The notes beneath the pieces were generated by a model. That model saw nothing but the letters and a program-made list of their open reading frames with translations. It made no database searches and was not told the DNA's origin. This document shows, in pieces, positions 1-64,000 of a stretch of 64,000 nucleotides of DNA. The stretch is from the IMG/VR virus record IMGVR_UViG_3300035070_002626, positions 124,001 to 188,000 of that record; one strand, written 5' to 3'. Position 1 is the stretch's first letter, and every line of letters begins with the position of its first letter. Made by a program: the position numbers and the translations under genes.

Positions 1-177
1 TTGAAATGTGCGCAGACCTTTTCCTCGAATCAATGCTCCATAGTTTTTAAGGAAACGGTTGCATTTTGCTTCAGTTGAGAAGCTCCTACTGTATACGTTA
101 ACGACTTCGTCGAGCTGTGCTCCGTCGGGTGCTGTAATAGAAAGACTAAACAACAACATGAATGTAGCGGTTGACAT
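1..177 (-). CDS. Hypothetical protein, 5' part only (runs off the window edge)
   Basis: Manual translation MSTATFMLLFSLSITAPDGAQLDEV...; AGGAGG RBS and a TTGACA promoter upstream. Confidence 0.7.
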   Translation of the reverse strand, partial: MSTATFMLLFSLSITAPDGAQLDEVVNVYSRSFSTEAKCNRFLKNYGALIRGKGLRTFQ

Positions 178-209
178 GATTACCTCCTGATTATATTAAC
201 TACACCACT

Positions 210-237
210 AATATAGCATATATCAAAATATTGTCAA
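210..237 (-). promoter_or_regulatory. Sigma70-type early promoter
   Basis: TTGACA-N16-TATATT with extended TG. Confidence 0.65.
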
Positions 238-309
238 CCGAATTATGTCTTATGGATGTTACTGAAAGGTATACGATAAATAATATAATAACAATATAGG
301 AGTTTTATT

Positions 310-1104
310 TTGAGTACCCCATCGAGTATTAATGCATTGCATTGCAAACAACGTAGTTTGTTAATGGCTAAGTTGTCTCGTATTTCTTACTTTGATGTAA
401 AAACAGCAACCAAGGAAGCAAGAAAATTGGGGTTTACTACAGTAGAGTTTTACGATAAAGACGGAGCACAAGCATATCGCTTTATGAATAAAACGGACCT
501 GGTTATTGCATGCCGAGGTACACAACCCAGCGAGTTTAATGATATCAAAGCAGACTTAAAAGCAATGCCGGTTCTTGCAGAAACAGTTAGCAGGGTGCAC
601 AGAGGATTTAAAAAGGAAGTCGACGACCTTTGGCCAATGATACAAGAAGATTTGTTGCGCAAAACAAATTTAGACAAAACTCTTTGGTTCTGTGGACATA
701 GTTTGGGAGCAGCAATGGCTACTATCATGGCTAGCCGTTGTGTGCACAATATAGAACTAAATGATCCAGCCGAACTACACACATTTGGTAGCCCGCGAGT
801 AGGCTGGCGCAAGTATGTTAAGAGTCTAGGTGTAGTACATCATCGCTGGAAGAACAATAATGACATTGTCACTACTGTTCCTCTTGCTATTATGGGATAT
901 GTGCATCATGGTAATCTATATTATCTCAATGCCTACGGACGAGTGCGTACACCCACTGGATGGCAATTAATCAAAGACAAATGGCGTGGCATTTGCATGG
1001 GTCTAAAACAAGGTAAAATAGACAACTTTAGTGATCATTCGATTGATGAGTACGTCAAATACATACAACGCCATATTGAATGGTTACCAAATAAAAATGA
1101 TTAA
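310..1104 (+). CDS. Class 3 lipase (alpha/beta hydrolase)
   Basis: CRGT, VHRGF, GHSLG nucleophile elbow, TFGSPRVG, DIV, DH motifs; true start may be ATG at 364. Confidence 0.9.
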   Translation: MSTPSSINALHCKQRSLLMAKLSRISYFDVKTATKEARKLGFTTVEFYDKDGAQAYRFMNKTDLVIACRGTQPSEFNDIKADLKAMPVLAETVSRVHRGFKKEVDDLWPMIQEDLLRKTNLDKTLWFCGHSLGAAMATIMASRCVHNIELNDPAELHTFGSPRVGWRKYVKSLGVVHHRWKNNNDIVTTVPLAIMGYVHHGNLYYLNAYGRVRTPTGWQLIKDKWRGICMGLKQGKIDNFSDHSIDEYVKYIQRHIEWLPNKND

Positions 1105-1280
1105 GATTCAGCTTTAACTGCTAACTTTGCAATTCTGTAACTCAGTCTAGCAGCATTACGGCGAGCAGATCGATATTCTTCTGCAGGACGGATACCACCT
1201 TTTGACCGTGCATACCCGTGCATAAAATCTCCTACTTTAGTAAATTTATCTTTGTGAATGTGTCCAGTACCTTTGTACAT
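1101..1280 (-). CDS. Small basic hypothetical protein (59 aa)
   Basis: Manual translation MYKGTGHIHKDKFTKVGDFMHGYARSKGG...KAES; AAAGGAGA RBS; below the ORF-track cutoff. Confidence 0.7.
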   Translation of the reverse strand: MYKGTGHIHKDKFTKVGDFMHGYARSKGGIRPAEEYRSARRNAARLSYRIAKLAVKAES

Positions 1281-1302
1281 GTTAGTCTCCTTTGATTAAA
1301 TT

Positions 1303-2343
1303 TTAAGCAACTAGTTTTTCTTCGTTGTTGCTGTAATAATGTTGTAACAACATTGCGCTTGCTAGATTTTTGCACTTTGCTTCTACCATAATGTCTGCCC
1401 AGTGCCAGTGTGACAATACATAATCATTCAATGCATCATTAGGAAGGTAATCACTATGTGCTCGTAGCTTACCTCGGGCAATACCACTTTCCATCAGTGC
1501 TGCACGATCAGGGCGTGTGTGGGTATCAAGTGGCAGTAAGATTTGTTCTTGGCTTTGGCTGTAATGCATGGCTGGTCGCTCGCCACGCCAGCTGTCTACA
1601 ATGCGTTTAATACGGTCATCGTTGGCTTCAATGTACGAACCTTCACGTACCCAATGGTGATGTACATCTAGCACCAAAGCGAGATCGTTTGCAAGCTCAA
1701 GACTGTCGTCGATTCCCCATCTGTTTTCGTCGTTTTCGATTGTAATAGTGTTTCTGGCTTCCGGCGTGAAGCGTTTAATTGCGTCTTTGATACCGGCTGG
1801 ACCTTGTCGGCCTGAGATGTGTACGTTGCACTTGAAGTCTTGGAACTTCTTGCCGTAACCCATCCACCGTATGAGAGTGGCGTGATATTCAAATTCTTCT
1901 ATGCTCCGTTCTACAATTTCAGGATTATCACTTGCAAGCACAACAAATTGTCCTGGGTGCATGGATAGTCTAACATCAAGTGCTCGTGCTGTGTCACCTA
2001 CCATGCCATAGTGTTTTTCACCGTATGCAATCACATCTGGACGTTGCCAGAAGTAGCGCCATTCTGGGTGAGTAGCACAAGGAAGCTGGTTACTACCAAT
2101 TCGTACCATGCGTAACTCTGCAGGGAGGCTACCAACATACTCAACCAATCGTTTTGCTGCGGCAGCATTGTGAATCATTATATCCCACAAACGCTCTTCT
2201 GCTACTTCACGTGTTTGTCTGCCTAACCAAGTAACTGTTGTGCTGCGCTCCGTTAACGGGCGTTGCAATTCTTCAAGGATCTTTTTCTTTTGTGTTTGAT
2301 CTTCGTGCAAATACTTGCAAGCAAAGCCTATACGAGCAACCAT
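1303..2343 (-). CDS. uvsE: UV DNA damage endonuclease UvsE/UVDE
   Basis: RIGFAC, RLSMHPGQF, TIENDE, LVLDVHHHW, HYSQ, AHSDY, DIMVEAK motifs; AGGAGG RBS. Confidence 0.93.
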   Translation of the reverse strand: MVARIGFACKYLHEDQTQKKKILEELQRPLTERSTTVTWLGRQTREVAEERLWDIMIHNAAAAKRLVEYVGSLPAELRMVRIGSNQLPCATHPEWRYFWQRPDVIAYGEKHYGMVGDTARALDVRLSMHPGQFVVLASDNPEIVERSIEEFEYHATLIRWMGYGKKFQDFKCNVHISGRQGPAGIKDAIKRFTPEARNTITIENDENRWGIDDSLELANDLALVLDVHHHWVREGSYIEANDDRIKRIVDSWRGERPAMHYSQSQEQILLPLDTHTRPDRAALMESGIARGKLRAHSDYLPNDALNDYVLSHWHWADIMVEAKCKNLASAMLLQHYYSNNEEKLVA

Positions 2344-2351
2344 GGAACCTC

Positions 2352-2915
2352 CTAGGTATCTATGTCTAAGTTACCTAATAATTGTAACACATTCTCGTAA
2401 GTATCGCAAGAGATATTTTCCATATTTGCAAAAGATTTAGCCAGATCTTCTAGATGATCAATCACAACCCAGGTAGTGTCTGCGTTGTTTTTAATTACTC
2501 CGCTGGCTGCCGCCTGGTAATTCTTTTTAAGATGTCTAGCAGTTGGATCAGTGTCTGTTATTTCTTGCAAGTCAAATCCTAGCAATAGCACCAAGTCGCT
2601 TTTGCTAACAAGATGCATAGCAACAATATCTTCTTGGTTGTCGAACTCTGTTGGAAATTTCCCATCAAACACATTTACACCAGGAGGTCTTTCTAATGCT
2701 GCATAACTCTGTTGTGGTATGTAAAAGTTACATACGCCATGGAAGGCACGTTTAATTAGCTCACGTGCCTTTTCGTCATTGGCGCACAATACATTAGCAG
2801 TATTGTATAACCGCCAGGTTTTCCAGCTTCCCCAGGTGTTGCCAATGGCTTTTAGCTGCTCTGGTTTTGCTTTGTCATCTTTGTATTCTGCTGATATTAC
2901 CCAACTAACTTGCAT
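2352..2915 (-). CDS. Hypothetical protein, possibly a Maf/sialyltransferase-like fold
   Basis: TAATG coupling to the upstream gene at 2915; LVLLLGFDL motif. Confidence 0.5.
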   Translation of the reverse strand: MQVSWVISAEYKDDKAKPEQLKAIGNTWGSWKTWRLYNTANVLCANDEKARELIKRAFHGVCNFYIPQQSYAALERPPGVNVFDGKFPTEFDNQEDIVAMHLVSKSDLVLLLGFDLQEITDTDPTARHLKKNYQAAASGVIKNNADTTWVVIDHLEDLAKSFANMENISCDTYENVLQLLGNLDIDT

Positions 2916-3937
2916 TATGCTGATTTCAACTCCGTCCATCTAAATGCACCCAAACATAACCAGGCGAACGGTGCGCCTTGTTTATAGTTAGCATTAAACA
3001 CTAGATCACCTTTTGCACCTTCGTACCCAGGAGTTTCCGGCGATGTAGAAATTTTATTGCGACCAATTTGTAATTGTTTGACCCAAGTTAGTCCATCTTT
3101 GTTGATTGTTAATTGCTGTTGATTGTTGGTTACCAGGCTTAGGTTATGTGGTTTTGCTGTACCAATCTGCCCAGTATTTGCACTGTGCTTGCCTACTTCG
3201 ATGTTTACTTCGTTGTCCCATATGCTTAGTGCACTGGTGGGATTTGGAGTGTTAATACCCACTCTATGGTTCTTTACACTAAGATAAGTGTTTACTTGCA
3301 AATCATCAAGTTTGCCAACTTCGGTAATGTTGGTACGTTTAACGTGCGAACTAAGAGTGCCGTTATCAACTAGCAACTCGCCGCCGACGCTTAGTTGTTG
3401 TAAATCAATGCCATTTTGCATGCGTTCAAAAAGTGTGTCACTCATAGTTTCAACAAAATCATGTTTAAGTTTGTCTAGCGCATTTTTTTCAATAGTTTCG
3501 GCAAGTTCTACAAAACTTCTGTTGTTTACGTTGATGCGACCCTTGATTGCTAAATCGCCATCAATTGTAAGTGACCCGTGCATGTATGCATCTTGGGCAA
3601 TATCTAGTTCGCCTACGTCAATGCTGTCTGCACTTAGATGTTTTCTTACAACAACTAAACCATCTTCGACTGTGAGCTCTCCGTTAATGTCTTTAGTAAG
3701 TATACCTGCATTTTCAATAACTACTTCACGCAATACATCTTTGATGTTTTCTTGTCGAATTGTTTTGGTAATTCGATCACTCATTTCACGAGCAATGTGT
3801 GTTTGGATTTTTGCTAACCATTGTTCATCGAACAACAAGTTTTCAATAGTGTCCTCAACTAATTGTTCAACTGCTTGGTCAACAGACTGCTTGAGTTGAA
3901 CTTCAATTAAACTGTTGATTGCATTTTGGTCAATCAT
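2915..3937 (-). CDS. Putative virion/fibre-like protein
   Basis: N-terminal helical region followed by beta-rich fibre-type motifs (RVGINTPNP, LSLVTNNQQQLTI, GAKGDLVFN). Confidence 0.55.
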   Translation of the reverse strand: MIDQNAINSLIEVQLKQSVDQAVEQLVEDTIENLLFDEQWLAKIQTHIAREMSDRITKTIRQENIKDVLREVVIENAGILTKDINGELTVEDGLVVVRKHLSADSIDVGELDIAQDAYMHGSLTIDGDLAIKGRINVNNRSFVELAETIEKNALDKLKHDFVETMSDTLFERMQNGIDLQQLSVGGELLVDNGTLSSHVKRTNITEVGKLDDLQVNTYLSVKNHRVGINTPNPTSALSIWDNEVNIEVGKHSANTGQIGTAKPHNLSLVTNNQQQLTINKDGLTWVKQLQIGRNKISTSPETPGYEGAKGDLVFNANYKQGAPFAWLCLGAFRWTELKSA

Positions 3938-4850
3938 TTTCTCTCCAAGTGTCTAGTGTCACACAATGATGTCCGCCGCCTAGTGTTCTACTGTGTCGTA
4001 GGGTATGTGGTATAACTGTGAACTTGTGTTTCTCTAATGTATTTATAAGTTCAGTCTGGGCAGCATCCATTATTACGGTATCGCTATTAACGGCCAACAT
4101 GTTAAGACCAATCCACTTGCTAGCATATGGATATTCATGAAAGCTTTGTGGAACCATGTCGTTGACCCAAATAATGTCCCAATTTCTGATACTTGGTGGC
4201 AAATTATCCTTTGACTTTATGCGAGGCTGATTGCAAACCACGAGTCCTTCACGCAGCGGAACAATAGTACTGTCGATGTGTACACCAGCGTAGAAATTAA
4301 CTTTTTCAATGTTGATGTGCGAAAAGCGATCACACAACCAATCGTATGCAGATCTATTACCTGACTCGCTTTCAAGGTAAATCCAGGTATCACCTAGCCT
4401 GCATATGTTTGCAGCATCTAATGTCATGCCTTCGTTCCTTGGCATGTGAACAACAGTGTTATCACTTAGCATCGGGAGGTAACATTGTTCCTCAAGATCT
4501 CTACAAGGGTACATCATTGCTGGATCGAGTATCTTGTCTCCAGCAATTAGAAATCTATCACGTGGGCAATAATTATACATACCCCCTATTTCTTGAAAAT
4601 CAAGATCAGTTGGGCGATTAACCTTTACACTCTCGCCTTCAAGTAATTTAGTAAGAGCATCCAAATCTTCGTTTGCTTCATCAATGATCCAGCCTGGTAC
4701 TGCTCCACCAGGAACTGGAGTTTCTTTCCATAGTGTTTTTTCACTTTCGTTGGCAAACACTGGATCATCACTGGGCCAGTTAGCATGTGTAGCCACACCA
4801 ACATAGATCTCTCTTAATTGATCCCACTCATTGTAACTGTGAATTTTCAT
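3930..4850 (-). CDS. L-arginine-dependent amidinotransferase (StrB1/glycine amidinotransferase family)
   Basis: SYNEWDQL, CPRD, DAAN, HIDST, TLGGGHHCVTLD; Asp-His-Cys triad intact. Confidence 0.92.
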   Translation of the reverse strand: MKIHSYNEWDQLREIYVGVATHANWPSDDPVFANESEKTLWKETPVPGGAVPGWIIDEANEDLDALTKLLEGESVKVNRPTDLDFQEIGGMYNYCPRDRFLIAGDKILDPAMMYPCRDLEEQCYLPMLSDNTVVHMPRNEGMTLDAANICRLGDTWIYLESESGNRSAYDWLCDRFSHINIEKVNFYAGVHIDSTIVPLREGLVVCNQPRIKSKDNLPPSIRNWDIIWVNDMVPQSFHEYPYASKWIGLNMLAVNSDTVIMDAAQTELINTLEKHKFTVIPHTLRHSRTLGGGHHCVTLDTWREND

Positions 4851-5374
4851 TCTATAACTCCAGTTATTTGCAAACTGTATCTGTGCGTTTTACCAACGTT
4901 AGCAGCTAGGTGTTCAGTGTCATTTTGCCATATAAAATAATCACCAGCGTGCCATTTTGTTTGTGGTTCACCATCTATTTCAAACACGTGTCCACTTTCC
5001 CAGTCTTTCATAAAGAAGATTGCTCTATGTATAGTATCAGCATCATTGATATTGTGATACTTGATAAAACGTGCATAAGTGTCACTGTGTGTAGGGAGAC
5101 AGCAACCAGGTCCCATGCGGTATACACTCCAAGAAAAGTGTTTCCATGGTAATACAGTTTGAATTTTATCCATCCATTTGGGTGCAGGATTACGCATGTC
5201 ATACATGTCGCCTGTAAACTTGGTTTGTGTATAACCTAACTCTCTCCACTCAGCCAAGCTTACAGGATCATTGAAAGGCTCGTTGCTATAAGGCAAGTCT
5301 TCAAATGCATTTTGCCAGACTGGTGCTGTGCTGCCCTGCCACCACTTTTTACTAGGCTTGTCTTGTGTTTCCAT
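4847..5374 (-). CDS. 2OG-Fe(II) oxygenase / cupin-fold protein
   Basis: HSD (HxD) plus distal H (EHLAANVG) and RYSLQITG. Confidence 0.75.
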   Translation of the reverse strand: METQDKPSKKWWQGSTAPVWQNAFEDLPYSNEPFNDPVSLAEWRELGYTQTKFTGDMYDMRNPAPKWMDKIQTVLPWKHFSWSVYRMGPGCCLPTHSDTYARFIKYHNINDADTIHRAIFFMKDWESGHVFEIDGEPQTKWHAGDYFIWQNDTEHLAANVGKTHRYSLQITGVIE

Positions 5375-6584
5375 AATGTACTACTTCTATATCTTTCATT
5401 GTTTTAGGCAAGCGTCTCCATGGATCAACCACTGTGCTTCCACTAGGAAGCGGGCAATAGAAACTGTCGTCGCGAACATCACCGGTATAGCCGTATGTAA
5501 TGAATCTATTGTGTGCCATAAGCACTACACTTGCTTCATCAATACTTTCAACTACGTTGGTTTGATCATCAGCAAGTGGGTCTAAGTAAACCACACTATG
5601 CCCGAGTTCTTCTACATACCATCCAATTAATGTGCTGTAACTGCCAATACAAAACGGAACATCGGGTTTATAAGCTTTACCGTGAATTACAATTGGGCGA
5701 CCTTTACTGTGTTCAACTAAAAAATGTGCTAGATTTTTTGCTTGTACTTCCCTGGCACCCATGATTGTGTTAAACATATCATACCCAACATCATACTCTT
5801 CGGCCAGCCAACGCAGTGCAATATTATCACGTGGATGACATGCACCTGCATCCCCCATGCCTGCTGTCATGTATTTAGGACCCATGATACGCATTGTACT
5901 TTGTGCCAGTGCATCAGTAACAACATCAACATCAATGTTGCCAATTTTCATTGCAAAGTCTTGAATCATGTTAACCAAGCCAACTTTTGCACTAATAAAT
6001 GTGTTGTAGAAGATTTTAATTGCTTCGCACTCGTCCCATGTGCCTGTAACATATCTTGGATTATTCAGCATAAGTGGGCGATACAAATTAATAAGATCTC
6101 TCATCTCACTTGGGTCACCTGTTTCGGTGCCAATCATAACCATTTCTGGATTAGCAAAATCCCACTTAACACTACCCATTGCAATCAGATATGGATTGTA
6201 CAAGAATTGGTGGTTGCTGTCCAGCAAACTATAAAACTCACGGCGTGTTGTGCCCGGTAGTACTGTCGAAATAAGAACAACACGTTTTGGTTCTGTAGCA
6301 TGCTCGTTTACTAAACGGATAGCATCTTTAACGGCATCGTGGCCAAAGTCTTTTGGCTCCATGTGTGCACTGGGCGTACTACCATCGTACCCTTCTGCAT
6401 GTGGAGTTTGTACAGCAATAAAAATCCAATCGCTGTTGGTAATCATTTCTTCAGGGGTATTACAAACTTTTACCCTGTCGCTTGTGCGTGGGTAAATATC
6501 ATAACCACACACGTTATACTTTTCTGCCATTACTTCCGCACAATCGAGCCCAAGTTTGCCGAGCCCAATAAATCCAATATTCAT
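5352..6584 (-). CDS. ugd: UDP-glucose/GDP-mannose dehydrogenase family
   Basis: GLGKLG Rossmann motif, AVQTP, STVLPGT, IKIFYN, GACHPRD catalytic Cys, GKAYKP. Confidence 0.92.
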   Translation of the reverse strand: MNIGFIGLGKLGLDCAEVMAEKYNVCGYDIYPRTSDRVKVCNTPEEMITNSDWIFIAVQTPHAEGYDGSTPSAHMEPKDFGHDAVKDAIRLVNEHATEPKRVVLISTVLPGTTRREFYSLLDSNHQFLYNPYLIAMGSVKWDFANPEMVMIGTETGDPSEMRDLINLYRPLMLNNPRYVTGTWDECEAIKIFYNTFISAKVGLVNMIQDFAMKIGNIDVDVVTDALAQSTMRIMGPKYMTAGMGDAGACHPRDNIALRWLAEEYDVGYDMFNTIMGAREVQAKNLAHFLVEHSKGRPIVIHGKAYKPDVPFCIGSYSTLIGWYVEELGHSVVYLDPLADDQTNVVESIDEASVVLMAHNRFITYGYTGDVRDDSFYCPLPSGSTVVDPWRRLPKTMKDIEVVHYGNTRQA

Positions 6585-6603
6585 AATTAAGGTACCTTCC
6601 TAG

Positions 6604-7806
6604 ATGTCTATCCCTACTAATAATTTATACGATTTTGTCCACCAGGTGTTAGAAAGTAAGTTCTTTCTTCGCTACTTTTATCCCTGGGGAGAAAAAGATA
6701 TAGAAAATATAATCGAACACCCTAACAACAAGTTCAGTGCAGATATTGCCAAGACACTAATTGCTGCTAATTTAAATCCTGTACGGTATAGCCCAGTGAT
6801 ATTATGCCACGACCAAGAGCCGTTAGACTTTGATTTATATAGTGATCATATGCTGAAACTACTAGAGGACGACGATATACAACCATTGGTTAAGTACGGG
6901 GTTAAAGATTTGAATCTAAGATGGCGTTTTCCAAGAAGTAGTACTAATACTTGGATATTATTACATAGCGAATTAAATAGCGATCAAGTACAAAAATATA
7001 ATTATACAGGATTATTTAAATGTGCATACTGGTGGAGTCATGCGTTAATTGCCCGAGATTGGTATAGATTTGCACAGCATGACCAACAGCTCAACCAAAT
7101 CTTACCTAAAATTGCTAACTGGCTAGTTTATGCCAGGGCTACATCTGGAAAACGTGAGTACCGACAAGGTTTTCTAGAAAAGCTCAAAACTGTAAAGAAT
7201 GTGCAGTTCGGCAGTATCGACACAAGTAAAGTAGTTAGTAGTAATAGCAGTGCCGAGTACGAATGGAAAGACTATACACAAACAAATTGCAGTATTATAT
7301 TGGAAACTGTGTACGACGATCGCATACACTTAACCGAAAAGACACTGCGGCCAATTGCTTGCGGGCACCCTTTTATGATTCTTAGCGGTCCAGGGACATT
7401 AGCGTATTTGCGCAAGATGGGATTTAATACGTTTAGCCCACTTATTGACGAAAGTTACGATCTCGAAACAGATCCAGCTAAACGTATGCAAATGGTACTA
7501 GAAGAAATGCATAGGATCAACAACCTAAGCGACAGGTATCAACGATATATCTGGAAAGAATGTCAGGCAATAACCACATACAACAAGAATTATTTCTTTA
7601 GTAAAAAGTTTCAACAGAAGGTGGTTGCCGAACTAACAGACAATGTAAAGGCTGTTGGCATGCCAGCAGTTGACTGGAAACTTGTACAAAAATATCATCT
7701 AATGAGGGATACTAAAGAACGGCGTACTGCACCTGATAGAGTACCAACTATAAAATTGATAAAGCATTTACGCAGTGGCGGCACGATTGACAATTTTGTT
7801 ATATAA
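6604..7806 (+). CDS. Glycosyltransferase-like protein (GT10/GT-B-type C-terminus)
   Basis: ILET...LTEKTLRPI..GHPF...LRKMGFNTF..IDESYD motif typical of phage GT10-like proteins. Confidence 0.6.
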   Translation: MSIPTNNLYDFVHQVLESKFFLRYFYPWGEKDIENIIEHPNNKFSADIAKTLIAANLNPVRYSPVILCHDQEPLDFDLYSDHMLKLLEDDDIQPLVKYGVKDLNLRWRFPRSSTNTWILLHSELNSDQVQKYNYTGLFKCAYWWSHALIARDWYRFAQHDQQLNQILPKIANWLVYARATSGKREYRQGFLEKLKTVKNVQFGSIDTSKVVSSNSSAEYEWKDYTQTNCSIILETVYDDRIHLTEKTLRPIACGHPFMILSGPGTLAYLRKMGFNTFSPLIDESYDLETDPAKRMQMVLEEMHRINNLSDRYQRYIWKECQAITTYNKNYFFSKKFQQKVVAELTDNVKAVGMPAVDWKLVQKYHLMRDTKERRTAPDRVPTIKLIKHLRSGGTIDNFVI

Positions 7807-8394
7807 TTTTACATCCTTGGCAAGATAGTTATGAATCCATGCTTCGTTTTTAGTAAACCAGGCGTTATACTGTTCAGTAAACTCATCTGTGTACTTGGTG
7901 CGATTTTCGTGCATCCAAGGCAGATCAACTCTGCTGATTGTACTAAGATGTCGATGTAGGTCTCGCATTTGCCCAGTATGATAGTAATGATCAACTTTAA
8001 CTGGTGCTCTTTTAATAAACACATGTTGAGGTACAAAATGAGTTAATAGCTCTTCGTGCCGCTTAACTGGATTTTGTTTTATCAACAATTCTCCTATACT
8101 ATCAACAGTGTGTTCATAATGGAAGCGTTGTCCTAGGCCGTACGCAAACGCACTTTTTAATCTGCCGTATGGGTCACGTAATACTGTAAACTTAAAAGGG
8201 TCTTGTATGCGATAACTTTGTTCTTGTGTTTTAATTTTTCGTGCCCAATGAAGAACTGTAGTACTAACATTTTTAGGAATATTAACAAAATAAAAGTTTT
8301 CAACTCTGGGATATTCAGGCCAGCAGTAATAATCTATCACTGTGGGTTGCCAGAATTTATCCTTAATAAATAGTTTTTTTATGCCACTGAACAT
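7768..8394 (-). CDS. Sulfotransferase family 2 protein
   Basis: FVNIPKNVSTT (5'-PSB), VLRDPYGRLKSAF (3'-PB), HFVPQ. Confidence 0.8.
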   Translation of the reverse strand: MFSGIKKLFIKDKFWQPTVIDYYCWPEYPRVENFYFVNIPKNVSTTVLHWARKIKTQEQSYRIQDPFKFTVLRDPYGRLKSAFAYGLGQRFHYEHTVDSIGELLIKQNPVKRHEELLTHFVPQHVFIKRAPVKVDHYYHTGQMRDLHRHLSTISRVDLPWMHENRTKYTDEFTEQYNAWFTKNEAWIHNYLAKDVKLYNKIVNRAATA

Positions 8395-8720
8395 TACTTT
8401 TTGCTAGTGCCAGTATACAACCCAAACCATGCAGCACCTGCGCCAACAACAATACTAATTAAACCTGATTGTTCCATACTTGGATCTGCTAGGTTCATGT
8501 ACCAAATAACACATTTGTATAGTAGAATAATATAAACAGTTAAGAACAAACGTGGGAAAATTCTCCAAGCATCAACTGCTTTTGCTAAATGAATAAGTTT
8601 GGCATATGGATTAGGGCCCATATCTCTTACACTTGTATCTACTTCTAAATCTAATCTGACTTTGCGTGTTGTGCTGTCTTCTGTAGCAACAACAGTATCA
8701 TTATATTCTTCCATTGGCAT
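8394..8720 (-). CDS. Small two-TM membrane protein, holin-like
   Basis: DAWRIFPR followed by two hydrophobic segments; GGAG RBS. Confidence 0.55.
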   Translation of the reverse strand: MPMEEYNDTVVATEDSTTRKVRLDLEVDTSVRDMGPNPYAKLIHLAKAVDAWRIFPRLFLTVYIILLYKCVIWYMNLADPSMEQSGLISIVVGAGAAWFGLYTGTSKK

Positions 8721-8779
8721 TCTCCTATAATAATATTTAGTTTATTAACGTACTAAATACTACCGTAAAGGGGCACACA

Positions 8780-9061
8780 ATGGATAGCATGTTTAAATTA
8801 ATACAAGATGTAGGCTTTCCGATTGCAGCGGCGGGCGCATCTGGGTACTTGGTTTTCCTTACAATTAAATTCATTCTCGACGGAGTTACTGGTAGTGTAC
8901 AAACATTAGCAAACATTATTAAGCAATTAGACAACCGTGTGCAAACAATGAACAACGATCTTGTCAAGATCGACGCACTGATGAGTCATACATTAGGAGT
9001 AAGACCTAATGTTGATAGAATTGCTGCCAACGAAGGTAAAGAAGATGCACGAAGGGATTAA
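8780..9061 (+). CDS. YvrJ-like TM/coiled-coil protein, paralog 1
   Basis: VGFPIAAA motif, TM segment and coiled coil. Confidence 0.65.
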   Translation: MDSMFKLIQDVGFPIAAAGASGYLVFLTIKFILDGVTGSVQTLANIIKQLDNRVQTMNNDLVKIDALMSHTLGVRPNVDRIAANEGKEDARRD

Positions 9062-9063
9062 TA

Positions 9064-9381
9064 ATGAACAATTTTGCTGATTGGGTCAACCAATATGGTT
9101 TTCCAATTGTTGCCGCAGTCGGGCTAGGCTATTTTATCTATTATATATGGGTGTGGGCAACCACAAAAGTTAAACCTGTAATAAGTGCAGCTATGGGAGA
9201 TTTGATTGCATTAGTTGATAGAATTAGAATGTTAGACAACGATATGATACGATTAAACAGCAAGTTGTCAATGGTGCTAGAACATCAAAGTAAAATAGAC
9301 AAAAAGCGTAGAGAAGAACTAGAAGAAATAGTAGCAAGATACCAGAGTAAAAGCGAATCATTTAACAGCACTGGCAAATAA
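9064..9381 (+). CDS. YvrJ-like TM/coiled-coil protein, paralog 2
   Basis: YGFPIVAA motif; aligns with the preceding ORF (DNRVQTMNNDLVKI vs VDRIRMLDNDMIRL). Confidence 0.65.
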   Translation: MNNFADWVNQYGFPIVAAVGLGYFIYYIWVWATTKVKPVISAAMGDLIALVDRIRMLDNDMIRLNSKLSMVLEHQSKIDKKRREELEEIVARYQSKSESFNSTGK

Positions 9382-9386
9382 TATAC

Positions 9387-9674
9387 ATGAGGTACTATTT
9401 AGGACAATGTGAATATAAATGGACTCATTCATTTACTCACATGGAAGAATACTGGATACGCAGTAAACTAGGTGACGAACTTTACGAAATTATAGAATTA
9501 AATAATTGGAAGTGGAGTTTAATACATTCAAGTAGTACACATCTACCTGGTGATACATATTGTCGTTGTGATATATATGTTGTCAGCGATGATGATGAAC
9601 GAGATACGTATTTTTTGTTAAGATATCCTGATGTAATATCAACACCACAAGAAGACTTTTTAATTAAAATCTAA
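9387..9674 (+). CDS. Hypothetical protein
   Basis: 95-aa ORF packed directly behind the YvrJ-like pair. Confidence 0.6.
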   Translation: MRYYLGQCEYKWTHSFTHMEEYWIRSKLGDELYEIIELNNWKWSLIHSSSTHLPGDTYCRCDIYVVSDDDERDTYFLLRYPDVISTPQEDFLIKI

Positions 9675-9680
9675 ACTGTG

Positions 9681-11720
9681 TTACTTTGTCTGTGCTATGA
9701 AAACGCCATTCCAGTCTGAAGGAAGGTCTTGTGTTTTCATATACTCGCATCTTTCAATCCACATGTCGTAATATTTTTCCATTTGATGATCAAAGTGGTC
9801 ATGTAACAAGCGACATTTATCAATAGCATCATCGAATCTCTGCGCACGATAATCTTCGTGCATTTGTATGTGTTTCTTCTGCGCATTACGCCATGCCGGG
9901 GCAGTATTGTCGAGAACTGTGTAGATAGTTAATCCAACTGATTTACCTTTTACTTGTAAATCATCTACTTTAAGATAGAAGAAGTCATCCTTTGTTGCTG
10001 CGTATGTTGTTTCGCCTACAAGTAACAGGCATCCGTATTCTTTACACTTGCTTTCTACTCTTGCTGCGGTGCTCACAGCGTCTCCAAGGACATCATATGA
10101 ATGACGTTTAGTACTTCCCATCTCACCAAGGTATCCCAACCCCGTGTTGATGCCAGCGCCCATACCAACAGCAGGACGGCCATCAGGTATAATAACTTCT
10201 TCATTAAACTTCTCCACTGCACGAAGCATGTCTAAGCCACACTGTACGGCGGTCTTAGCATGTTTAGCGTCATCTATAGGCGCATTATGTATGTGCATAC
10301 TAGCATCGCCGATGTATTTAATTATCATTCCGTCCGCATCAAGCACAGGTTGTGTAATGCTGTCCATGTAGCCGTTCATAATAGTTGTCAGACCTTTTAC
10401 ATCATCACCAAAACTTTCACCCAATGGAGTAAAGCCACGCAAGTCACTAAACACAATAGAGACTTCTTTCTTTTGCCCGTCTTTAATTAGACTTGGATTT
10501 TCTTGTAGCAGTTTAACCACTGTAGGCGATGCGTATCCAGCAAACTGTTTCTTGATTGCTTGTTTCTCTAAAAACTCTTGTACAAACTTAATGCCATATA
10601 CTTGCAATGCTATTATAATAAACACTATAACAGGTGCTGTAACGTCTAAAAGAAACTTATCAGTTGCGTATGCGTATATGCTGTAAGGTATAACTCCGAC
10701 TATCATTGTAACAGTTGTAGCAAGCCCAACCCACATCCAACGACTTAATAATATAAGCAATAATCCGCCTACTACTAGTGCAACAAGCTCTGCTGTTGGT
10801 GCCCAATTGGGACGTTGTATGTTTGTACCAGCAAACATAGTGCCTAGTACTGCGGCTTGTGTAGTGCCTGCATACTGCGCTCCCAGTGCCGTGGGAACAG
10901 GGTTAGCAATGCCTGCGGCAGTAACGTCTACAATAACTACTGCACCTCCTAGATCATTAGGTAAGTCTGCAACACTTACATTCTTGCTACGTTGACTCCA
11001 ATCAATCCACACTCTACCCTCGCTGTCTGTAGGAATAACACCAAACTTTGGTATGCGCATTTTTTCTATACCAAACTGATTTAGTTTAATTTGAAAGTTG
11101 GGATCACCTGCAATGACTCGTAATGTCTCGAGCGCCAAGCTTGGATATAATGTGCCGTTTACAACAGCAACAGTTGGCATACGACGAACCACACCATCTA
11201 TCTCTGGTTCAGTGCTTACAATACCTGCACCCACTGAATTGTTTTCAAGTTCTGATATATTAGCAATAATACCACCATATGGCAAGATACGATCTAAGTA
11301 CTGAGGTTGGATAATTGCTGCGCCCGGATTAATTGGTTCGTTTACAGTTTTGTTACTAGGACGGCTAGCAAGTATAACCGGATAGTCTAACATAGTATCA
11401 GCTAGGTATGCATCTCCACCTAGTCTATCCTCTTCAGGCATCATTACATTCCACACAACCAATCCAGCACCTCTGTCGTACAAGTCTACAATAATGTCTG
11501 CGTATATGTCTCGGGGGAAAGGATACTGTCCGTACAGTTCTAGTGCTGCTTCGTCTATCTCTGCAACATAGATATTATTCTCTACTGCTGGTTGATTTAC
11601 AATAAGCTGATCAAAATAATTTAATTTAATACTTTGTATAAAGTTATTAGGTACTGCAAATGCATACACTAATGCAGCCAGTGTAATCAATGCCCACCAA
11701 GGAGATAATAATCGTTTCAT
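9681..11720 (-). CDS. CHASE2-domain class III adenylate cyclase
   Basis: N-terminal TM; CHASE2 (EIDE..L..YGQYPFPR, DGVVRR, PSLAL); 3 TMs; cyclase motifs FSDLRGFT, KYIGDA, GINTG, YDVLGDAVSTAARVES, VKGK. Confidence 0.95.
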   Translation of the reverse strand: MKRLLSPWWALITLAALVYAFAVPNNFIQSIKLNYFDQLIVNQPAVENNIYVAEIDEAALELYGQYPFPRDIYADIIVDLYDRGAGLVVWNVMMPEEDRLGGDAYLADTMLDYPVILASRPSNKTVNEPINPGAAIIQPQYLDRILPYGGIIANISELENNSVGAGIVSTEPEIDGVVRRMPTVAVVNGTLYPSLALETLRVIAGDPNFQIKLNQFGIEKMRIPKFGVIPTDSEGRVWIDWSQRSKNVSVADLPNDLGGAVVIVDVTAAGIANPVPTALGAQYAGTTQAAVLGTMFAGTNIQRPNWAPTAELVALVVGGLLLILLSRWMWVGLATTVTMIVGVIPYSIYAYATDKFLLDVTAPVIVFIIIALQVYGIKFVQEFLEKQAIKKQFAGYASPTVVKLLQENPSLIKDGQKKEVSIVFSDLRGFTPLGESFGDDVKGLTTIMNGYMDSITQPVLDADGMIIKYIGDASMHIHNAPIDDAKHAKTAVQCGLDMLRAVEKFNEEVIIPDGRPAVGMGAGINTGLGYLGEMGSTKRHSYDVLGDAVSTAARVESKCKEYGCLLLVGETTYAATKDDFFYLKVDDLQVKGKSVGLTIYTVLDNTAPAWRNAQKKHIQMHEDYRAQRFDDAIDKCRLLHDHFDHQMEKYYDMWIERCEYMKTQDLPSDWNGVFIAQTK

Positions 11721-12064
11721 GTTTTCTTTCCCATTAGTTTTGCTCGCATTGCATCTAGCTCTGCATTTCGCTGTTGTTCTTCTACGCTGGTTTGATTGGA
11801 CGAGATTTGTACTCTGGGTTTGGTACGCCTGGTTTGTACTGTACTACTGGATTGTACTTTATTTTTTGTTTGTTGTTGAACCCGCGATGGCGATGAATTT
11901 CCAATTTCTTGTCGAAGTTGTTCAATTCGGTATTTGATGTCTTGGGTTGCACTTCCGTCATACTTTTTACTTGCTGAATTTCTAAGTTGCTGATCAACTA
12001 ATTGGTTGATATTCTTACTAAAGTATTTATTTAGGACCCATTTAATCATAGTGGTATTTAACAC
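11717..12064 (-). CDS. Hypothetical basic protein within the curli/cyclase operon
   Basis: Stop overlaps the cyclase start (ATGA); Q/K-rich. Confidence 0.6.
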   Translation of the reverse strand: MLNTTMIKWVLNKYFSKNINQLVDQQLRNSASKKYDGSATQDIKYRIEQLRQEIGNSSPSRVQQQTKNKVQSSSTVQTRRTKPRVQISSNQTSVEEQQRNAELDAMRAKLMGKKT

Positions 12065-12086
12065 TATTGTGACCTAATAGTGTATT

Positions 12087-13268
12087 TTAGTATTGCGATA
12101 CACTCATGCTGCATCCGCCTGGATTAACACATGTACTTGTTATTGAGTATGACTTTGCTGTACCACTGTATTGTTCTAAACTAAAGTTGTATGCTGGTCC
12201 GTTCACACTAGATAAATTTACAGTTGCACTGTGTCCGCCACTGCCATGTTGTAGTATATCAACCAAGTTACTGTCGCCTGTTAAGTCAAGGTCAAGGCTT
12301 ACAGTGTCACTGTTTCCTAGTTGCGCTGCTTCAACATTGTTATAGTCTCCGTCTACGTCAACATTCATTGTATGAGCACCGTTTTTACGTTGTGACAATT
12401 CTACATCATTATAGTCACCTTCAATGCTTGTGGTCATTTCATGTGATGCCCAACAACAGTTCTCGGCTTGGTCAGTTTGTGCTGAATGGTATGTGTTATT
12501 GTTGCCGGTAATAGTTACATATGCGTCGTGGTCACCGGCTTCTGTTGTATCAGTATAACCATCTAATTGTTTACCTTGCCATACTTTTATATTGTTGTCA
12601 TCACCGATTAATATTAGTCTACTGAAGTTGCTTTCGCCGTTGCCACCTTGATAACTATCCACTGTGTTGTCATTGCCCGTGATTGCTGCTTCTGTTTGTT
12701 CGTATTGTGATCCATTTTGTGTTACTGTGACTGTATTCCTGTCGCCAGTGATGGGTGTATCATTGTAGCCATACACCATATGATTATTACCGTCTTGATC
12801 TACAGTTATAGAGTTGCCATCACCGTCTGCTTTGACGTATGCTAGGTTGTTATCACCGTCTTGTGTAATGGTTGCAGTTTGATCAGTATCACCACCATCT
12901 CCTAGTCCTGCGTAGGCTAAATTAGAGTCGCCAGTTTGTGTAATATCAATTCTGCAGTTGCTACCATAACAATGTGAATACGCTTCGTTATCATCGCCTG
13001 TTTGTGTTGTGTTGTTTATTCCATTATCTGCGCTCATGTACACACCTATTAGATTGATATCTCCTGTTTGAGTGTATGTAGTGCTTGCATTGTTGCCACT
13101 AATAGTCGCTTTGCCATTGGTAGGCCATCCATCACTAACAACATTGTCAGTGCCATCTTGTGTAATAGTTAAGTCAGTGTTGTTGCCAACTTGGTTGATA
13201 TAGATTTCATTTGCATAACAGATTTGGCTAAAAAAACAAGTTATTATTGTTGCAATTATTAATTTCAT
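12087..13268 (-). CDS. Long curlin-repeat protein (CsgA/CsgB-like)
   Basis: Signal peptide, then about 15 repeats of N-x-A/x-x-I-x-Q-x-G-x-x-N. Confidence 0.88.
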   Translation of the reverse strand: MKLIIATIITCFFSQICYANEIYINQVGNNTDLTITQDGTDNVVSDGWPTNGKATISGNNASTTYTQTGDINLIGVYMSADNGINNTTQTGDDNEAYSHCYGSNCRIDITQTGDSNLAYAGLGDGGDTDQTATITQDGDNNLAYVKADGDGNSITVDQDGNNHMVYGYNDTPITGDRNTVTVTQNGSQYEQTEAAITGNDNTVDSYQGGNGESNFSRLILIGDDNNIKVWQGKQLDGYTDTTEAGDHDAYVTITGNNNTYHSAQTDQAENCCWASHEMTTSIEGDYNDVELSQRKNGAHTMNVDVDGDYNNVEAAQLGNSDTVSLDLDLTGDSNLVDILQHGSGGHSATVNLSSVNGPAYNFSLEQYSGTAKSYSITSTCVNPGGCSMSVSQY

Positions 13269-14395
13269 TATTGCCTCTGATTTATATCTATAGTGTTGTT
13301 ACCAGCACCTAATAGGTAATCATATACCACTTCGTCACCTTGTTGAATATTAATACGATACCCATATTCTTGCGATAACGTCAATCTCAAATAATTATTT
13401 ACATCTACACTGGTTCTTTGTACAACCCAATCATCATTTCCTATTTGTAGCGAGATTCGTGTTGTTTCGTCGTATCCGCCGAGCTGTTGTTCAAAAAACT
13501 GCGAGTTTTGTGTTTTAAGTTCGTCTCTAAACAATGCTGCAAGAGCTAAATTTAATTGATCTATCATGTCGACTAGTAGTTCACCTAAGTAATAGTCCAC
13601 ATTATGATCTAAATCTGTTATCCAAATATCTTTAATGCTTTCTACTAACACATCTTCGTCGAGTTCATCAAACTCTAGTGCATCGATGTCAAGAAACTCA
13701 AACATTTTTCGTGTACGTTTGCGTATTTGATCTTCTTCATCTGCTATAACTGTTCGCTTGCGTAGTATTAACAAGTTGTTGATTTGGTCTTCGTTTACAC
13801 TAATAATTACCGGCTTGCTTGGAAGTTTTCCACTGTGTGAAACTTGTGTTGCTTGAAATGCTTGATTCATTACAACAAAACCTTCGTCTGTTTCTACTTT
13901 GATTTCGCCTGTTACACAATAACCTGCACTATCACAGCTAGGCAATAGAGTAACCATTGAGCCACCAATTTCATCTACAACCATAATAAAGTCTGTACCA
14001 CGCACAGAGATAGTTGCACTTGGTGTGCGCACTCTTACGTTTTGTCTTGAGTTTTTAGCAATTTGTCCACTGGCATAACGAACAGTTCCTAAGGCAGCTC
14101 GCATGTCCAAACTGCCTTTGCCTGTGTTAGGGTCGTATACAAAGTCGTCAATTACTAGTATACTATTGTCAATAACATCTACTCTGGTATCGTCAATAAA
14201 ATCTAAACGCATTTTACCACGTTTGGTTCTGGCAGTATCCATTGATTCCAGCAGAGTGCCTTTTTCGCTGCCGACTACATTGCTCTCACGCACAATTTCG
14301 CCAGACCCATCAAGTTCAGTCACTGTGCCAATACTAGCACTCGTTTGCGAGACTGTAACTAAGAGGCTGATAATTGCAAAAGCGAATATTTTCAT
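13268..14395 (-). CDS. FecR-domain periplasmic protein
   Basis: Signal peptide; IGTVTELDG, IDDFVYDP, VRTPSATISVRGTDF, GEIKV motifs. Confidence 0.9.
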   Translation of the reverse strand: MKIFAFAIISLLVTVSQTSASIGTVTELDGSGEIVRESNVVGSEKGTLLESMDTARTKRGKMRLDFIDDTRVDVIDNSILVIDDFVYDPNTGKGSLDMRAALGTVRYASGQIAKNSRQNVRVRTPSATISVRGTDFIMVVDEIGGSMVTLLPSCDSAGYCVTGEIKVETDEGFVVMNQAFQATQVSHSGKLPSKPVIISVNEDQINNLLILRKRTVIADEEDQIRKRTRKMFEFLDIDALEFDELDEDVLVESIKDIWITDLDHNVDYYLGELLVDMIDQLNLALAALFRDELKTQNSQFFEQQLGGYDETTRISLQIGNDDWVVQRTSVDVNNYLRLTLSQEYGYRINIQQGDEVVYDYLLGAGNNTIDINQRQ

Positions 14396-14396
14396 A

Positions 14397-15116
14397 TTAA
14401 TCGCTTTGCGTTATATCTACGTCTTGACTGTCGCCGTTAAATGTTGCATCAATTGTGCTACCGTCCACACCACTTTGTGTGATGTTGTACGTGCTGCCGC
14501 CTCCGGTGATGTTCAAATTAACAGTATGCCCATCCAAGCTTGCACCGCCGCTGGTATTGATAGTAATTGCATTGCCTTCGTCGCTAGCAGCACTTGTAGT
14601 TGCCAATGACGATGAATTATCTGCGACTATCGAAATTCTACTGTCAACCCCGTTTACTGTTAAGTTAGTAATATTGTTATCACCGTCCATATCAAAAGTA
14701 ATAATGCCGCCGCTTGCGTCTGCTGATTCACCAATATTAAATGTATATGTGTTATCGTCGCCGTCACCATCAATATCTAATTTTACAGTTTCACAGTTAC
14801 CTGCACCTGCTGTTCCTAAACTAGCACAATTTAGTGTTACATCATTCGAGTCTCCAAAAAAGTCCCAAGTACCTGTGTAATTTGCTCCGTTGATTATAGC
14901 ATCAATGGTGTTAGTGTTACCTGTTTGGGTAATACTAAACGTCATATCGTCGCCGTTGATTGTAAAATTGGTCGCCTGTTGGCCAATTTCGTTGTCAGTG
15001 CCATCTTGTACCAAGTCTAGATCTAAGTTATCCCCAACTTGGGTAATGTAAATATCATTTGCCAGTGAGGTACTGGATATAAACAACAAAGATAATACAT
15101 ATAAAAGTTTTTTCAT
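14397..15116 (-). CDS. Curlin-repeat protein (CsgB/CsgA-like)
   Basis: Signal peptide (SLA-N), NDIYITQVG, repeated I-x-Q-x-G-x-x-N strands. Confidence 0.85.
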   Translation of the reverse strand: MKKLLYVLSLLFISSTSLANDIYITQVGDNLDLDLVQDGTDNEIGQQATNFTINGDDMTFSITQTGNTNTIDAIINGANYTGTWDFFGDSNDVTLNCASLGTAGAGNCETVKLDIDGDGDDNTYTFNIGESADASGGIITFDMDGDNNITNLTVNGVDSRISIVADNSSSLATTSAASDEGNAITINTSGGASLDGHTVNLNITGGGSTYNITQSGVDGSTIDATFNGDSQDVDITQSD

Positions 15117-15151
15117 GTTCTGTTTGCTCCTAAGGCTTTACGCCTTTATTT

Positions 15152-15967
15152 TTATTTTTTAAATTTCCACATATTGCGCTTCTTACCCTCGAAAACCATT
15201 TCAATCACACCTTGCTCTATTGCTGCTCTTACTGCATAGTTAACTGGCTCATTAACACTATAACCAGTTTCGGCTTCTACAAGTTTTGTTCCTAAGTCGA
15301 AAAACTTAAAAATATCTGCACCCGATCTATAGCTTGCAATAGTCTTCTCAGTTGCTATGCTCATTAATACTTTACCAGTGCTAACGCTAACTAAACGCAT
15401 TACAACAGTTACAGTGTCTACTCTGTATTCTGTTTGCACACCGATACCTAAGTATCTTGCTCCTGCGCCTCCTACTGCTGTGTTGCTGTCATACCCAACA
15501 ATTCCCCCTTCAAGTATAAGCCCTGCAAACAACATTGGCTTCAACGGTGTAGGGCCGTTTGGAAGTTCTTTTTCGTACACTTCCCTCGTACTACGAATAA
15601 GTTGACGTTCTTTAATCAAATTATCCATACCTACACGCTCTACCACTTCAAACCAAACGCCATTACCTACATCTTGGAGTGCTTTAATAACCCATACTTC
15701 TGATCCTTGGGTTACTGCGCTCGACAAGTTGGCGATATTATCCGCCGGCTTACGCTGTCCTGTTGCATCTCTGAAACCGTAAACAGCGATTGTAATCTTT
15801 GGTCCATCTATTGCGGGGACCGCCGCAAGCCTATCTTCAATTGGACTAACTTGTACTATAGGAGATGTTTTACTATCTTCTAGAACTTGAAGGCTTTTGT
15901 TAGTTGCGCAGCCTTGTAATATTAGTACACTAAATCCAATTAGTAAAAACGTTTTTATCAGTTTCAT
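15152..15967 (-). CDS. csgG: Curli secretion channel CsgG
   Basis: Lipobox LQGC; AVYGFRDATGQRKP, SSAVTQG, WFEVVER, LIKERQLIR, EGGIVGYDSN, GARYLGIG, NEPVNYAVRAAIE. Confidence 0.96.
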   Translation of the reverse strand: MKLIKTFLLIGFSVLILQGCATNKSLQVLEDSKTSPIVQVSPIEDRLAAVPAIDGPKITIAVYGFRDATGQRKPADNIANLSSAVTQGSEVWVIKALQDVGNGVWFEVVERVGMDNLIKERQLIRSTREVYEKELPNGPTPLKPMLFAGLILEGGIVGYDSNTAVGGAGARYLGIGVQTEYRVDTVTVVMRLVSVSTGKVLMSIATEKTIASYRSGADIFKFFDLGTKLVEAETGYSVNEPVNYAVRAAIEQGVIEMVFEGKKRNMWKFKK

Positions 15968-16425
15968 TAGAAGTTAAACTCCCCGCCGCCGGGTATGCTA
16001 ATTTCTGTAGTTGTACCATCGTCGTCGACAATTGTTAACGTGATAGTTCCTGTTGTTGCGTCTTTAACCCAGGTTATATTTGCTCCTTCAATATCTGCTG
16101 TGCCTGTATTTGCACATGAGTCTCCGCAATTAGCAAACATAGCGTCTACCATTTGCTTACTTAGGTTAGCGTAGATTCTTGATTCCACGTTTCTAAGAAA
16201 CTTGTTTAGTGTTGTATTTTCAAGCTCGCGCTCTAAACGTGATGCCTCTGCCTCTGCCTTCTTTCGCAAGTCTTCACTGCGATTATGTTGTAACTGTTCT
16301 ACACTTAATACATGCGTAGAATATCCGTTTCCAAAATGAAACGCTGGAGATTTAAACCCCCAAACAAGATCAGCATTTGCTGACCCTGCAATTAACAGTA
16401 ATAAAACAGTGTATAAATTTTTCAT
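15967..16425 (-). CDS. csgF: Curli assembly protein CsgF
   Basis: Signal peptide, DLVWGFKSPAF..GNG N-terminus, C-terminal ITLTIVD..GTTTEISIP; directly upstream of csgG. Confidence 0.88.
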   Translation of the reverse strand: MKNLYTVLLLLIAGSANADLVWGFKSPAFHFGNGYSTHVLSVEQLQHNRSEDLRKKAEAEASRLERELENTTLNKFLRNVESRIYANLSKQMVDAMFANCGDSCANTGTADIEGANITWVKDATTGTITLTIVDDDGTTTEISIPGGGEFNF

Positions 16426-16442
16426 GGTCACCCTCTTATATG

Positions 16443-16450
16443 TATTTATA
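16443..16450 (-). promoter_or_regulatory. T4-type late promoter for the csg operon
   Basis: Exact TATAAATA just upstream of csgF. Confidence 0.6.
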
Positions 16451-16499
16451 GGACCATTTAAAATCTTTAACTGTGTTACTAATTTATTTATTATGCCTA

Positions 16500-16517
16500 G
16501 TGTAAATATTTTTACAC
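16500..16517. promoter_or_regulatory. Palindromic operator between csgF and the Fis-like gene
   Basis: GTGTAAA-TATT-TTTACAC (TGT-N10-ACA). Confidence 0.55.
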
Positions 16518-16541
16518 CTATATAATAAAATAAATATTATT

Positions 16542-16769
16542 ATGACCGAGCAAGACGTATTTTTTAACACATTTGATGAGATGTGGACCGAGAAGGAAAT
16601 ACAACATGTTTATGCAGAAAATCTCAACGAACAGTTGGAAACTCTTGAACTAAATTGTATTGAAACTGCACTGCAAGCACACAACGGTAATCGCACAAAA
16701 GCGGCCCAGTTGTTAAACATAGGCCGCACTTGTCTGCTTGCTAAAATGAAAAAATATAATCTAGTCTAA
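16542..16769 (+). CDS. Fis-family helix-turn-helix protein (stand-alone HTH_8)
   Basis: LETLELNCIETALQAHNGNRTKAAQLLNIGRTCLLAKMKKY. Confidence 0.9.
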   Translation: MTEQDVFFNTFDEMWTEKEIQHVYAENLNEQLETLELNCIETALQAHNGNRTKAAQLLNIGRTCLLAKMKKYNLV

Positions 16770-17288
16770 ATGTTTCATTAATTCGTCAATGTTAACTGGT
16801 GTATAGTCAGTATGTTCTACGCACACACACCTATATGGCCCTTCCGGGCTTGGATTACTATGAATATGCCCGTGTATATTAAGTATAGACTGTTTGCTAA
16901 ATCTACTCTTTTGGGCTATTGTATCAGGATGCTGCGAAGTGTGCGATAGTAACAACTTAGGAAAGTTTACTTCCCACATCATAATATGTTCAAAATACGG
17001 TAAAAGAGTTTTAGGGTTGTCTCGATTGCCAATGACTAGACGTTTCTTTCCAGGTAACTTAGCAAAGTTAGCAGCTAGCCATTCAGACTGATTTTCGCCG
17101 CACACTACATCTCCCAGGTGGTATACAATGTCGTCGACTTTGACAGTATCGGCCCAGTTGTCCAACATTGCTTCGTTCATCTGCTTTACTGAATCAAAAG
17201 ACCTTATCAACGAACCAGAGGCATCAAAAAATCCTAGAAGAGGTTCGTCGTTAAAATGTGTATCACTGATTACCCATGTATCGGACAT
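16761..17288 (-). CDS. Calcineurin-like metallophosphoesterase
   Basis: SDTHF, HLGD, GNRD (canonical GNHD), SH, HGHIH. Confidence 0.88.
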   Translation of the reverse strand: MSDTWVISDTHFNDEPLLGFFDASGSLIRSFDSVKQMNEAMLDNWADTVKVDDIVYHLGDVVCGENQSEWLAANFAKLPGKKRLVIGNRDNPKTLLPYFEHIMMWEVNFPKLLLSHTSQHPDTIAQKSRFSKQSILNIHGHIHSNPSPEGPYRCVCVEHTDYTPVNIDELMKHLD

Positions 17289-17307
17289 ATAGCTTACTTT
17301 TCTAATT

Positions 17308-17391
17308 TGGTACTCGCACCCGGACTCGAACCGGGACGCCCTACGGCCACAGATTTTAAGTCTGTTATGTCTACCATTCCATCATGCGAGC
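17308..17391 (-). tRNA. tRNA-Leu (TAA)
   Basis: GCTCGCA/TGCGAGT acceptor stem, ACAGA-CTTAAAA-TCTGT anticodon arm, long variable arm, GGTTCGAGTCC, encoded CCA. Confidence 0.95.
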
Positions 17392-17393
17392 GT

Positions 17394-17470
17394 TGGTGCT
17401 CCCGGTAGGACTCGAACCTACGACCGACCCGTTATGAGCGGGGCGCTCTAACCAACTGAGCTACAGGAGC
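17394..17470 (-). tRNA. tRNA with CAT anticodon, probably tRNA-Ile2 (lysidine) rather than Met
   Basis: GCTCCTG..TAGCTCAGTTGGTTAGAGC..CCCG-CTCATAA-CGGG..GGTTCGAGTCC..ACCA; lacks the initiator C1:A72 mismatch and GGG:CCC anticodon stem. Confidence 0.9.
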
Positions 17471-17481
17471 GGTAATGTTTT

Positions 17482-17616
17482 TTATCGATAATCTTTGATG
17501 TTGTAGGCGTCTTTATATGCACGATCCATATCTTTGCCTCCATGATTATAACCAACAATATAACCGATAATAACACCGCAGATTGCAATGCACAATGAGA
17601 TCATAATAACTTCCAT
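17482..17616 (-). CDS. Small membrane protein (44 aa)
   Basis: Manual translation MEVIMISLCIAICGVIIGYIVGYNHGG...; GGAGG RBS. Confidence 0.65.
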   Translation of the reverse strand: MEVIMISLCIAICGVIIGYIVGYNHGGKDMDRAYKDAYNIKDYR

Positions 17617-17619
17617 GGC

Positions 17620-17886
17620 TTAAGCCTCCATTCCGTCAAACATTTCGTATTCACGTTCACTTGCTGCTTCTTCGCTGCGTTGAGCAATCATGTTTCCTAC
17701 GATTTCGTCAAACGCTTCGTAAAACAATTCTTCGCTTGCAAAATCGCCACGGCATGCAGTGTACGCATCAGCATCAACAAAGTTCCAATTGATGCTGTAA
17801 TCTTCATTGAGATTTTCGGCACGATCTGCTACAGCTTCGACTACATTACGGAGTGTGATATAATTTTGCATGTTGTACACTTTCAT
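17620..17886 (-). CDS. Acidic hypothetical early protein
   Basis: ORF directly behind a sigma70 promoter. Confidence 0.75.
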   Translation of the reverse strand: MKVYNMQNYITLRNVVEAVADRAENLNEDYSINWNFVDADAYTACRGDFASEELFYEAFDEIVGNMIAQRSEEAASEREYEMFDGMEA

Positions 17887-17905
17887 TGTTGCTTTCTATA
17901 CATAC

Positions 17906-17934
17906 TTTATAGCATATACAAATATAATTGTCAA
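17906..17934 (-). promoter_or_regulatory. Sigma70-type promoter driving the small ORFs and tRNAs
   Basis: TTGACA-N17-TATAAA. Confidence 0.7.
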
Positions 17935-17957
17935 CCGGAATATGTGTTTTATTCAAT

Positions 17958-18089
17958 TTATTTTTTTGTAAGTTCTACAAATCTATCTGCAATTTCACGC
18001 ATTTGTTTTGCATTCAAGTTTGCTGTACCCATCGATTCTACAGTACGAGCAATATCGTGTAATTTAATTGCAATTTCGCTGTCCGTCAT
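17958..18089 (-). CDS. Small hypothetical protein (43 aa)
   Basis: Manual translation MTDSEIAIKLHDIARTVESMG...LTKK; abuts the upstream gene. Confidence 0.6.
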   Translation of the reverse strand: MTDSEIAIKLHDIARTVESMGTANLNAKQMREIADRFVELTKK

Positions 18090-18090
18090 G

Positions 18091-18372
18091 CTACTTTTTC
18101 TTTTCTAATTTTTTAATACGTGTTTCTAGTTCGTCTATCTTTTTAGTTACATGTGGATACTTTTTACGCCATGCATCTTCGGGTTGTTGCAACCAAGTCC
18201 ATCCCCAACGGTGCACCAAATAATTTAATGTACGATTAAACCAACTGTATGCCCATAATCCAAGACGAGTGCCTTGGAAGTATGCTAAAAATGCAGCTCC
18301 AAATAAACTCCCTGCAAGTGCAGTGTAAATCCATAGCCTGTCGCTGGCCATTCTTTCTAACATTTCCCACAT
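18091..18372 (-). CDS. Hypothetical membrane protein
   Basis: TM segment plus C-terminal coiled coil. Confidence 0.7.
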   Translation of the reverse strand: MWEMLERMASDRLWIYTALAGSLFGAAFLAYFQGTRLGLWAYSWFNRTLNYLVHRWGWTWLQQPEDAWRKKYPHVTKKIDELETRIKKLEKKK

Positions 18373-18381
18373 TATAATTTC

Positions 18382-18729
18382 CTACTTGTAAACCACAGGG
18401 TCCCAGTCAGATACATCTGTGTCTTTGTATTTAACAATTCTGTCTAACATTACATCATAAAAACTATCCAACTGTTTGCCCCATTTACCTTTAAGGTGCT
18501 CGAGTGCTTGTTCACAAAAATTAAAGTCAGGCTTTTTGTAATTTTCAACTAGTTTGGTGTGTAAATTTGTCACACGTTCTAATTCTGCAATCTCAGTAAC
18601 CGGAATGTCTTCTATTACGCAATATGCAGTTACAACTGGTGAATCGCCTATTTTCATATCGTCAAGTGGTAAAATTGTATATTTGCTTTTCATATTGGTT
18701 GCAATTTCGTCGCCGAAAATAATGTGCAT
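18382..18729 (-). CDS. Stand-alone homolog of the adenylate cyclase C-terminal region (non-catalytic)
   Basis: AAGGAGA RBS before ATG 18729; aligns by eye with the last ~115 aa of the cyclase at 9681-11720. Confidence 0.7.
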   Translation of the reverse strand: MHIIFGDEIATNMKSKYTILPLDDMKIGDSPVVTAYCVIEDIPVTEIAELERVTNLHTKLVENYKKPDFNFCEQALEHLKGKWGKQLDSFYDVMLDRIVKYKDTDVSDWDPVVYK

Positions 18730-18758
18730 TGGTGTCTCCTTGTGTAAGTAATTATGCA

Positions 18759-19553
18759 ATGAAAATACACTTTGATTTAATTTCTGATCTTCACGTAGAT
18801 ACGTGGGAAGAACCGTTTAGTTGGGAAGGCAAAGCTACTAGCTTGTATGCTGTAGTTGCCGGTGATATTAGTAGAGAGCGCAGTGACATTAGACCTGTGC
18901 TCAAAGAGCTATCATCTCATTATAAACTTGTCATATTCGTCGACGGCAATGATGAACATAGATGGGAGTTAGAAAACCTAGGACAAAGTTACGAATCTCT
19001 ACGCCATGAAGTTGCTGGCATTGGTAATGTTGTTTGGTTGCAAGATAATTCTGTAGTAGTCGATGGTGTTGCATTTGTAGGCGTTAATGGCTGGACAGGT
19101 TTTGATTTTGATTGCGACCTTTCTTATCAAGACAGTAAACGCTGGTTAGAAGAAAGATACGGTGTTAGTATGTATGCTGGGCAACAAATCGAAGCACTAT
19201 CATTAAGTGATGCTGGATTCTTATGCAAAACAGTTAGTAAACTACAGACACACCACGATGTTAGAAAAATAGTATTAATTACACATTATGTACCCAATGT
19301 GCGGTTAATCGAACACGATGTTGAGCTAGAAGGTACTCATGCATTAAACTGCACTGGTAATAGCATGTTATCTCGTTGCCTTGACGAAGACCATGAAAAT
19401 AAAGTTCATACATGGTGTTTTGGACATTATCACAGTGATGTTGATACAACCATTGATAACATAAGATATGTAAATAATTGCAGAGGAAGCAATGGCACCA
19501 ATTGGTGCAAAGCCGTGTACTATCCCAAACGCATCGAAATTGATATCAGTTAG
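18759..19553 (+). CDS. Calcineurin-like metallophosphoesterase
   Basis: SDLH, AGD, GNDE, TH, FGHYH motifs. Confidence 0.88.
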   Translation: MKIHFDLISDLHVDTWEEPFSWEGKATSLYAVVAGDISRERSDIRPVLKELSSHYKLVIFVDGNDEHRWELENLGQSYESLRHEVAGIGNVVWLQDNSVVVDGVAFVGVNGWTGFDFDCDLSYQDSKRWLEERYGVSMYAGQQIEALSLSDAGFLCKTVSKLQTHHDVRKIVLITHYVPNVRLIEHDVELEGTHALNCTGNSMLSRCLDEDHENKVHTWCFGHYHSDVDTTIDNIRYVNNCRGSNGTNWCKAVYYPKRIEIDIS

Positions 19554-19554
19554 A

Positions 19555-19860
19555 TTAACTTTCGGGCTCGATTTTAACTTGCAACGGATATCCATTAGCA
19601 CGGGCAAGTAGAGTAACTTCAATTCCTTTTTGTTCAGCCATTTCGTACGGCATAACTGCTACCACAGCTGATCCCGTTTCGTGCACGTTGAGTGTTAAAT
19701 TTTCCGCAGTTGCTTCGGTATAATTGAAAATATCAACTAGTGTGTGGATAACAAACTCATGTGAAGTTTGGTTGTCGTTAATGTAGATCAACTTAAACAA
19801 CGTTGGTTCTTTAAGAAAAATGTTTGTTTGCACTTTATTTTTTGTTTCGGTTTGGCTCAT
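19555..19860 (-). CDS. clpS: ATP-dependent Clp protease adaptor ClpS
   Basis: EP..FKLIYIND..T..EFV..L..IF, VHETGSAVV, AEQK, GYPLQVKIE. Confidence 0.92.
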   Translation of the reverse strand: MSQTETKNKVQTNIFLKEPTLFKLIYINDNQTSHEFVIHTLVDIFNYTEATAENLTLNVHETGSAVVAVMPYEMAEQKGIEVTLLARANGYPLQVKIEPES

Positions 19861-19937
19861 AACAATCCTTATTCTTTTATAGTGTATGCAGAGCAATAGC
19901 CACTCTGCATACTATTTTTATATACTTATCTTAGGAG

Positions 19938-20381
19938 TTAGGTTTCAACTGTTATGTCGATAACTTTTGGCTTCATTACTTCTGGAATAAGTCGCTCAAG
20001 GTCAATCTTGAGAATTCCATCTTTCAATGTTGCTGCTTTAACTTCTACGTAGTCTGCTAAGTTGAATGTGCGTACAAAAGGTCTAGTACTAATGCCCTTG
20101 TGCAGGAATTCACACTCATCGTCAGAATCTGTTTTTCCTGTAACTGTTAGTACCCCTTCTTTCAGCTCAACATTGATGTCCGCCATTTGAAAACCAGCTA
20201 CTGCCAGTCTGATGCGATAAGTTTCTTCTCCTGTGCGAAGAATATCATATGGGGGATAATTTTGCACAGCACCATTGGCTGTTGCTCTGTCAATGTTGTT
20301 AGTGATACGATCAAAAAGTTGATCAAATCCAACTGCGTTGCGATAAAATGGGGTGAGGTCTAGTGAGGTAAGTCTTGTCAT
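19938..20381 (-). CDS. Small heat shock protein Hsp20 (IbpA-like)
   Basis: VGFDQLFD, NYPPYDI, LAVAGF, FLHKGIS.R.F.R.F.L, GILKIDL, PE..KP..I. Confidence 0.95.
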   Translation of the reverse strand: MTRLTSLDLTPFYRNAVGFDQLFDRITNNIDRATANGAVQNYPPYDILRTGEETYRIRLAVAGFQMADINVELKEGVLTVTGKTDSDDECEFLHKGISTRPFVRTFNLADYVEVKAATLKDGILKIDLERLIPEVMKPKVIDITVET

Positions 20382-20442
20382 TTTGTTTCTCCTTTATAAA
20401 AGCAAGATTTAAAATTGTAGGTCCTGTTTAGCAACCTACAAT
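20382..20442 (-). ncRNA. ROSE-like RNA thermometer in the hsp20 5'UTR
   Basis: AUCUUGCU-UUUAUA-AAGGAGA hairpin occludes the SD; preceded by an AUUGUAGGU/ACCUACAAU hairpin. Confidence 0.7.
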
Positions 20443-20444
20443 AT

Positions 20445-20475
20445 TATTTATACACGATACAACCAACAATGTCAA
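20445..20475 (-). promoter_or_regulatory. Composite early/late promoter of hsp20
   Basis: TTGACA-N17-TATAAA in which the -10 box is also TATAAATA. Confidence 0.7.
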
Positions 20476-20484
20476 TATATCAAT

Positions 20485-22872
20485 TTACCATTTAATGCTA
20501 TATGATACTTCGGCTACGTTATTGCCTGTTTGGCTCATTGCTGCACCTAGTGTTATGTCGCCATTGTTGTATGCAGTAGTGTATTCAATTCTAGCATATG
20601 CATTTATATCTGATGGCATACCAAATTGTTGCTGTGTGTACTGTGTTGTTCCGTTGCTGTCAATACTAGTAGGAATACTTGTGCTAACGTTACCGCTGAG
20701 TGCAACTGGGTGTATACCTGCAAACGCTTGTAACCCACCGTCAGTATAGCTTGCTTCGGCCCACACTCCTGTTTGTGTCGAAACATTTGTAACCAATCCA
20801 GGTGTGATGTCTGTGCTCACATGCATTACGCTACCTGTGAATGCAAACTTGTCTTTAGCATAACTTGCAACGTTGTCGATAACTGTGCTACTCTTAACAT
20901 CGCCCCAAACCCCATTAAAATCTAACCAAGGATTGTTTTTCATATTTGTTGCATAGACACTGTAATCAAAGTTACCTACACTATACATACTATGCCCAAG
21001 TGATATTTCATTGGAATCAAGATTGAATCTAATTGTTGTATCGCTGTTTCCAAACGATACACTGCCATTATTTTGTAATGTGTTGTACATTGTGGTATTA
21101 CTGTTTACTGTAGATTGACTTAGATCAACTGTATAGCCTCGACCAATGGTGTCAGTTGCTACGCCGGATACTTCGCCAATGTTTAGTCCAGTGATGTTGC
21201 CACTTAGTGACGATCCGTTTAGTGACAATCCTCCCAATGGATTAAATGCCGATTTGATGTCGATGATATTGCCGCCTGCATATGTTGTGCCACTGGCTAT
21301 TAGTGCTTGTGTTGCATCGGCATCACTTAAATAATTCCACTCATCTTGCAACATGCTTTTAGCTGTGCCTGCTGCAATGGTTGATCCATCTATTTGGCTC
21401 ATAAACACAGCCATTTGTCTATCTGATCCGTTCATAAATGGTATGTATGTTACAAGATAATCATTACCATCGTCGCCTTTAAACACATTAACTGTGTTAC
21501 CACTACTGTTAGCACTACCACCATATGTATTTGTTGAATCAGTGATAAAATTTGTTAATGTGTTCTGATGTGCAGCAACATATTTGTTGTCTGATGTTTT
21601 AATCAAGAACTGATGGCTGTCATTAGCTCCACCAAAGTCTCCGCCAGACACTAGAATATCTTCTTTTCCGTCGCCATTAATATCGAAAAATTTGGGCTGG
21701 TATGTACTGTGACTGTTAGTGTTATATCCACTTAGAATGCTACTCGTAACATCGCTAAAGTCCCCAGTGCCGTTGTTTTGTAAAAACTGTATGTCACTAA
21801 ATTCTCGGAACACATCTGATGAACGAGCAAACACCATAACATCGTCGATGTTATCTTCGTTGAAATCGTAGTTAACTACACGCACCTGGTGATCAGTTCC
21901 AGTTACATTTGAACTTGCTGGCAAGTCTTTAACAAATGTGTATTCTACAACAGCTTCACCCTCTCGCGCATCCCAACCTTGCGGATTAGTAAAATCTACA
22001 CTGTACATCTTGGTTAAATTAGCACTGCTACATCCAGCTACGTTAAGATACGACAATGGGCAAGAAGCATCAGTTATAATGATTTCGTTGTTGCCGCCAT
22101 CTCCTAAGAAATTACCAATAGTTACACCTGAACCACCACTGCGAAGATGTCCGCTGTTATTCCATGGATCTATATATGTAGTAAACCCATCAATTGTATT
22201 GTTAAGAGCAATTGTTGTGTTTGGTCCATAATCTGTCATGATAATATCATCGTATGTGTCGTTGTTCAAGTCGCCGACATCACTATCATGTGACCATATA
22301 CCTACAGTGGGAATTGAAATTTTGGCAAAATTACTACCGTCATTACGAAATACATTTGCTGGACCATACACAACATTGTTATCGGTGCTGTGGCTTACAA
22401 ACATGTCATTTCGGCCTGTCTTAAAAAAGTCTGTAAACTCAATATCAGGCTCAGTGCCTAAGATTATATTATCATCACCGGAAAACCATTGAGATGTTTT
22501 ATCAACCAAACTGCCGTTTTCAAAACTCATTATGTTTATTCGACTGCTCACCCAATTGTTATAATCATTTGTTGCTGTCTGTCTACCAGCAAACACAATA
22601 TCGTCACTAGCTCCGTCTCCATCCAAATCGCTGATGTAGGAGTCGTATACAGAATATACACTAGTAGCACCGCCTGCTAGTGGATCAATGGTTCCTTGGT
22701 ATGTTGGAAGAGCATACAACCAAGCAATTGGACTAGGCGAAGGACTGCCCGGATTACTAGGAGTTGCCCCTGCTTGTGTTGCAGGCTGTCCGCCTCCACC
22801 TCCACCACCACATGCACTAAGAGCAGTGGTTGCTAGCAGGGCTGCTACAAGTTTAGGTCTTGCGTGTTGCAT
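20485..22872 (-). CDS. Lipoprotein with FG-GAP/VCBS repeats and a probable C-terminal beta-barrel (autotransporter-like)
   Basis: Lipobox LSAC followed by poly-G; DLDGDG..DIV, GDLNND..DII, DFNED..DVM, DINGDG.EDILV repeats; ends VSYSIKW. Confidence 0.75.
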   Translation of the reverse strand: MQHARPKLVAALLATTALSACGGGGGGGQPATQAGATPSNPGSPSPSPIAWLYALPTYQGTIDPLAGGATSVYSVYDSYISDLDGDGASDDIVFAGRQTATNDYNNWVSSRINIMSFENGSLVDKTSQWFSGDDNIILGTEPDIEFTDFFKTGRNDMFVSHSTDNNVVYGPANVFRNDGSNFAKISIPTVGIWSHDSDVGDLNNDTYDDIIMTDYGPNTTIALNNTIDGFTTYIDPWNNSGHLRSGGSGVTIGNFLGDGGNNEIIITDASCPLSYLNVAGCSSANLTKMYSVDFTNPQGWDAREGEAVVEYTFVKDLPASSNVTGTDHQVRVVNYDFNEDNIDDVMVFARSSDVFREFSDIQFLQNNGTGDFSDVTSSILSGYNTNSHSTYQPKFFDINGDGKEDILVSGGDFGGANDSHQFLIKTSDNKYVAAHQNTLTNFITDSTNTYGGSANSSGNTVNVFKGDDGNDYLVTYIPFMNGSDRQMAVFMSQIDGSTIAAGTAKSMLQDEWNYLSDADATQALIASGTTYAGGNIIDIKSAFNPLGGLSLNGSSLSGNITGLNIGEVSGVATDTIGRGYTVDLSQSTVNSNTTMYNTLQNNGSVSFGNSDTTIRFNLDSNEISLGHSMYSVGNFDYSVYATNMKNNPWLDFNGVWGDVKSSTVIDNVASYAKDKFAFTGSVMHVSTDITPGLVTNVSTQTGVWAEASYTDGGLQAFAGIHPVALSGNVSTSIPTSIDSNGTTQYTQQQFGMPSDINAYARIEYTTAYNNGDITLGAAMSQTGNNVAEVSYSIKW

Positions 22873-22899
22873 TAATGTCTCTCCTTAACTATTACATTA

Positions 22900-22927
22900 A
22901 GTATAACATCTCGTGCAGCAAAGTCAA
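22900..22927 (-). promoter_or_regulatory. Sigma70-type promoter of the lipoprotein gene
   Basis: TTGACT-N16-TATACT with extended TG. Confidence 0.65.
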
Positions 22928-22940
22928 CCGTTTTCTAGTG

Positions 22941-24152
22941 TTAGGCTGCTATTTTTTGTGGATTGTTTACTAACTCGGGTGTAATTTCAACTTGAGTTAT
23001 TTTACTGTTAGCATACTCTTTAAGACTGTACATATGCGGCATTAGAATTCTTTCCAATTCAGCTTGCAAACTACGTGCACCTGTTTTGCGTTTATGTGCA
23101 TGTTGTGCAATCTCACGCAATGCATCTACACTAAATGTTAATGCAACACCATCAGTTTCAAACAAGTATGTGTATTGTGCTACTAAACTGTTGCGTATCT
23201 CTGTGAGTACATATACTAGCTGATCTTCGGTTAATTGCTCAAGAGCTACATTGGTCGGAAAACGTCCTACAAATTCCGGAATTAATCCAAATTTTACCAG
23301 ATCGTCGGGCTCAATATCTCCTAGGCTACCAGGTGTGTTGTCTTTGATTGTAACACCAAAGCCGATACCCGAGTCAGACGATGCTCTACGTTTTACTACA
23401 TCTTCGAGTCCAACAAACGCTCCGCCTGCAATAAACAATATATTTTTAGTGTCTATTTCGATCATTTCCGCTTGTGGGTTTTTCCTACCGACATTGCCAG
23501 CTGGTACACGACAAATTGTGCCTTCTACTAGTTTAAGCAATGCTTGCTGCACACCTTCGCCACTAACATCGCGAGTGATCGACGAACTTTCACTTTTACG
23601 TGATATCTTGTCAACTTCGTCTAAAAACACAATACCTCTTTGTGCTTTTTCAACATCCCCGTCTGCTGAGTTTAGCAACTTACCGATTAATGTTTCGACA
23701 TCGTCCCCAACATACCCAGCTTCGGTAATAGAAGTTGCATCCGCAATTGCAAATGGCACATCTAAAAATCGTGCTACACTTTTTGCTAACAATGTCTTAC
23801 CGCAGCCCGTTGGCCCAAGCAATAGTATATTGGCTTTGTCTAATTCTATCTCTGTTGATGTATTATTAATTCTTTTGTAATGATTAGCAACTGCTACCGA
23901 AAGCACAACTTTTGCCATTTCTTGACCAATCACGTATTTGTCAAGGAATTCTTTTAGCTCGACAGGGTCTATGTCATTGACATTATTTGCATGTACTGTA
24001 TTACTTGCTAGCTCTTGTAGTAAGTCTCCACATAGATCCACACATTCATTGCAGATAGCAACATTGTCGCCAACTATGAGCTTTGTTACACTGTTTTTAT
24101 CCTTATTACAAAAATTACATTTTTCGTATGCTAACATGGTATCCTCGGTCAT
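22941..24152 (-). CDS. clpX: ATP-dependent Clp protease ATP-binding subunit ClpX
   Basis: CNFC...CNEC zinc finger, GPTGCGKT, AGYVG, FLDEVDK, RDVSGEGVQQALLK, IGF loop, TGARSL. Confidence 0.96.
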   Translation of the reverse strand: MTEDTMLAYEKCNFCNKDKNSVTKLIVGDNVAICNECVDLCGDLLQELASNTVHANNVNDIDPVELKEFLDKYVIGQEMAKVVLSVAVANHYKRINNTSTEIELDKANILLLGPTGCGKTLLAKSVARFLDVPFAIADATSITEAGYVGDDVETLIGKLLNSADGDVEKAQRGIVFLDEVDKISRKSESSSITRDVSGEGVQQALLKLVEGTICRVPAGNVGRKNPQAEMIEIDTKNILFIAGGAFVGLEDVVKRRASSDSGIGFGVTIKDNTPGSLGDIEPDDLVKFGLIPEFVGRFPTNVALEQLTEDQLVYVLTEIRNSLVAQYTYLFETDGVALTFSVDALREIAQHAHKRKTGARSLQAELERILMPHMYSLKEYANSKITQVEITPELVNNPQKIAA

Positions 24153-26939
24153 TTAAATTCCCTGGTCTCTAAGTTGCTGTTCAAGTTGACTGCGTTCTAC
24201 GTCATTTAATAATTCTGGATCATATTCGCCAGAACCAAGTTTTTCAATCAAGTGCTTAATATATTCATCATTGTATGCGTATGTGTCTGAATTGTTTTTG
24301 TCAATTTCAATCCAGGTAGTGCCGTTCCATTTAAATACTTTAGTCGGGAGATAGTCAACCCTAATGTAAATATCGCCCTTGACTGCTCTGTCAGGAAACA
24401 CTGTACCAAATTCCACTGTGGTGTAGTTTGTTTCAATTTCATTGTCACTTAGTTCTAAGTACTGTGCCCAAGGTAATACGTCTATTTGTTTCTGAGAAAA
24501 TTTTTGTTCTTGCTCTTTAAGTGTTAAATCTGGATTAAGTCGTTTCCAGATACGTTTAGCCTGTTTTTCATCGTCATCGCCCTCAACTACTATAATGTCA
24601 TCAGTTCTTTCATCCTCATAGTCGGCTGCTTTATATCCTGCTATAGCCTCGTCTGGCAGAGGAGGTGGAGTGGGTAGTTCAAATTCTATTGTAGGCGGAA
24701 CATTATCAGCAACCAATTGGGCTCTTGCTGCTTCATAATCTTTGCGTTCTTCTTCTGCTAATTCGTCTGCGCTCACATCTTCAAATTTAAGTTCAACTTC
24801 TTCTTCCTTGTACTCAGGAAAAACAATGCGCTCAACGTGAACTGCTATTTTTTTAGGAGATTGATCAAGCGAATCACCTTCGTCTCTATTCTCTCCAGTC
24901 TCTCCTCTAACTGATTCAATTTGTACTGCAGAGTTGCCGCTGTGGGAGGTTTCTTTTGTATCTTTTTGCGATTCATCTTTTCTTTGAATTTTGATACTAT
25001 CTTCTGGCACGGTATTAGCCGTTTGTATTTCTTCATTTGCGGTGTTTTCCTTGGGTATTTCGTTGACAACTGGCAATGCAGTCAACCTGTCTTTTTGTCT
25101 CCAGCTAAAAGTTTCTGTTGCAGCTAACAACATCATAATTGCAAGTGGATCGAATACAAAAACAATTAAGATAATAACCCATCTAACAGCAGATTCTAAC
25201 ACATTACTATTAGTGTCCTCGCCGTAGATTAATTGTGCAATATACTTGATTGGTCCTACTTCTGCTTCTAGTTTGCGAACTTCAGATTCAAGTGCAAACT
25301 TGTTTTCAATTATAAAATCAATTTCACTGTTTGCAACTCTAATACGTTCTTGTTGTTCATCAATTAATGTGTCAAGATCAACATCATCGCCTACTTGTAT
25401 TTGCGCTCTTAAACGTTCAATAACAGCTTGGCTGTTTGCAATCTCTTCTTCTGCTACTGCACGTATTCTAGAAATCTCTGCTCTGGCAATTTCAATTCTA
25501 GGGTCTTCTTTATTGCGCAGTTCAGTGATGGTGTCCTGTGCTGTTTTACGTGCTACTCGATTGTCGGGAATCTCCACATTCAACACATTGTCAATTTTTT
25601 CTTGAATACTACTACGTTGAGATTCTAATCCAGCAACTGCATCTGTCCGTATACGGTCAATGGTGTCTAGCAATGCTTGCTTGCGCTGTTGTACGCTTTC
25701 GATTTGTGAGCCACGTATGTTGTTTACTAATTTAGTTAAACGATCACGTTCTGCTTCTACATTTGCCTGAGCAGCATTGCGTATTTCACTTGATTGTTCT
25801 TGCAAATTGTTGATAAGCTCGCTTAAACGTTCACGCTCTGTTGCTACTACTGTCTGTGCTTGCTCTTTGAAAGATGTTTCTTGTCCTTGAAGTTCGGCAA
25901 TACGAGAACGTTGAGACTCTACCCAAGATGCTAACGCTCTGCGTGTGTTACCGCCAAACAAGCCGTCACTGGTTACGCCGATAACTGCCTGACCTTCTTG
26001 TATTTTAGCACGTTCTGTACTTTGTAATTTGTTTGTAACTAATATTATTTGTTGTTCAACTGCGCTAATTTGTTCTTGCAGTGTATTTACAGCACTATAG
26101 TCAGGTGTCAGTTCAGCAATGCGAGTTTCTAATACAGAAATTTGTTCTTTTAAAGTTGATAATGCACTCAAATCTGGTACTAGTTTACCGATACGTGCTT
26201 CATAGTCTACTACTTGGTTGTTAAGTGTTGCTAAGTCTACATCTAGTTGTGTAATTTGCTCTAGGTAAGGTTGTATTTGTTGTTCAACACTTGCAACACT
26301 AGCACCTTCCAGTGAATTTCTAAAGTTACTAACTACATTGTTTAGTCGTGATAGTTCTGTATCTAAACTAATAATTTCATCTTCGTATACTGCTACACGA
26401 TTTAATAGTGTGTTTTCCTGTGCTGTAATAATAGCTTGTTGTTCGTCAATACTAGGTTGACGTCTAGTATATGCGCTGTTAATACGTTCCTGTTCTCTAT
26501 CAATCTTAGATTGAATGCCTAAATCTTGTTTGTCAGCATCAGTTTCGCCTTTGGCAATACGTGCTTCTGCTCTGGCAATAATGTCTTGTTGACGAATTAT
26601 TTCTTCGTCCATACGCACAAGTTGTGCCGCCTGTTCTTCTGCTGCACTGGTTTGTTCGATGTGTGCTTTGCTTAAAAAACCAAAAATGCCCATGCTTGTA
26701 ATAAACATAAGAACAAGGACAGCAGGTACCATATAAAATTTCATTATATAGCTAGCACGTTGCCAATTCTGGTGTAACCATACCGTAACTGTAAGTTTTG
26801 CAACCTCTAACACACTTCCCATCACAACAATAGGAATAATAGCAGATGCAAAGATTGCAGCCAAGCCGACGATACTGTAATAAGCAGCAATAGCACTTAA
26901 ACTAAGTGCAACGAAGAGAACTAAGAGAGCCATAAACAT
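24153..26939 (-). CDS. Membrane-anchored long coiled-coil protein with a central peptidoglycan-binding motif
   Basis: 3 N-terminal TMs, ~480 aa coiled coil, GVTSDGLFGGNTRRAL, EVGPIKYIA, TM ending VFDPLA, acidic tail. Confidence 0.75.
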   Translation of the reverse strand: MFMALLVLFVALSLSAIAAYYSIVGLAAIFASAIIPIVVMGSVLEVAKLTVTVWLHQNWQRASYIMKFYMVPAVLVLMFITSMGIFGFLSKAHIEQTSAAEEQAAQLVRMDEEIIRQQDIIARAEARIAKGETDADKQDLGIQSKIDREQERINSAYTRRQPSIDEQQAIITAQENTLLNRVAVYEDEIISLDTELSRLNNVVSNFRNSLEGASVASVEQQIQPYLEQITQLDVDLATLNNQVVDYEARIGKLVPDLSALSTLKEQISVLETRIAELTPDYSAVNTLQEQISAVEQQIILVTNKLQSTERAKIQEGQAVIGVTSDGLFGGNTRRALASWVESQRSRIAELQGQETSFKEQAQTVVATERERLSELINNLQEQSSEIRNAAQANVEAERDRLTKLVNNIRGSQIESVQQRKQALLDTIDRIRTDAVAGLESQRSSIQEKIDNVLNVEIPDNRVARKTAQDTITELRNKEDPRIEIARAEISRIRAVAEEEIANSQAVIERLRAQIQVGDDVDLDTLIDEQQERIRVANSEIDFIIENKFALESEVRKLEAEVGPIKYIAQLIYGEDTNSNVLESAVRWVIILIVFVFDPLAIMMLLAATETFSWRQKDRLTALPVVNEIPKENTANEEIQTANTVPEDSIKIQRKDESQKDTKETSHSGNSAVQIESVRGETGENRDEGDSLDQSPKKIAVHVERIVFPEYKEEEVELKFEDVSADELAEEERKDYEAARAQLVADNVPPTIEFELPTPPPLPDEAIAGYKAADYEDERTDDIIVVEGDDDEKQAKRIWKRLNPDLTLKEQEQKFSQKQIDVLPWAQYLELSDNEIETNYTTVEFGTVFPDRAVKGDIYIRVDYLPTKVFKWNGTTWIEIDKNNSDTYAYNDEYIKHLIEKLGSGEYDPELLNDVERSQLEQQLRDQGI

Positions 26940-26980
26940 AACGTATTACTTATACTTTTGTGCGAATGATATTGTATTTA

Positions 26981-27262
26981 CTATGTCTTTGTAAAGTATC
27001 GTTGATATATGTTTTCCAATCCTGCTTTATCTGGGTGTTTTCTTATCCACATACCAGTTGCTGGATCAAAATGTTTTTTAAAAAAGTTGTCCATTTTACG
27101 ATTGCCTGTGGCCACGCTGGTATCAACTGCATAAGACATTTCGTCAAACAACGCATCAGACATAATCGAATCATTCTTGTACTCGTATGCATACGCTGCA
27201 ACTGATAATCTTATGCGCCGTCTAATCTCAGCTTCTACTGTAGATCGATCAATCTGTTGCAT
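26981..27262 (-). CDS. Stand-alone NAD-dependent DNA ligase domain Ia-like protein
   Basis: AYAYEYKNDSIMSDALFD matches Y..Y....P.iSD..YD of LigA domain Ia. Confidence 0.65.
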   Translation of the reverse strand: MQQIDRSTVEAEIRRRIRLSVAAYAYEYKNDSIMSDALFDEMSYAVDTSVATGNRKMDNFFKKHFDPATGMWIRKHPDKAGLENIYQRYFTKT

Positions 27263-27389
27263 CGGCAACATTTGTAGCAATAGTATGTACTACGTGCTGA
27301 CTTGTATCTACTATATCTGTTATTGACGCACCTGTGTATAAACTATACCCAATAATGCCGCATACAACAAAAATTGCTGGTTTAATCAT
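27249..27389 (-). CDS. Small membrane protein
   Basis: MIKPAIFVVCGIIGYSLY...; sits behind a promoter and AAGGA RBS. Confidence 0.6.
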   Translation of the reverse strand: MIKPAIFVVCGIIGYSLYTGASITDIVDTSQHVVHTIATNVADATD

Positions 27390-27416
27390 AGTGATGATCC
27401 TTTTAAAACACAATAC

Positions 27417-27445
27417 AATATAACATTTATGTGTATTAATGTCAA
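27417..27445 (-). promoter_or_regulatory. Sigma70-type promoter
   Basis: TTGACA-N17-TATATT. Confidence 0.65.
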
Positions 27446-27448
27446 CCA

Positions 27449-29545
27449 CTATTTTACAATTATAGCACTTGCTTCGGCTTCGGTATATTGTGACGAACTG
27501 AGTGCACCCGGATTAGGCGGAGGTGTTAGATCTAGTGCGCCGTCTTGTTGCAAATGTGCCGCATCTAAGTTGTCGGTGTTGCGTGATTCTCTCATTGCTG
27601 CAATTGCAGCTTGCCCGCCAAGTGAATCAATGTTCATTATTCTTTCGAGGTACTCACTTGCGCCGCCGCTGGATGTATCTAATGCATACACTGGCAGACT
27701 GCTACTTAATGATATAGCATTGTTTTCACTTGGCACCAACGCCGAAACTGTCATATCCATTTTTGCACGAATTAACTTTTCTCGTGCTAATTGTTCTTGT
27801 ACACGCTTGAAATTTGCTTGTACCGTTTGTGCTGTTGTATTACCAGAATAAACACTTTGCATAAGTGACACAGCGGCAGTAATAACGGCTGTGTATGCAT
27901 CAGCAAATGAACTATACGTTCCAGCGCCATATACTCCTACTGGTATAACCCAATTTGGTCCACTAACATATGTGCCGTCTATTAAGTATTCAAGAACAAC
28001 CAACACTCCGGTAGTAGCACTGCTTGAACCATCGTCCTTGTAAAATACATCAAGATCACCGTTGGCGTTCATTGTGGTTAATAAGTCGTAATTTTGTTGC
28101 AACGGTGCTGCGCTATTATAACCCGCAGCATACCCAATACAGTCAGCAATTGTAAAATTAGCACTTGGCCCGGTTGCAAGTTGTATATTGCTTTGCACTC
28201 CGTAGTAGTCTTGCCAATACCCAGCAACACCTGCTGGCACATAAGTTGTTAAATTTTGTATGTCAGGTAAATCTTTCATAGTTTCAAGATTACTAGCAGC
28301 ATTAGTAAATGTAGCAATGCCTGATGCTTCAATGCCTTTAATCTGTCCTAGGCTCAACGACAATGCACCATTGGCAACTGCTATGTTGTCTGGAACCATT
28401 CCGCTCAACCTAGCGCCTAAATCATTAAACATAGGATTAACACTTCCGCCACTATCTACATAGATGGCCCTGGTACCAAGTTTGCCTGTGCGTACCGGTG
28501 CTGTTAATGTCTGAAAACTTGTTGGAAACAGTTTTGTAGGATCAAACAAATCACTACCAGCGACAACAGATGCTTGGGTGCATTGTAGGATAGCTTTAAC
28601 TTGAGATACATCAGCTATTGACAATGTTGCAAATGCTATATAGATTTGCTCTTGAATACCCTGTGGTAAGCCTGCACCAACTCTAGCAAGATTGTTTAAA
28701 TCAAGTCCAAGACTGCCTAACAATATGTTTGTTGTTGGAACTGGGCTTGCACCTAGTGTTGCAGCAAGCCTTGGGTTTAGTACTACTTTAGATAACTGTG
28801 CGTACATAGGTCCTAATGTACCTGCGTCCAGCATGTTGCTCAACATCTGCCCTGGGCTTCCCAAGTTTGGCAATGCTGCAAAGTTAATAACTGTACCAAG
28901 CAATGCACAATCAGCACCAAATGCTGTGCCAGCTAAATTGACTCCGCTTAGTGCACCACTTGCAACATTGTCCATTCCGGCAAACGTGCCGCCTGTAAAA
29001 GCATTTGCACTATTGTTAGCAGCATTAATGTATTGGTTGCTGTTTTGCACAAAAGAAATTGAACCAGTTAATGCTGTGGCAAACTTTCTAGCATCGCCTT
29101 CGATTTCACTGCCGTTGATTGCACCGCCTAGTACACTAGCACTTTCGGTGCGACCAAATGTTAACACACTATCAACACTATCGTCGGTGTGCATTACTGT
29201 ATACGCATTGCCGGAGTATAAATCAAAAGGTGCTGAAAACACGTTGTCGCCGAGGCCATTGGTCATACTACTAAATTCGTTTATATATGTATTGGCTAGG
29301 TTTGCCACCTTGGCTGTTACATCATACAATACGCTCTGAATGCTTTGTATTTGTACAGTGTAGTAATTCATACTATACAAAGTTGGATTGCCAGTTAAAC
29401 CTGTTGTACTATCAACTAAGTTTAACGTTACCCCGGCGTTACTAGCTATCGGCTTAGCACCAATAGTTGGATCACTGCCGTTAGCAAGCATACTCGCACC
29501 TGCTGTTAATGTCATTGAGGTAACTGTCATATCACATTGCGCCAA
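27449..29545 (-). CDS. Putative virion structural protein (baseplate/tail associated)
   Basis: 698 aa, A/G/S/T/N-rich, overlaps the PAAR gene. Confidence 0.6.
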   Translation of the reverse strand: MAQCDMTVTSMTLTAGASMLANGSDPTIGAKPIASNAGVTLNLVDSTTGLTGNPTLYSMNYYTVQIQSIQSVLYDVTAKVANLANTYINEFSSMTNGLGDNVFSAPFDLYSGNAYTVMHTDDSVDSVLTFGRTESASVLGGAINGSEIEGDARKFATALTGSISFVQNSNQYINAANNSANAFTGGTFAGMDNVASGALSGVNLAGTAFGADCALLGTVINFAALPNLGSPGQMLSNMLDAGTLGPMYAQLSKVVLNPRLAATLGASPVPTTNILLGSLGLDLNNLARVGAGLPQGIQEQIYIAFATLSIADVSQVKAILQCTQASVVAGSDLFDPTKLFPTSFQTLTAPVRTGKLGTRAIYVDSGGSVNPMFNDLGARLSGMVPDNIAVANGALSLSLGQIKGIEASGIATFTNAASNLETMKDLPDIQNLTTYVPAGVAGYWQDYYGVQSNIQLATGPSANFTIADCIGYAAGYNSAAPLQQNYDLLTTMNANGDLDVFYKDDGSSSATTGVLVVLEYLIDGTYVSGPNWVIPVGVYGAGTYSSFADAYTAVITAAVSLMQSVYSGNTTAQTVQANFKRVQEQLAREKLIRAKMDMTVSALVPSENNAISLSSSLPVYALDTSSGGASEYLERIMNIDSLGGQAAIAAMRESRNTDNLDAAHLQQDGALDLTPPPNPGALSSSQYTEAEASAIIVK

Positions 29546-29825
29546 TTATTACATCTGGACTACCCTGTGTACGAATATCAAAACACGTATCGATATTGCC
29601 AACAAAATTAATTGTTTGAAATTCTGCTAAAACACTGGGTGAGCCTAGTGAGGTTTTTGCAACACAATGTTTAGCACAAGGGCCAGGACCGCAGCATGGA
29701 TGCGGACTAACTGGTGTAAATTCAAGACACGCTGGTTGACCATTGATTAGTACACTCAGTGCACCTGGTCCTGTTGCAATGCCTCCCATGCTGTTTGCGT
29801 CACCTATTCTTACTGCCTGTGGCAT
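29532..29825 (-). CDS. PAAR-type spike tip protein (T4 gp5.4-like)
   Basis: QAVRIGD, SVLINGQPA, H..C, GSPSV, GSPDVIIG. Confidence 0.85.
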   Translation of the reverse strand: MPQAVRIGDANSMGGIATGPGALSVLINGQPACLEFTPVSPHPCCGPGPCAKHCVAKTSLGSPSVLAEFQTINFVGNIDTCFDIRTQGSPDVIIGAM

Positions 29826-29864
29826 ATTCATCCTCACTATTACAACAGTATTTATGGTGACTTT

Positions 29865-30155
29865 TTAGGCTGGTACAATACCCGAAGTGGTTGCCAAATA
29901 TTGTTTAGCAATATCTGCTTCTGTTTTTGCAACACAACTCACAGCATGTGCTTGCAATATAAACTTTCCTTCAGGATTTACGCCGAACATAAACGGTGCT
30001 AGTCCCAATCCTTGCTGTTGCGCAATCAAGCACATTGGCTTTTTTAAAGTGTAAGATGTAGCACTTTCGGCATCTAACCGTGCTACTAATTCTTCACCTG
30101 ATGATAACTTAAAAGAAACTGTGTCTCCAGTTTTATACGGTGTTTCGATGATCAT
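29865..30155 (-). CDS. Conserved phage protein, Sm-like fold suspected
   Basis: VSFKLSSGEELVARL...Y...TSGI pattern. Confidence 0.65.
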   Translation of the reverse strand: MIIETPYKTGDTVSFKLSSGEELVARLDAESATSYTLKKPMCLIAQQQGLGLAPFMFGVNPEGKFILQAHAVSCVAKTEADIAKQYLATTSGIVPA

Positions 30156-30241
30156 TTTTTTCTCGTTTTTCCAATTTTAGTTGCTTTTTTTGCAGCGGCT
30201 TTCATTTTAGTTTTAGTTGCTCGTGGTTTGCGTAATGCCAT
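30152..30241 (-). CDS. 29-aa highly basic peptide
   Basis: MALRKPRATKTKMKAAAKKATKIGKTRKK; TAATG overlap with grx and ATGA overlap with the next gene. Confidence 0.7.
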   Translation of the reverse strand: MALRKPRATKTKMKAAAKKATKIGKTRKK

Positions 30242-30495
30242 TATAACGAATGTTCTCCTGTGCCAGTATAATTTGTTTCTTCCAAATATTGCGGGAAGTC
30301 CGACCATCCGCCAATCTTTGTTCCGTTTACTTTAATTTGCGGAAAGGTGCGAGCTCCTGGAAACTTTTCGAGTACCTCGTCACGAGTAAAGTCTATATCT
30401 AGTTGATAGTACTTGTACTCAAGTTGTCGTTGTTCGCACAATGCCTTTGCTCTATCACAAAACGGGCATTGTGCTTTACCATATATTTCGATCAT
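30241..30495 (-). CDS. Glutaredoxin
   Basis: CPFC active site, TFPQI, IGG. Confidence 0.95.
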   Translation of the reverse strand: MIEIYGKAQCPFCDRAKALCEQRQLEYKYYQLDIDFTRDEVLEKFPGARTFPQIKVNGTKIGGWSDFPQYLEETNYTGTGEHSL

Positions 30496-31622
30496 AACGA
30501 GAACCCCTTAAAAGTGTCTGTACCAACGTCTTGTTTTGTACCGCCGCTTACATAACTTGTAATTTCAGTTTCTTGCGGTGCCACTTGTACTTCAGCACCG
30601 CTGATCCATTTTTGTGTCCACGGCAATGGATTTGCTTGTGGTGTTTGATATGGACTTTTTAGATTTACATTGGTCATTCGACGTGCACAAATCCATTCAA
30701 TGTATTCACCTAGTAGCTGTGCGTTAAGACCAATCATTGATCCATCTTTAAATAGATAATCAGCCCAAGCTTTTTCCTGATCCACAGCGTCAACAAACAT
30801 TTGAATACATGCTTCTTCTGTTTCTTCGGCAATTTTTACGTAATCAGGATCGTCTTTTTTGAGAATCTTTAGCAACATTTGTGTGCTTGCTAAATGCAAG
30901 TTTTCATCCCGTGCAATTAACTTGATAATCTTTGCATTGCCTTCCATTTGCTTCATTTCTGCAAATGCCCAGCTACATGCAAAGCTCACGTAGAAACGCA
31001 CACCTTCGAGGATGTTAACACTCATCAATGTAAGCCACAGTAGCTTCTTTAGTTCATAAAGATCAACTGTAATCTTCTTACCATTGACTGTATGCGTACC
31101 TTCGCCGAGCAACTTGTACCAACGTGTAGTTTCAATAAGGCCATCATAGTACTTAGAGATATCCCCAGCACAGTCTGCAATCTCTTCGATGTCCATCATC
31201 TCATCAAAGATTTTGCTAGGATTATTGTATACATTCCGAATAATATGTGTATAGCTGCGACTGTGGATAGTTTCACTGAATGTCCACGTTTGAATCCAGT
31301 TTTCAATCTCAGGTAAACTTACAATAGGAGCAAATGCTTCTACCGGAGCACGACCTTGTACACTGTCTAGTAGGATCTGACGCTTCAAGTTTGATGTAAA
31401 GATATGACGTTCGTGTTCACTAAGAGCTTTAAAGTCTTTGCTGTCTTTGGTTACATCAACTTCTTCAGGACGCCAAAAGAATCCTAATTGTTTGTCCGTA
31501 AGTCCATCAAAACTTTTGTACTTTAGCGTATCATAACGCTGAATCGTAGGCCCGCCTGTTGGATCTAGAAATGCTAATACTTTTGTATGGTCTGCTTTGT
31601 TCTCAGTGTTAAAAACGCTCAT
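30492..31622 (-). CDS. nrdB: Ribonucleotide reductase class Ia beta subunit
   Basis: FFWRPEEV, QILLDSVQ, ETIHSRSY, EGVRFYVSF, RDENLH, VAPQETE. Confidence 0.97.
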   Translation of the reverse strand: MSVFNTENKADHTKVLAFLDPTGGPTIQRYDTLKYKSFDGLTDKQLGFFWRPEEVDVTKDSKDFKALSEHERHIFTSNLKRQILLDSVQGRAPVEAFAPIVSLPEIENWIQTWTFSETIHSRSYTHIIRNVYNNPSKIFDEMMDIEEIADCAGDISKYYDGLIETTRWYKLLGEGTHTVNGKKITVDLYELKKLLWLTLMSVNILEGVRFYVSFACSWAFAEMKQMEGNAKIIKLIARDENLHLASTQMLLKILKKDDPDYVKIAEETEEACIQMFVDAVDQEKAWADYLFKDGSMIGLNAQLLGEYIEWICARRMTNVNLKSPYQTPQANPLPWTQKWISGAEVQVAPQETEITSYVSGGTKQDVGTDTFKGFSL

Positions 31623-31655
31623 ATAATTTTTACCTATTCATCGTGTGTGTGTATT

Positions 31656-31684
31656 AATATAACATGCTACAGATAGCATGTCAA
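31656..31684 (-). promoter_or_regulatory. Sigma70-type promoter of nrdB with a palindrome spanning the spacer
   Basis: TTGACA-N17-TATATT; ACATGCT-N6-AGCATGT. Confidence 0.65.
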
Positions 31685-31692
31685 GTATTAGA

Positions 31693-33990
31693 TTAGATGG
31701 TGCAGCTTTCGCAATCTTCGTCATCAACTTCTGCAATTGCAAGTTCGCCCATCATTTTGTCAACATCAACTTCGCCCTGTCCGTCATTGGTGTTAAAATA
31801 ATACAATTGCTTGCCACCATATTTGTAAAACATTAATAGATGCTGCAACATCAAGCTCATTGGGATCTTTTCGTCTTCAAAGTGCACAGGATTATAACTT
31901 GTGTTTACGCTAATGCCCTGGTCAATGTACTTCTGTAGTACTGCCATAATCTTTAGGTAACCTTCGGGTGACTGTTGATCCCAAAGCAAATCATATTTGT
32001 TTTTCAAACGCTTGAACTCTGGTACAACTTGCTTGAGAACGCCGTGCTTTGATTGCTTCACACTAATCAATGAGCGTGGAGGTTCAATCCCGTTAGTTGC
32101 GTTTGCAATCTGCGCACTTGTTTCACTTGGCATAAGTGCCATTAGTGTGCTGTTACGGATGCCTGTTGCTTTAAGTTGCTCACGCAGTCCTGTCCAGTCC
32201 ATACGCTCAACATGTGGTACTAGTTCATCTAAGTCCTTCTTGTATGTTTGGTTAGGCGTAATACCGTGTCCATACTTTGTTTCCATGTTGCCACTTGGTG
32301 CGCCGAACTCTGTTGCTAGATCAGCACTTGCTTTGATTAAGTAGTAGGACCAGGCTTCTGCCCATTCATCTACAAGTGCAAGTCCTTCCGGTGTAATGTT
32401 TTGGTATGATAAGTCATTCTTAGCCAACCAATATGCAAAGTTAATAATGCCAACGCCTAGTGGACGGCGCTTCTCTGTGCTCAACTGTGCAGCTAGAATA
32501 GGATAGTTTTGGTAGCTTAGTAGTGCATCTAGTCCACGTACTGCTAGACGACACACACGCTCAAAGTCTGCTGGAGTACGAATGTTGCCCCAGTTAATTG
32601 CACTGAGTGTACATAAGCTGATTTCACCTTCTGGATCGTTTAGATCTTTGAGCGGCTTAGTTGGTAGATCAATCTCTGCACACAGGTTGCTCTGTTTGAT
32701 AGGCGCAACGTCAGGAAGAAATGCACCATGCTCGTTGGCGTTGTCTACATTCTGCAAGTAAATACGTCCTGTGTTCTTGCGCTCTTCCATAAACGAACCA
32801 AACAACTCGCTTGCTGGCAAAGTTTTCTTGCGCAGTCTTGTATTGCGCTCAGCACGTTCATATAGGTCGCGAAACTTGGCTTGATCTGCAAAGAAAGCAT
32901 CATACAATCCTGGCACATCTGCAGGCGAGAACAAAGTTATGTTGCCGCCAGTGATTAATCGCTCGTACATCAATTTATTAAACTGTACACCATAGTCCAT
33001 GTGGCGCACACGGTTTTCTTCTGTGCCTTTGTTGTTCTTCAGCACCAACATTTCTTCTGCTTCTAGATGCCAAATTGGATAATAGATAGTTGCTGCTCCG
33101 CCACGCACACCACCTTGACTACAACTCTTTACTGCACTTTGAAAATGCTTGTAAAAAGGAATAATGCCTGTGTGATAAGCGTCACCTTTGCGGATTGGGG
33201 AACCAATTGCACGGATACTTCCTCCACCAATACCAATACCTGCTTTTTGACTTACATATTTAACCACACTAGCGGCGGTAGCGTTAATGCTATCCAAACT
33301 ATCGTCAGTCTCAATAAGAACGCAGCTTGAGAACTGTCTTTGCGGAGTTCGTACGCCAGCCATAACAGGAGTAGGCAAACTAATATCGTGTAAACTAATG
33401 GCATCATAGTACTCCTTTACCCATCTTAGTCGTGTGTCAGTAGGGTAGTCTTGGAATAAACTTGCTGCAATAAGAATATAACACATTTGTGGAGTTTCAA
33501 ATATTTCTCCAGTTACTCTGTTTTGACATAGATACTTGCCACGCAACTGTTCCATAGCAACATATGTTAGGTTTTCGTCACGTTCGTGCCTGATAAACGT
33601 GTTGATTTTATCCCAATCGTCATCGGTATACTTAGTAATAAGTTCTGAATCGTAAAACCCTGCTTGTGTATTTTTGATTACCAATTCTTTTACATGACAT
33701 GGATCAAATCCCCCATACACTTCTTTGCGTAGTGCATAGTTTACAAGTCTGCCGCCAACATATTGATAGTTAGGAGTCTGCTCATTGATGAGATCTGCTG
33801 CGGCCTTGATAAGTGTTTCTTGAATTTCTTTACTAGTAATACCATTATAAAATTGTATTTGGCTTTTAAGTTCTACCTCGCTAGGACTAACTCCGGTGAT
33901 ATCTTCACATGCATAAAACACAACCTTGTGTAGTTTATCAATGTCTAGAAATTCTTTAGTACCGTCACGTTTTAAAACTTGAATGCTCAT
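31693..33990 (-). CDS. nrdA: Ribonucleotide reductase class Ia alpha subunit
   Basis: ATP cone VLKRDG, QFSSCVL, SNLCAEI, MPSETS, LYY, C-terminal CESC. Confidence 0.97.
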   Translation of the reverse strand: MSIQVLKRDGTKEFLDIDKLHKVVFYACEDITGVSPSEVELKSQIQFYNGITSKEIQETLIKAAADLINEQTPNYQYVGGRLVNYALRKEVYGGFDPCHVKELVIKNTQAGFYDSELITKYTDDDWDKINTFIRHERDENLTYVAMEQLRGKYLCQNRVTGEIFETPQMCYILIAASLFQDYPTDTRLRWVKEYYDAISLHDISLPTPVMAGVRTPQRQFSSCVLIETDDSLDSINATAASVVKYVSQKAGIGIGGGSIRAIGSPIRKGDAYHTGIIPFYKHFQSAVKSCSQGGVRGGAATIYYPIWHLEAEEMLVLKNNKGTEENRVRHMDYGVQFNKLMYERLITGGNITLFSPADVPGLYDAFFADQAKFRDLYERAERNTRLRKKTLPASELFGSFMEERKNTGRIYLQNVDNANEHGAFLPDVAPIKQSNLCAEIDLPTKPLKDLNDPEGEISLCTLSAINWGNIRTPADFERVCRLAVRGLDALLSYQNYPILAAQLSTEKRRPLGVGIINFAYWLAKNDLSYQNITPEGLALVDEWAEAWSYYLIKASADLATEFGAPSGNMETKYGHGITPNQTYKKDLDELVPHVERMDWTGLREQLKATGIRNSTLMALMPSETSAQIANATNGIEPPRSLISVKQSKHGVLKQVVPEFKRLKNKYDLLWDQQSPEGYLKIMAVLQKYIDQGISVNTSYNPVHFEDEKIPMSLMLQHLLMFYKYGGKQLYYFNTNDGQGEVDVDKMMGELAIAEVDDEDCESCTI

Positions 33991-34003
33991 ATTAAATTTT
34001 TCC

Positions 34004-34438
34004 TTATCGTATGTTGTGTGCAAACATGGCAGAATCCATGCTACTGTGTATATTCGTTTGTTCTACTGAACTGATATTTAACACTCGAGACACATCCCAA
34101 TTCAATATATATTTCCCTTGGTTGACCGACACTATATAAGAACCATCTGTTGTTTCTTGTATGCACAAGTCATTGATATTCTTGTTGTCTAGCATTAGGA
34201 TAGTGTAACTGATGCCTAGACATTTTGCAAGTTCGCAGTATATATCATCAGCAAGCAAGTCCCAAGGATTTGGCCATTCTTGCGGCAATGTCCAATGTAA
34301 GTATCGTAATTTAGTTGGGCATTTCTGCCACCAAGTATGTATTAAAGAAATCACTATGTCGAGATTTTCTTCGTGTTTGCATTGTTCGCGGAGGAGATTC
34401 CATGCGATTAGTTGCTGCTCAGGACGGTGTTCCCACAT
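34004..34438 (-). CDS. Hypothetical protein (weak transglutaminase-like resemblance)
   Basis: WPNPWDLL....YC pattern; between the tailspike gene and nrdA. Confidence 0.6.
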   Translation of the reverse strand: MWEHRPEQQLIAWNLLREQCKHEENLDIVISLIHTWWQKCPTKLRYLHWTLPQEWPNPWDLLADDIYCELAKCLGISYTILMLDNKNINDLCIQETTDGSYIVSVNQGKYILNWDVSRVLNISSVEQTNIHSSMDSAMFAHNIR

Positions 34439-34443
34439 GTATT

Positions 34444-36024
34444 TTAAGTGCCAAGATGCTCGAGTGAATATTTAAATGTGCCAGAGGCAGTTGATGTGTA
34501 GCGTACACTAATTGTACTACCACTTTGTATTACGTCAAGCACAATCGCACTTGGATTGTCTTCGGTGTATTCGTCAACGTAACTTAGTGTGCCTGCGCTA
34601 TCGTCACTGTCTTGTGCTACAACTCTAAGAGAGCCAAAACGTATAACATTAGTCAGCGGGTCTTTGAATTGGTACATACAATCAAACGCAGCGGCATCTT
34701 CTGTGGTAACAGTAAAGATTACAGTTGGCGATCCTTGTACAGTAAGTTCTGTACTCACTCCGGCAAGCTTATGATATGTACCAAATTCAATCTCTTCGCC
34801 ATTAACAAGAGCATAACATGCTTTATTGTTTAAATCAATTCTTGCTTGTGTTAGTGCATCAGCATCACTGCGATCAAACATGTCACCGACACTAACGTTG
34901 TTATCACCATTGATATCAATAACAGTTGATGCTGGATTTCCTGCACCTAAAAAATCGTTAGCAACATCAAGAAAAATATTGTACGCACTAACGTTTTGAG
35001 ATACTGCACCAATGATAATACCTTCTTTAGCAACATCATCAAACAAGTTTTGCACAATTCGTACACCTTGCGGGCCACCATTTACTGGGGTACCGTCGCC
35101 AAGCAATACTCCTTGGTACAATGTGTTAAACCGCGAGTTTTGCACAGTTACACCTTGGATATTTTCGTCAGTGTTAAGCCCGTAAGTTAGCCCAGTGAAC
35201 TTACAATTGTTAAACTCGATTTGTTTTGTTGTATTTGCAACTGTGCCGTCGAAGCGCACGGCAGCAATGTTAGCACTTGCATTAGTTAATGTTGCTTGTA
35301 CCAATGGGCCAATAAAATTAACATTATTAAATGAAACTTGCTCTGCACGATCAACTAAAACTAGATCAACACTATCAACGCTCTTGAATGTCATTCCTGA
35401 AATTTCAATGTTACTCGGTGGTGTAGCACCGTTGTTGCCAATATTAACTCCAGTTTGTTGCAAACTATCAGCTGTGCGCATAACATAAGTGCTGCCGCCG
35501 TTCATCTCAATTGTTGAACTGTTGCTGCCTTCGCCGTACAATTGTGCAAATGGCGGAACATTAATTGTAGAGGTTACTTTGTAAGTGCCTGCTGGAAAAA
35601 ACAAACTGCGGCGCACTGTTGTGTTTGTTTCTCTACAAAACAATTGATATAACGCCCTATTAATAGCAGCGGTATCATCAGTTACACCGTCTCCAGTTGC
35701 ACCAAAGTCAAGCACACTTGCATAGTTGTCCAGTTTTGCTTGTATAGTTTGTGTTACTGCATCATCCGCACTGGCACCAGTTTGCACTGTGTATCCTGCA
35801 TGCTGACCTTTGTACACGTAGCTAGTTGCAAGGTTTAAAATATCACTGTACTGTGTGAGAATTTCAGTGTTACCGACTGTAGGAGCACCTTCAGCAACAG
35901 TGCCATTGCCAATATAAAGCTGGCGGCTATCAATTACCCAGCCAAACTCTGCGCCTGCTAATTGAGGTAAATTTTCACTAAGACCTTTACGGTTTGTAAT
36001 GCGTGATACTTGAACTATTGCCAT
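34444..36024 (-). CDS. Tailspike/fibre protein with a pectate-lyase-3-type beta-helix
   Basis: N-terminal LPQLAGAEFG..D..QLYIGNG adaptor; SVLDFGATGDGVTDDTAAI, FFPAGTY. Confidence 0.85.
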   Translation of the reverse strand: MAIVQVSRITNRKGLSENLPQLAGAEFGWVIDSRQLYIGNGTVAEGAPTVGNTEILTQYSDILNLATSYVYKGQHAGYTVQTGASADDAVTQTIQAKLDNYASVLDFGATGDGVTDDTAAINRALYQLFCRETNTTVRRSLFFPAGTYKVTSTINVPPFAQLYGEGSNSSTIEMNGGSTYVMRTADSLQQTGVNIGNNGATPPSNIEISGMTFKSVDSVDLVLVDRAEQVSFNNVNFIGPLVQATLTNASANIAAVRFDGTVANTTKQIEFNNCKFTGLTYGLNTDENIQGVTVQNSRFNTLYQGVLLGDGTPVNGGPQGVRIVQNLFDDVAKEGIIIGAVSQNVSAYNIFLDVANDFLGAGNPASTVIDINGDNNVSVGDMFDRSDADALTQARIDLNNKACYALVNGEEIEFGTYHKLAGVSTELTVQGSPTVIFTVTTEDAAAFDCMYQFKDPLTNVIRFGSLRVVAQDSDDSAGTLSYVDEYTEDNPSAIVLDVIQSGSTISVRYTSTASGTFKYSLEHLGT

Positions 36025-36063
36025 ATTGTGTTAAACTCCGGAATCTAAGTGTATTTACCTATA

Positions 36064-36768
36064 CTATGCATGTTTCTCGTAATATGCATATACCCTGTTG
36101 TACCATTCGTTGCGCCATTCATCATATTCATCTGGCCATACATCAAATTGCTGATATGTTTCGCCGCCTAAGATCATGCCGTCATCACCGCGACTACACA
36201 TAAAGATATGCCCTTCGCGAATGTTTGTGCCGTAAATTTCGTTGTGTGCTTCTGCGTATGCTACTAGCTGTAAGAAGTAGTTCTGTACATACTCTAGCTT
36301 TTTAGGTTTGTTGGTCTGTTTAAAGTCCATAATGCACGGCTGTCCTTTGTACTGGCCTACTAGGTCAGTTGTGCCTGCGTACATCTGCGGAACATAAAGT
36401 GCAACCTCGCTACCCCAAATTTCATCAACATCTACCAGAGCATTGTCACGTACTTGTGTTGCCATTGCATGTGCTTTTTTAGCAAACGGATTACTACCCG
36501 GAGTAGGCCATTCGCCAAACTCAACATAGTCCTCAAGATACTTGTGCATACGTGTGCCAACGCCAGCAGCTTCAGTTACAACTTCCTGTGCTTTCTTCTC
36601 GCCCACACGTTTTCGCCAGGCAACAAGACCAGACTTATCGCTTGTAGCATCAAGAATAGTCGTAACACTTGCAACAGCACCGCCATCAGGTGTCATGTAC
36701 TTGCGTTTACCATCTATCTGTTTACGGGAAATGGGTGTATAATCGTACTTGGGTTTAATTAATGTCAT
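36064..36768 (-). CDS. PD-(D/E)xK exonuclease
   Basis: SVTTIL, GTRMHKYLE, SE, AGTTD, DFKQ, QLVAYA. Confidence 0.9.
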   Translation of the reverse strand: MTLIKPKYDYTPISRKQIDGKRKYMTPDGGAVASVTTILDATSDKSGLVAWRKRVGEKKAQEVVTEAAGVGTRMHKYLEDYVEFGEWPTPGSNPFAKKAHAMATQVRDNALVDVDEIWGSEVALYVPQMYAGTTDLVGQYKGQPCIMDFKQTNKPKKLEYVQNYFLQLVAYAEAHNEIYGTNIREGHIFMCSRGDDGMILGGETYQQFDVWPDEYDEWRNEWYNRVYAYYEKHA

Positions 36769-36774
36769 ACTACT

Positions 36775-36803
36775 AATGTAGCATACTATTAATTGCTTGT
36801 CAA
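36775..36803 (-). promoter_or_regulatory. Sigma70-type promoter (leaderless transcript)
   Basis: TTGACA-N17-TACATT, 6 nt before ATG. Confidence 0.6.
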
Positions 36804-37144
36804 GTTAAATCGTTGGCCGAATCAGCCATATCTGCAACTGTGTCTCTTGCTTGATCAACTGTCATAGTATCGTCAACTTCTATGTTAGCACCGCCGCTGA
36901 GTATAACTTCATCGTCAGTTACATTAACGATAACATTTTTCAACGGATCATGCCCTGCCAAGTTGCGAAGTTGTTTATCGGTTATGGCTACACCCATGTT
37001 GTGTGCCATGCTTAAAAAAGCATCAATGGGCACTGCTTTTTCACTGTCAGCGTCATCAGTTCGTCCCAGCAAGTATTCAGCAAGTGCCATAAGTTCCTGG
37101 GGCGATGGGTGGTCAACTGATTCTCTGAACTCGCGAAATCGCAT
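36800..37144 (-). CDS. Hypothetical protein, putative internal head protein
   Basis: N-terminus MRFREFRES resembles T4 capsid-targeting sequences. Confidence 0.65.
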   Translation of the reverse strand: MRFREFRESVDHPSPQELMALAEYLLGRTDDADSEKAVPIDAFLSMAHNMGVAITDKQLRNLAGHDPLKNVIVNVTDDEVILSGGANIEVDDTMTVDQARDTVADMADSANDLT

Positions 37145-37145
37145 A

Positions 37146-38198
37146 TTATCTACGAGCTCTTCCTAGACTGCCCATTTCTGGTTCTTCAACATCAACGTCT
37201 ATGTCTACATCAACATCGTCAACTTCAGCATCTACATCCATATCTGCATCAAAGCCAACTTCTTCTTCGGCACCGGGGACTACTGGTTCTTGACCAGTAA
37301 GTGTGCCTTGTGCACTTTCAACACCAAGTTTAGCAGCTTGTACTGCATCAACTAGTGCAGCTAGTGCTGCACTGGCTTCGTTGTTAAATGCTTGTGCTTC
37401 ATTTGTACCAACTGTGCTTGCAATACTAGTGCTCAACGCAGGCAAATCTTTAAATTGCATAGCAGTCACATCTTCTAGCATGCTTTGCATTCTGTCGACC
37501 ATATCCTGTGCAGCTAAAACAACTTGAGCTTGCTGTACTTCGTCTTCAGTTAAGTAACGACCATCCATTGTTACTGTGGTTCCTTCGTTGCGTAGCTTGT
37601 TTAGCACGGCGCCAGCAACACGCTGTCCTGCTGCTTTTGATCCATACTTCTTAGCAGCATTTTTAGCAATTTTAGCAAAATTCTTACCTGGTTTACCAAT
37701 GTCTTTGCCAGCGGCTGCCTTTTTAGCAGAGTAGTCATCTTTGGCTTCGGTTGTAGCAAGCATGCCCGCTAGCTGATCAGCTACTGCCTTGTCTGGACCA
37801 GCAACGGCTGTGCCTGCTAGTGCTTTTGTTAGCGATTGAGGATTTGTATTAAGTTTTTTAGCAAGTGCATTTTGTTCTGCTGGACTGATTGTTTGTTGAC
37901 TTTTGATTTTATCTAAGCTTTGCTTGACCATTGGATCTGCCATAGTGTTTTCGTCCATTGACAATCTGGCACTAAGTCCACGTTCCATGACCAGTAGTTT
38001 TAAGTACCCGGCATCTTTTTCACTAGTGTGCAACTTGCTGGTATTACGGTGCTCGCTCATTAAACTGCGAACTTTTTTCAGCATGCCTTTGGCTTTTTCT
38101 GGAGCCAATGTAGTGAAGTCAACTTTGTTGTGAAAATAACTTTCCATAACTTTTTGTGACTGTTTAGTTTGTGACGATTCCAGGTCAAATAGTTTCAT
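37146..38198 (-). CDS. Putative prohead core/internal head protein
   Basis: Several L/hydrophobic-x-E sites, basic K/A-rich insert, acidic tail ending LGRARR. Confidence 0.6.
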   Translation of the reverse strand: MKLFDLESSQTKQSQKVMESYFHNKVDFTTLAPEKAKGMLKKVRSLMSEHRNTSKLHTSEKDAGYLKLLVMERGLSARLSMDENTMADPMVKQSLDKIKSQQTISPAEQNALAKKLNTNPQSLTKALAGTAVAGPDKAVADQLAGMLATTEAKDDYSAKKAAAGKDIGKPGKNFAKIAKNAAKKYGSKAAGQRVAGAVLNKLRNEGTTVTMDGRYLTEDEVQQAQVVLAAQDMVDRMQSMLEDVTAMQFKDLPALSTSIASTVGTNEAQAFNNEASAALAALVDAVQAAKLGVESAQGTLTGQEPVVPGAEEEVGFDADMDVDAEVDDVDVDIDVDVEEPEMGSLGRARR

Positions 38199-38679
38199 TA
38201 TCAAATCCTTTTTGCTGACAGTATTTAGCAATGTTTATATATTTATCAATGTATTTCTGTAATATGTGATAACGATTCTTAGTATCATCTAACCTGTCAA
38301 TTGTGATATTTCTTTGTGTTTCGGTGATTTTACTACTGTTGATAAAACAGCGATAGTGCATCATTTCGCTTTGACGTCTAACTAATTCGTTTTCATGTTT
38401 AATTAATTGCTGCGCATCTGTTAATTTGCAATTTTTATCGTAAATGCACCAGGCAAGTGCAATTCTACTCGAGCTCACTGTTGTGATCAATTGGTTCTTT
38501 TTATAAATGTTGTATGAATGATTTTCTGTTTTAACAATTTGATAGTACTTGAATGCAGAAATACTATCACCACTTCTGGTAATAGCATTGTTGTTTTCTA
38601 ATAAATTTTCTTTTAAAATATCTGTTAATTTATTAACAGCTTTAGTTATGTACCGATGACGTATGTTATCAATAACCAT
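38185..38679 (-). CDS. Hypothetical protein
   Basis: ORF in a tightly packed operon; start uncertain. Confidence 0.6.
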   Translation of the reverse strand: MVIDNIRHRYITKAVNKLTDILKENLLENNNAITRSGDSISAFKYYQIVKTENHSYNIYKKNQLITTVSSSRIALAWCIYDKNCKLTDAQQLIKHENELVRRQSEMMHYRCFINSSKITETQRNITIDRLDDTKNRYHILQKYIDKYINIAKYCQQKGFDNETI

Positions 38680-38912
38680 CCGACTACTCCAATGAGAGTT
38701 GCAATTATACCAGCTCCCCAGCTGATTAGTTGGTCATTGCGGCGTTGGGTCATCGCTGCTACCATATCGTGCACTTCCTTGATCAACATCTCGAGTTGAT
38801 CAACTTTACTATTTACCGAAATGATCTGATGAGACATTAATTTATATCTCTCAGCACATAAGTCGACGTGCGCTTCTAAGCTTTTCTTTTCAATGGGAGT
38901 AGTGTCATTCAT
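38646..38912 (-). CDS. Coiled-coil protein with C-terminal TM
   Basis: LEAHVDLCAERY, coiled coil, C-terminal hydrophobic helix. Confidence 0.7.
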   Translation of the reverse strand: MNDTTPIEKKSLEAHVDLCAERYKLMSHQIISVNSKVDQLEMLIKEVHDMVAAMTQRRNDQLISWGAGIIATLIGVVGWLLITYVIGT

Positions 38913-38957
38913 AGTAGCCTCTAATATATTTTGTTGTAAATATTTATCAATTACAAG

Positions 38958-39407
38958 TTATTTTAAAGTTACCACTTTGAATTTAATATTAGATTTAGCG
39001 CCGTGTGTAATCAAGTAAGGAAATAAAAATCCTTCTTTATAGTGTTCTGTAAGCCCTACTATCATTGGAACACCGTGCATGTCGTTTTTTAGTAAGCCAA
39101 GTTCATCTTCACCGTCGTCGAATATACCAAGTTGTTCAACACAAAACGAAAGTTTCCAGTATTTGCTTTTCCCTAGAGTGGTACAAACTGGATATGTGAT
39201 GTCAATTGCTTGTGTTTTTAGTCCAACACACTGCAATATGGTTTCCCAATTGCGTTGTTGATTTCTACTGAAATTCCACTCATCAATTGTACTAATAGAT
39301 GTACCGACTTTGTTTATAATAGGTGTATCTTGTAGTTTTCGATGACTTGTTGTGCCGGTGCAAGTGCAGTCAAATACTGTTACTATTTCAATTAATTGCA
39401 TGTCCAA
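38958..39407 (-). CDS. Hypothetical protein
   Basis: 149-aa ORF, RNQQRNWET motif. Confidence 0.7.
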   Translation of the reverse strand: MDMQLIEIVTVFDCTCTGTTSHRKLQDTPIINKVGTSISTIDEWNFSRNQQRNWETILQCVGLKTQAIDITYPVCTTLGKSKYWKLSFCVEQLGIFDDGEDELGLLKNDMHGVPMIVGLTEHYKEGFLFPYLITHGAKSNIKFKVVTLK

Positions 39408-39444
39408 AGTCCAATACTACAAGCTGGTAATATTACTTAGCCAC

Positions 39445-39476
39445 AAAAAAACCCTAGTTACAAAAACCAGGGTTTT
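39445..39476 (-). terminator. Rho-independent terminator
   Basis: AAAACCCT/AGGGTTTT stem with T-tract after the 39501 gene. Confidence 0.6.
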
Positions 39477-39500
39477 AATGAATAAACTTAAATTAAGTTA

Positions 39501-39758
39501 TTATGCAGATGGGTTAGCGAATGTTGCTACTAGTGAGATACCAGTGACTGCTTCTGCGCCACCCGGGCCGCCTTGTACAGCAACGTGGTTGCCGTCTGCA
39601 ACACCTTCAACAGCGGCAATTGTGCCACCATATGTTGTTGTGATTGCTGTGCAAGCGGCTGCTACTGTGATATCTCCAGTTGCTACTGCATAGATGTAAG
39701 TTGTTGGACCAAGACCTTGGCCTTGCTTAACTGTTGCGTTTGTTGAAATTTCAGCCAT
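39501..39758 (-). CDS. Small A/G/T-rich protein, possibly a capsid decoration protein
   Basis: AGGAGA RBS, TAAATA upstream, own terminator. Confidence 0.65.
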   Translation of the reverse strand: MAEISTNATVKQGQGLGPTTYIYAVATGDITVAAACTAITTTYGGTIAAVEGVADGNHVAVQGGPGGAEAVTGISLVATFANPSA

Positions 39759-39815
39759 TTTATTTCTCCTAAATAATGGTTGGAACAATACTGTCCCTAC
39801 TTTTATTTAGCACGT

Positions 39816-40748
39816 TTACGAGATATCGAGTGTTCTCAGTCTTTCATAGCTTTCGTTCTGAAATCCACGTTCACGCATTTGTAGCATGAGTCGATCTACA
39901 ATAACTTTCCTGTCCTGCGGCTTTGTACGATCCCAATTTCCAATTTGTCTACGCATTTGTATCAGTGGAGCTGGTAGATAATCTTGCATTTCTCGTTGTA
40001 ACATCAACATCAAATAATTATAATCGCCAGCATTATATTTGTTTTTTGCTATTGCTCTTAGATTACGCTTTAACCGCAACTCTGGCACACTCACTTGCAC
40101 ATCTTGTACAATTTGATCGTCGAAGCGGTCTGGGTCAACCATAATAGTTAACACATTGTAAAGGTCTGGCTGGCTGGTACGAAACCCATCAAAGTTTTGT
40201 AATCTCATAATTTGTGCAGCTTGTTGTGCTGCATAAGTAGGGTCGCTTTGTGCAAAAATCTGCAATGCCAATAACTGTTCGAACATCAGTTCAGCAACCT
40301 TGCTCATTTTAAGACCAGTTAGTTGCTTCATTTGTCGCCACATGCGACTTTCACTGAGCTCGTGAAATATGCTTGTCTGCTCAACTGCAAATTCTTTGTT
40401 AGGAGTCTTGAAATCTTTTTTACGCATCACAGTTTTAGCAATCAAATCTAGTTCTTGGTTTGCACTATCCCACACAAGTGCAAACGGCACATTAATATCC
40501 GATGATAAATCTTTCAGCACCGCTTGTGCATCTGGTCCTAGTTGTGCAATCGGCTTGGCATACTTTTGAAATTCTTTTTTAAATAGTATTGCCAGCTCTT
40601 GTATTGTGATTTGCCGCACGTTGCGTTCATCATTTACACGATCTAGAAAGTGTCTTGTAAACTCAACATCGATTCCTACTTGGGCAAACACTTTATCAAG
40701 TGCTTTTTCTAGTGCATCAAGTTGTATTTGTGTTACTGGCTGATCCAT
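39816..40748 (-). CDS. Two-domain protein with an N-terminal RegB/RelE(BECR)-like RNase domain
   Basis: VEFTRHFLDRVND resembles T4 RegB LKYSQHLLDRAI; KTVMRK at the domain end; LSE linker. Confidence 0.5.
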   Translation of the reverse strand: MDQPVTQIQLDALEKALDKVFAQVGIDVEFTRHFLDRVNDERNVRQITIQELAILFKKEFQKYAKPIAQLGPDAQAVLKDLSSDINVPFALVWDSANQELDLIAKTVMRKKDFKTPNKEFAVEQTSIFHELSESRMWRQMKQLTGLKMSKVAELMFEQLLALQIFAQSDPTYAAQQAAQIMRLQNFDGFRTSQPDLYNVLTIMVDPDRFDDQIVQDVQVSVPELRLKRNLRAIAKNKYNAGDYNYLMLMLQREMQDYLPAPLIQMRRQIGNWDRTKPQDRKVIVDRLMLQMRERGFQNESYERLRTLDIS

Positions 40749-42628
40749 TAGTTTTGCCCTGGATTATTTTGTGCAAAGTTAGCTTGCGAAAATCTCATAC
40801 GATCCACAAACTTCATTCCTGCCCCTACATATCCTTCATGACCGGGTTCGCCTGCAATGTCGGCTTTTACATCTTGGTCTTGTGCATCCAACTGTCGTAC
40901 CAAGTCATTTTTAAGTTGACTGATATTTAAAAATCCACTGAACAATGCCGCAACTGCGCTTTTATTTTGATTCATCCAGTCAATGATACGAGCTGCCTTG
41001 GTCGGCTGTTTTTGTTCAATCCAGGGACCAAAGTCTTTGATCATGTTTTTATAATTGCCGCTGCGCACTTTACTGTTGATATATTGCTTTATTAATGCTG
41101 GTGTGTTTGTTATCTTTCTGCTGCGCAGCTCACCTGGGGCAAAAAATGCATCAATTTCGGGTGCATAGTTGTTGTAAATATTTTCCACTTGTGCAATTAA
41201 ATCTGCATTTAATTCAATTTTACTACCAGTGTCTTTCATAGTTGGGTCGAGTATGAGAACACCCGGTGCTTTGTTTAATACTGCACTGGTAATAGGAGTT
41301 GCAGGACCGCCAGGGCCGTCAATTGATGTGTGTACTGCAACACCTGCTTCACTATTACCAACTGCCTTTCCAATTGGTGTGTTTGCACCAACACGATATG
41401 TAACAGTGTTAGGAGTAAAAACATACATACCATCTTCCAGTGGAGGAGTATCGCTGTACAACAAATCACCTTGCACATATCCGCGGAAGTCTTTGGGCAC
41501 TGTGCGACTTAGCAACGGAAACAATTTAGCATACACTGCAATTAGATCTGTTCTATCACCTTTGCGCATACTCATAATACGTTCAATATCTTTTGGAGAC
41601 TTGGCTAGGCCGTTGTAGCCTTTTGCAAGGAACCCTGACTTATCAGTAAGCACAAAGTCTCCTGTGCTGTCTCTACCAAATATAACTGCTGGCTTACCGT
41701 CCCATTTAATAGTGTTTGTTTTAGCAGGTTCTGCGGCAGCACGTTTGAGACCTGCAAGTGCTTGTGTAAGACCTTTACTACCGTAATCAAAGATTAAGTC
41801 TTCAGGGTGTTCAATTCGCACACCTTCGGTTAGTTTGTAAGGTGTGTATGGATTTTCAGTGATGACTTCCATGCCCTGATATACAATTCTATCACGCAAC
41901 CGTGCAAGCCAAGCAGTTCCAGATTCGTTTACTTCTTCAAAAGTAAACCCTTCTCGTTCAGCGTAGCCGCGGAAATCATCTAGTTTAGCATCACGTTGCT
42001 TGTCTGATTTAAGTTGAGCCATAATAGATTCTACACTAGCTAGGTCATCTCTGTTTGCATTTTTATTTAATAACAGTGTGGCAATTTTATCTGGGTCATC
42101 AGTTATAAATGCATTGTCTTCCCTGCGGTACAATCCCGAATTTTGATTAAGTTTAAGCCCTGCCGCTTTTGCAATACTATTAATGAGTACATTTCGTGTT
42201 GCACCCTTGTATTCACTGTTGGGATCACTGCGCAGTATAAACTTGCTAAACGCTGGCTTTTGCACAAACATAAAGTCAGTTTGCACATATCCGCGGTCTT
42301 CTCGTCCTGTGATAGGTGTTTTAAAATGCACACTAATGCCGCTTTTCTTTGTCCACTCTATTGGATCAAAACCGTGACTGGTTGCCCATTGTGTTAACCT
42401 GTTACTGAGTTCTTCTTTGCTCATAACTGTGCTGTCAACTGCAAGGTCTAAATCACCAGACGTTGGTTTTTGTCCTGTGCTTCCCAGCATGTTGTCCATG
42501 AGGGGCAGGCCAGTTAGTTGTTCAAGCCAGGCCACAGTTGACTTAACATCAGTTTGGTTAATGCGCTGTGTAGCACTTGCACCATCAGAATCTTTAAAAA
42601 CGTTGCCGCCTTCTTTGAGAAGTTTCAT
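40748..42628 (-). CDS. Fusion of a Pol-beta-type nucleotidyltransferase and an RNA-ligase-like domain (DUF6267-like)
   Basis: LGSTG.K..SGDLDL and VQTD; then IEHPED, KWDG, QGDL, EGYV, MKFVDR ligase-type motifs. Confidence 0.7.
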   Translation of the reverse strand: MKLLKEGGNVFKDSDGASATQRINQTDVKSTVAWLEQLTGLPLMDNMLGSTGQKPTSGDLDLAVDSTVMSKEELSNRLTQWATSHGFDPIEWTKKSGISVHFKTPITGREDRGYVQTDFMFVQKPAFSKFILRSDPNSEYKGATRNVLINSIAKAAGLKLNQNSGLYRREDNAFITDDPDKIATLLLNKNANRDDLASVESIMAQLKSDKQRDAKLDDFRGYAEREGFTFEEVNESGTAWLARLRDRIVYQGMEVITENPYTPYKLTEGVRIEHPEDLIFDYGSKGLTQALAGLKRAAAEPAKTNTIKWDGKPAVIFGRDSTGDFVLTDKSGFLAKGYNGLAKSPKDIERIMSMRKGDRTDLIAVYAKLFPLLSRTVPKDFRGYVQGDLLYSDTPPLEDGMYVFTPNTVTYRVGANTPIGKAVGNSEAGVAVHTSIDGPGGPATPITSAVLNKAPGVLILDPTMKDTGSKIELNADLIAQVENIYNNYAPEIDAFFAPGELRSRKITNTPALIKQYINSKVRSGNYKNMIKDFGPWIEQKQPTKAARIIDWMNQNKSAVAALFSGFLNISQLKNDLVRQLDAQDQDVKADIAGEPGHEGYVGAGMKFVDRMRFSQANFAQNNPGQN

Positions 42629-42637
42629 GCTTTTACC

Positions 42638-43180
42638 TTATTTGTTTTTTTCAGCCGCAGCAACTTTTGCTGCCAGTGCCGGATATCTCGGATCGGTTGG
42701 TAGTATTCCACCAATTGCAGGAAGCTTGGATTGCTTGGTTGCTTTGGCTTTTTGTCCCGGTACCGGTGTCGGGGCAACTGGTGTTGACTTTGCAATTCCT
42801 GTAGCAATGCTGCTAGGGCGTTTTTTCTTTTGTCTAGCAATGCTTTTTGCAATAGCAGCTTTTTCAACTTTTTCTTGGCGTGCTTTTTCTAACTTTTCTG
42901 GGTCCATGCCTTGTTTTTTCATTAGCTGCGATTTACGTGCTGCCTGTTCTATTTCTTTTTGGTTAGCATCCCATGTTGCTTGAGGATCAGCTGCTGATTT
43001 CTTTACACTAGGCTTAGATGGATCATAGTCTTGTATTTTTTTGCCAAGATTACTAAGTTTATCTAAACCTGTAGCAACACCAGAAACAGCTTTCCCGGCT
43101 TTTTTAAAAAATTCAATTTCAGATACTTTTTCAAGTTCTGCTAATAGATTTTCTTGTATTAGTTGTGCTTTACTTTTCAT
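42638..43180 (-). CDS. Lys/Ala-rich hypothetical protein, putative internal head protein
   Basis: LIQE/LLAE/VSE sites; low-complexity basic body. Confidence 0.6.
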   Translation of the reverse strand: MKSKAQLIQENLLAELEKVSEIEFFKKAGKAVSGVATGLDKLSNLGKKIQDYDPSKPSVKKSAADPQATWDANQKEIEQAARKSQLMKKQGMDPEKLEKARQEKVEKAAIAKSIARQKKKRPSSIATGIAKSTPVAPTPVPGQKAKATKQSKLPAIGGILPTDPRYPALAAKVAAAEKNK

Positions 43181-43430
43181 TTGTACGCCTTACCGATCTA
43201 GAAAACTTGCCAGGATCTCGTGCTCGGATGGCATTTAACAATTTGCGTTGTAAATTTTCAGCTTGCTCAGCAGTGTATAATTCTTCAATTTGTTCCATCA
43301 GGCGCACTGCGCTAGCAATAACATTACTAGCACGACTCTCGACAACATATTCACGTTCTTCGAGTTGTTTATAACGCTCATTGTAAATGCCATCTAGCTC
43401 TTCAAAGATGCTGCGAGTCTTTTTTTGCAT
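43170..43430 (-). CDS. Hypothetical protein
   Basis: AAGGA RBS, TAAATA upstream; first gene of a late operon. Confidence 0.7.
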   Translation of the reverse strand: MQKKTRSIFEELDGIYNERYKQLEEREYVVESRASNVIASAVRLMEQIEELYTAEQAENLQRKLLNAIRARDPGKFSRSVRRTNEK

Positions 43431-43454
43431 GACTTTGTTTGTCCTTTTTAGTAT

Positions 43455-44045
43455 TTATGTATATTTAAAAAGTTGTTGGTTTTCTGTTTCCCAGACTGCT
43501 TCGCTAAACCTTTTTAGTGTCCACATATTTTTTTCATACAGGTAACTGTTTTTTTCTTTCCAGATTTCCCATTGAGCATTATTTGTATCAAATAATTCGT
43601 GATCGCCTTCGATTAAATCAATTAATTCTATACTTTTGCACCCTGAGCGGGCTTTAATTATTTTTGGTATAGCATATGTTTTTGCTAATTCTCTTATTTT
43701 ATCTATCGATTCTGGTGTAGTATCTTCCGTCCAATTTGGATGTAGAAACTTATAACATCTTAAAAATATTATATACCGACTGTAGATGTTCTCTGTAGTA
43801 ATGATTAATTTTTCGTCAAAAAGATCAAGTGGCACGTCTTCGATGTGTGTATGATACCAAACGCCTGGTTTGGTTGTACGGTAGCCTTCGTGAAAAAGTT
43901 CAATGGTTTTAAGGTCTTGGTGCTCATAACTATCTACACTGCCGTCCAGTCTGGGGTTCCATTTGATTTGCTGATTGTTTAAAATAGTAGTAACAATTCC
44001 GCCGCATGCAAAATCAGTGGCTATTAAAATATTTGGTAATTTCAT
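43455..44045 (-). CDS. Hypothetical protein
   Basis: 196-aa ORF; N-terminal ACGG motif similar to 53500-54162. Confidence 0.65.
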   Translation of the reverse strand: MKLPNILIATDFACGGIVTTILNNQQIKWNPRLDGSVDSYEHQDLKTIELFHEGYRTTKPGVWYHTHIEDVPLDLFDEKLIITTENIYSRYIIFLRCYKFLHPNWTEDTTPESIDKIRELAKTYAIPKIIKARSGCKSIELIDLIEGDHELFDTNNAQWEIWKEKNSYLYEKNMWTLKRFSEAVWETENQQLFKYT

Positions 44046-45090
44046 GGAAGGTTGTATCCCATTGCAGATTTCGCCATTTGTCTAATGTGTTTGCCCAATT
44101 AATTGCTGATTCGTGCTCAGTATACGGATACTGACTTAACATGATGGATATTTCATGCTCACTTCCGTACCTTTCTTTTATCTTTTTTCGCAGTGCAGTT
44201 GGTGTTTTTTCAATTCCTATAGTACCGTGGCACGGGTGTATATTAAAATCACTAGGATCACCAAATCTATTTGTCGGCATTGTATCCCTGTGCCACTCTT
44301 TTATTTTATCATAGTAAAAGACGTTGAAAGGATTTAACGTATGTTCTATGCCAAACATAACATTTCCCGGACATTCCGCTACGGCTTTACTAACCAGCTT
44401 TTCAACTGTTGAAAATTTTGCTGGCCAACGCAAATATTCAAATTGTTTGCCTACTCCGTCGATACTACCAATCCATTTAACTAATTTAAAACGTTGCCAC
44501 TGTGCTAGTGTTTTATCCGAAGGATACAATGTGTAATTGCTGGTATACTGTATTGTGATGTCTTGTGGGTTGTTAACAAGTTCTAGTATTCGTAAATGAG
44601 TATTATTCATTAATGGTTCGCCGCCACCAAACTTGATATACCTAAGGTTTGTAGTATCCAGTGTTTCGAACCAACTTACTAGTTTGTCGTCGGTGTTTGT
44701 GCCTTTTCGATCCAACACTTTAATGTTCTCTACGCCATTTCGAACGTTTTCGTCTTGCCAGAAACTGCTACTATTGCTATCACAACTAGCACAAGCAAGA
44801 TTGCATTGCTTGGTAACTGCGATAGTGAGCATCTGCAACCCATCATTGTCTGTCATTAAATCAAAACCAGCTTGCCTGTAGCTGATTTGTTTTTGTTGTT
44901 CTTGATGTATGCAAAGACTGCAAGTTTTTGTTAAATCACCCGAGTTCCACTTTTCTCTCAACTGAGGCAAGGTTGAAAGATCGTGTACACTCTCATTGTG
45001 CGAGAAATAACAACACGGACTGACAGTAAAATCTCCGCCAAGGTTGTTGATTGCAAGTGCACTGCTCAGATGTCTACAAAATTGGGTCAT
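44014..45090 (-). CDS. Radical SAM protein with an N-terminal SPASM/twitch-like domain
   Basis: CNLACASC, GGEP, SIDG; N-terminal C..PCC..C..C. Confidence 0.9.
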   Translation of the reverse strand: MTQFCRHLSSALAINNLGGDFTVSPCCYFSHNESVHDLSTLPQLREKWNSGDLTKTCSLCIHQEQQKQISYRQAGFDLMTDNDGLQMLTIAVTKQCNLACASCDSNSSSFWQDENVRNGVENIKVLDRKGTNTDDKLVSWFETLDTTNLRYIKFGGGEPLMNNTHLRILELVNNPQDITIQYTSNYTLYPSDKTLAQWQRFKLVKWIGSIDGVGKQFEYLRWPAKFSTVEKLVSKAVAECPGNVMFGIEHTLNPFNVFYYDKIKEWHRDTMPTNRFGDPSDFNIHPCHGTIGIEKTPTALRKKIKERYGSEHEISIMLSQYPYTEHESAINWANTLDKWRNLQWDTTFHEITKYFNSH

Positions 45091-46493
45091 CCGTTTTGTT
45101 TAATTCCTGCCAGCATTTGTTTGAGCTTGCTGCTCTGTACATCGGCTACTACCTTGGGAGCATCCTGCGGCATGCTGTCAGTTACATCTTTTTGTACCAT
45201 TTGACTTTTAGCTTTAATGCCTGCTAATATAGTGCTGCCTTGTGTTCCTGCACCTGATGCTGCTTCATCATCATCCAATCCAGTGATCCTCAGACTTTCC
45301 ATGTCAAACTCCAAGTCAATCTTTTGCCCAACACCACTACTGCTTCTAGTTTTCATTGCTTGTATTTGATAGCGCCCACGTTCTTTCATTGCTCTACTTG
45401 TAAAAATACCAAACACATTGTCTGCTGTGTTAATCTTACTAATACCACCCGAAATATGCGAATGATCAAATTCAATTTCCTCAACAGCACTTCTGTTCAA
45501 CTGACTTGCTGTAACAAATAATATGTTTAATTCACGTGCCAAGTTGCGCAGTTCTTCACTTACATACTTGTCTTTCACAAACAAATCATTTGGACTAACT
45601 TTTGCACTCACTGGCATAAGCAAGTCCAGGTAGTCAACCAACATAAAGTCAATATCTTTGCCTTGTTTAATACTAAGTTCTTTTACAAATGCACGAATAT
45701 CGTTAACAGTGCTTTGTGCTGGCATGTATTTAATCTGCAGATTACCTGCTTTTTTGCCTGCCATCTTGACTTTCATTTCAACAGTGTCAATATCTTTAAA
45801 CAACTGTTTGCTGGGTGTTCCAGTTAACATACTATCAAGTCGCATGGCTGTCAAGCCCTCACTAAGCTCCAATGTAATGTAAGTCCCATTGAGCCCAGCT
45901 TCCATCCAATTAACTGCCAAGTTTTGCATAAACAAACTCTTGCCCGATCCTGATCCGCCTGCAAAAATTTGTAGTTCGCCTCTATTAAAGCCGCCATACA
46001 ACAGCTTGTCCAAGTTTTTCCAGCCTGTGCTGTTCTGTCCATTGTTGTCTTTAAGTGCCGACAGCCTGGCTTTGGGATCTTCAAAGTAATTTGTTCCCAA
46101 GTCTTTTGTTAAACTTATCTGCACAGCATCTTTGATTAGTTTTTCAACAGGCGAGTACTCGCCTTTTTCCAACAAGTCTGCACTTTGTAAAATTGCACGT
46201 TCAAGTTCTTGCCTGCGAGTAAAGCTTTCAAACTCGCCTAAAAACCAATCAGTGTGCCCACTGTTGAGATCGGGTATCTCCTGTAAATCAACACCGGTAA
46301 CTGCCTTTACTTGCATACGGTCCGGAAGTGTTTTGTGCTCATTTGCATGGTCATAGATAAACTCAGCAGCTTCACGCAGATCTTTATCAAAATTTTCTTT
46401 GTTGAAAATGTTTTGTACACGCAAGTAACTTTGTGCATCTTGCATTGCCATTTCTAAGAATAATTTTTGTACTTCATATGTATATTCAGTCAT
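45087..46493 (-). CDS. Replicative DNA helicase (T4 gp41/DnaB-like)
   Basis: GGSGSGKS, TLELSE, VDYLDL, TASQLNR, KTRSS. Confidence 0.93.
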   Translation of the reverse strand: MTEYTYEVQKLFLEMAMQDAQSYLRVQNIFNKENFDKDLREAAEFIYDHANEHKTLPDRMQVKAVTGVDLQEIPDLNSGHTDWFLGEFESFTRRQELERAILQSADLLEKGEYSPVEKLIKDAVQISLTKDLGTNYFEDPKARLSALKDNNGQNSTGWKNLDKLLYGGFNRGELQIFAGGSGSGKSLFMQNLAVNWMEAGLNGTYITLELSEGLTAMRLDSMLTGTPSKQLFKDIDTVEMKVKMAGKKAGNLQIKYMPAQSTVNDIRAFVKELSIKQGKDIDFMLVDYLDLLMPVSAKVSPNDLFVKDKYVSEELRNLARELNILFVTASQLNRSAVEEIEFDHSHISGGISKINTADNVFGIFTSRAMKERGRYQIQAMKTRSSSGVGQKIDLEFDMESLRITGLDDDEAASGAGTQGSTILAGIKAKSQMVQKDVTDSMPQDAPKVVADVQSSKLKQMLAGIKQNG

Positions 46494-47155
46494 ACTTTTA
46501 ATTTATTCCTTATTTGGTCAGCTACGTGTTTATGTGTTAGCGGCCCTGGATGTGATCCGTCCTCGGCTACGTCAAGTTTGTTTTTGTACATGCTATCCCA
46601 AGGATCGATCCACAAATCCCAATCTACCAATTCCATGTTGTTTTGCATTTGTTCAACAAATCTATCATGGTCACTGCTAGCATCCTGCACTAGTTTATTC
46701 ATCCAGTCTATGCTGTCGCTCCAGCTAATCAATCCGTTAACAAACAACAGTTTTACATTGTGACTGCTTGCTTGATCTTGTAATATACGGCAAAAGTCTA
46801 TTAGTTGCATTATATTACCATAATCGTGATTGAGCAACTGATATTGGACAATAAACTTGTCATTAGTTGATATTGCATCTTGAGTCGATCCAAAATAGAT
46901 ACCTCGGTCTGGTGCTGGGTAAACCCAATGCCGATGGACAGAACTCCATTGTACAATATATATATCAGCTAAGTTGTCAACAATTGCTTTGCTTGTGTGT
47001 AAAAATATTTTCAAGTTACTTGCGCCACCGCTAGCATCATTGATATGATCAGTTGCAATCAAGTTAGGATATATTCTAGCATCGGCTTTTTCGTTTGTAA
47101 AGCCAGCACCTTGGGTGATACTACATCCATTAAAATAGAACTTCATACTAGCCAT
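46490..47155 (-). CDS. SGNH/GDSL-like hydrolase
   Basis: FNGCSIT, GASN, VQWS..R, DGSHPG. Confidence 0.7.
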   Translation of the reverse strand: MASMKFYFNGCSITQGAGFTNEKADARIYPNLIATDHINDASGGASNLKIFLHTSKAIVDNLADIYIVQWSSVHRHWVYPAPDRGIYFGSTQDAISTNDKFIVQYQLLNHDYGNIMQLIDFCRILQDQASSHNVKLLFVNGLISWSDSIDWMNKLVQDASSDHDRFVEQMQNNMELVDWDLWIDPWDSMYKNKLDVAEDGSHPGPLTHKHVADQIRNKLKV

Positions 47156-47838
47156 CCTAGTTTTTGCATTGTAGGTTTTGCTGTAATATTAAAATAATGC
47201 TTGTTGCCAGCAGCACCATGATGCCCAAACCAGCCATATGTATCATAATCTACTGGTTCATTTATATGTAAGTTTACACTGTAGTATGTGTTTTTGCAAG
47301 TCTGAAATTGCGGTTTTTTTGTCTTTTTGATCAGAGTTTTTATTGTAGGCCAACTTGACTTTTCCATAAAAGGAGTAGACATAACACAAAACATAACTTT
47401 ATCTAATAGAACATCCAATAACAATAATTCTTTTAACGCAGTAGCTTCGGCCCAACTATTGTCCCATCTGTCGATATTTTCTTTTTCAGTTTGGTGCGTT
47501 GGTATTTGCAACAAGCCTGTGTGACACAACTCGGGCTGTGTGTACTGTTGTTGCATAGCATGATTGTAAACTGTATAATGCTGCATCTTACCGGCTTCTC
47601 CTGCAAAGTGTGTAATTCGTCCCATTGGTGGCACTGCAACAATAATAAAATCATCACGGCTGATATCAGTATGTAGAATTGTATGAGAAATACTTTCAAT
47701 GTTATTTCCGGGCCAACTATGGTTGTGTATTTCATCAACTGGCAACAACCCTGCGCAAAGAGCCCACCAACTATCTTGTGGATCAACACAAAAGTTGGGT
47801 GTAGTGTAGCTGTCACCAAACACATAAAGCTTACTCAT
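47143..47838 (-). CDS. SGNH/GDSL-like hydrolase
   Basis: VFGDSYT, PGNN, C-terminal GHHG. Confidence 0.65.
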   Translation of the reverse strand: MSKLYVFGDSYTTPNFCVDPQDSWWALCAGLLPVDEIHNHSWPGNNIESISHTILHTDISRDDFIIVAVPPMGRITHFAGEAGKMQHYTVYNHAMQQQYTQPELCHTGLLQIPTHQTEKENIDRWDNSWAEATALKELLLLDVLLDKVMFCVMSTPFMEKSSWPTIKTLIKKTKKPQFQTCKNTYYSVNLHINEPVDYDTYGWFGHHGAAGNKHYFNITAKPTMQKLGWLV

Positions 47839-48808
47839 TTAGTTTCCTTTGCAGTCTTTTCTTAAACATTTCAATTTTAATCTTGCTCGATTCGGCATGT
47901 TTGTGTATTTGTAGTAGTGTATTTACTACTCCATATTTCACAACTGCATCATTTACGTCTTTAACATCATCTGGCCATTCGGGTATGCTTACTTCAAACT
48001 TGTATTCAACTGCTGCGTCTATAATACTTAATCCTGCTTTGTCTTGGTCAGGAACAACAATGATCCTACGCTTCAGCTGTTTTAGTAATTGTGCTTGCTG
48101 TGGGCTAATAGTATCATGCATGACTGCCAAGCCACTAATGCTTAATGCATCAAAAATCCCTTCAGTGACAATTGCACTAGTCCAGTCTGCTTTTTGCAAG
48201 TCATACCCAAACACATACCCGGGTTGCTGGCTGTTAATAAACTTAGGTGTACGATTGTCCAAGTACCTCGAAGTATGTCCAACGATTCTATTTTTGTATG
48301 TGTATGGAACCACTATCCTATCTCGTATTCCACGTTTCTTGTCAACTAAAAACGGGTATTCTAACACTATTCTCCGACTTGCTAGATAGTCTGAATATCG
48401 TTGATGATCTGCATTGCCGGGATCAATTACTTCAACACCGTCCGGTACTTCAGTTTCATTGAACGCCACGTCTACATGGCGTATTTGATTGCGCTCTGCT
48501 GTTAAGTCTAGCAGACTCTTGCGTTTAAGACTTTCTAAATTAAGACGTTCAACATCAACACTGTCCACACCAAGCCATTCTAGAAAGCGTCTAGCTTTAT
48601 AACTCACCGGCCTACCTGGAGTAAAGCTAGCAGTAAATCCGCAATTAAAGCAATGATAACTCCATTCATCGTCCTGTTGCCGTAGCCCGCCACGACTTCG
48701 TCGATCCGTTGATTCACCGTTGTGAATGCAACACGGAGCATTAAAACTAATCCATCCAGAACTAGTTACTTTATGCTTTGTAGGCAGATAGCTGAGTATG
48801 TCTAACAT
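47831..48808 (-). CDS. DNA primase (T4 gp61-like, zinc finger plus TOPRIM)
   Basis: PCC...YHCFNCG, RIVVP, TEGIFDAL, PDQD, KDVND. Confidence 0.9.
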   Translation of the reverse strand: MLDILSYLPTKHKVTSSGWISFNAPCCIHNGESTDRRSRGGLRQQDDEWSYHCFNCGFTASFTPGRPVSYKARRFLEWLGVDSVDVERLNLESLKRKSLLDLTAERNQIRHVDVAFNETEVPDGVEVIDPGNADHQRYSDYLASRRIVLEYPFLVDKKRGIRDRIVVPYTYKNRIVGHTSRYLDNRTPKFINSQQPGYVFGYDLQKADWTSAIVTEGIFDALSISGLAVMHDTISPQQAQLLKQLKRRIIVVPDQDKAGLSIIDAAVEYKFEVSIPEWPDDVKDVNDAVVKYGVVNTLLQIHKHAESSKIKIEMFKKRLQRKLNE

Positions 48809-49551
48809 TATGCTATTATATTAGCATACTTTATGTGTTCGATCAAGTGTTTTGATATAATTTCATGCCCTTTTTCATTCGGGTGCCCTTTTGCAGCAAA
48901 AAGTCCAACTGATAATTCTTTCTGTTTAGATTGAAGGATCCCCCGCCAATTCATTCCAGGATAAAGTAACGTAGATGATTGTGTTTTCCAATTATTTTCC
49001 AGCACACTAAACTGTAATAATTTTGCACCAGATTTGTTAGCAAAATGATCAAACAAATTAATTGTTTGACGAAAATTGTATTCGCTCCAGCTTCGATGAT
49101 AGCTCATTCCTAGCCATAATTTTTGTAGCTTAAACCAGTTATCATCAATATCAGGATTGGGTTGTGTTAACCAAGTTCCGTGCATGTGACGATTCCATGG
49201 AGGATCTTTACTGCTCACTTCGTGCAACGGATTAAACCAACTTTGTCTGCTACTATCAGTTAATCCTACTAGCCACAACGAATCCTGTAGATCTTGGTTG
49301 TTATTATTTAACAACCAATCCACTGTCCAACGCATGCTTTCGAGGCTGCTACCAGGAAATGCTAGGTTTTCTAATTTAACACCGTAATGATTAGCAACAA
49401 GCCCGGCGTAACAATGATCTAACCGATATTTTGTATTTTCAGTATAATGATCAAGTATTCCTTTATCTGGATGTGCACTGAATTGCGGATCCAATAGTTC
49501 GTCACCATAAGTCCAGCTATCGCCAAATGCTATAATTCGTTTAATAGCCAT
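48808..49551 (-). CDS. SGNH/GDSL-like hydrolase
   Basis: AFGDSWTYG, PGSS, GHPNEKGH. Confidence 0.75.
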   Translation of the reverse strand: MAIKRIIAFGDSWTYGDELLDPQFSAHPDKGILDHYTENTKYRLDHCYAGLVANHYGVKLENLAFPGSSLESMRWTVDWLLNNNNQDLQDSLWLVGLTDSSRQSWFNPLHEVSSKDPPWNRHMHGTWLTQPNPDIDDNWFKLQKLWLGMSYHRSWSEYNFRQTINLFDHFANKSGAKLLQFSVLENNWKTQSSTLLYPGMNWRGILQSKQKELSVGLFAAKGHPNEKGHEIISKHLIEHIKYANIIA

Positions 49552-49561
49552 GTAGTACCTT

Positions 49562-50557
49562 TTATCTATAGAGAATTTGAGTAATTTTTCCGCTGTTTAA
49601 TTTTACTTCTGGTACTGTTATATATCCTTGCCCGGTGGTAACCAACGAAATACTTGATACTGCATTAGCTGCAACTGTAGCTGTAGCTGTTGCGCCTGTT
49701 CCTCGGCCACCTTCGATGTCAACATTAGGATTACCAGTACCATACCATTCAACACCGCCGCCATTTAATGAAATGTTACTAACACGCCCGTCAGCAACTT
49801 CTGCAACTGCACTTGCACTATACCCATATTGGTTAATTTCAAAACGCACCCAATTGTGTGTGCCATCAACGTTGATGTAATCACGTGTGTCTTGATTGCT
49901 GTACACTGTTTGTGATCCGATATCATACCACGGCCCGAGTTGCGAATCACTGCCTTGTGCTTTTACATTACCAGTAAAGTTGTCAAAGTCAAGTTGAAAA
50001 GTTGTCAATGTATTGTCTGCTGTGTATGCTATACTGCTATAATTTCTATCATTGTTTGCTGCTGGTGTATTTTGCTTCAATGGTGAAGGTACTTCGAGTA
50101 TTGCACTCTCTACATAGTTTGGATAAACACTGTCAACAATATCCACTTGTCCTCTACCACTAGAATACGCATCAGTAAAGACTGCTTCAAACAATTCGCC
50201 ACTTGCTCTTTCCAAACTCCAGCTAGCAGTCTGAGCTTCAATACTACTCAACAATTCGTGTGATAAAACCACTTTGGCACGACCATATGCTGCTGACAAT
50301 ATGTCCAAGTCCTTAACAGCCAGTAATTCCTCGCCGTCGGTGCTCATCATTCTGAATGTGATCGTGCTACCTGAAATGTTTACAGGCTTTTGATCTTGGT
50401 TGATAAATTCAAAAAGAATAACATTATCAACTCCTAGGTTCACTTTAAGTTTCTTTGCATACACCGGTTGCCATCTCCTTTGAAAATACGCACCACTGGT
50501 GTCGACTAATAACACCTGTTGCTTTTGTTGATATAAATACACAGTGGTAGAATACAT
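49562..50557 (-). CDS. Putative virion structural protein (BppU-like N-terminus)
   Basis: GVDN.I.FEF.NQDQKPVNI; GGRGTGATATATV...G.GY...P repeat seen in myovirus virion proteins. Confidence 0.65.
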   Translation of the reverse strand: MYSTTVYLYQQKQQVLLVDTSGAYFQRRWQPVYAKKLKVNLGVDNVILFEFINQDQKPVNISGSTITFRMMSTDGEELLAVKDLDILSAAYGRAKVVLSHELLSSIEAQTASWSLERASGELFEAVFTDAYSSGRGQVDIVDSVYPNYVESAILEVPSPLKQNTPAANNDRNYSSIAYTADNTLTTFQLDFDNFTGNVKAQGSDSQLGPWYDIGSQTVYSNQDTRDYINVDGTHNWVRFEINQYGYSASAVAEVADGRVSNISLNGGGVEWYGTGNPNVDIEGGRGTGATATATVAANAVSSISLVTTGQGYITVPEVKLNSGKITQILYR

Positions 50558-50584
50558 TAATTATAACTCCAATACAAGGTATTT

Positions 50585-50962
50585 ATGGGCGTAGAACTCT
50601 TCCAAAAGATCGCTGAGCGATATCCATTTATTACGTTTTGTACATATGCAAAGAACGAATATGTCGGCGTGGTTCAAAATCGAGATGATCAAGTTACAAC
50701 TATATACGATTTTGGTAGCATAGTAAACGATCAACAAAAACGAGATTTTATCGAACTAGCATCGCAGTGGTGGTGGGAAAGTAATCGCAGTATACCTATC
50801 AACATTTTTCTCAAAAATGATTGGGATCAATTTAGGCCTTATCTCAGAACATTTATCAACAAGGACTTGGATATATTGCTTGGGCCTGCAACAAGTTTAG
50901 CAGAACTGTCACGTAAGAAAATTAAACGCCGTAGTATTACTCTTGTTCGCAGAGTAGATTAA
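50585..50962 (+). CDS. Hypothetical protein
   Basis: 125-aa ORF, WWWESNRSIPINIFL. Confidence 0.75.
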   Translation: MGVELFQKIAERYPFITFCTYAKNEYVGVVQNRDDQVTTIYDFGSIVNDQQKRDFIELASQWWWESNRSIPINIFLKNDWDQFRPYLRTFINKDLDILLGPATSLAELSRKKIKRRSITLVRRVD

Positions 50963-51500
50963 GATGCAATGCTACTAGTGTTGCATAGCTAACAGCATGT
51001 GATTTCTTAAACACAAACCCATCACTACTATCACCATCCCACACACTAGCAAACACTTCATCCCATGGCTTGTTTTTCAGGTGTGCTTTACCGGGTCGAA
51101 TAATAGATATAAATGCAGCCATACGCTGTATGTTGTCTGGGCGCATTTCATTGAGTAGTTGTGTATAGTTACCTACATGCACTAGCTTTTGTGCAAGCTC
51201 GTTGTTAGTCCACATCAAGTCCCATTGGGGTTCTTTTGCTAACAATTCGTCATAGTGCTGCTGATCTCGTATTGATGTGTACACACTCATGTTAAGAAAG
51301 TCTAGTTTAAAGTATCCACGACTTTCAGCTTCGTCGTATGTTATACTAGCACAATTGTTTTTTGCATCATACGGAACAGGCGTAACATATACACCGGAGT
51401 TATGACGTCGACCTTGTTCGTTTTGCCTAGCAGAAGTACATTGAATTAAATCAATGATTGCTTGCCTGTCAGCAAAGTCAATGTCGACGTCTGCACTCAT
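50937..51500 (-). CDS. Minimal DNA polymerase III alpha (DnaE)-like catalytic core, 187 aa
   Basis: DVDIDF, HNSGVYV, GYFKLDFL, SIIRPG, FKKSHAVSYA in DnaE order; ATGA coupling at 51497-51500. Confidence 0.85.
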   Translation of the reverse strand: MSADVDIDFADRQAIIDLIQCTSARQNEQGRRHNSGVYVTPVPYDAKNNCASITYDEAESRGYFKLDFLNMSVYTSIRDQQHYDELLAKEPQWDLMWTNNELAQKLVHVGNYTQLLNEMRPDNIQRMAAFISIIRPGKAHLKNKPWDEVFASVWDGDSSDGFVFKKSHAVSYATLVALHLNLLCEQE

Positions 51501-51751
51501 ACTAAGTCGCGAATAAACGAAGTAATATTTGCCACCAAAAACAACCCTGCTGCATATGTAAACCATTGCCCAAGATTAACTGCTGGCAGCTCTGCAACAT
51601 AAATTGCTTCGCCGAGCACAACACCGCCGTTGTACAGTGCATAACATGCACCTAGATATGCAGCTACTTTTATTACACTAAGATAAAACTTTTTGTCTTT
51701 ATGCTTAGGTTTTACTTGAACTTGTGAAATCTTTGGTCGAGTTAGTCCCAT
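51497..51751 (-). CDS. Small two-TM membrane protein
   Basis: AAGGAGA RBS, promoter upstream. Confidence 0.7.
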   Translation of the reverse strand: MGLTRPKISQVQVKPKHKDKKFYLSVIKVAAYLGACYALYNGGVVLGEAIYVAELPAVNLGQWFTYAAGLFLVANITSFIRDLV

Positions 51752-51774
51752 TGGTATCTCCTTTTGTTGCTTTA

Positions 51775-51803
51775 CTTATAACACATGTAATACAACTTGT
51801 CAA
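51775..51803 (-). promoter_or_regulatory. Sigma70-type promoter
   Basis: TTGACA-N17-TATAAG. Confidence 0.65.
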
Positions 51804-51806
51804 CCT

Positions 51807-52508
51807 TTACCAGCCTGCTTTTTTAAGTATTTCTTCTGCATACGCTTTGTCATCTGGATAATCTTTAAACTTTTTCTGCCAGAAGTCTGGATCAATCCAA
51901 GGCCACACTATCTTAATCTGATCACCGTTCATGTTTTCAAGATAGTCTTGCCCAGACTTGCTGTTAAACAATAACCACGGACTAATGCGCCCAGTTGATA
52001 TTGCAAATGCTACAGTGTTTTCGTTTCCATATCGTAAAAAGTCGTGTGCTGGATTGCCAGTTTTGTCACTCCATTTCATGCTGTACTTGATACCACGCTC
52101 AAGTGCATCTTGAAGTGCTTCACGTTTTATATATTGTTGCAAGTATTCATCATACAATGCTTCTTTACACCAGTGATCTATCTTTTTATTATTTGAAAGC
52201 AACCAGTTTAAAAACTTGGGCACATTTATAGCATTAATGGCTTGGCAATATCTTCCCCATGTTACAAACGCTTTGTAGTACGGACTTTTAGCAAAATCTG
52301 CAAATGTTTTTATTTTAGCACTGCCTTGTGTTGTTTCATAGAAACGCAAATAGGCTTGTAAACCTATTTGTACACCTACTTCTTTTTCTTCTTGAAATCT
52401 CTTTTTTGGTTCACACAGATGAACAGACAAACTGTTTTCACGTTTGAACTCACGCTTGCAATATTTGCAAACATAGACTTCACTTTTTGTCTGCGGTGCC
52501 GCTGTCAC
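51807..52508 (-). CDS. Hypothetical protein with an N-terminal C2H2/C2HC zinc finger
   Basis: YVCKYCKREFKRENSLSVHLC. Confidence 0.75.
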   Translation of the reverse strand: MTAAPQTKSEVYVCKYCKREFKRENSLSVHLCEPKKRFQEEKEVGVQIGLQAYLRFYETTQGSAKIKTFADFAKSPYYKAFVTWGRYCQAINAINVPKFLNWLLSNNKKIDHWCKEALYDEYLQQYIKREALQDALERGIKYSMKWSDKTGNPAHDFLRYGNENTVAFAISTGRISPWLLFNSKSGQDYLENMNGDQIKIVWPWIDPDFWQKKFKDYPDDKAYAEEILKKAGW

Positions 52509-52929
52509 GCATGAATTCCTTTAGCTCTTTGTTGGTTATTAACTTACTTAGTAAGTCAATTTCATCTGCTTTCATTGCTGGATACAACTCCATCAGCGTT
52601 TTCTTTGCTATGTTGTTGCCTTTGTCTTTTTTCTTAGGTGCAATCCACTGATGCCTGTGATTTCCCATACCCGGACTAACACTTGTTGCACACAACCATT
52701 GTAGTTTTGGATGCTTGTTGATATCAAAGAAATGCTTGTTAAAACGCTCGTTGCAGGATATCAAATAATATTCTTGTAGTTCGCTGCTTCCTTGCACACT
52801 GCTTCCCCAGCGTATCATAAGATAGTTTGAAAACTTTTTACGCTCTTCGTCAGTGAGACTGTCATAAAAGTCTCGATCTTTACTATCAAAGCAACGCATT
52901 TCGTTTGCTATGTTAAGCTTGTCACTCAT
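52480..52929 (-). CDS. Putative clamp-loader small subunit (gp62-like)
   Basis: KFSNYLMIRW.S, N, HPKLQW, W..PKKK pattern; replication context. Confidence 0.5.
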   Translation of the reverse strand: MSDKLNIANEMRCFDSKDRDFYDSLTDEERKKFSNYLMIRWGSSVQGSSELQEYYLISCNERFNKHFFDINKHPKLQWLCATSVSPGMGNHRHQWIAPKKKDKGNNIAKKTLMELYPAMKADEIDLLSKLITNKELKEFMRDSGTADKK

Positions 52930-53429
52930 TAAAATGCCTGCGTGATGTCAACAATTTCACAGTTCCTAGAGATATCTTTAACAAAGTATACACAACGGGG
53001 ATTAGGGCTGTCGTCAATTGGCACTGCCAACATCTGTCCGTTCTTCAACTTTGGCACATACCAAGTTACATCTTGATACACATCAACAATCTCAATGTTT
53101 AGGTAAGTAGGAGCAAAACTAGTCAACGGATTAAATTCAAAGACCTTGAATCCCCTGTCGTTGATACTAGTAAGTGCTAACATTTCTAAGTCGCCCACAT
53201 CTGGCTCTCCAATCAACACTTGCCAGTCAATGGGCATTTTCATAGTAGTGTTACCAATTTTAAGCACTAGTGCTGGACTATTAAACGTTTCTAGGAAAAT
53301 CAACGGAATGTAAAAATGATCTGCGTTTGCTGGATCGCTGTTATCAAAGATTGCAAAACGCATATCGTCGATTTCTTCTGGCAATGCATCCAACTCGAAT
53401 ACAGTATTATCTAGTGTTAATATTTTCAT
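52929..53429 (-). CDS. Hypothetical beta-rich protein
   Basis: 166-aa ORF, TAATG-coupled to the next gene. Confidence 0.7.
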   Translation of the reverse strand: MKILTLDNTVFELDALPEEIDDMRFAIFDNSDPANADHFYIPLIFLETFNSPALVLKIGNTTMKMPIDWQVLIGEPDVGDLEMLALTSINDRGFKVFEFNPLTSFAPTYLNIEIVDVYQDVTWYVPKLKNGQMLAVPIDDSPNPRCVYFVKDISRNCEIVDITQAF

Positions 53430-53474
53430 AGTTTTTTACATTCTCTATTATTGGTATTTAAATTTTATGTTACT

Positions 53475-53503
53475 AGTATACACGGTGTTATTAACATTGT
53501 CAA
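53475..53503 (-). promoter_or_regulatory. Sigma70-type promoter
   Basis: TTGACA-N17-TATACT. Confidence 0.7.
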
Positions 53504-54162
53504 TCATCCCGGATGAATCCTAGTAGTTTTTTAAAAGAGTCCAAGTCCTTGTACTCAAGTGTTGTTTGCTTCCATTGTCCGTATAATGTCTTTATTGCAT
53601 TCAGTTCATCTATGCTCGGTGTACGGCCAATTATAGTGCATGTTTTTATGAATTCTACTTTAAAATCTTTCCAATCTCCTAAAAAGTTTTTTAATTGAAT
53701 TTTATGCACATCGGTGTTACGAAGCATTTCTTGCCCGTTTTGAAACCAGTTTGCCTGTAGCGAACTATCTTTGTATAGTGCATTCATATACGCCCATTCA
53801 AAGTGATCGCCTGTGTCTATGTAAAAATTGTAGACTTCATCATCTTTCCCTGCCAAATCGTATAGGTTTGTGTGCGAATGACTATTAGTTACAGGATGCC
53901 CAAATACAATGTATACAGCATCAGACAGCAAGGTAGGGTCATGCACTACACGATCTACAGAAAATTCAAAGTCGCACCAGTTTCGGGTATTAAAAGATTT
54001 ATTAATCACAGATGTATAATCTAAAATTTTAAGCTTGTTGCTAGCTGTTAACTCAATATCATCGGGCATTGAATAACAATGTGCATTATCTAATAGGTTC
54101 AAGCATCTAGAAAAAAAATTACCACAAGCCCCAGGCAAAAATGCTATCGACACATATTTCAT
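53500..54162 (-). CDS. Hypothetical protein (possible sulfotransferase/P-loop-like fold)
   Basis: N-terminal FLPGACGNFF motif. Confidence 0.6.
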   Translation of the reverse strand: MKYVSIAFLPGACGNFFSRCLNLLDNAHCYSMPDDIELTASNKLKILDYTSVINKSFNTRNWCDFEFSVDRVVHDPTLLSDAVYIVFGHPVTNSHSHTNLYDLAGKDDEVYNFYIDTGDHFEWAYMNALYKDSSLQANWFQNGQEMLRNTDVHKIQLKNFLGDWKDFKVEFIKTCTIIGRTPSIDELNAIKTLYGQWKQTTLEYKDLDSFKKLLGFIRDD

Positions 54163-54168
54163 TTGGCT

Positions 54169-55632
54169 TCACTCATTCCACTTTAACTTTTCTACAGTAA
54201 ATGGATAGTTTGCTTCTTTGTAAAATTGTTTACGTTTAGTTAAATGCCTTTTGGCAAATCTACAAGTTGACGTTATATCCCAAATTTGCACATGGTCTTT
54301 GTCTTCTGCTTTTCGAATACCACGGCCAATACTTTGTATAACCCTTACAAAACTTTTACCTGGCTCTAGTAGTACAAGATTAAAAATACGTGGTAAATTA
54401 ATACCCACAGCCGCAACACCGTATGTTGCAATAATAATTTTACCAGTTGATGTGGCTATTTCATCATACTCGTCTTGGCGTTCTTTGGATTTGGTTGCAC
54501 CACTTACAAATACAGCGTTGTCTCCTAGTCTGCTTAACAGTTCTTGTCCTGCTGATATTCTGTCTACTAGCACAAGAGTATTACCGGTTTTGTTTACTTC
54601 CAAAACTACTCCGGAGATTGTGTCTAGTCTGCCCTTGTCTTCAAACAGATATTTTAGTTCACTTTGATAGTTTGTAAACTCAGCATTGTCTACTAGCTGC
54701 ACCACATTCACGTGGCAGTTTGCAAGTACACCTTTTTCCTGTAGCTCACTGGCTGCAAGTTGATTGATCACTGGGCCCAGCCCAACGTGCAGTGCTTGAA
54801 ATTCAAATTGTTCTTTGGGCACTGTGCCTGTTAGTCCCCAGCGCAGCGGTATCTGGCTCATTACGCCGGTTAGCAGTGTTTTTAGTGCATCTGCTTTTGC
54901 CATGTGCACTTCGTCAACAATAACAGCCACAACGTCCTCTAAGAACTCGTGTATTGTAATATCTACTTTATGATTCTTGGTATTCTTTAGCAACACGTTT
55001 AAACTTTGCCATGTGCAAATTGTGTGCTTGTGTCCAAATTCTTTTCTGTCACCATAAAACACACCTACATCTAATTGCATGTTTATGTAATCTGCTTCAG
55101 TCTGTGTTACCAGACTTTTGTTTGGAACAATAATAATACTACGCCCGTAATTTTCAACACGTTCGCTCAGTGCCGCAGTCATGATAGTCTTGCCTGCACC
55201 TGTTGCAATTTCTTGTATGCACTGAGGATTTTCTAAAAATCGATTTACAATTTCAACTTGATAGTCACGCAGTTTAACTGACTGCCCAACTGCTGGATGA
55301 TTCTTTGGCCAAAGTATATCAGCATACGATTCTTCAGTTACTGGCTCGAACTTGAATGTGGTTTGATATTCTCTATTGTCTTGGACTTCGATGTCGTAGT
55401 TAAAGTCTTCGAGTATAGGAATAATGTCAGGTAGCAGGTTTAAATATGTACTGCCGCCCATTTGAAAGTATGCAACTTTGCCGTCCCAGCGGCCTAACCG
55501 AACTGCTGGCAAGTATCTTGCATGTGGCACATCATACTTAAAAGTATTAACCAGCTTCTTGCGAACATCCAGTTCTAAGCCAGTGATTTTTAAGTTAACT
55601 TCATCATTTATTACTAGTGTTGCTGTTCTCAT
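54169..55632 (-). CDS. uvsW: SF2 DNA helicase, UvsW-like
   Basis: WDGK, LRDYQ, ATGAGKT, DEVH, GLTGT, QSIGRGIR. Confidence 0.92.
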   Translation of the reverse strand: MRTATLVINDEVNLKITGLELDVRKKLVNTFKYDVPHARYLPAVRLGRWDGKVAYFQMGGSTYLNLLPDIIPILEDFNYDIEVQDNREYQTTFKFEPVTEESYADILWPKNHPAVGQSVKLRDYQVEIVNRFLENPQCIQEIATGAGKTIMTAALSERVENYGRSIIIVPNKSLVTQTEADYINMQLDVGVFYGDRKEFGHKHTICTWQSLNVLLKNTKNHKVDITIHEFLEDVVAVIVDEVHMAKADALKTLLTGVMSQIPLRWGLTGTVPKEQFEFQALHVGLGPVINQLAASELQEKGVLANCHVNVVQLVDNAEFTNYQSELKYLFEDKGRLDTISGVVLEVNKTGNTLVLVDRISAGQELLSRLGDNAVFVSGATKSKERQDEYDEIATSTGKIIIATYGVAAVGINLPRIFNLVLLEPGKSFVRVIQSIGRGIRKAEDKDHVQIWDITSTCRFAKRHLTKRKQFYKEANYPFTVEKLKWNE

Positions 55633-55637
55633 AATGT

Positions 55638-55666
55638 ATTATACCACATTTTTTCCATATAGTCAA
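55638..55666 (-). promoter_or_regulatory. Sigma70-type promoter (leaderless uvsW transcript)
   Basis: TTGACT-N17-TATAAT, 5 nt before ATG. Confidence 0.7.
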
Positions 55667-55676
55667 GATATATCGG

Positions 55677-56549
55677 TTAATAAACAAATACTGATTGTAT
55701 GTTGTTGTAGTTTTTTAAGTTGTCTAAAACTAATTGTTTGTCGTCATACCTTAACTGTGCTATTTTAATATGCCCAGTGGTTAGCTCAGGGTCGCCCCAA
55801 CGGTAGCCCTTATCATTGAAGTACGCTGCATTAGCATCATAAAATTCTTTACATTTATGAATAAAAAAGTTGTCAGTGTTATCATAAAAACCAACTTGAA
55901 AGTCTACGCTGTAGTGCAAATTTGGAACAAAATCATGATGGTGGTCGTCGTCATCAATTGCTAGTGCGTCCAAAGGCTTACCGACATCGGCATACAGAGT
56001 GTACATCCCGCCGAAGTCAACAGTGTTTACAAATAACTTATAATCCTCTTCAGTAAAACGTTCAGTCTTTGGCAAATCAAAGTACACCACTCTAAGTTTT
56101 GGATCAAGCCGTGCATGCCCTTCGCAACGATGTACAGTTTGATTGATGTGGCTGAGGCACTGTCGTAATTGATTTCCCTGTTCAGTCTGAAAAATAGGAT
56201 TAGTTTGCCAAGTATCTAATTGTCCATGATGCAACTCAAATACACTGTGCAGGTAATTCAAGGTATCTTGATCGTTAATGTCAGAAATATTTCTAGTAAA
56301 CATACCCGGGTGTATATTATTACAGGTGTTGATATTTTGATTTAAAAAATCAACTGTATACTGTGCATTCCATTGATCATTGAGATTGTACAATGCCCAA
56401 GGTTCACTGATGTTATCCTGGCGTTGTTGTGCATGTAAGAATCTATCAATCCATTTTGACAGAAAACTACTAGAGATTAAATCAAAGTTCAGATCATAAG
56501 TATCTTGATGATTGTCTTTTTTACTAAGTCTAACAGTTATGTTCTTCAT
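55677..56549 (-). CDS. Hypothetical protein
   Basis: QDTLNYLH..FE, IN..VHRCE, Y..VGK motifs. Confidence 0.7.
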   Translation of the reverse strand: MKNITVRLSKKDNHQDTYDLNFDLISSSFLSKWIDRFLHAQQRQDNISEPWALYNLNDQWNAQYTVDFLNQNINTCNNIHPGMFTRNISDINDQDTLNYLHSVFELHHGQLDTWQTNPIFQTEQGNQLRQCLSHINQTVHRCEGHARLDPKLRVVYFDLPKTERFTEEDYKLFVNTVDFGGMYTLYADVGKPLDALAIDDDDHHHDFVPNLHYSVDFQVGFYDNTDNFFIHKCKEFYDANAAYFNDKGYRWGDPELTTGHIKIAQLRYDDKQLVLDNLKNYNNIQSVFVY

Positions 56550-56567
56550 ATAATCTCGTTTTTCTTT

Positions 56568-56603
56568 TAAAAGGGCGGGCAGTGCATGATGCAACTGCCC
56601 GCC
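56568..56603 (-). terminator. Rho-independent terminator after the AAA ATPase gene
   Basis: GGCGGGCAG/CTGCCCGCC stem followed by TTTT on the minus strand. Confidence 0.7.
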
Positions 56604-56609
56604 AAGTGC

Positions 56610-56643
56610 TAGATCGCCTAGGAGCTAGATATCTGGCGATCTA
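56610..56643 (-). promoter_or_regulatory. 3'UTR hairpin whose loop is complementary to the RBS of the same gene
   Basis: TAGATCGCC/GGCGATCTA stem; loop UCUAGCUCCU pairs with AGGAGCUAGA at 57463-57472. Confidence 0.6.
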
Positions 56644-56645
56644 CT

Positions 56646-57461
56646 TCACCTACGGCGCATAACAGTGTTCTCTGCAAGTTCTTTCCAATTCGGAGATACC
56701 TTTGTAAGATCAGCTATTTTGAGTGCCATACGTAAACTCATTTCACGTAATGTTTCTTTTTTGTCGTTCATAAAGCCAAGTATTGCGTTTTCTTGTTCTT
56801 TAGATATATCGTACCCATTAAACAGTTCGCCTGTGTTGCAAATTTGTTTGATGCGCAGATATTTGTCACGCATTGTATCTAGTGTAAGATCTAGATAGTG
56901 GCAACGGCTTTGCAATGCTTCGAGGTGATCCTGCATTTTTTTGCTGCGAATGTTTTCAAACTTAACGTTGGTAATAAAAATAACACCGCCTTTGAATTCA
57001 AACTTGTTTGGAATACCTTCTGCACGAAGTTTTGCACTATCTGCATTCCAATGCAGTACACGCTTCTTACCACTGTCCAGTGCAGCTTTTAGGATGTTGA
57101 GACTGAGCTCATCCATTAGCACACTGTCACAGTCATCAAATACCAGCACATGATTCTTGTCTGCGTGTTCATATAATTTGGCATACAATCCTAGTGCAGT
57201 CATTGCACCTTTAACTACTTCATATTTGATACTGCGCCCAGCAATAGCATCCATCATCGAACTTTTGTCTAGTTCTTTTTCAACACCGTATGATTTACCC
57301 ACACCCGGAGGTCCAGTTACAATCATTGCACGAACATCGCCTGCGATAACCGCTTTGGTCATATCGTGTAAGATATCAAATCGAGTTTCGATGCGTTTCA
57401 TTACTGCATCATCAGATTCAAATTTAATTGTTTCTGCTTGTTTTTGCTTTAGTTTAGGCAT
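56646..57461 (-). CDS. AAA+ family ATPase (large-phage type)
   Basis: GPPGVGKS Walker A, LVFDDCD Walker B, FITN, ALQSR. Confidence 0.88.
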   Translation of the reverse strand: MPKLKQKQAETIKFESDDAVMKRIETRFDILHDMTKAVIAGDVRAMIVTGPPGVGKSYGVEKELDKSSMMDAIAGRSIKYEVVKGAMTALGLYAKLYEHADKNHVLVFDDCDSVLMDELSLNILKAALDSGKKRVLHWNADSAKLRAEGIPNKFEFKGGVIFITNVKFENIRSKKMQDHLEALQSRCHYLDLTLDTMRDKYLRIKQICNTGELFNGYDISKEQENAILGFMNDKKETLREMSLRMALKIADLTKVSPNWKELAENTVMRRR

Positions 57462-57504
57462 TTCTAGCTCCTTACAGTGTTTGCTTTTTTAGCTTATGTA
57501 TAAC

Positions 57505-57533
57505 ATTATAAGATAGTTTTATTGTGCTGTCAA
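57505..57533 (-). promoter_or_regulatory. Consensus sigma70 promoter of the AAA ATPase gene
   Basis: TTGACA-N17-TATAAT. Confidence 0.8.
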
Positions 57534-57537
57534 CCTT

Positions 57538-57633
57538 TTAGTTAACAATATAGCAAATAATTCCAACAAGTGCAATTAAAGACATAACATCGGAAGTAAA
57601 TTGAATTGCTAAATTTTTAAATAAACTCGTCAT
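57538..57633 (-). CDS. Small hydrophobic peptide (31 aa)
   Basis: MTSLFKNLAIQFTSDVMSLIALVGIICYIVN; ATGA coupling. Confidence 0.5.
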   Translation of the reverse strand: MTSLFKNLAIQFTSDVMSLIALVGIICYIVN

Positions 57634-57800
57634 TTTTTACCTTTAGGGCCAGGATTTGCTTTTGGCCGACCTCGCTTGCGTTGCCACGGATTTATCAAAA
57701 GTTCTTCAGTGCGAGCATTGGGTTCACACACTGTGATTTCGTTGCCCTTGGCTAGCCATTCGTCAATGACCTCTTGCGGAGTGGGTTCATGATTTGACAA
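57630..57800 (-). CDS. Small protein (56 aa) with a SutA-like motif and an AT-hook
   Basis: TTG start with AAAGGA RBS; IDEWLAKGNEITVC and RKRGRPK. Confidence 0.65.
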   Translation of the reverse strand: MSNHEPTPQEVIDEWLAKGNEITVCEPNARTEELLINPWQRKRGRPKANPGPKGKK

Positions 57801-57824
57801 TATATTTTCCTTTCTTTTTTTATC

Positions 57825-57917
57825 TTATACAATAATCATTGCTATTGCAATTATAGGAATTACAATAAATGCAACAGTTAGCGATATGTGTATGATTTGC
57901 CATATAACTTTATTCAT
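57825..57917 (-). CDS. Small hydrophobic peptide (30 aa)
   Basis: MNKVIWQIIHISLTVAFIVIPIIAIAMIIV. Confidence 0.45.
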   Translation of the reverse strand: MNKVIWQIIHISLTVAFIVIPIIAIAMIIV

Positions 57918-57922
57918 CTGTG

Positions 57923-58153
57923 TTAACTCTTTTTGCATTTCATAATCATGTCATGTGCATCAGTGTATGTACTCATATCATTGACTAGTGCATCAATACT
58001 GTCAAGTATAACCAACTCAACTAGTACAGCAACTTCGTCCCTTTGCTTAGGTGGTAATGTAACAACCCAATCAAGTAGATCGCTTTCTTTATCTACAGAC
58101 CAAATTTTATCTAGTAGATTTTTTTGATATTGTGATAATCCATCATTTAGCAT
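57923..58153 (-). CDS. Hypothetical protein
   Basis: MLNDGLSQYQKNLLDKIW...; AAGGA RBS. Confidence 0.7.
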   Translation of the reverse strand: MLNDGLSQYQKNLLDKIWSVDKESDLLDWVVTLPPKQRDEVAVLVELVILDSIDALVNDMSTYTDAHDMIMKCKKS

Positions 58154-58310
58154 TATTGCGTTCCTTGAACATACGCTTGAGTACATATTTGTGTTTGTTA
58201 AAGTAATAGGTGTCGTCGTAACAAACTAACTCGTTGGTCCAGTTGTAAATTTCATCTTTGTGTTCAAACCACTTGTCTTGACAAAATTTCCTAAACTTTG
58301 AAATTTGCAT
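58143..58310 (-). CDS. Small hypothetical protein (55 aa)
   Basis: MQISKFRKFCQDKWFEHKDE...; AGGAG RBS, promoter upstream. Confidence 0.7.
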   Translation of the reverse strand: MQISKFRKFCQDKWFEHKDEIYNWTNELVCYDDTYYFNKHKYVLKRMFKERNNAK

Positions 58311-58338
58311 ATTTGTACACTCCTGCGTTTATAGTAGT

Positions 58339-58367
58339 ATACTAGCACAGTGCAACAGCAATGTCAA
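58339..58367 (-). promoter_or_regulatory. Sigma70-type promoter
   Basis: TTGACA-N17-TAGTAT. Confidence 0.55.
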
Positions 58368-58368
58368 G

Positions 58369-58394
58369 AAAAAAGCACCCGCAAAGGTGCTTTT
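58369..58394. terminator. Bidirectional intrinsic terminator
   Basis: AAAAGCACC-CGCAAA-GGTGCTTTT. Confidence 0.75.
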
Positions 58395-58416
58395 AACTTA
58401 GTTTATGTGTTATTCT

Positions 58417-59004
58417 TTACCAAGCGGACCATTTTGCTGGGCATCTGGCTGAGCACGTAAATACATCGCCTGCTTCTAGCCCAAAGAACCAACCAAGGTA
58501 TGTTGGAGCATCGCTAGGTCCTGTTGGTATATACCCTTCTGCAATCACTGGGGCAGATCCATTAATTAAAATGTTGCTTCTATCTGCAAAGTAATCATTT
58601 GGATCATCATCAGAAGTAAGTGTAGCATAACCCGGCCATGGATACGGTTTTAAAAACCCTGCGCCTACTAGATTAAAGCTCTCAGTGATACCTTTACTGC
58701 CTAATGATGCATCTTCGCTGTTTACTCCATCTGTGCTAAACCACAATGATCCGAGATTTAACGAACCCGAATTAACTGTTACACTTAATGTGTGTTCATG
58801 TAACGCACCGTCATCGTCATCTTCAAATGTCCAGGTTCCGATTAACTCGAAGCCTTCCTCATCATCTGGGCCCGGGCCAGCCCATACGCCATCTCTGGTA
58901 ACCGGAGTCACTGCACCTGTTTGCACTTCTGCGCCGTCCCAGAGGATGGTTAAATCTGCTGTTGATACACTTGTACCTAACAATTTTACTGTTCTTAATG
59001 CCAT
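58417..59004 (-). CDS. Acidic beta-rich hypothetical protein (monocistronic late gene)
   Basis: AGGA RBS, own terminator, structured leader. Confidence 0.7.
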   Translation of the reverse strand: MALRTVKLLGTSVSTADLTILWDGAEVQTGAVTPVTRDGVWAGPGPDDEEGFELIGTWTFEDDDDGALHEHTLSVTVNSGSLNLGSLWFSTDGVNSEDASLGSKGITESFNLVGAGFLKPYPWPGYATLTSDDDPNDYFADRSNILINGSAPVIAEGYIPTGPSDAPTYLGWFFGLEAGDVFTCSARCPAKWSAW

Positions 59005-59024
59005 ATTTATTTCCTAAACTTGTT

Positions 59025-59117
59025 TTACCTAGCCCGCAGTATTAGGCAGGCCGCTGTAGTGCGTAGCCTTGCCCGGTAATTGTACTAACACTACCCAACT
59101 GCGGCCGTTGTAGTGTT
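59025..59117 (-). ncRNA. Candidate structured RNA leader with a pseudoknot
   Basis: GC-rich intergenic region; two stem-loops; CCGCAGT/ACTGCGG long-range complement; 13-nt near-direct repeat. Confidence 0.5.
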
Positions 59118-59136
59118 TGTGTTATTATAATTGTAT

Positions 59137-59892
59137 TTAGCACCAATGTTGAGATATTATATTATCTTTAACTTCATGCGGTTTTGGATTTCCGTGAAAT
59201 ATTAGCACACTTGCTTCTGGCGGCACAACACTTGCAGCACCAGGGTCCTTATGTTTTCTATATCGAAAATCATATCCACCTTGCATTACTTGCCATCGAT
59301 AACTGAGAATCTGATCAGAATTATAAAACGCAACATTGTTTTTTACTTTTTCAAAAATGTAGTCTTGGTCTCCGTGCCACGGGCATCTTGGATTATTAAT
59401 AATCGAGTTTGGATCGAATTCATTGTATACATGTGCATAGTCCTTTGGATCAAACCACATTACACTACTGTTGATTGCCCATTTGCTACTTTTCATAAGA
59501 TATTTAAAATCTCGTGCGGCCCAAAATTTATCTTTGTTAACTTGCCACAACCAATCGATATTCCCTACAATGACAGTATCAAGATCAAAGTACAGCATTT
59601 TTCCTTGATCTTTTAAACAGTTTTGTGTGTTAAAGAGTTGTATCTTGTACCACCAACTGCGCTTAGGCCCCCTAACACCATCCCATTCTTCTAGTGCATG
59701 CTTGATGTAAGGTGCAGGTACGTGACGTGTACTTTCTGTGTACACATGCATTCTAACACTGGGTGTTAGGTTGCGGCATAGACTATTATAAAGTCTATCT
59801 ACATATGTCCAGTCATACAGTGTGTCATGTATTAAACATGCACAATCTATCACATCATCCACTCCAGTGAGTCGCTTAATCTTTTTAGCCAT
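59137..59892 (-). CDS. GT-A glycosyltransferase (GT8-like)
   Basis: WWYKIQLF, YFDLD, NSSVM, GDQDYI, FHGNPKPH. Confidence 0.85.
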   Translation of the reverse strand: MAKKIKRLTGVDDVIDCACLIHDTLYDWTYVDRLYNSLCRNLTPSVRMHVYTESTRHVPAPYIKHALEEWDGVRGPKRSWWYKIQLFNTQNCLKDQGKMLYFDLDTVIVGNIDWLWQVNKDKFWAARDFKYLMKSSKWAINSSVMWFDPKDYAHVYNEFDPNSIINNPRCPWHGDQDYIFEKVKNNVAFYNSDQILSYRWQVMQGGYDFRYRKHKDPGAASVVPPEASVLIFHGNPKPHEVKDNIISQHWC

Positions 59893-60725
59893 AATCCTTG
59901 TTCTATTTCTGGCACAGTGTATTCAGTGTGGCATATTTCTACAAACCATTGTTCTCTGTCCACTGGCTTAGGGTGTTCAATATTCTCCAAGTGTGTACTA
60001 ACTGGATGTGCAAGACTGCTCGAATTGGTTAGCACATTTGCGCCAGCAATTGCTGCACTAATGCCAGGGCCGCTACAGTGATTTACTACTGCATGATATC
60101 CGTAGTCAATGTTGTATTTGTCATAAGTGTCGTCCACTCGTATAGGTTGTTCCATTGTGCAGTTAGCAAAGTTTTCCAACATAAATCGATGTGGGGGGAT
60201 AAATGCAGGACTGCGTGGATGCGGCCTAACTACTATTGGCCGGTCTGTATACTTGCGTAGATGGGCAATAGTCTCTCTAGTCCAAGTTGGAAGATCGGGC
60301 ATGTTTTCCCATTGCAAACTTTTACGATGCTGCAATGCTATCAAAATACCATCACTTTGTTGTGATAACTTGCTTAGTTTTAATCCCAGGGCAGCTGGCC
60401 TATCCCAGTCTAAATTTTGTTGATGTCCGTAATAGCCAGTGGCATTGATATTGTTAATTGCTATCTTCCATGTTACCTCACGATCGAGTGCCCCAACATC
60501 AATCACAATAACTGGTTTGTTTTGGCTGCGATAATGGTCGTATACTTGTTTGTTCTTTGCCATACGCCCATTCCACAGTACACTCCATATTACAACAGCA
60601 TCACAATCTAAACTATTTTCAACTGGCGTTATACCTGCTGCTCTACAACTACTGAGAAATGCTTCCAGCACTGTAGAGCTGTTCAGTGCACACTGTTCTG
60701 GATAATATGCTATGTTAATGATCAT
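59850..60725 (-). CDS. Capsule-biosynthesis-like (KpsC/KpsS-type) GT-B protein
   Basis: ILIALQ, RPIVVRPHP, S...I.A.I.G, Y...EI..G. Confidence 0.65.
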   Translation of the reverse strand: MIINIAYYPEQCALNSSTVLEAFLSSCRAAGITPVENSLDCDAVVIWSVLWNGRMAKNKQVYDHYRSQNKPVIVIDVGALDREVTWKIAINNINATGYYGHQQNLDWDRPAALGLKLSKLSQQSDGILIALQHRKSLQWENMPDLPTWTRETIAHLRKYTDRPIVVRPHPRSPAFIPPHRFMLENFANCTMEQPIRVDDTYDKYNIDYGYHAVVNHCSGPGISAAIAGANVLTNSSSLAHPVSTHLENIEHPKPVDREQWFVEICHTEYTVPEIEQGLWLKRLSDSLEWMM

Positions 60726-60741
60726 GGTTATAAATACTCGT

Positions 60742-61572
60742 ATGAAACGTTATACAGTAGTTACCACATTTCATCAGGAGGGCTTGGAATTGTACGGCCA
60801 GCGGATGATTGATTCATTTGAGCAGCATTGGCCCGACAGTGTCGATATGATTGTTTACACAGAAAATTGCACTCCAAGAATAACCAAGAAAAATATACGT
60901 TGTGTTGATCTACTTAGTGTTAGCAGCGAGTGCAAAAGTTTTGTTGAAAGACACAAAAACAACCCGGAAGCACACGGTGGATTAGGTCCTCACAATCAAG
61001 GGGAATGGAGTGAACGCAAGCACTTTAAATGGCAAGGTGTGAGATTTTGTTACAAAGTATTTGCAGTACACCACGCAGTAAACACGGTTGACAGCGATTG
61101 GATTATTTGGTTAGACGCAGACAGTCACACCCATAGCCCATTAAGTGTTGAATTTTTAGACAGCATTAGCCCAGATGATTTTATTGCAACCCACCTGGGA
61201 CGGACTGATAGATACCACAGCGAATGCGGATGGGTAGGGTACAATCGTCAACACCCATTGGGCATTGAGTTTGTTAATGACTTTGCCGGAATGTACATCA
61301 ACGACACCATGTTCAATGAACGTGAATGGCATGATAGTTACTTGTTTGATGTGCAGAGAAAACATTATCGAGATAGCAAAGGTGTAAGCTTTTATGATCT
61401 CAATCCCGAACCTGATACCAAGGGACTAGCAGGGCACCCGTTTATTAACAGCAAGCTAGGAATGTATTTGGATCACATGAAAGGTGATCGCAAACAACGT
61501 GGACACAGTAAAGCAAAAGAAGTTAGACTGCACAGCGACCACCCGTACTGGAAGAAGATTTTAAATGTATGA
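60742..61572 (+). CDS. GT-A glycosyltransferase
   Basis: RFCYKVFA, WLDAD, ECG, EWHDS, DHMKG.RK. Confidence 0.8.
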   Translation: MKRYTVVTTFHQEGLELYGQRMIDSFEQHWPDSVDMIVYTENCTPRITKKNIRCVDLLSVSSECKSFVERHKNNPEAHGGLGPHNQGEWSERKHFKWQGVRFCYKVFAVHHAVNTVDSDWIIWLDADSHTHSPLSVEFLDSISPDDFIATHLGRTDRYHSECGWVGYNRQHPLGIEFVNDFAGMYINDTMFNEREWHDSYLFDVQRKHYRDSKGVSFYDLNPEPDTKGLAGHPFINSKLGMYLDHMKGDRKQRGHSKAKEVRLHSDHPYWKKILNV

Positions 61573-62215
61573 AAAACACAGCTGGTGGTTTCCAGACCAA
61601 GATACACACTTTGTAGAAATGCTGGATAAGAATATACACAAAGGTTTTGAGCCAGTGTATCAAGAACCTGTGCGCAATAAAAGTTTACGATATGTAAAGC
61701 AAAAAAGTGTTGCACTTGATATTGGGGCAAACATTGGCTTGTGGAGTAGGGACCTTGCACTGCATTTTACAAAAGTTATTGCATTTGAACCAGTAAGCGA
61801 CTTTCGTGATTGTTTGATTAAAAATGTTGTTAACGGCAATATAGACATTCGACCTTATGCACTAGGGCCAGAAGACACAACCATTGACATGGTTGTTACC
61901 GAAGGTAACACTGGCCACAGTCATGTTGACAACAATACAATTGGCAGCGGATCCATTGACATGCGCAAGTTGGATAGTTTGAAATTTGATGCTGTTGATT
62001 ATATTAAAATTGACTGTGAAGGATATGAGCTATCCATACTACAAGGTGCAGAGCAAACTATTAAACATCATCAACCTGTGATTGTAGTTGAACAAAAACT
62101 ACACAAAGATACCGGCATAACCAAAGAAACACAATATGGCAGTGTTGAATTACTAAAAAGTTGGGGCATGATTGAACTGGCCAGAGTGAGAAACGACTGT
62201 ATACTAGGCTGGTAA
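61565..62215 (+). CDS. FkbM-family methyltransferase
   Basis: LDIGANIGLWS, AFEP, LDS, IKIDCEGYE. Confidence 0.92.
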   Translation: MYEKHSWWFPDQDTHFVEMLDKNIHKGFEPVYQEPVRNKSLRYVKQKSVALDIGANIGLWSRDLALHFTKVIAFEPVSDFRDCLIKNVVNGNIDIRPYALGPEDTTIDMVVTEGNTGHSHVDNNTIGSGSIDMRKLDSLKFDAVDYIKIDCEGYELSILQGAEQTIKHHQPVIVVEQKLHKDTGITKETQYGSVELLKSWGMIELARVRNDCILGW

Positions 62216-63139
62216 GTGCGGTTCAAAGTGTCGATATATTTCACCATTTTGACTTTGTGCAATAGTCCAATGTGCTTGACATAAATTATTCAACCACTGT
62301 TCTCTGTCCGGCATTTGAGGATTGTTAATATTTCTAGTATTATGATTTGCAACGTCCCAAGTAACTGCACTTTCTTCATTGATAAATGTTGGTACACCTT
62401 CCAATACACTCAATACACTGCTCGAGCTGTTGTAAAATACCGCAGCCCTGGCGCCCTTAACATCTTGTTGAAGTGTGCGCTTGGTACTATCAACAATGTC
62501 AACGTGTTGTTGTCGGCCGATTAATTCTGCCCATGGTTTGTCCATAGTACCTGGATGTGGGCGTATTTTAATAACAGTGCCAACTTGACTGCGTATAATT
62601 TTTAATGTTTTTTGTAGCCAAGCTATTTGGTCAAATCCTTTAGCATTCCAGCCGTTATCACGCTGCAAGCATAATAAAATATGATCACCATAATTTTTCC
62701 ACGGCTTTAATTCAAGTCCTAATGTATCACGCACCATATGCCAGTGATTATGATTGCTGTTACTGTTAGCATATTCACCTTCGTTGTAAAACACACTGTC
62801 AAGGCTGTAACGCAACCACATGTTTTCGTGCTCATTGTGAAACTTAAAGCAACTTCCATCAATGCTCATAACTCTGCCGCCAATTGCCTTTTGATGATTA
62901 ATAATAGCTTCTCTATGATAAATGTGCGGACCACTATAGCTCATACCGACCCACCCAATGATTACTGCTAGTTTTGCACGATGTAATTGCCGATCACGCA
63001 AATTTTCATCAACCAACACACGGGCACCACATTGTCTTGCGCCGTCTGCAAATGCTCGCATGATCTGTACTTTAATATTATGATTGCGAATCTTCGGAAG
63101 ACTGCTCAAGTACACAACAACATCATAATCCCACGTCAT
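62204..63139 (-). CDS. Capsule-biosynthesis-like GT-B protein
   Basis: HILLCLQ, IKIRPHP, YNSS..V..VLEGVP, DREQW, W...Q..G. Confidence 0.65.
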   Translation of the reverse strand: MTWDYDVVVYLSSLPKIRNHNIKVQIMRAFADGARQCGARVLVDENLRDRQLHRAKLAVIIGWVGMSYSGPHIYHREAIINHQKAIGGRVMSIDGSCFKFHNEHENMWLRYSLDSVFYNEGEYANSNSNHNHWHMVRDTLGLELKPWKNYGDHILLCLQRDNGWNAKGFDQIAWLQKTLKIIRSQVGTVIKIRPHPGTMDKPWAELIGRQQHVDIVDSTKRTLQQDVKGARAAVFYNSSSSVLSVLEGVPTFINEESAVTWDVANHNTRNINNPQMPDREQWLNNLCQAHWTIAQSQNGEIYRHFEPHLPA

Positions 63140-63990
63140 CTGCTGTAGTTCTCCTGCAAAATATGCCAGGCGGTGCCTTCCTGCATTTCTTTAGGTGTAA
63201 ATTGATTGTATGCTAAATTGCAACAAAGATTTCTAACTTCGGGTATAGACGGCATGTAAGGAGTTGCAATTTTCTTTAAGTCTGTGTTAGCCAATGGCTG
63301 CGCTGCATTTGGTCCCATTGTGAACACAGGCTTTCCAAATATCAATGCTTCTACCGCAGCAATACTGTTGTAAGTTACCAAACAGTGCACATCTTGAGAT
63401 AGTGCCATTTCCATTGTGTCCACATTAACACGAGCATGTCGGCTTTGTTTTTCCCTGACTACAATAGGCCTGTCAGTGTGCTGTTTAATTTCGTTGATTG
63501 TTGTTTCTACCCATTCTGTTAAATCTACACCCCAATAAGACAGTGCTTTTTGACTAGGAGGACACAGCAAGATATTTCTCCCTGGAAGATGTCTGTTAAT
63601 TGTAACACCTGTTTTGAGAAATCTATCATCTTGGCACTGTTGGTATAATGGTGCACTATATTGCAATGCATTTTTAGTAATTCGGTGATATTTTTTATGC
63701 TTGCCGTTGCCAAAATAGCCAGTGTCAATGTAATAAAAATCTCGCTTTTCTTCTAAGCATCTATGTATTACTTTCTTTTTAGCAATACCTCTTACTACAA
63801 CCGGCACTGACAAATCAGTTAATTCTACGTGCTTGCTTGCTCCAAACACTCCGTTGGACCCTAATAAAAAACTCTCTACTATTACATCCAACTTTGATTC
63901 TCCTTTTGGTTGAGTAACGCCAGCATCAACAATGCCCATACAGCCCGGGGTATTATGAGATTGTATTATACGTTCAATGATGTTGTCCAT
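63136..63990 (-). CDS. Capsule-biosynthesis-like GT-B protein
   Basis: YIDTGY, ILLCPPS, RPIVVREK, TYNSIAAVEA..GKP, NQF...EM..G; start may lie at or beyond the window edge. Confidence 0.65.
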   Translation of the reverse strand: MDNIIERIIQSHNTPGCMGIVDAGVTQPKGESKLDVIVESFLLGSNGVFGASKHVELTDLSVPVVVRGIAKKKVIHRCLEEKRDFYYIDTGYFGNGKHKKYHRITKNALQYSAPLYQQCQDDRFLKTGVTINRHLPGRNILLCPPSQKALSYWGVDLTEWVETTINEIKQHTDRPIVVREKQSRHARVNVDTMEMALSQDVHCLVTYNSIAAVEALIFGKPVFTMGPNAAQPLANTDLKKIATPYMPSIPEVRNLCCNLAYNQFTPKEMQEGTAWHILQENYSR

Positions 63991-64000
63991 ACTGTCTTCG

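What the first reader, a model, noticed from the sequence alone, without database searches (positions are those of the whole stretch)
59005..59140. GC-rich pseudoknotted 5' leader of an orphan late gene: candidate novel riboregulator
Seen on the minus strand after a TAAATA element: hairpin AACACUA-CAAC-[GGCCGCA]-GUUG-GG-UAGUGUU; then a domain closed by UUACC/GGUAA with an inner GGCA..GGC/GCC..UGCC stem; a 7-nt CCGCAGU/ACUGCGG complement links the first loop region to the second domain; and a 13-nt near-repeat CACUACARCGGCC occurs twice. I could not match it to a known riboswitch or ribozyme. Inference: a riboswitch, ribozyme or protein-binding autoregulatory element.
Basis: partly seen in the sequence, partly recalled or inferred. 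Interest (0 to 1): 0.65.

Follow-up and report, generated by a model that had tools for sequence, protein, structure and literature searches.

The report
New pseudoknot RNA leading phage late gene
The flagged stretch is a real, previously uncatalogued folded RNA (a pseudoknot with an extra hairpin) that a group of large aquatic phages keeps almost unchanged in front of a fast-evolving late gene, so it probably controls that gene, though what it senses is unknown.

Summary
The 132-nt spacer (59005-59136, minus strand) lies between a GT8-like glycosyltransferase gene and a 195-aa gene. It holds one copy of a ~90-nt RNA (59031-59121) that recurs at the same position in 31 distinct uncultured phage sequences.

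Comparative analysis supports these parts:
- a P1 hairpin (8 of 9 pairs show compensatory changes);
- a 7-bp pseudoknot between the P1 loop and a 3' segment (6 of 7 pairs compensatory, three different sequence versions);
- a conserved P2 hairpin;
- about 20 invariant unpaired bases.

No Rfam 15 family matches, even at E<=10. The motif was absent from 185,579 bacterial and archaeal reference genomes (exact-pattern scan for the commonest version). It occurs once per phage contig.

It follows a conserved T4-type late-promoter core (TAAATA). An A/U-rich tail, a Shine-Dalgarno site and a monocistronic gene come after it. That gene is hypervariable and probably carbohydrate-binding.

The gene is not an orphan.

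Function is inferred. The element is most likely a cis-acting regulator of translation or stability that recognises a conserved ligand; riboswitch is my leading reading at about 0.35. No link to cAMP was found.

The parts
59134..59139 (-). TAAATA core of a T4-type late promoter; overlaps the TAA stop of the glycosyltransferase gene
   Evidence: Nearly invariant in the 26 aligned leaders (A4). It is a full TATAAATA in L233. TATAAATAC also precedes other ORFs in the window. TATAAAT is used as the late promoter for the related phage Melnitz (PMC9004378).
59124..59129 (-). sigma70-like -10 hexamer TATAAT, with TCAACA 17 nt upstream; an alternative promoter reading
   Evidence: Consensus scan, 10 of 12 matches. 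The -35-like part lies in coding sequence, so its conservation is uninformative.
59110..59117 (-). P1 5' strand (AACACUAC)
   Evidence: Pairs with 59087-59094. 8 of 9 P1 pairs show changes on both sides across 31 sequences.
59105..59106 (-). Invariant GG (loop L1 of the H-type pseudoknot)
   Evidence: GG in 31 of 31 sequences. The role is inferred: it either crosses the groove of the pseudoknot helix or pairs with the invariant CC.
59098..59104 (-). Pseudoknot 5' strand (CCGCAGU) inside the P1 loop
   Evidence: Pairs with 59034-59040. 6 of 7 pairs are compensatory. Three versions exist: CCGCAGU/ACUGCGG, AUACGGC/GCCGUAU and ACACGAC/GUCGUGU.
59087..59094 (-). P1 3' strand (GUAGUGUU)
59077..59086 (-). 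A/U-rich linker between P1 and P2
   Evidence: 10-15 nt in all copies. In the L010/L013/L044/L126 clade it is complementary to the ribosome-binding site over 10-13 bp. In the window clade it is not.
59075..59076 (-). Invariant CC immediately 5' of P2
   Evidence: CC in 31 of 31 sequences.
59044..59074 (-). P2 hairpin: GGGCA/UGCCU, GC/GC, internal loop UAC opposite G, GC/GC, variable loop
   Evidence: RNAalifold predicts it on the unfitted alignment. The fourth pair occurs as U-G, U-A and C-G. The terminal loop varies in length and sequence. A second distal version (GC UAAG N5-9 CGANN GC, 'type B') occurs in nine of the 31 copies.
59041..59043 (-). 3-nt joiner AAU between P2 and the pseudoknot 3' strand
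   Evidence: AAY in most copies; GAU, GAA, UAU or AGAC in divergent ones.
59034..59040 (-). Pseudoknot 3' strand (ACUGCGG)
59015..59033 (-). A/U-rich, poorly conserved tail between the pseudoknot and the ribosome-binding site
   Evidence: About 15-30 nt, variable in sequence. The scan found no terminator here.
59002..59014 (-). Shine-Dalgarno GGAAA (59014-59010) and the ATG start (59004-59002)
   Evidence: Nearly invariant in A4.
58417..59004 (-). Regulated gene: a 195-aa acidic beta-sandwich protein, hypervariable among relatives and possibly carbohydrate-binding
   Evidence: Homologues sit at the same position in all related loci. AlphaFold2 model pLDDT 76.5. Best fold match is a CBM60-like module, Z 6.0. 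Some homologues carry PF02839.
58363..58394 (-). Intrinsic terminator-like hairpin plus T run that closes the monocistronic unit
   Evidence: Read directly from the sequence. The same palindrome was flagged on the + strand.
59137..59892 (-). Upstream GT8-like glycosyltransferase gene; the syntenic anchor used to find relatives

Best explanation
The element is a genuine, phage-specific structured RNA family. It is an H-type pseudoknot: a P1 hairpin whose loop pairs with a 3' segment, with a conserved hairpin P2 embedded in the long connecting loop. It sits at or near the 5' end of a T4-type late transcript.

I think it acts in cis on the single gene behind it. That gene is a hypervariable, probably carbohydrate-binding protein of the phage's glycosyltransferase-rich host-recognition region.

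The mechanism I consider most likely is ligand-dependent control of translation initiation, riboswitch-like. The invariant unpaired bases (GG in the P1 loop, CC before P2, the UAC/G internal loop and the AAY joiner) would form a pocket whose occupancy stabilises the pseudoknot. The folded pseudoknot holds the A/U-rich linker and leaves the ribosome-binding site open. The unfolded leader lets upstream segments pair with or mask it.

Shown: the fold, its conservation, its position and its single-gene association.
Inferred: the transcript start, any effect on expression, and the existence and nature of a ligand.

My sub-estimates are about 0.95 that this is a selected RNA structure, about 0.7 that it regulates the downstream gene in cis, and about 0.35 that it is a small-molecule riboswitch.
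For: - Covariation. 31 distinct copies; 93.1% of cells paired against 29-51% in slid controls; 0 of 500 shuffles reach the observed score; P1 8/9 and pseudoknot 6/7 pairs compensatory (earlier). RNAalifold finds the long-range helix and P2 on an unfitted alignment.
- Strand. G-U pairs (G50-U84 in 30 of 31; U53-G81 in 22 of 31) fit only the sense RNA.
- Conservation above neighbours. Leader 85-86% identical against 77% for the adjacent GT coding sequence and 62% for the downstream gene (L010 vs L013 and L044). There is an identity cliff at the start codon.
- Fixed position. The order is always late-promoter core, element, A/U tail, SD, ATG of the same gene family.
- Monocistronic unit with a terminator.
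- No coding potential.
- Partial expression platform. In one clade the linker is complementary to the ribosome-binding site over 10-13 bp (-9 to -12 kcal/mol, z -3.4 to -6.2) and forms in the MFE fold.
- Precedent. Riboswitch use (glutamine) is reported in the related Melnitz-like phages (PMC9004378).
Against: - No conserved expression platform. The anti-RBS complementarity is absent in the window's own clade and in the type-B copies. There is no terminator in the leader.
- The pseudoknot 3' strand lies roughly 15-30 nt upstream of the SD and does not overlap it.
- Only one gene family, of no evident metabolic function, is associated. There is one copy per genome and none in cellular genomes. 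That pattern is more typical of gene-specific protein operators than of metabolite riboswitches.
- Close relatives do without it, with leaders of 27-57 nt.
- No experimental or transcript data are available.
Confidence: 0.4

Rival explanations
1. It is a protein- or ribosome-binding operator or enhancer, working like the T4 gene 32 leader. A 5'-proximal pseudoknot nucleates binding of a conserved phage or host protein (or recruits the 30S subunit as a standby or enhancer site). Binding then spreads over, or exposes, the unstructured A/U-rich tail that carries the ribosome-binding site.
For: - The layout matches the T4 gene 32 operator as I know it from the literature: late promoter, pseudoknot near +1, then an unstructured A/U-rich stretch of roughly 15-30 nt up to the SD.
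- Association is strictly with one gene and one copy per genome, and the motif is phage-only.
- The phage belongs to the T4-like superfamily.
Against: - The downstream protein is not an obvious RNA binder. It is very acidic and a beta-sandwich.
- That protein is hypervariable while the RNA is nearly invariant, so classical autoregulation is unlikely.
- No candidate binding protein was identified.
- The element is larger and more conserved in its loops than the simple gene 32 pseudoknot.
Confidence: 0.3
2. It is a constitutive 5'-terminal stabiliser. The compact pseudoknot at the very 5' end protects a highly expressed late mRNA from 5'-end-dependent decay, with no sensing function.
For: - In several divergent copies (L233, L235, L243, L244, L135) P1 begins 4-5 nt after TAAATA. 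That is the +1 predicted from T4 late-promoter spacing (the spacing is from general knowledge).
- No conserved expression platform exists.
Against: - A simple hairpin would do the job. About 20 invariant unpaired bases, a conserved embedded hairpin and a maintained pseudoknot exceed what protection needs.
- In the window clade 10-16 unpaired nt would precede P1.
Confidence: 0.12
3. It is a small self-cleaving ribozyme that processes the leader or separates it from read-through transcripts of the glycosyltransferase gene.
For: - The pseudoknotted ~90-nt fold has few but strictly conserved bases.
- Presence is patchy among homologous loci, as is common for phage-borne self-cleaving ribozymes (general knowledge).
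Against: - No match to any ribozyme model in Rfam 15, even at E<=10.
- The helix order differs from what I recall for pistol and HDV-like ribozymes (my comparison from memory).
- Strict single-locus association.
Confidence: 0.07
4. The conservation acts at the DNA level. The spacer would be a recombination anchor bounding a hypervariable gene cassette, in the manner of the promoter-stem-loop cassettes of T4-type phages, and the RNA fold would be incidental.
For: An abrupt identity cliff at the start codon, with a nearly identical leader in front of proteins only 36% identical.
Against: - Compensatory double substitutions in two helices and strand-specific G-U pairs show selection on RNA pairing.
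- One copy per contig, so there is no intragenomic partner.
- An anchor role could coexist with an RNA function but does not explain the covariation.
Confidence: 0.05

Closest known systems
T4/T2 gene 32 mRNA autoregulatory pseudoknot
   Same: An H-type pseudoknot near the 5' end of a T4-type phage mRNA, followed by an unstructured A/U-rich stretch that carries the ribosome-binding site. Phage-only and tied to a single gene.
   Different: The downstream gene is not a single-strand-binding protein. The element is about three times larger, has an embedded conserved hairpin and many invariant loop bases. No sequence similarity is evident. Binding by any protein is untested.
preQ1-II riboswitch (and other H-type pseudoknot aptamers: SAM-II/V, preQ1-I, fluoride, guanidine-III)
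   Same: The architecture: an H-type pseudoknot with a hairpin embedded in the long loop next to the 3' pseudoknot strand, conserved unpaired bases, and a 5'-UTR location.
   Different: No Rfam model match. The 3' pseudoknot strand does not contain the SD. The gene association is unrelated to queuosine or any metabolite pathway. The motif is found only in phages.
Glutamine riboswitch (glnA RNA) reported in Melnitz-like and pelagimyophage genomes (PMC9004378)
   Same: A structured regulatory RNA carried by the same broad group of marine T4-like phages. This shows that the group uses riboswitch-type control.
   Different: A different fold and sequence. The glnA and Downstream-peptide models do not match the window or the element.
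Pistol and HDV-like (theta) self-cleaving ribozymes of phages
   Same: Small pseudoknotted RNAs in which a hairpin loop pairs with a distal segment. They are common in phage and metagenome DNA and patchy in distribution.
   Different: The order of helices differs: here the 3' pseudoknot strand follows the second hairpin, and nothing conserved lies beyond it. No model match. Cleavage is untested.
Promoter-stem-loop (PeSL) mobile regulatory cassettes of T4-type phages
   Same: A conserved promoter-plus-structure module at the boundary of a hypervariable gene in a T4-like genome.
   Different: Single copy, a late rather than early promoter, a complex covarying pseudoknot rather than a simple stem-loop, and selection that is clearly at the RNA level.

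Membership tests
Any Rfam 15 family (riboswitches, ribozymes, leaders, sRNAs) | Covariance-model score at or above the family's gathering threshold | tested here: not met
   The window at gathering thresholds gave only two tRNAs. The 601-nt region at E<=10 gave no match at all. Five divergent loci at E<=5 gave no match overlapping the element.
Riboswitch (generic) | Conserved aptamer-like fold with covariation in a 5' UTR | tested here: met
   position between promoter core and SD
Riboswitch (generic) | Expression platform (terminator or SD-sequestering alternative pairing) coupled to the aptamer | tested here: inconclusive
   A 10-13-bp anti-RBS complementarity exists only in the L010/L013/L044/L126 clade. 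It is absent in the window clade and in type-B copies. There is no terminator.
Riboswitch (generic) | Direct, selective ligand binding that changes structure and expression | not testable with these tools
   Needs in-line probing, SHAPE or ITC, plus reporter assays.
Riboswitch (generic) | Association with genes of a coherent metabolic or transport function | tested here: not met
   Always the same hypervariable beta-sandwich gene family. It has no metabolic annotation.
T4 gene 32-type autoregulatory pseudoknot | 5'-proximal H-type pseudoknot followed by an unstructured A/U-rich RBS region | tested here: met
   The transcript start is inferred from promoter spacing only.
T4 gene 32-type autoregulatory pseudoknot | The downstream gene encodes the nucleic-acid-binding protein that binds the leader | tested here: not met
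   The protein is acidic, a beta-sandwich, CBM-like and hypervariable.
preQ1-II riboswitch | The SD lies within the 3' pseudoknot helix; queT/COG4708 gene context; model match | tested here: not met
   The SD lies roughly 15-30 nt downstream of the pseudoknot. The gene context is different. There is no Rfam match.
Self-cleaving ribozymes (pistol, twister, hatchet, HDV-like) | Family consensus fold and conserved catalytic nucleotides | tested here: not met
   No Rfam hits. The helix order differs (comparison from memory).
Self-cleaving ribozymes (pistol, twister, hatchet, HDV-like) | Site-specific self-cleavage | not testable with these tools
   Needs an in vitro transcription and cleavage assay.
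PeSL-type mobile regulatory cassette | Multiple dispersed copies per genome flanking variable genes | tested here: not met
   One covariance-model hit in the 64-kb window. One pattern match in each of the 300-kb and 316-kb contigs.

The most novel reading that the evidence does not exclude
This is a new riboswitch class found only in phages. It would let large aquatic T4-like phages time or tune synthesis of a hypervariable receptor- or glycan-binding virion protein in response to an intracellular signal of late infection. One candidate signal is a nucleotide-derived messenger, such as the product of the phage's own CHASE2 cyclase, or a nucleotide-sugar linked to the neighbouring glycosyltransferases.
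Probability: 0.3. Interest if true: 0.85.

Novelty: new variant of a known kind. Interest (0 to 1): 0.62.

Why it matters
Structured regulatory RNAs that phages own themselves, rather than borrow from hosts, are few. The classic case is the T4 gene 32 pseudoknot. Here a larger, strongly covarying pseudoknot is kept nearly invariant across marine, estuarine, saline-lake and freshwater phages. It sits in front of one of their fastest-evolving genes, inside the glycosyltransferase-rich region thought to govern host recognition.

If it senses a small molecule, it would be a riboswitch class with no cellular counterpart. It would also give a handle on how uncultured phages of streamlined aquatic bacteria time late gene expression.

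If it binds a protein or the ribosome, it would be a second, independent example of gene-32-style leader control.

Either way the 31-sequence alignment and covariance model form a ready-made new RNA family. The motif is short enough for direct biochemical testing.

Tried and rejected
- Cultured-phage relatives. Megablast of the locus and tblastn of the 195-aa protein against 50,697 phage records gave no match. The GT gene has only 25-31% identical relatives there. Homologues had to come from IMG/VR and metagenomes.
- Loose pattern scan of viral contigs. It gave 66 stretches, nearly all chance matches in GC-rich coding DNA. One look-alike, L094, in another phage type scores only 9.3 bits (E 1.9) with the model and lacks P2. 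I rejected it as a member.
- Genome scan of 185,579 species. It gave one hit, in a Pirellulaceae MAG, inside GC-rich sequence at 7.5 bits. I treat it as chance. The scan covers only the commonest pseudoknot version.
- Type-B pattern scan. It returned only copies of L124 plus chance hits.
- Universal anti-SD switch. Rejected as general: strong in one clade, and no better than shuffled sequence in the window clade and in most others.
- UUACC/GGUAA closing stem and CAAC/GUUG. Not conserved.
- GG-CC tertiary pair. Both dinucleotides are invariant, so covariation cannot test it. By my geometric reasoning it is hard to reconcile with a coaxial H-type pseudoknot, so I left it open.
- Conserved leader peptide. 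Rejected.
- Stop-codon read-through or frameshift stimulator for the GT gene. Rejected: a second in-frame stop follows three codons after the first, the spacing is 20 nt or more, and a promoter core lies in between (direct reading).
- cAMP link. The cyclase has 123 relatives among viral contigs. The long motif-positive and motif-negative contigs could not be compared because only the 80 best loci are listed, so no association is shown.
- Function of the downstream protein. Pfam and PHROGs gave nothing. Foldseek gave nothing at E<=1e-3. There is only a weak CBM60-like match, Z 6.0.
- Complex prediction was not used. No protein-protein claim is made.

Full report
**Locus.** The flagged interval is the 132-nt spacer between two minus-strand genes. 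Upstream is a GT8-like glycosyltransferase gene (59137-59892; Pfam GT8 just below cut-off, PHROG glycosyltransferase 1.8e-24). Downstream is a 195-aa ORF (58417-59004) with no Pfam or PHROG match.

The window is 39.8% GC. It comes from an uncultured large phage: IMG/VR contig 3300035070_002626, 299,910 bp, is 100% identical over this locus. Several proteins place it near the T4-like pelagimyophage/Melnitz group. The CHASE2 nucleotidyl cyclase is 53% identical to that of Methylophilales phage Melnitz and 34% to that of Pelagibacter phage HTVC008M. An AAA-type protein resembles proteins of many T4-like phages. There is no close relative among 50,697 deposited phage genomes.

**Checking the observation.** Alone they are not compelling. 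The leader folds only 2.5 sd better than shuffles, and a single 7-nt complement in 130 nt is roughly a coin-flip by chance (my estimate). Rfam 15 finds nothing here, at gathering thresholds or at E<=10.

**Homologues.** The glycosyltransferase served as a syntenic anchor. 44 viral-contig loci were fetched, and the spacer after the gene was read in each.
- Most relatives (about 70% GT identity) have a short 27-57-nt spacer.
- The window clade, a 79-85% clade and two ~59% loci carry a ~125-nt spacer with the same element.

Further copies came from three sources:
- a metagenome pattern scan, which added about 17 distinct copies;
- a profile of the downstream protein, which retrieved five more divergent copies (L233, L235, L243, L244, L245);
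- together these give 31 distinct sequences, from marine, estuarine, saline-lake and freshwater samples.

All copies share one arrangement: GT stop, TAAATA, element, A/U-rich tail, GGA-type SD, and the ATG of the same gene family.

**Structure.** On a MAFFT alignment of 26 copies, my proposed structure gave 94.5% paired cells against 29-53% for slid controls. RNAalifold independently chose the long-range helix and P2.

A covariance model was built from P1 and P2 only. It finds exactly one copy in the window (59031-59121, 76 bits) and none in the loci with short spacers.

On the 31-sequence model alignment:
- P1 has 8 of 9 pairs with changes on both sides.
- The pseudoknot has 6 of 7 pairs compensatory. 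It exists in three versions: CCGCAGU/ACUGCGG, AUACGGC/GCCGUAU (with G-U variants) and ACACGAC/GUCGUGU.
- The fourth pair of P2 occurs as U-G, U-A and C-G.
- The P2 terminal loop varies freely in length and sequence.
- 0 of 500 shuffles reach the observed paired fraction or covariation score.
- Frequent G-U pairs fix the functional strand as the sense RNA.

Invariant unpaired bases include GG before the pseudoknot strand, CC before P2, the UAC/G internal loop and much of the AAY joiner. The distal part of P2 comes in two versions. Type A is GC-UAC-GC-loop-GC-G-GC. Type B is GC-UAAG-N5-9-CGANN-GC (read).

The overall topology is an H-type pseudoknot with a hairpin embedded in the long loop.

UUACC/GGUAA exists only in the window itself. 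CAAC/GUUG uses loop bases that are conserved for the pseudoknot. The 13-nt repeat arises because, in the window clade only, the P2 loop plus 3' strand copies the P1 5' strand plus loop. Other clades have unrelated P2 loops. The repeat does allow an alternative pairing in that clade (seen in the MFE folds), but this is not conserved.

**Context.** TAAATA is nearly invariant and is a full TATAAATA in L233. TATAAATAC precedes other ORFs in the window. TATAAAT was the motif used to call late promoters in the Melnitz genome (PMC9004378).

With T4 spacing (general knowledge), transcription would start 10-16 nt before P1 in the window clade and right at the base of P1 in several type-B copies. A hairpin plus T run follows the ORF, so the unit is monocistronic.

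The downstream protein family is present in every related locus but is hypervariable. L010 and L119 leaders are 95% identical while their proteins are 36% identical. Nucleotide identity falls from about 93% to about 61% exactly at the ATG. In deeper comparisons the leader (85-86%) is better conserved than the neighbouring GT coding sequence (77%).

The protein is acidic. AlphaFold2 gives a beta-sandwich (pLDDT 76.5). The best fold match is weak, a calcium-dependent carbohydrate-binding module (Z 6.0). Some homologues carry a CBM_5_12 Pfam hit.

With the flanking GT8 and FkbM methyltransferase genes, this resembles the glycosyltransferase-rich host-recognition cluster described for pelagimyophages (PMC7029224). 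That paper found no riboswitches with a profile scanner.

**Mechanism.** No leader peptide is conserved, and the scan found no terminator inside the leader.

One clade (L010/L013/L044/L126) has a 10-13-bp complementarity between the linker ahead of P2 and the SD/start region. It is much stronger than shuffles and is part of the MFE fold, so it is a plausible SD-sequestering platform. The window clade and the type-B copies lack it, so it is not the common mechanism.

The motif is single-copy. Its commonest version is absent from 185,579 bacterial and archaeal genomes.

I conclude with high confidence that this is a selected RNA structure in the late leader of this gene. I judge cis-regulation of translation or stability likely (about 0.7).

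Among mechanisms, I rank them as follows:
- a ligand-sensing aptamer first (about 0.35), because of the many invariant unpaired bases and the partial platform;
- a protein- or ribosome-binding operator of the gene 32 type close behind (about 0.3);
- a constitutive 5' stabiliser;
- a self-cleaving ribozyme;
- a DNA-level recombination anchor, which the covariation argues against.

Autoregulation by the downstream protein is unlikely, given its charge and variability. The cAMP suggestion has no specific support: the cyclase has 123 relatives among viral contigs, and I could not test co-occurrence with the motif.

**Novelty.** No Rfam 15 family matches the window copy or five divergent copies. 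Literature searches turned up only the glutamine riboswitch for this phage group.

The nearest analogues are architectural: the T4 gene 32 pseudoknot in position and layout, and preQ1-II in the H-type pseudoknot with an embedded hairpin. I file the element as a new RNA family of a known general kind, a pseudoknotted cis-acting leader, with function to be determined by experiment.

Noticed in passing
window 9681-11720 (-): A CHASE2 sensor domain fused to a class III adenylate/guanylate cyclase domain. It is 53% identical to the Melnitz phage protein and 34% to that of Pelagibacter phage HTVC008M. 123 relatives occur in viral contigs, so this is a widespread phage-encoded membrane cyclase of unknown role.
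   Followed up: partly
window 58417-59004 (-) and homologous loci L010, L118, L119, L134: There is an identity cliff exactly at the start codon. The GT 3' end and the leader are 92-95% identical, but the gene behind them is only about 61% identical in nucleotides and 36% in protein. The gene behaves as a swapped or rapidly diversifying cassette behind an ultra-conserved leader.
   Followed up: partly
L023:3757-3852 and L025 (same position as the element): A different 96-nt leader occupies the same site in another clade. It is a long hairpin (AAUGCCUCC...GGUAGGCAUU) followed by a T run. It may be a terminator for the GT gene or an unrelated leader structure.
   Followed up: no
L010, L013, L044, L126 clade leaders (e.g. 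L010:3754-3899): The linker ahead of P2 (AUUAUUUCC) is complementary to the SD/start region (GGAAAUAAU) over 10-13 bp. The complementarity includes the invariant CC. It looks like a clade-specific SD-sequestering platform.
   Followed up: yes
window 17308-17470 (-): Two adjacent tRNA genes, Leu(UAA) and Met(CAU).
   Followed up: partly
window 58339-58394 (-): An intrinsic-terminator-like palindrome plus T run lies directly after the 195-aa ORF. It is followed at once by a near-consensus sigma70-type promoter (TTGACA, 17 nt, TAGTAT with an upstream TG) for a run of very small ORFs.
   Followed up: partly
window 59137-63990: A glycan-modification island: a GT8-like transferase, an FkbM-family methyltransferase (61565-62215 +) and several unannotated ORFs. 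It resembles the glycosyltransferase-rich host-recognition cluster described for pelagimyophages.
   Followed up: partly
L094:976-1047 (-), contig IMGVR_UViG_3300009146_000001: An intergenic look-alike in a GC-richer 76-kb phage contig. It has a 7-bp hairpin whose loop contains CCGCAGU, then CCGGGUAGCUAAGUC, then ACUGCGG, but no P2. It scores only 9.3 bits with the model, so it is probably chance, though it could be a minimal variant.
   Followed up: partly
contigs behind L013, L040, L046/L243, L238 and the window: Several contigs of this phage group are 300-343 kb, more than twice the 141-147 kb of Melnitz and HTVC008M. They are either true jumbo relatives or concatemeric assemblies.
   Followed up: no
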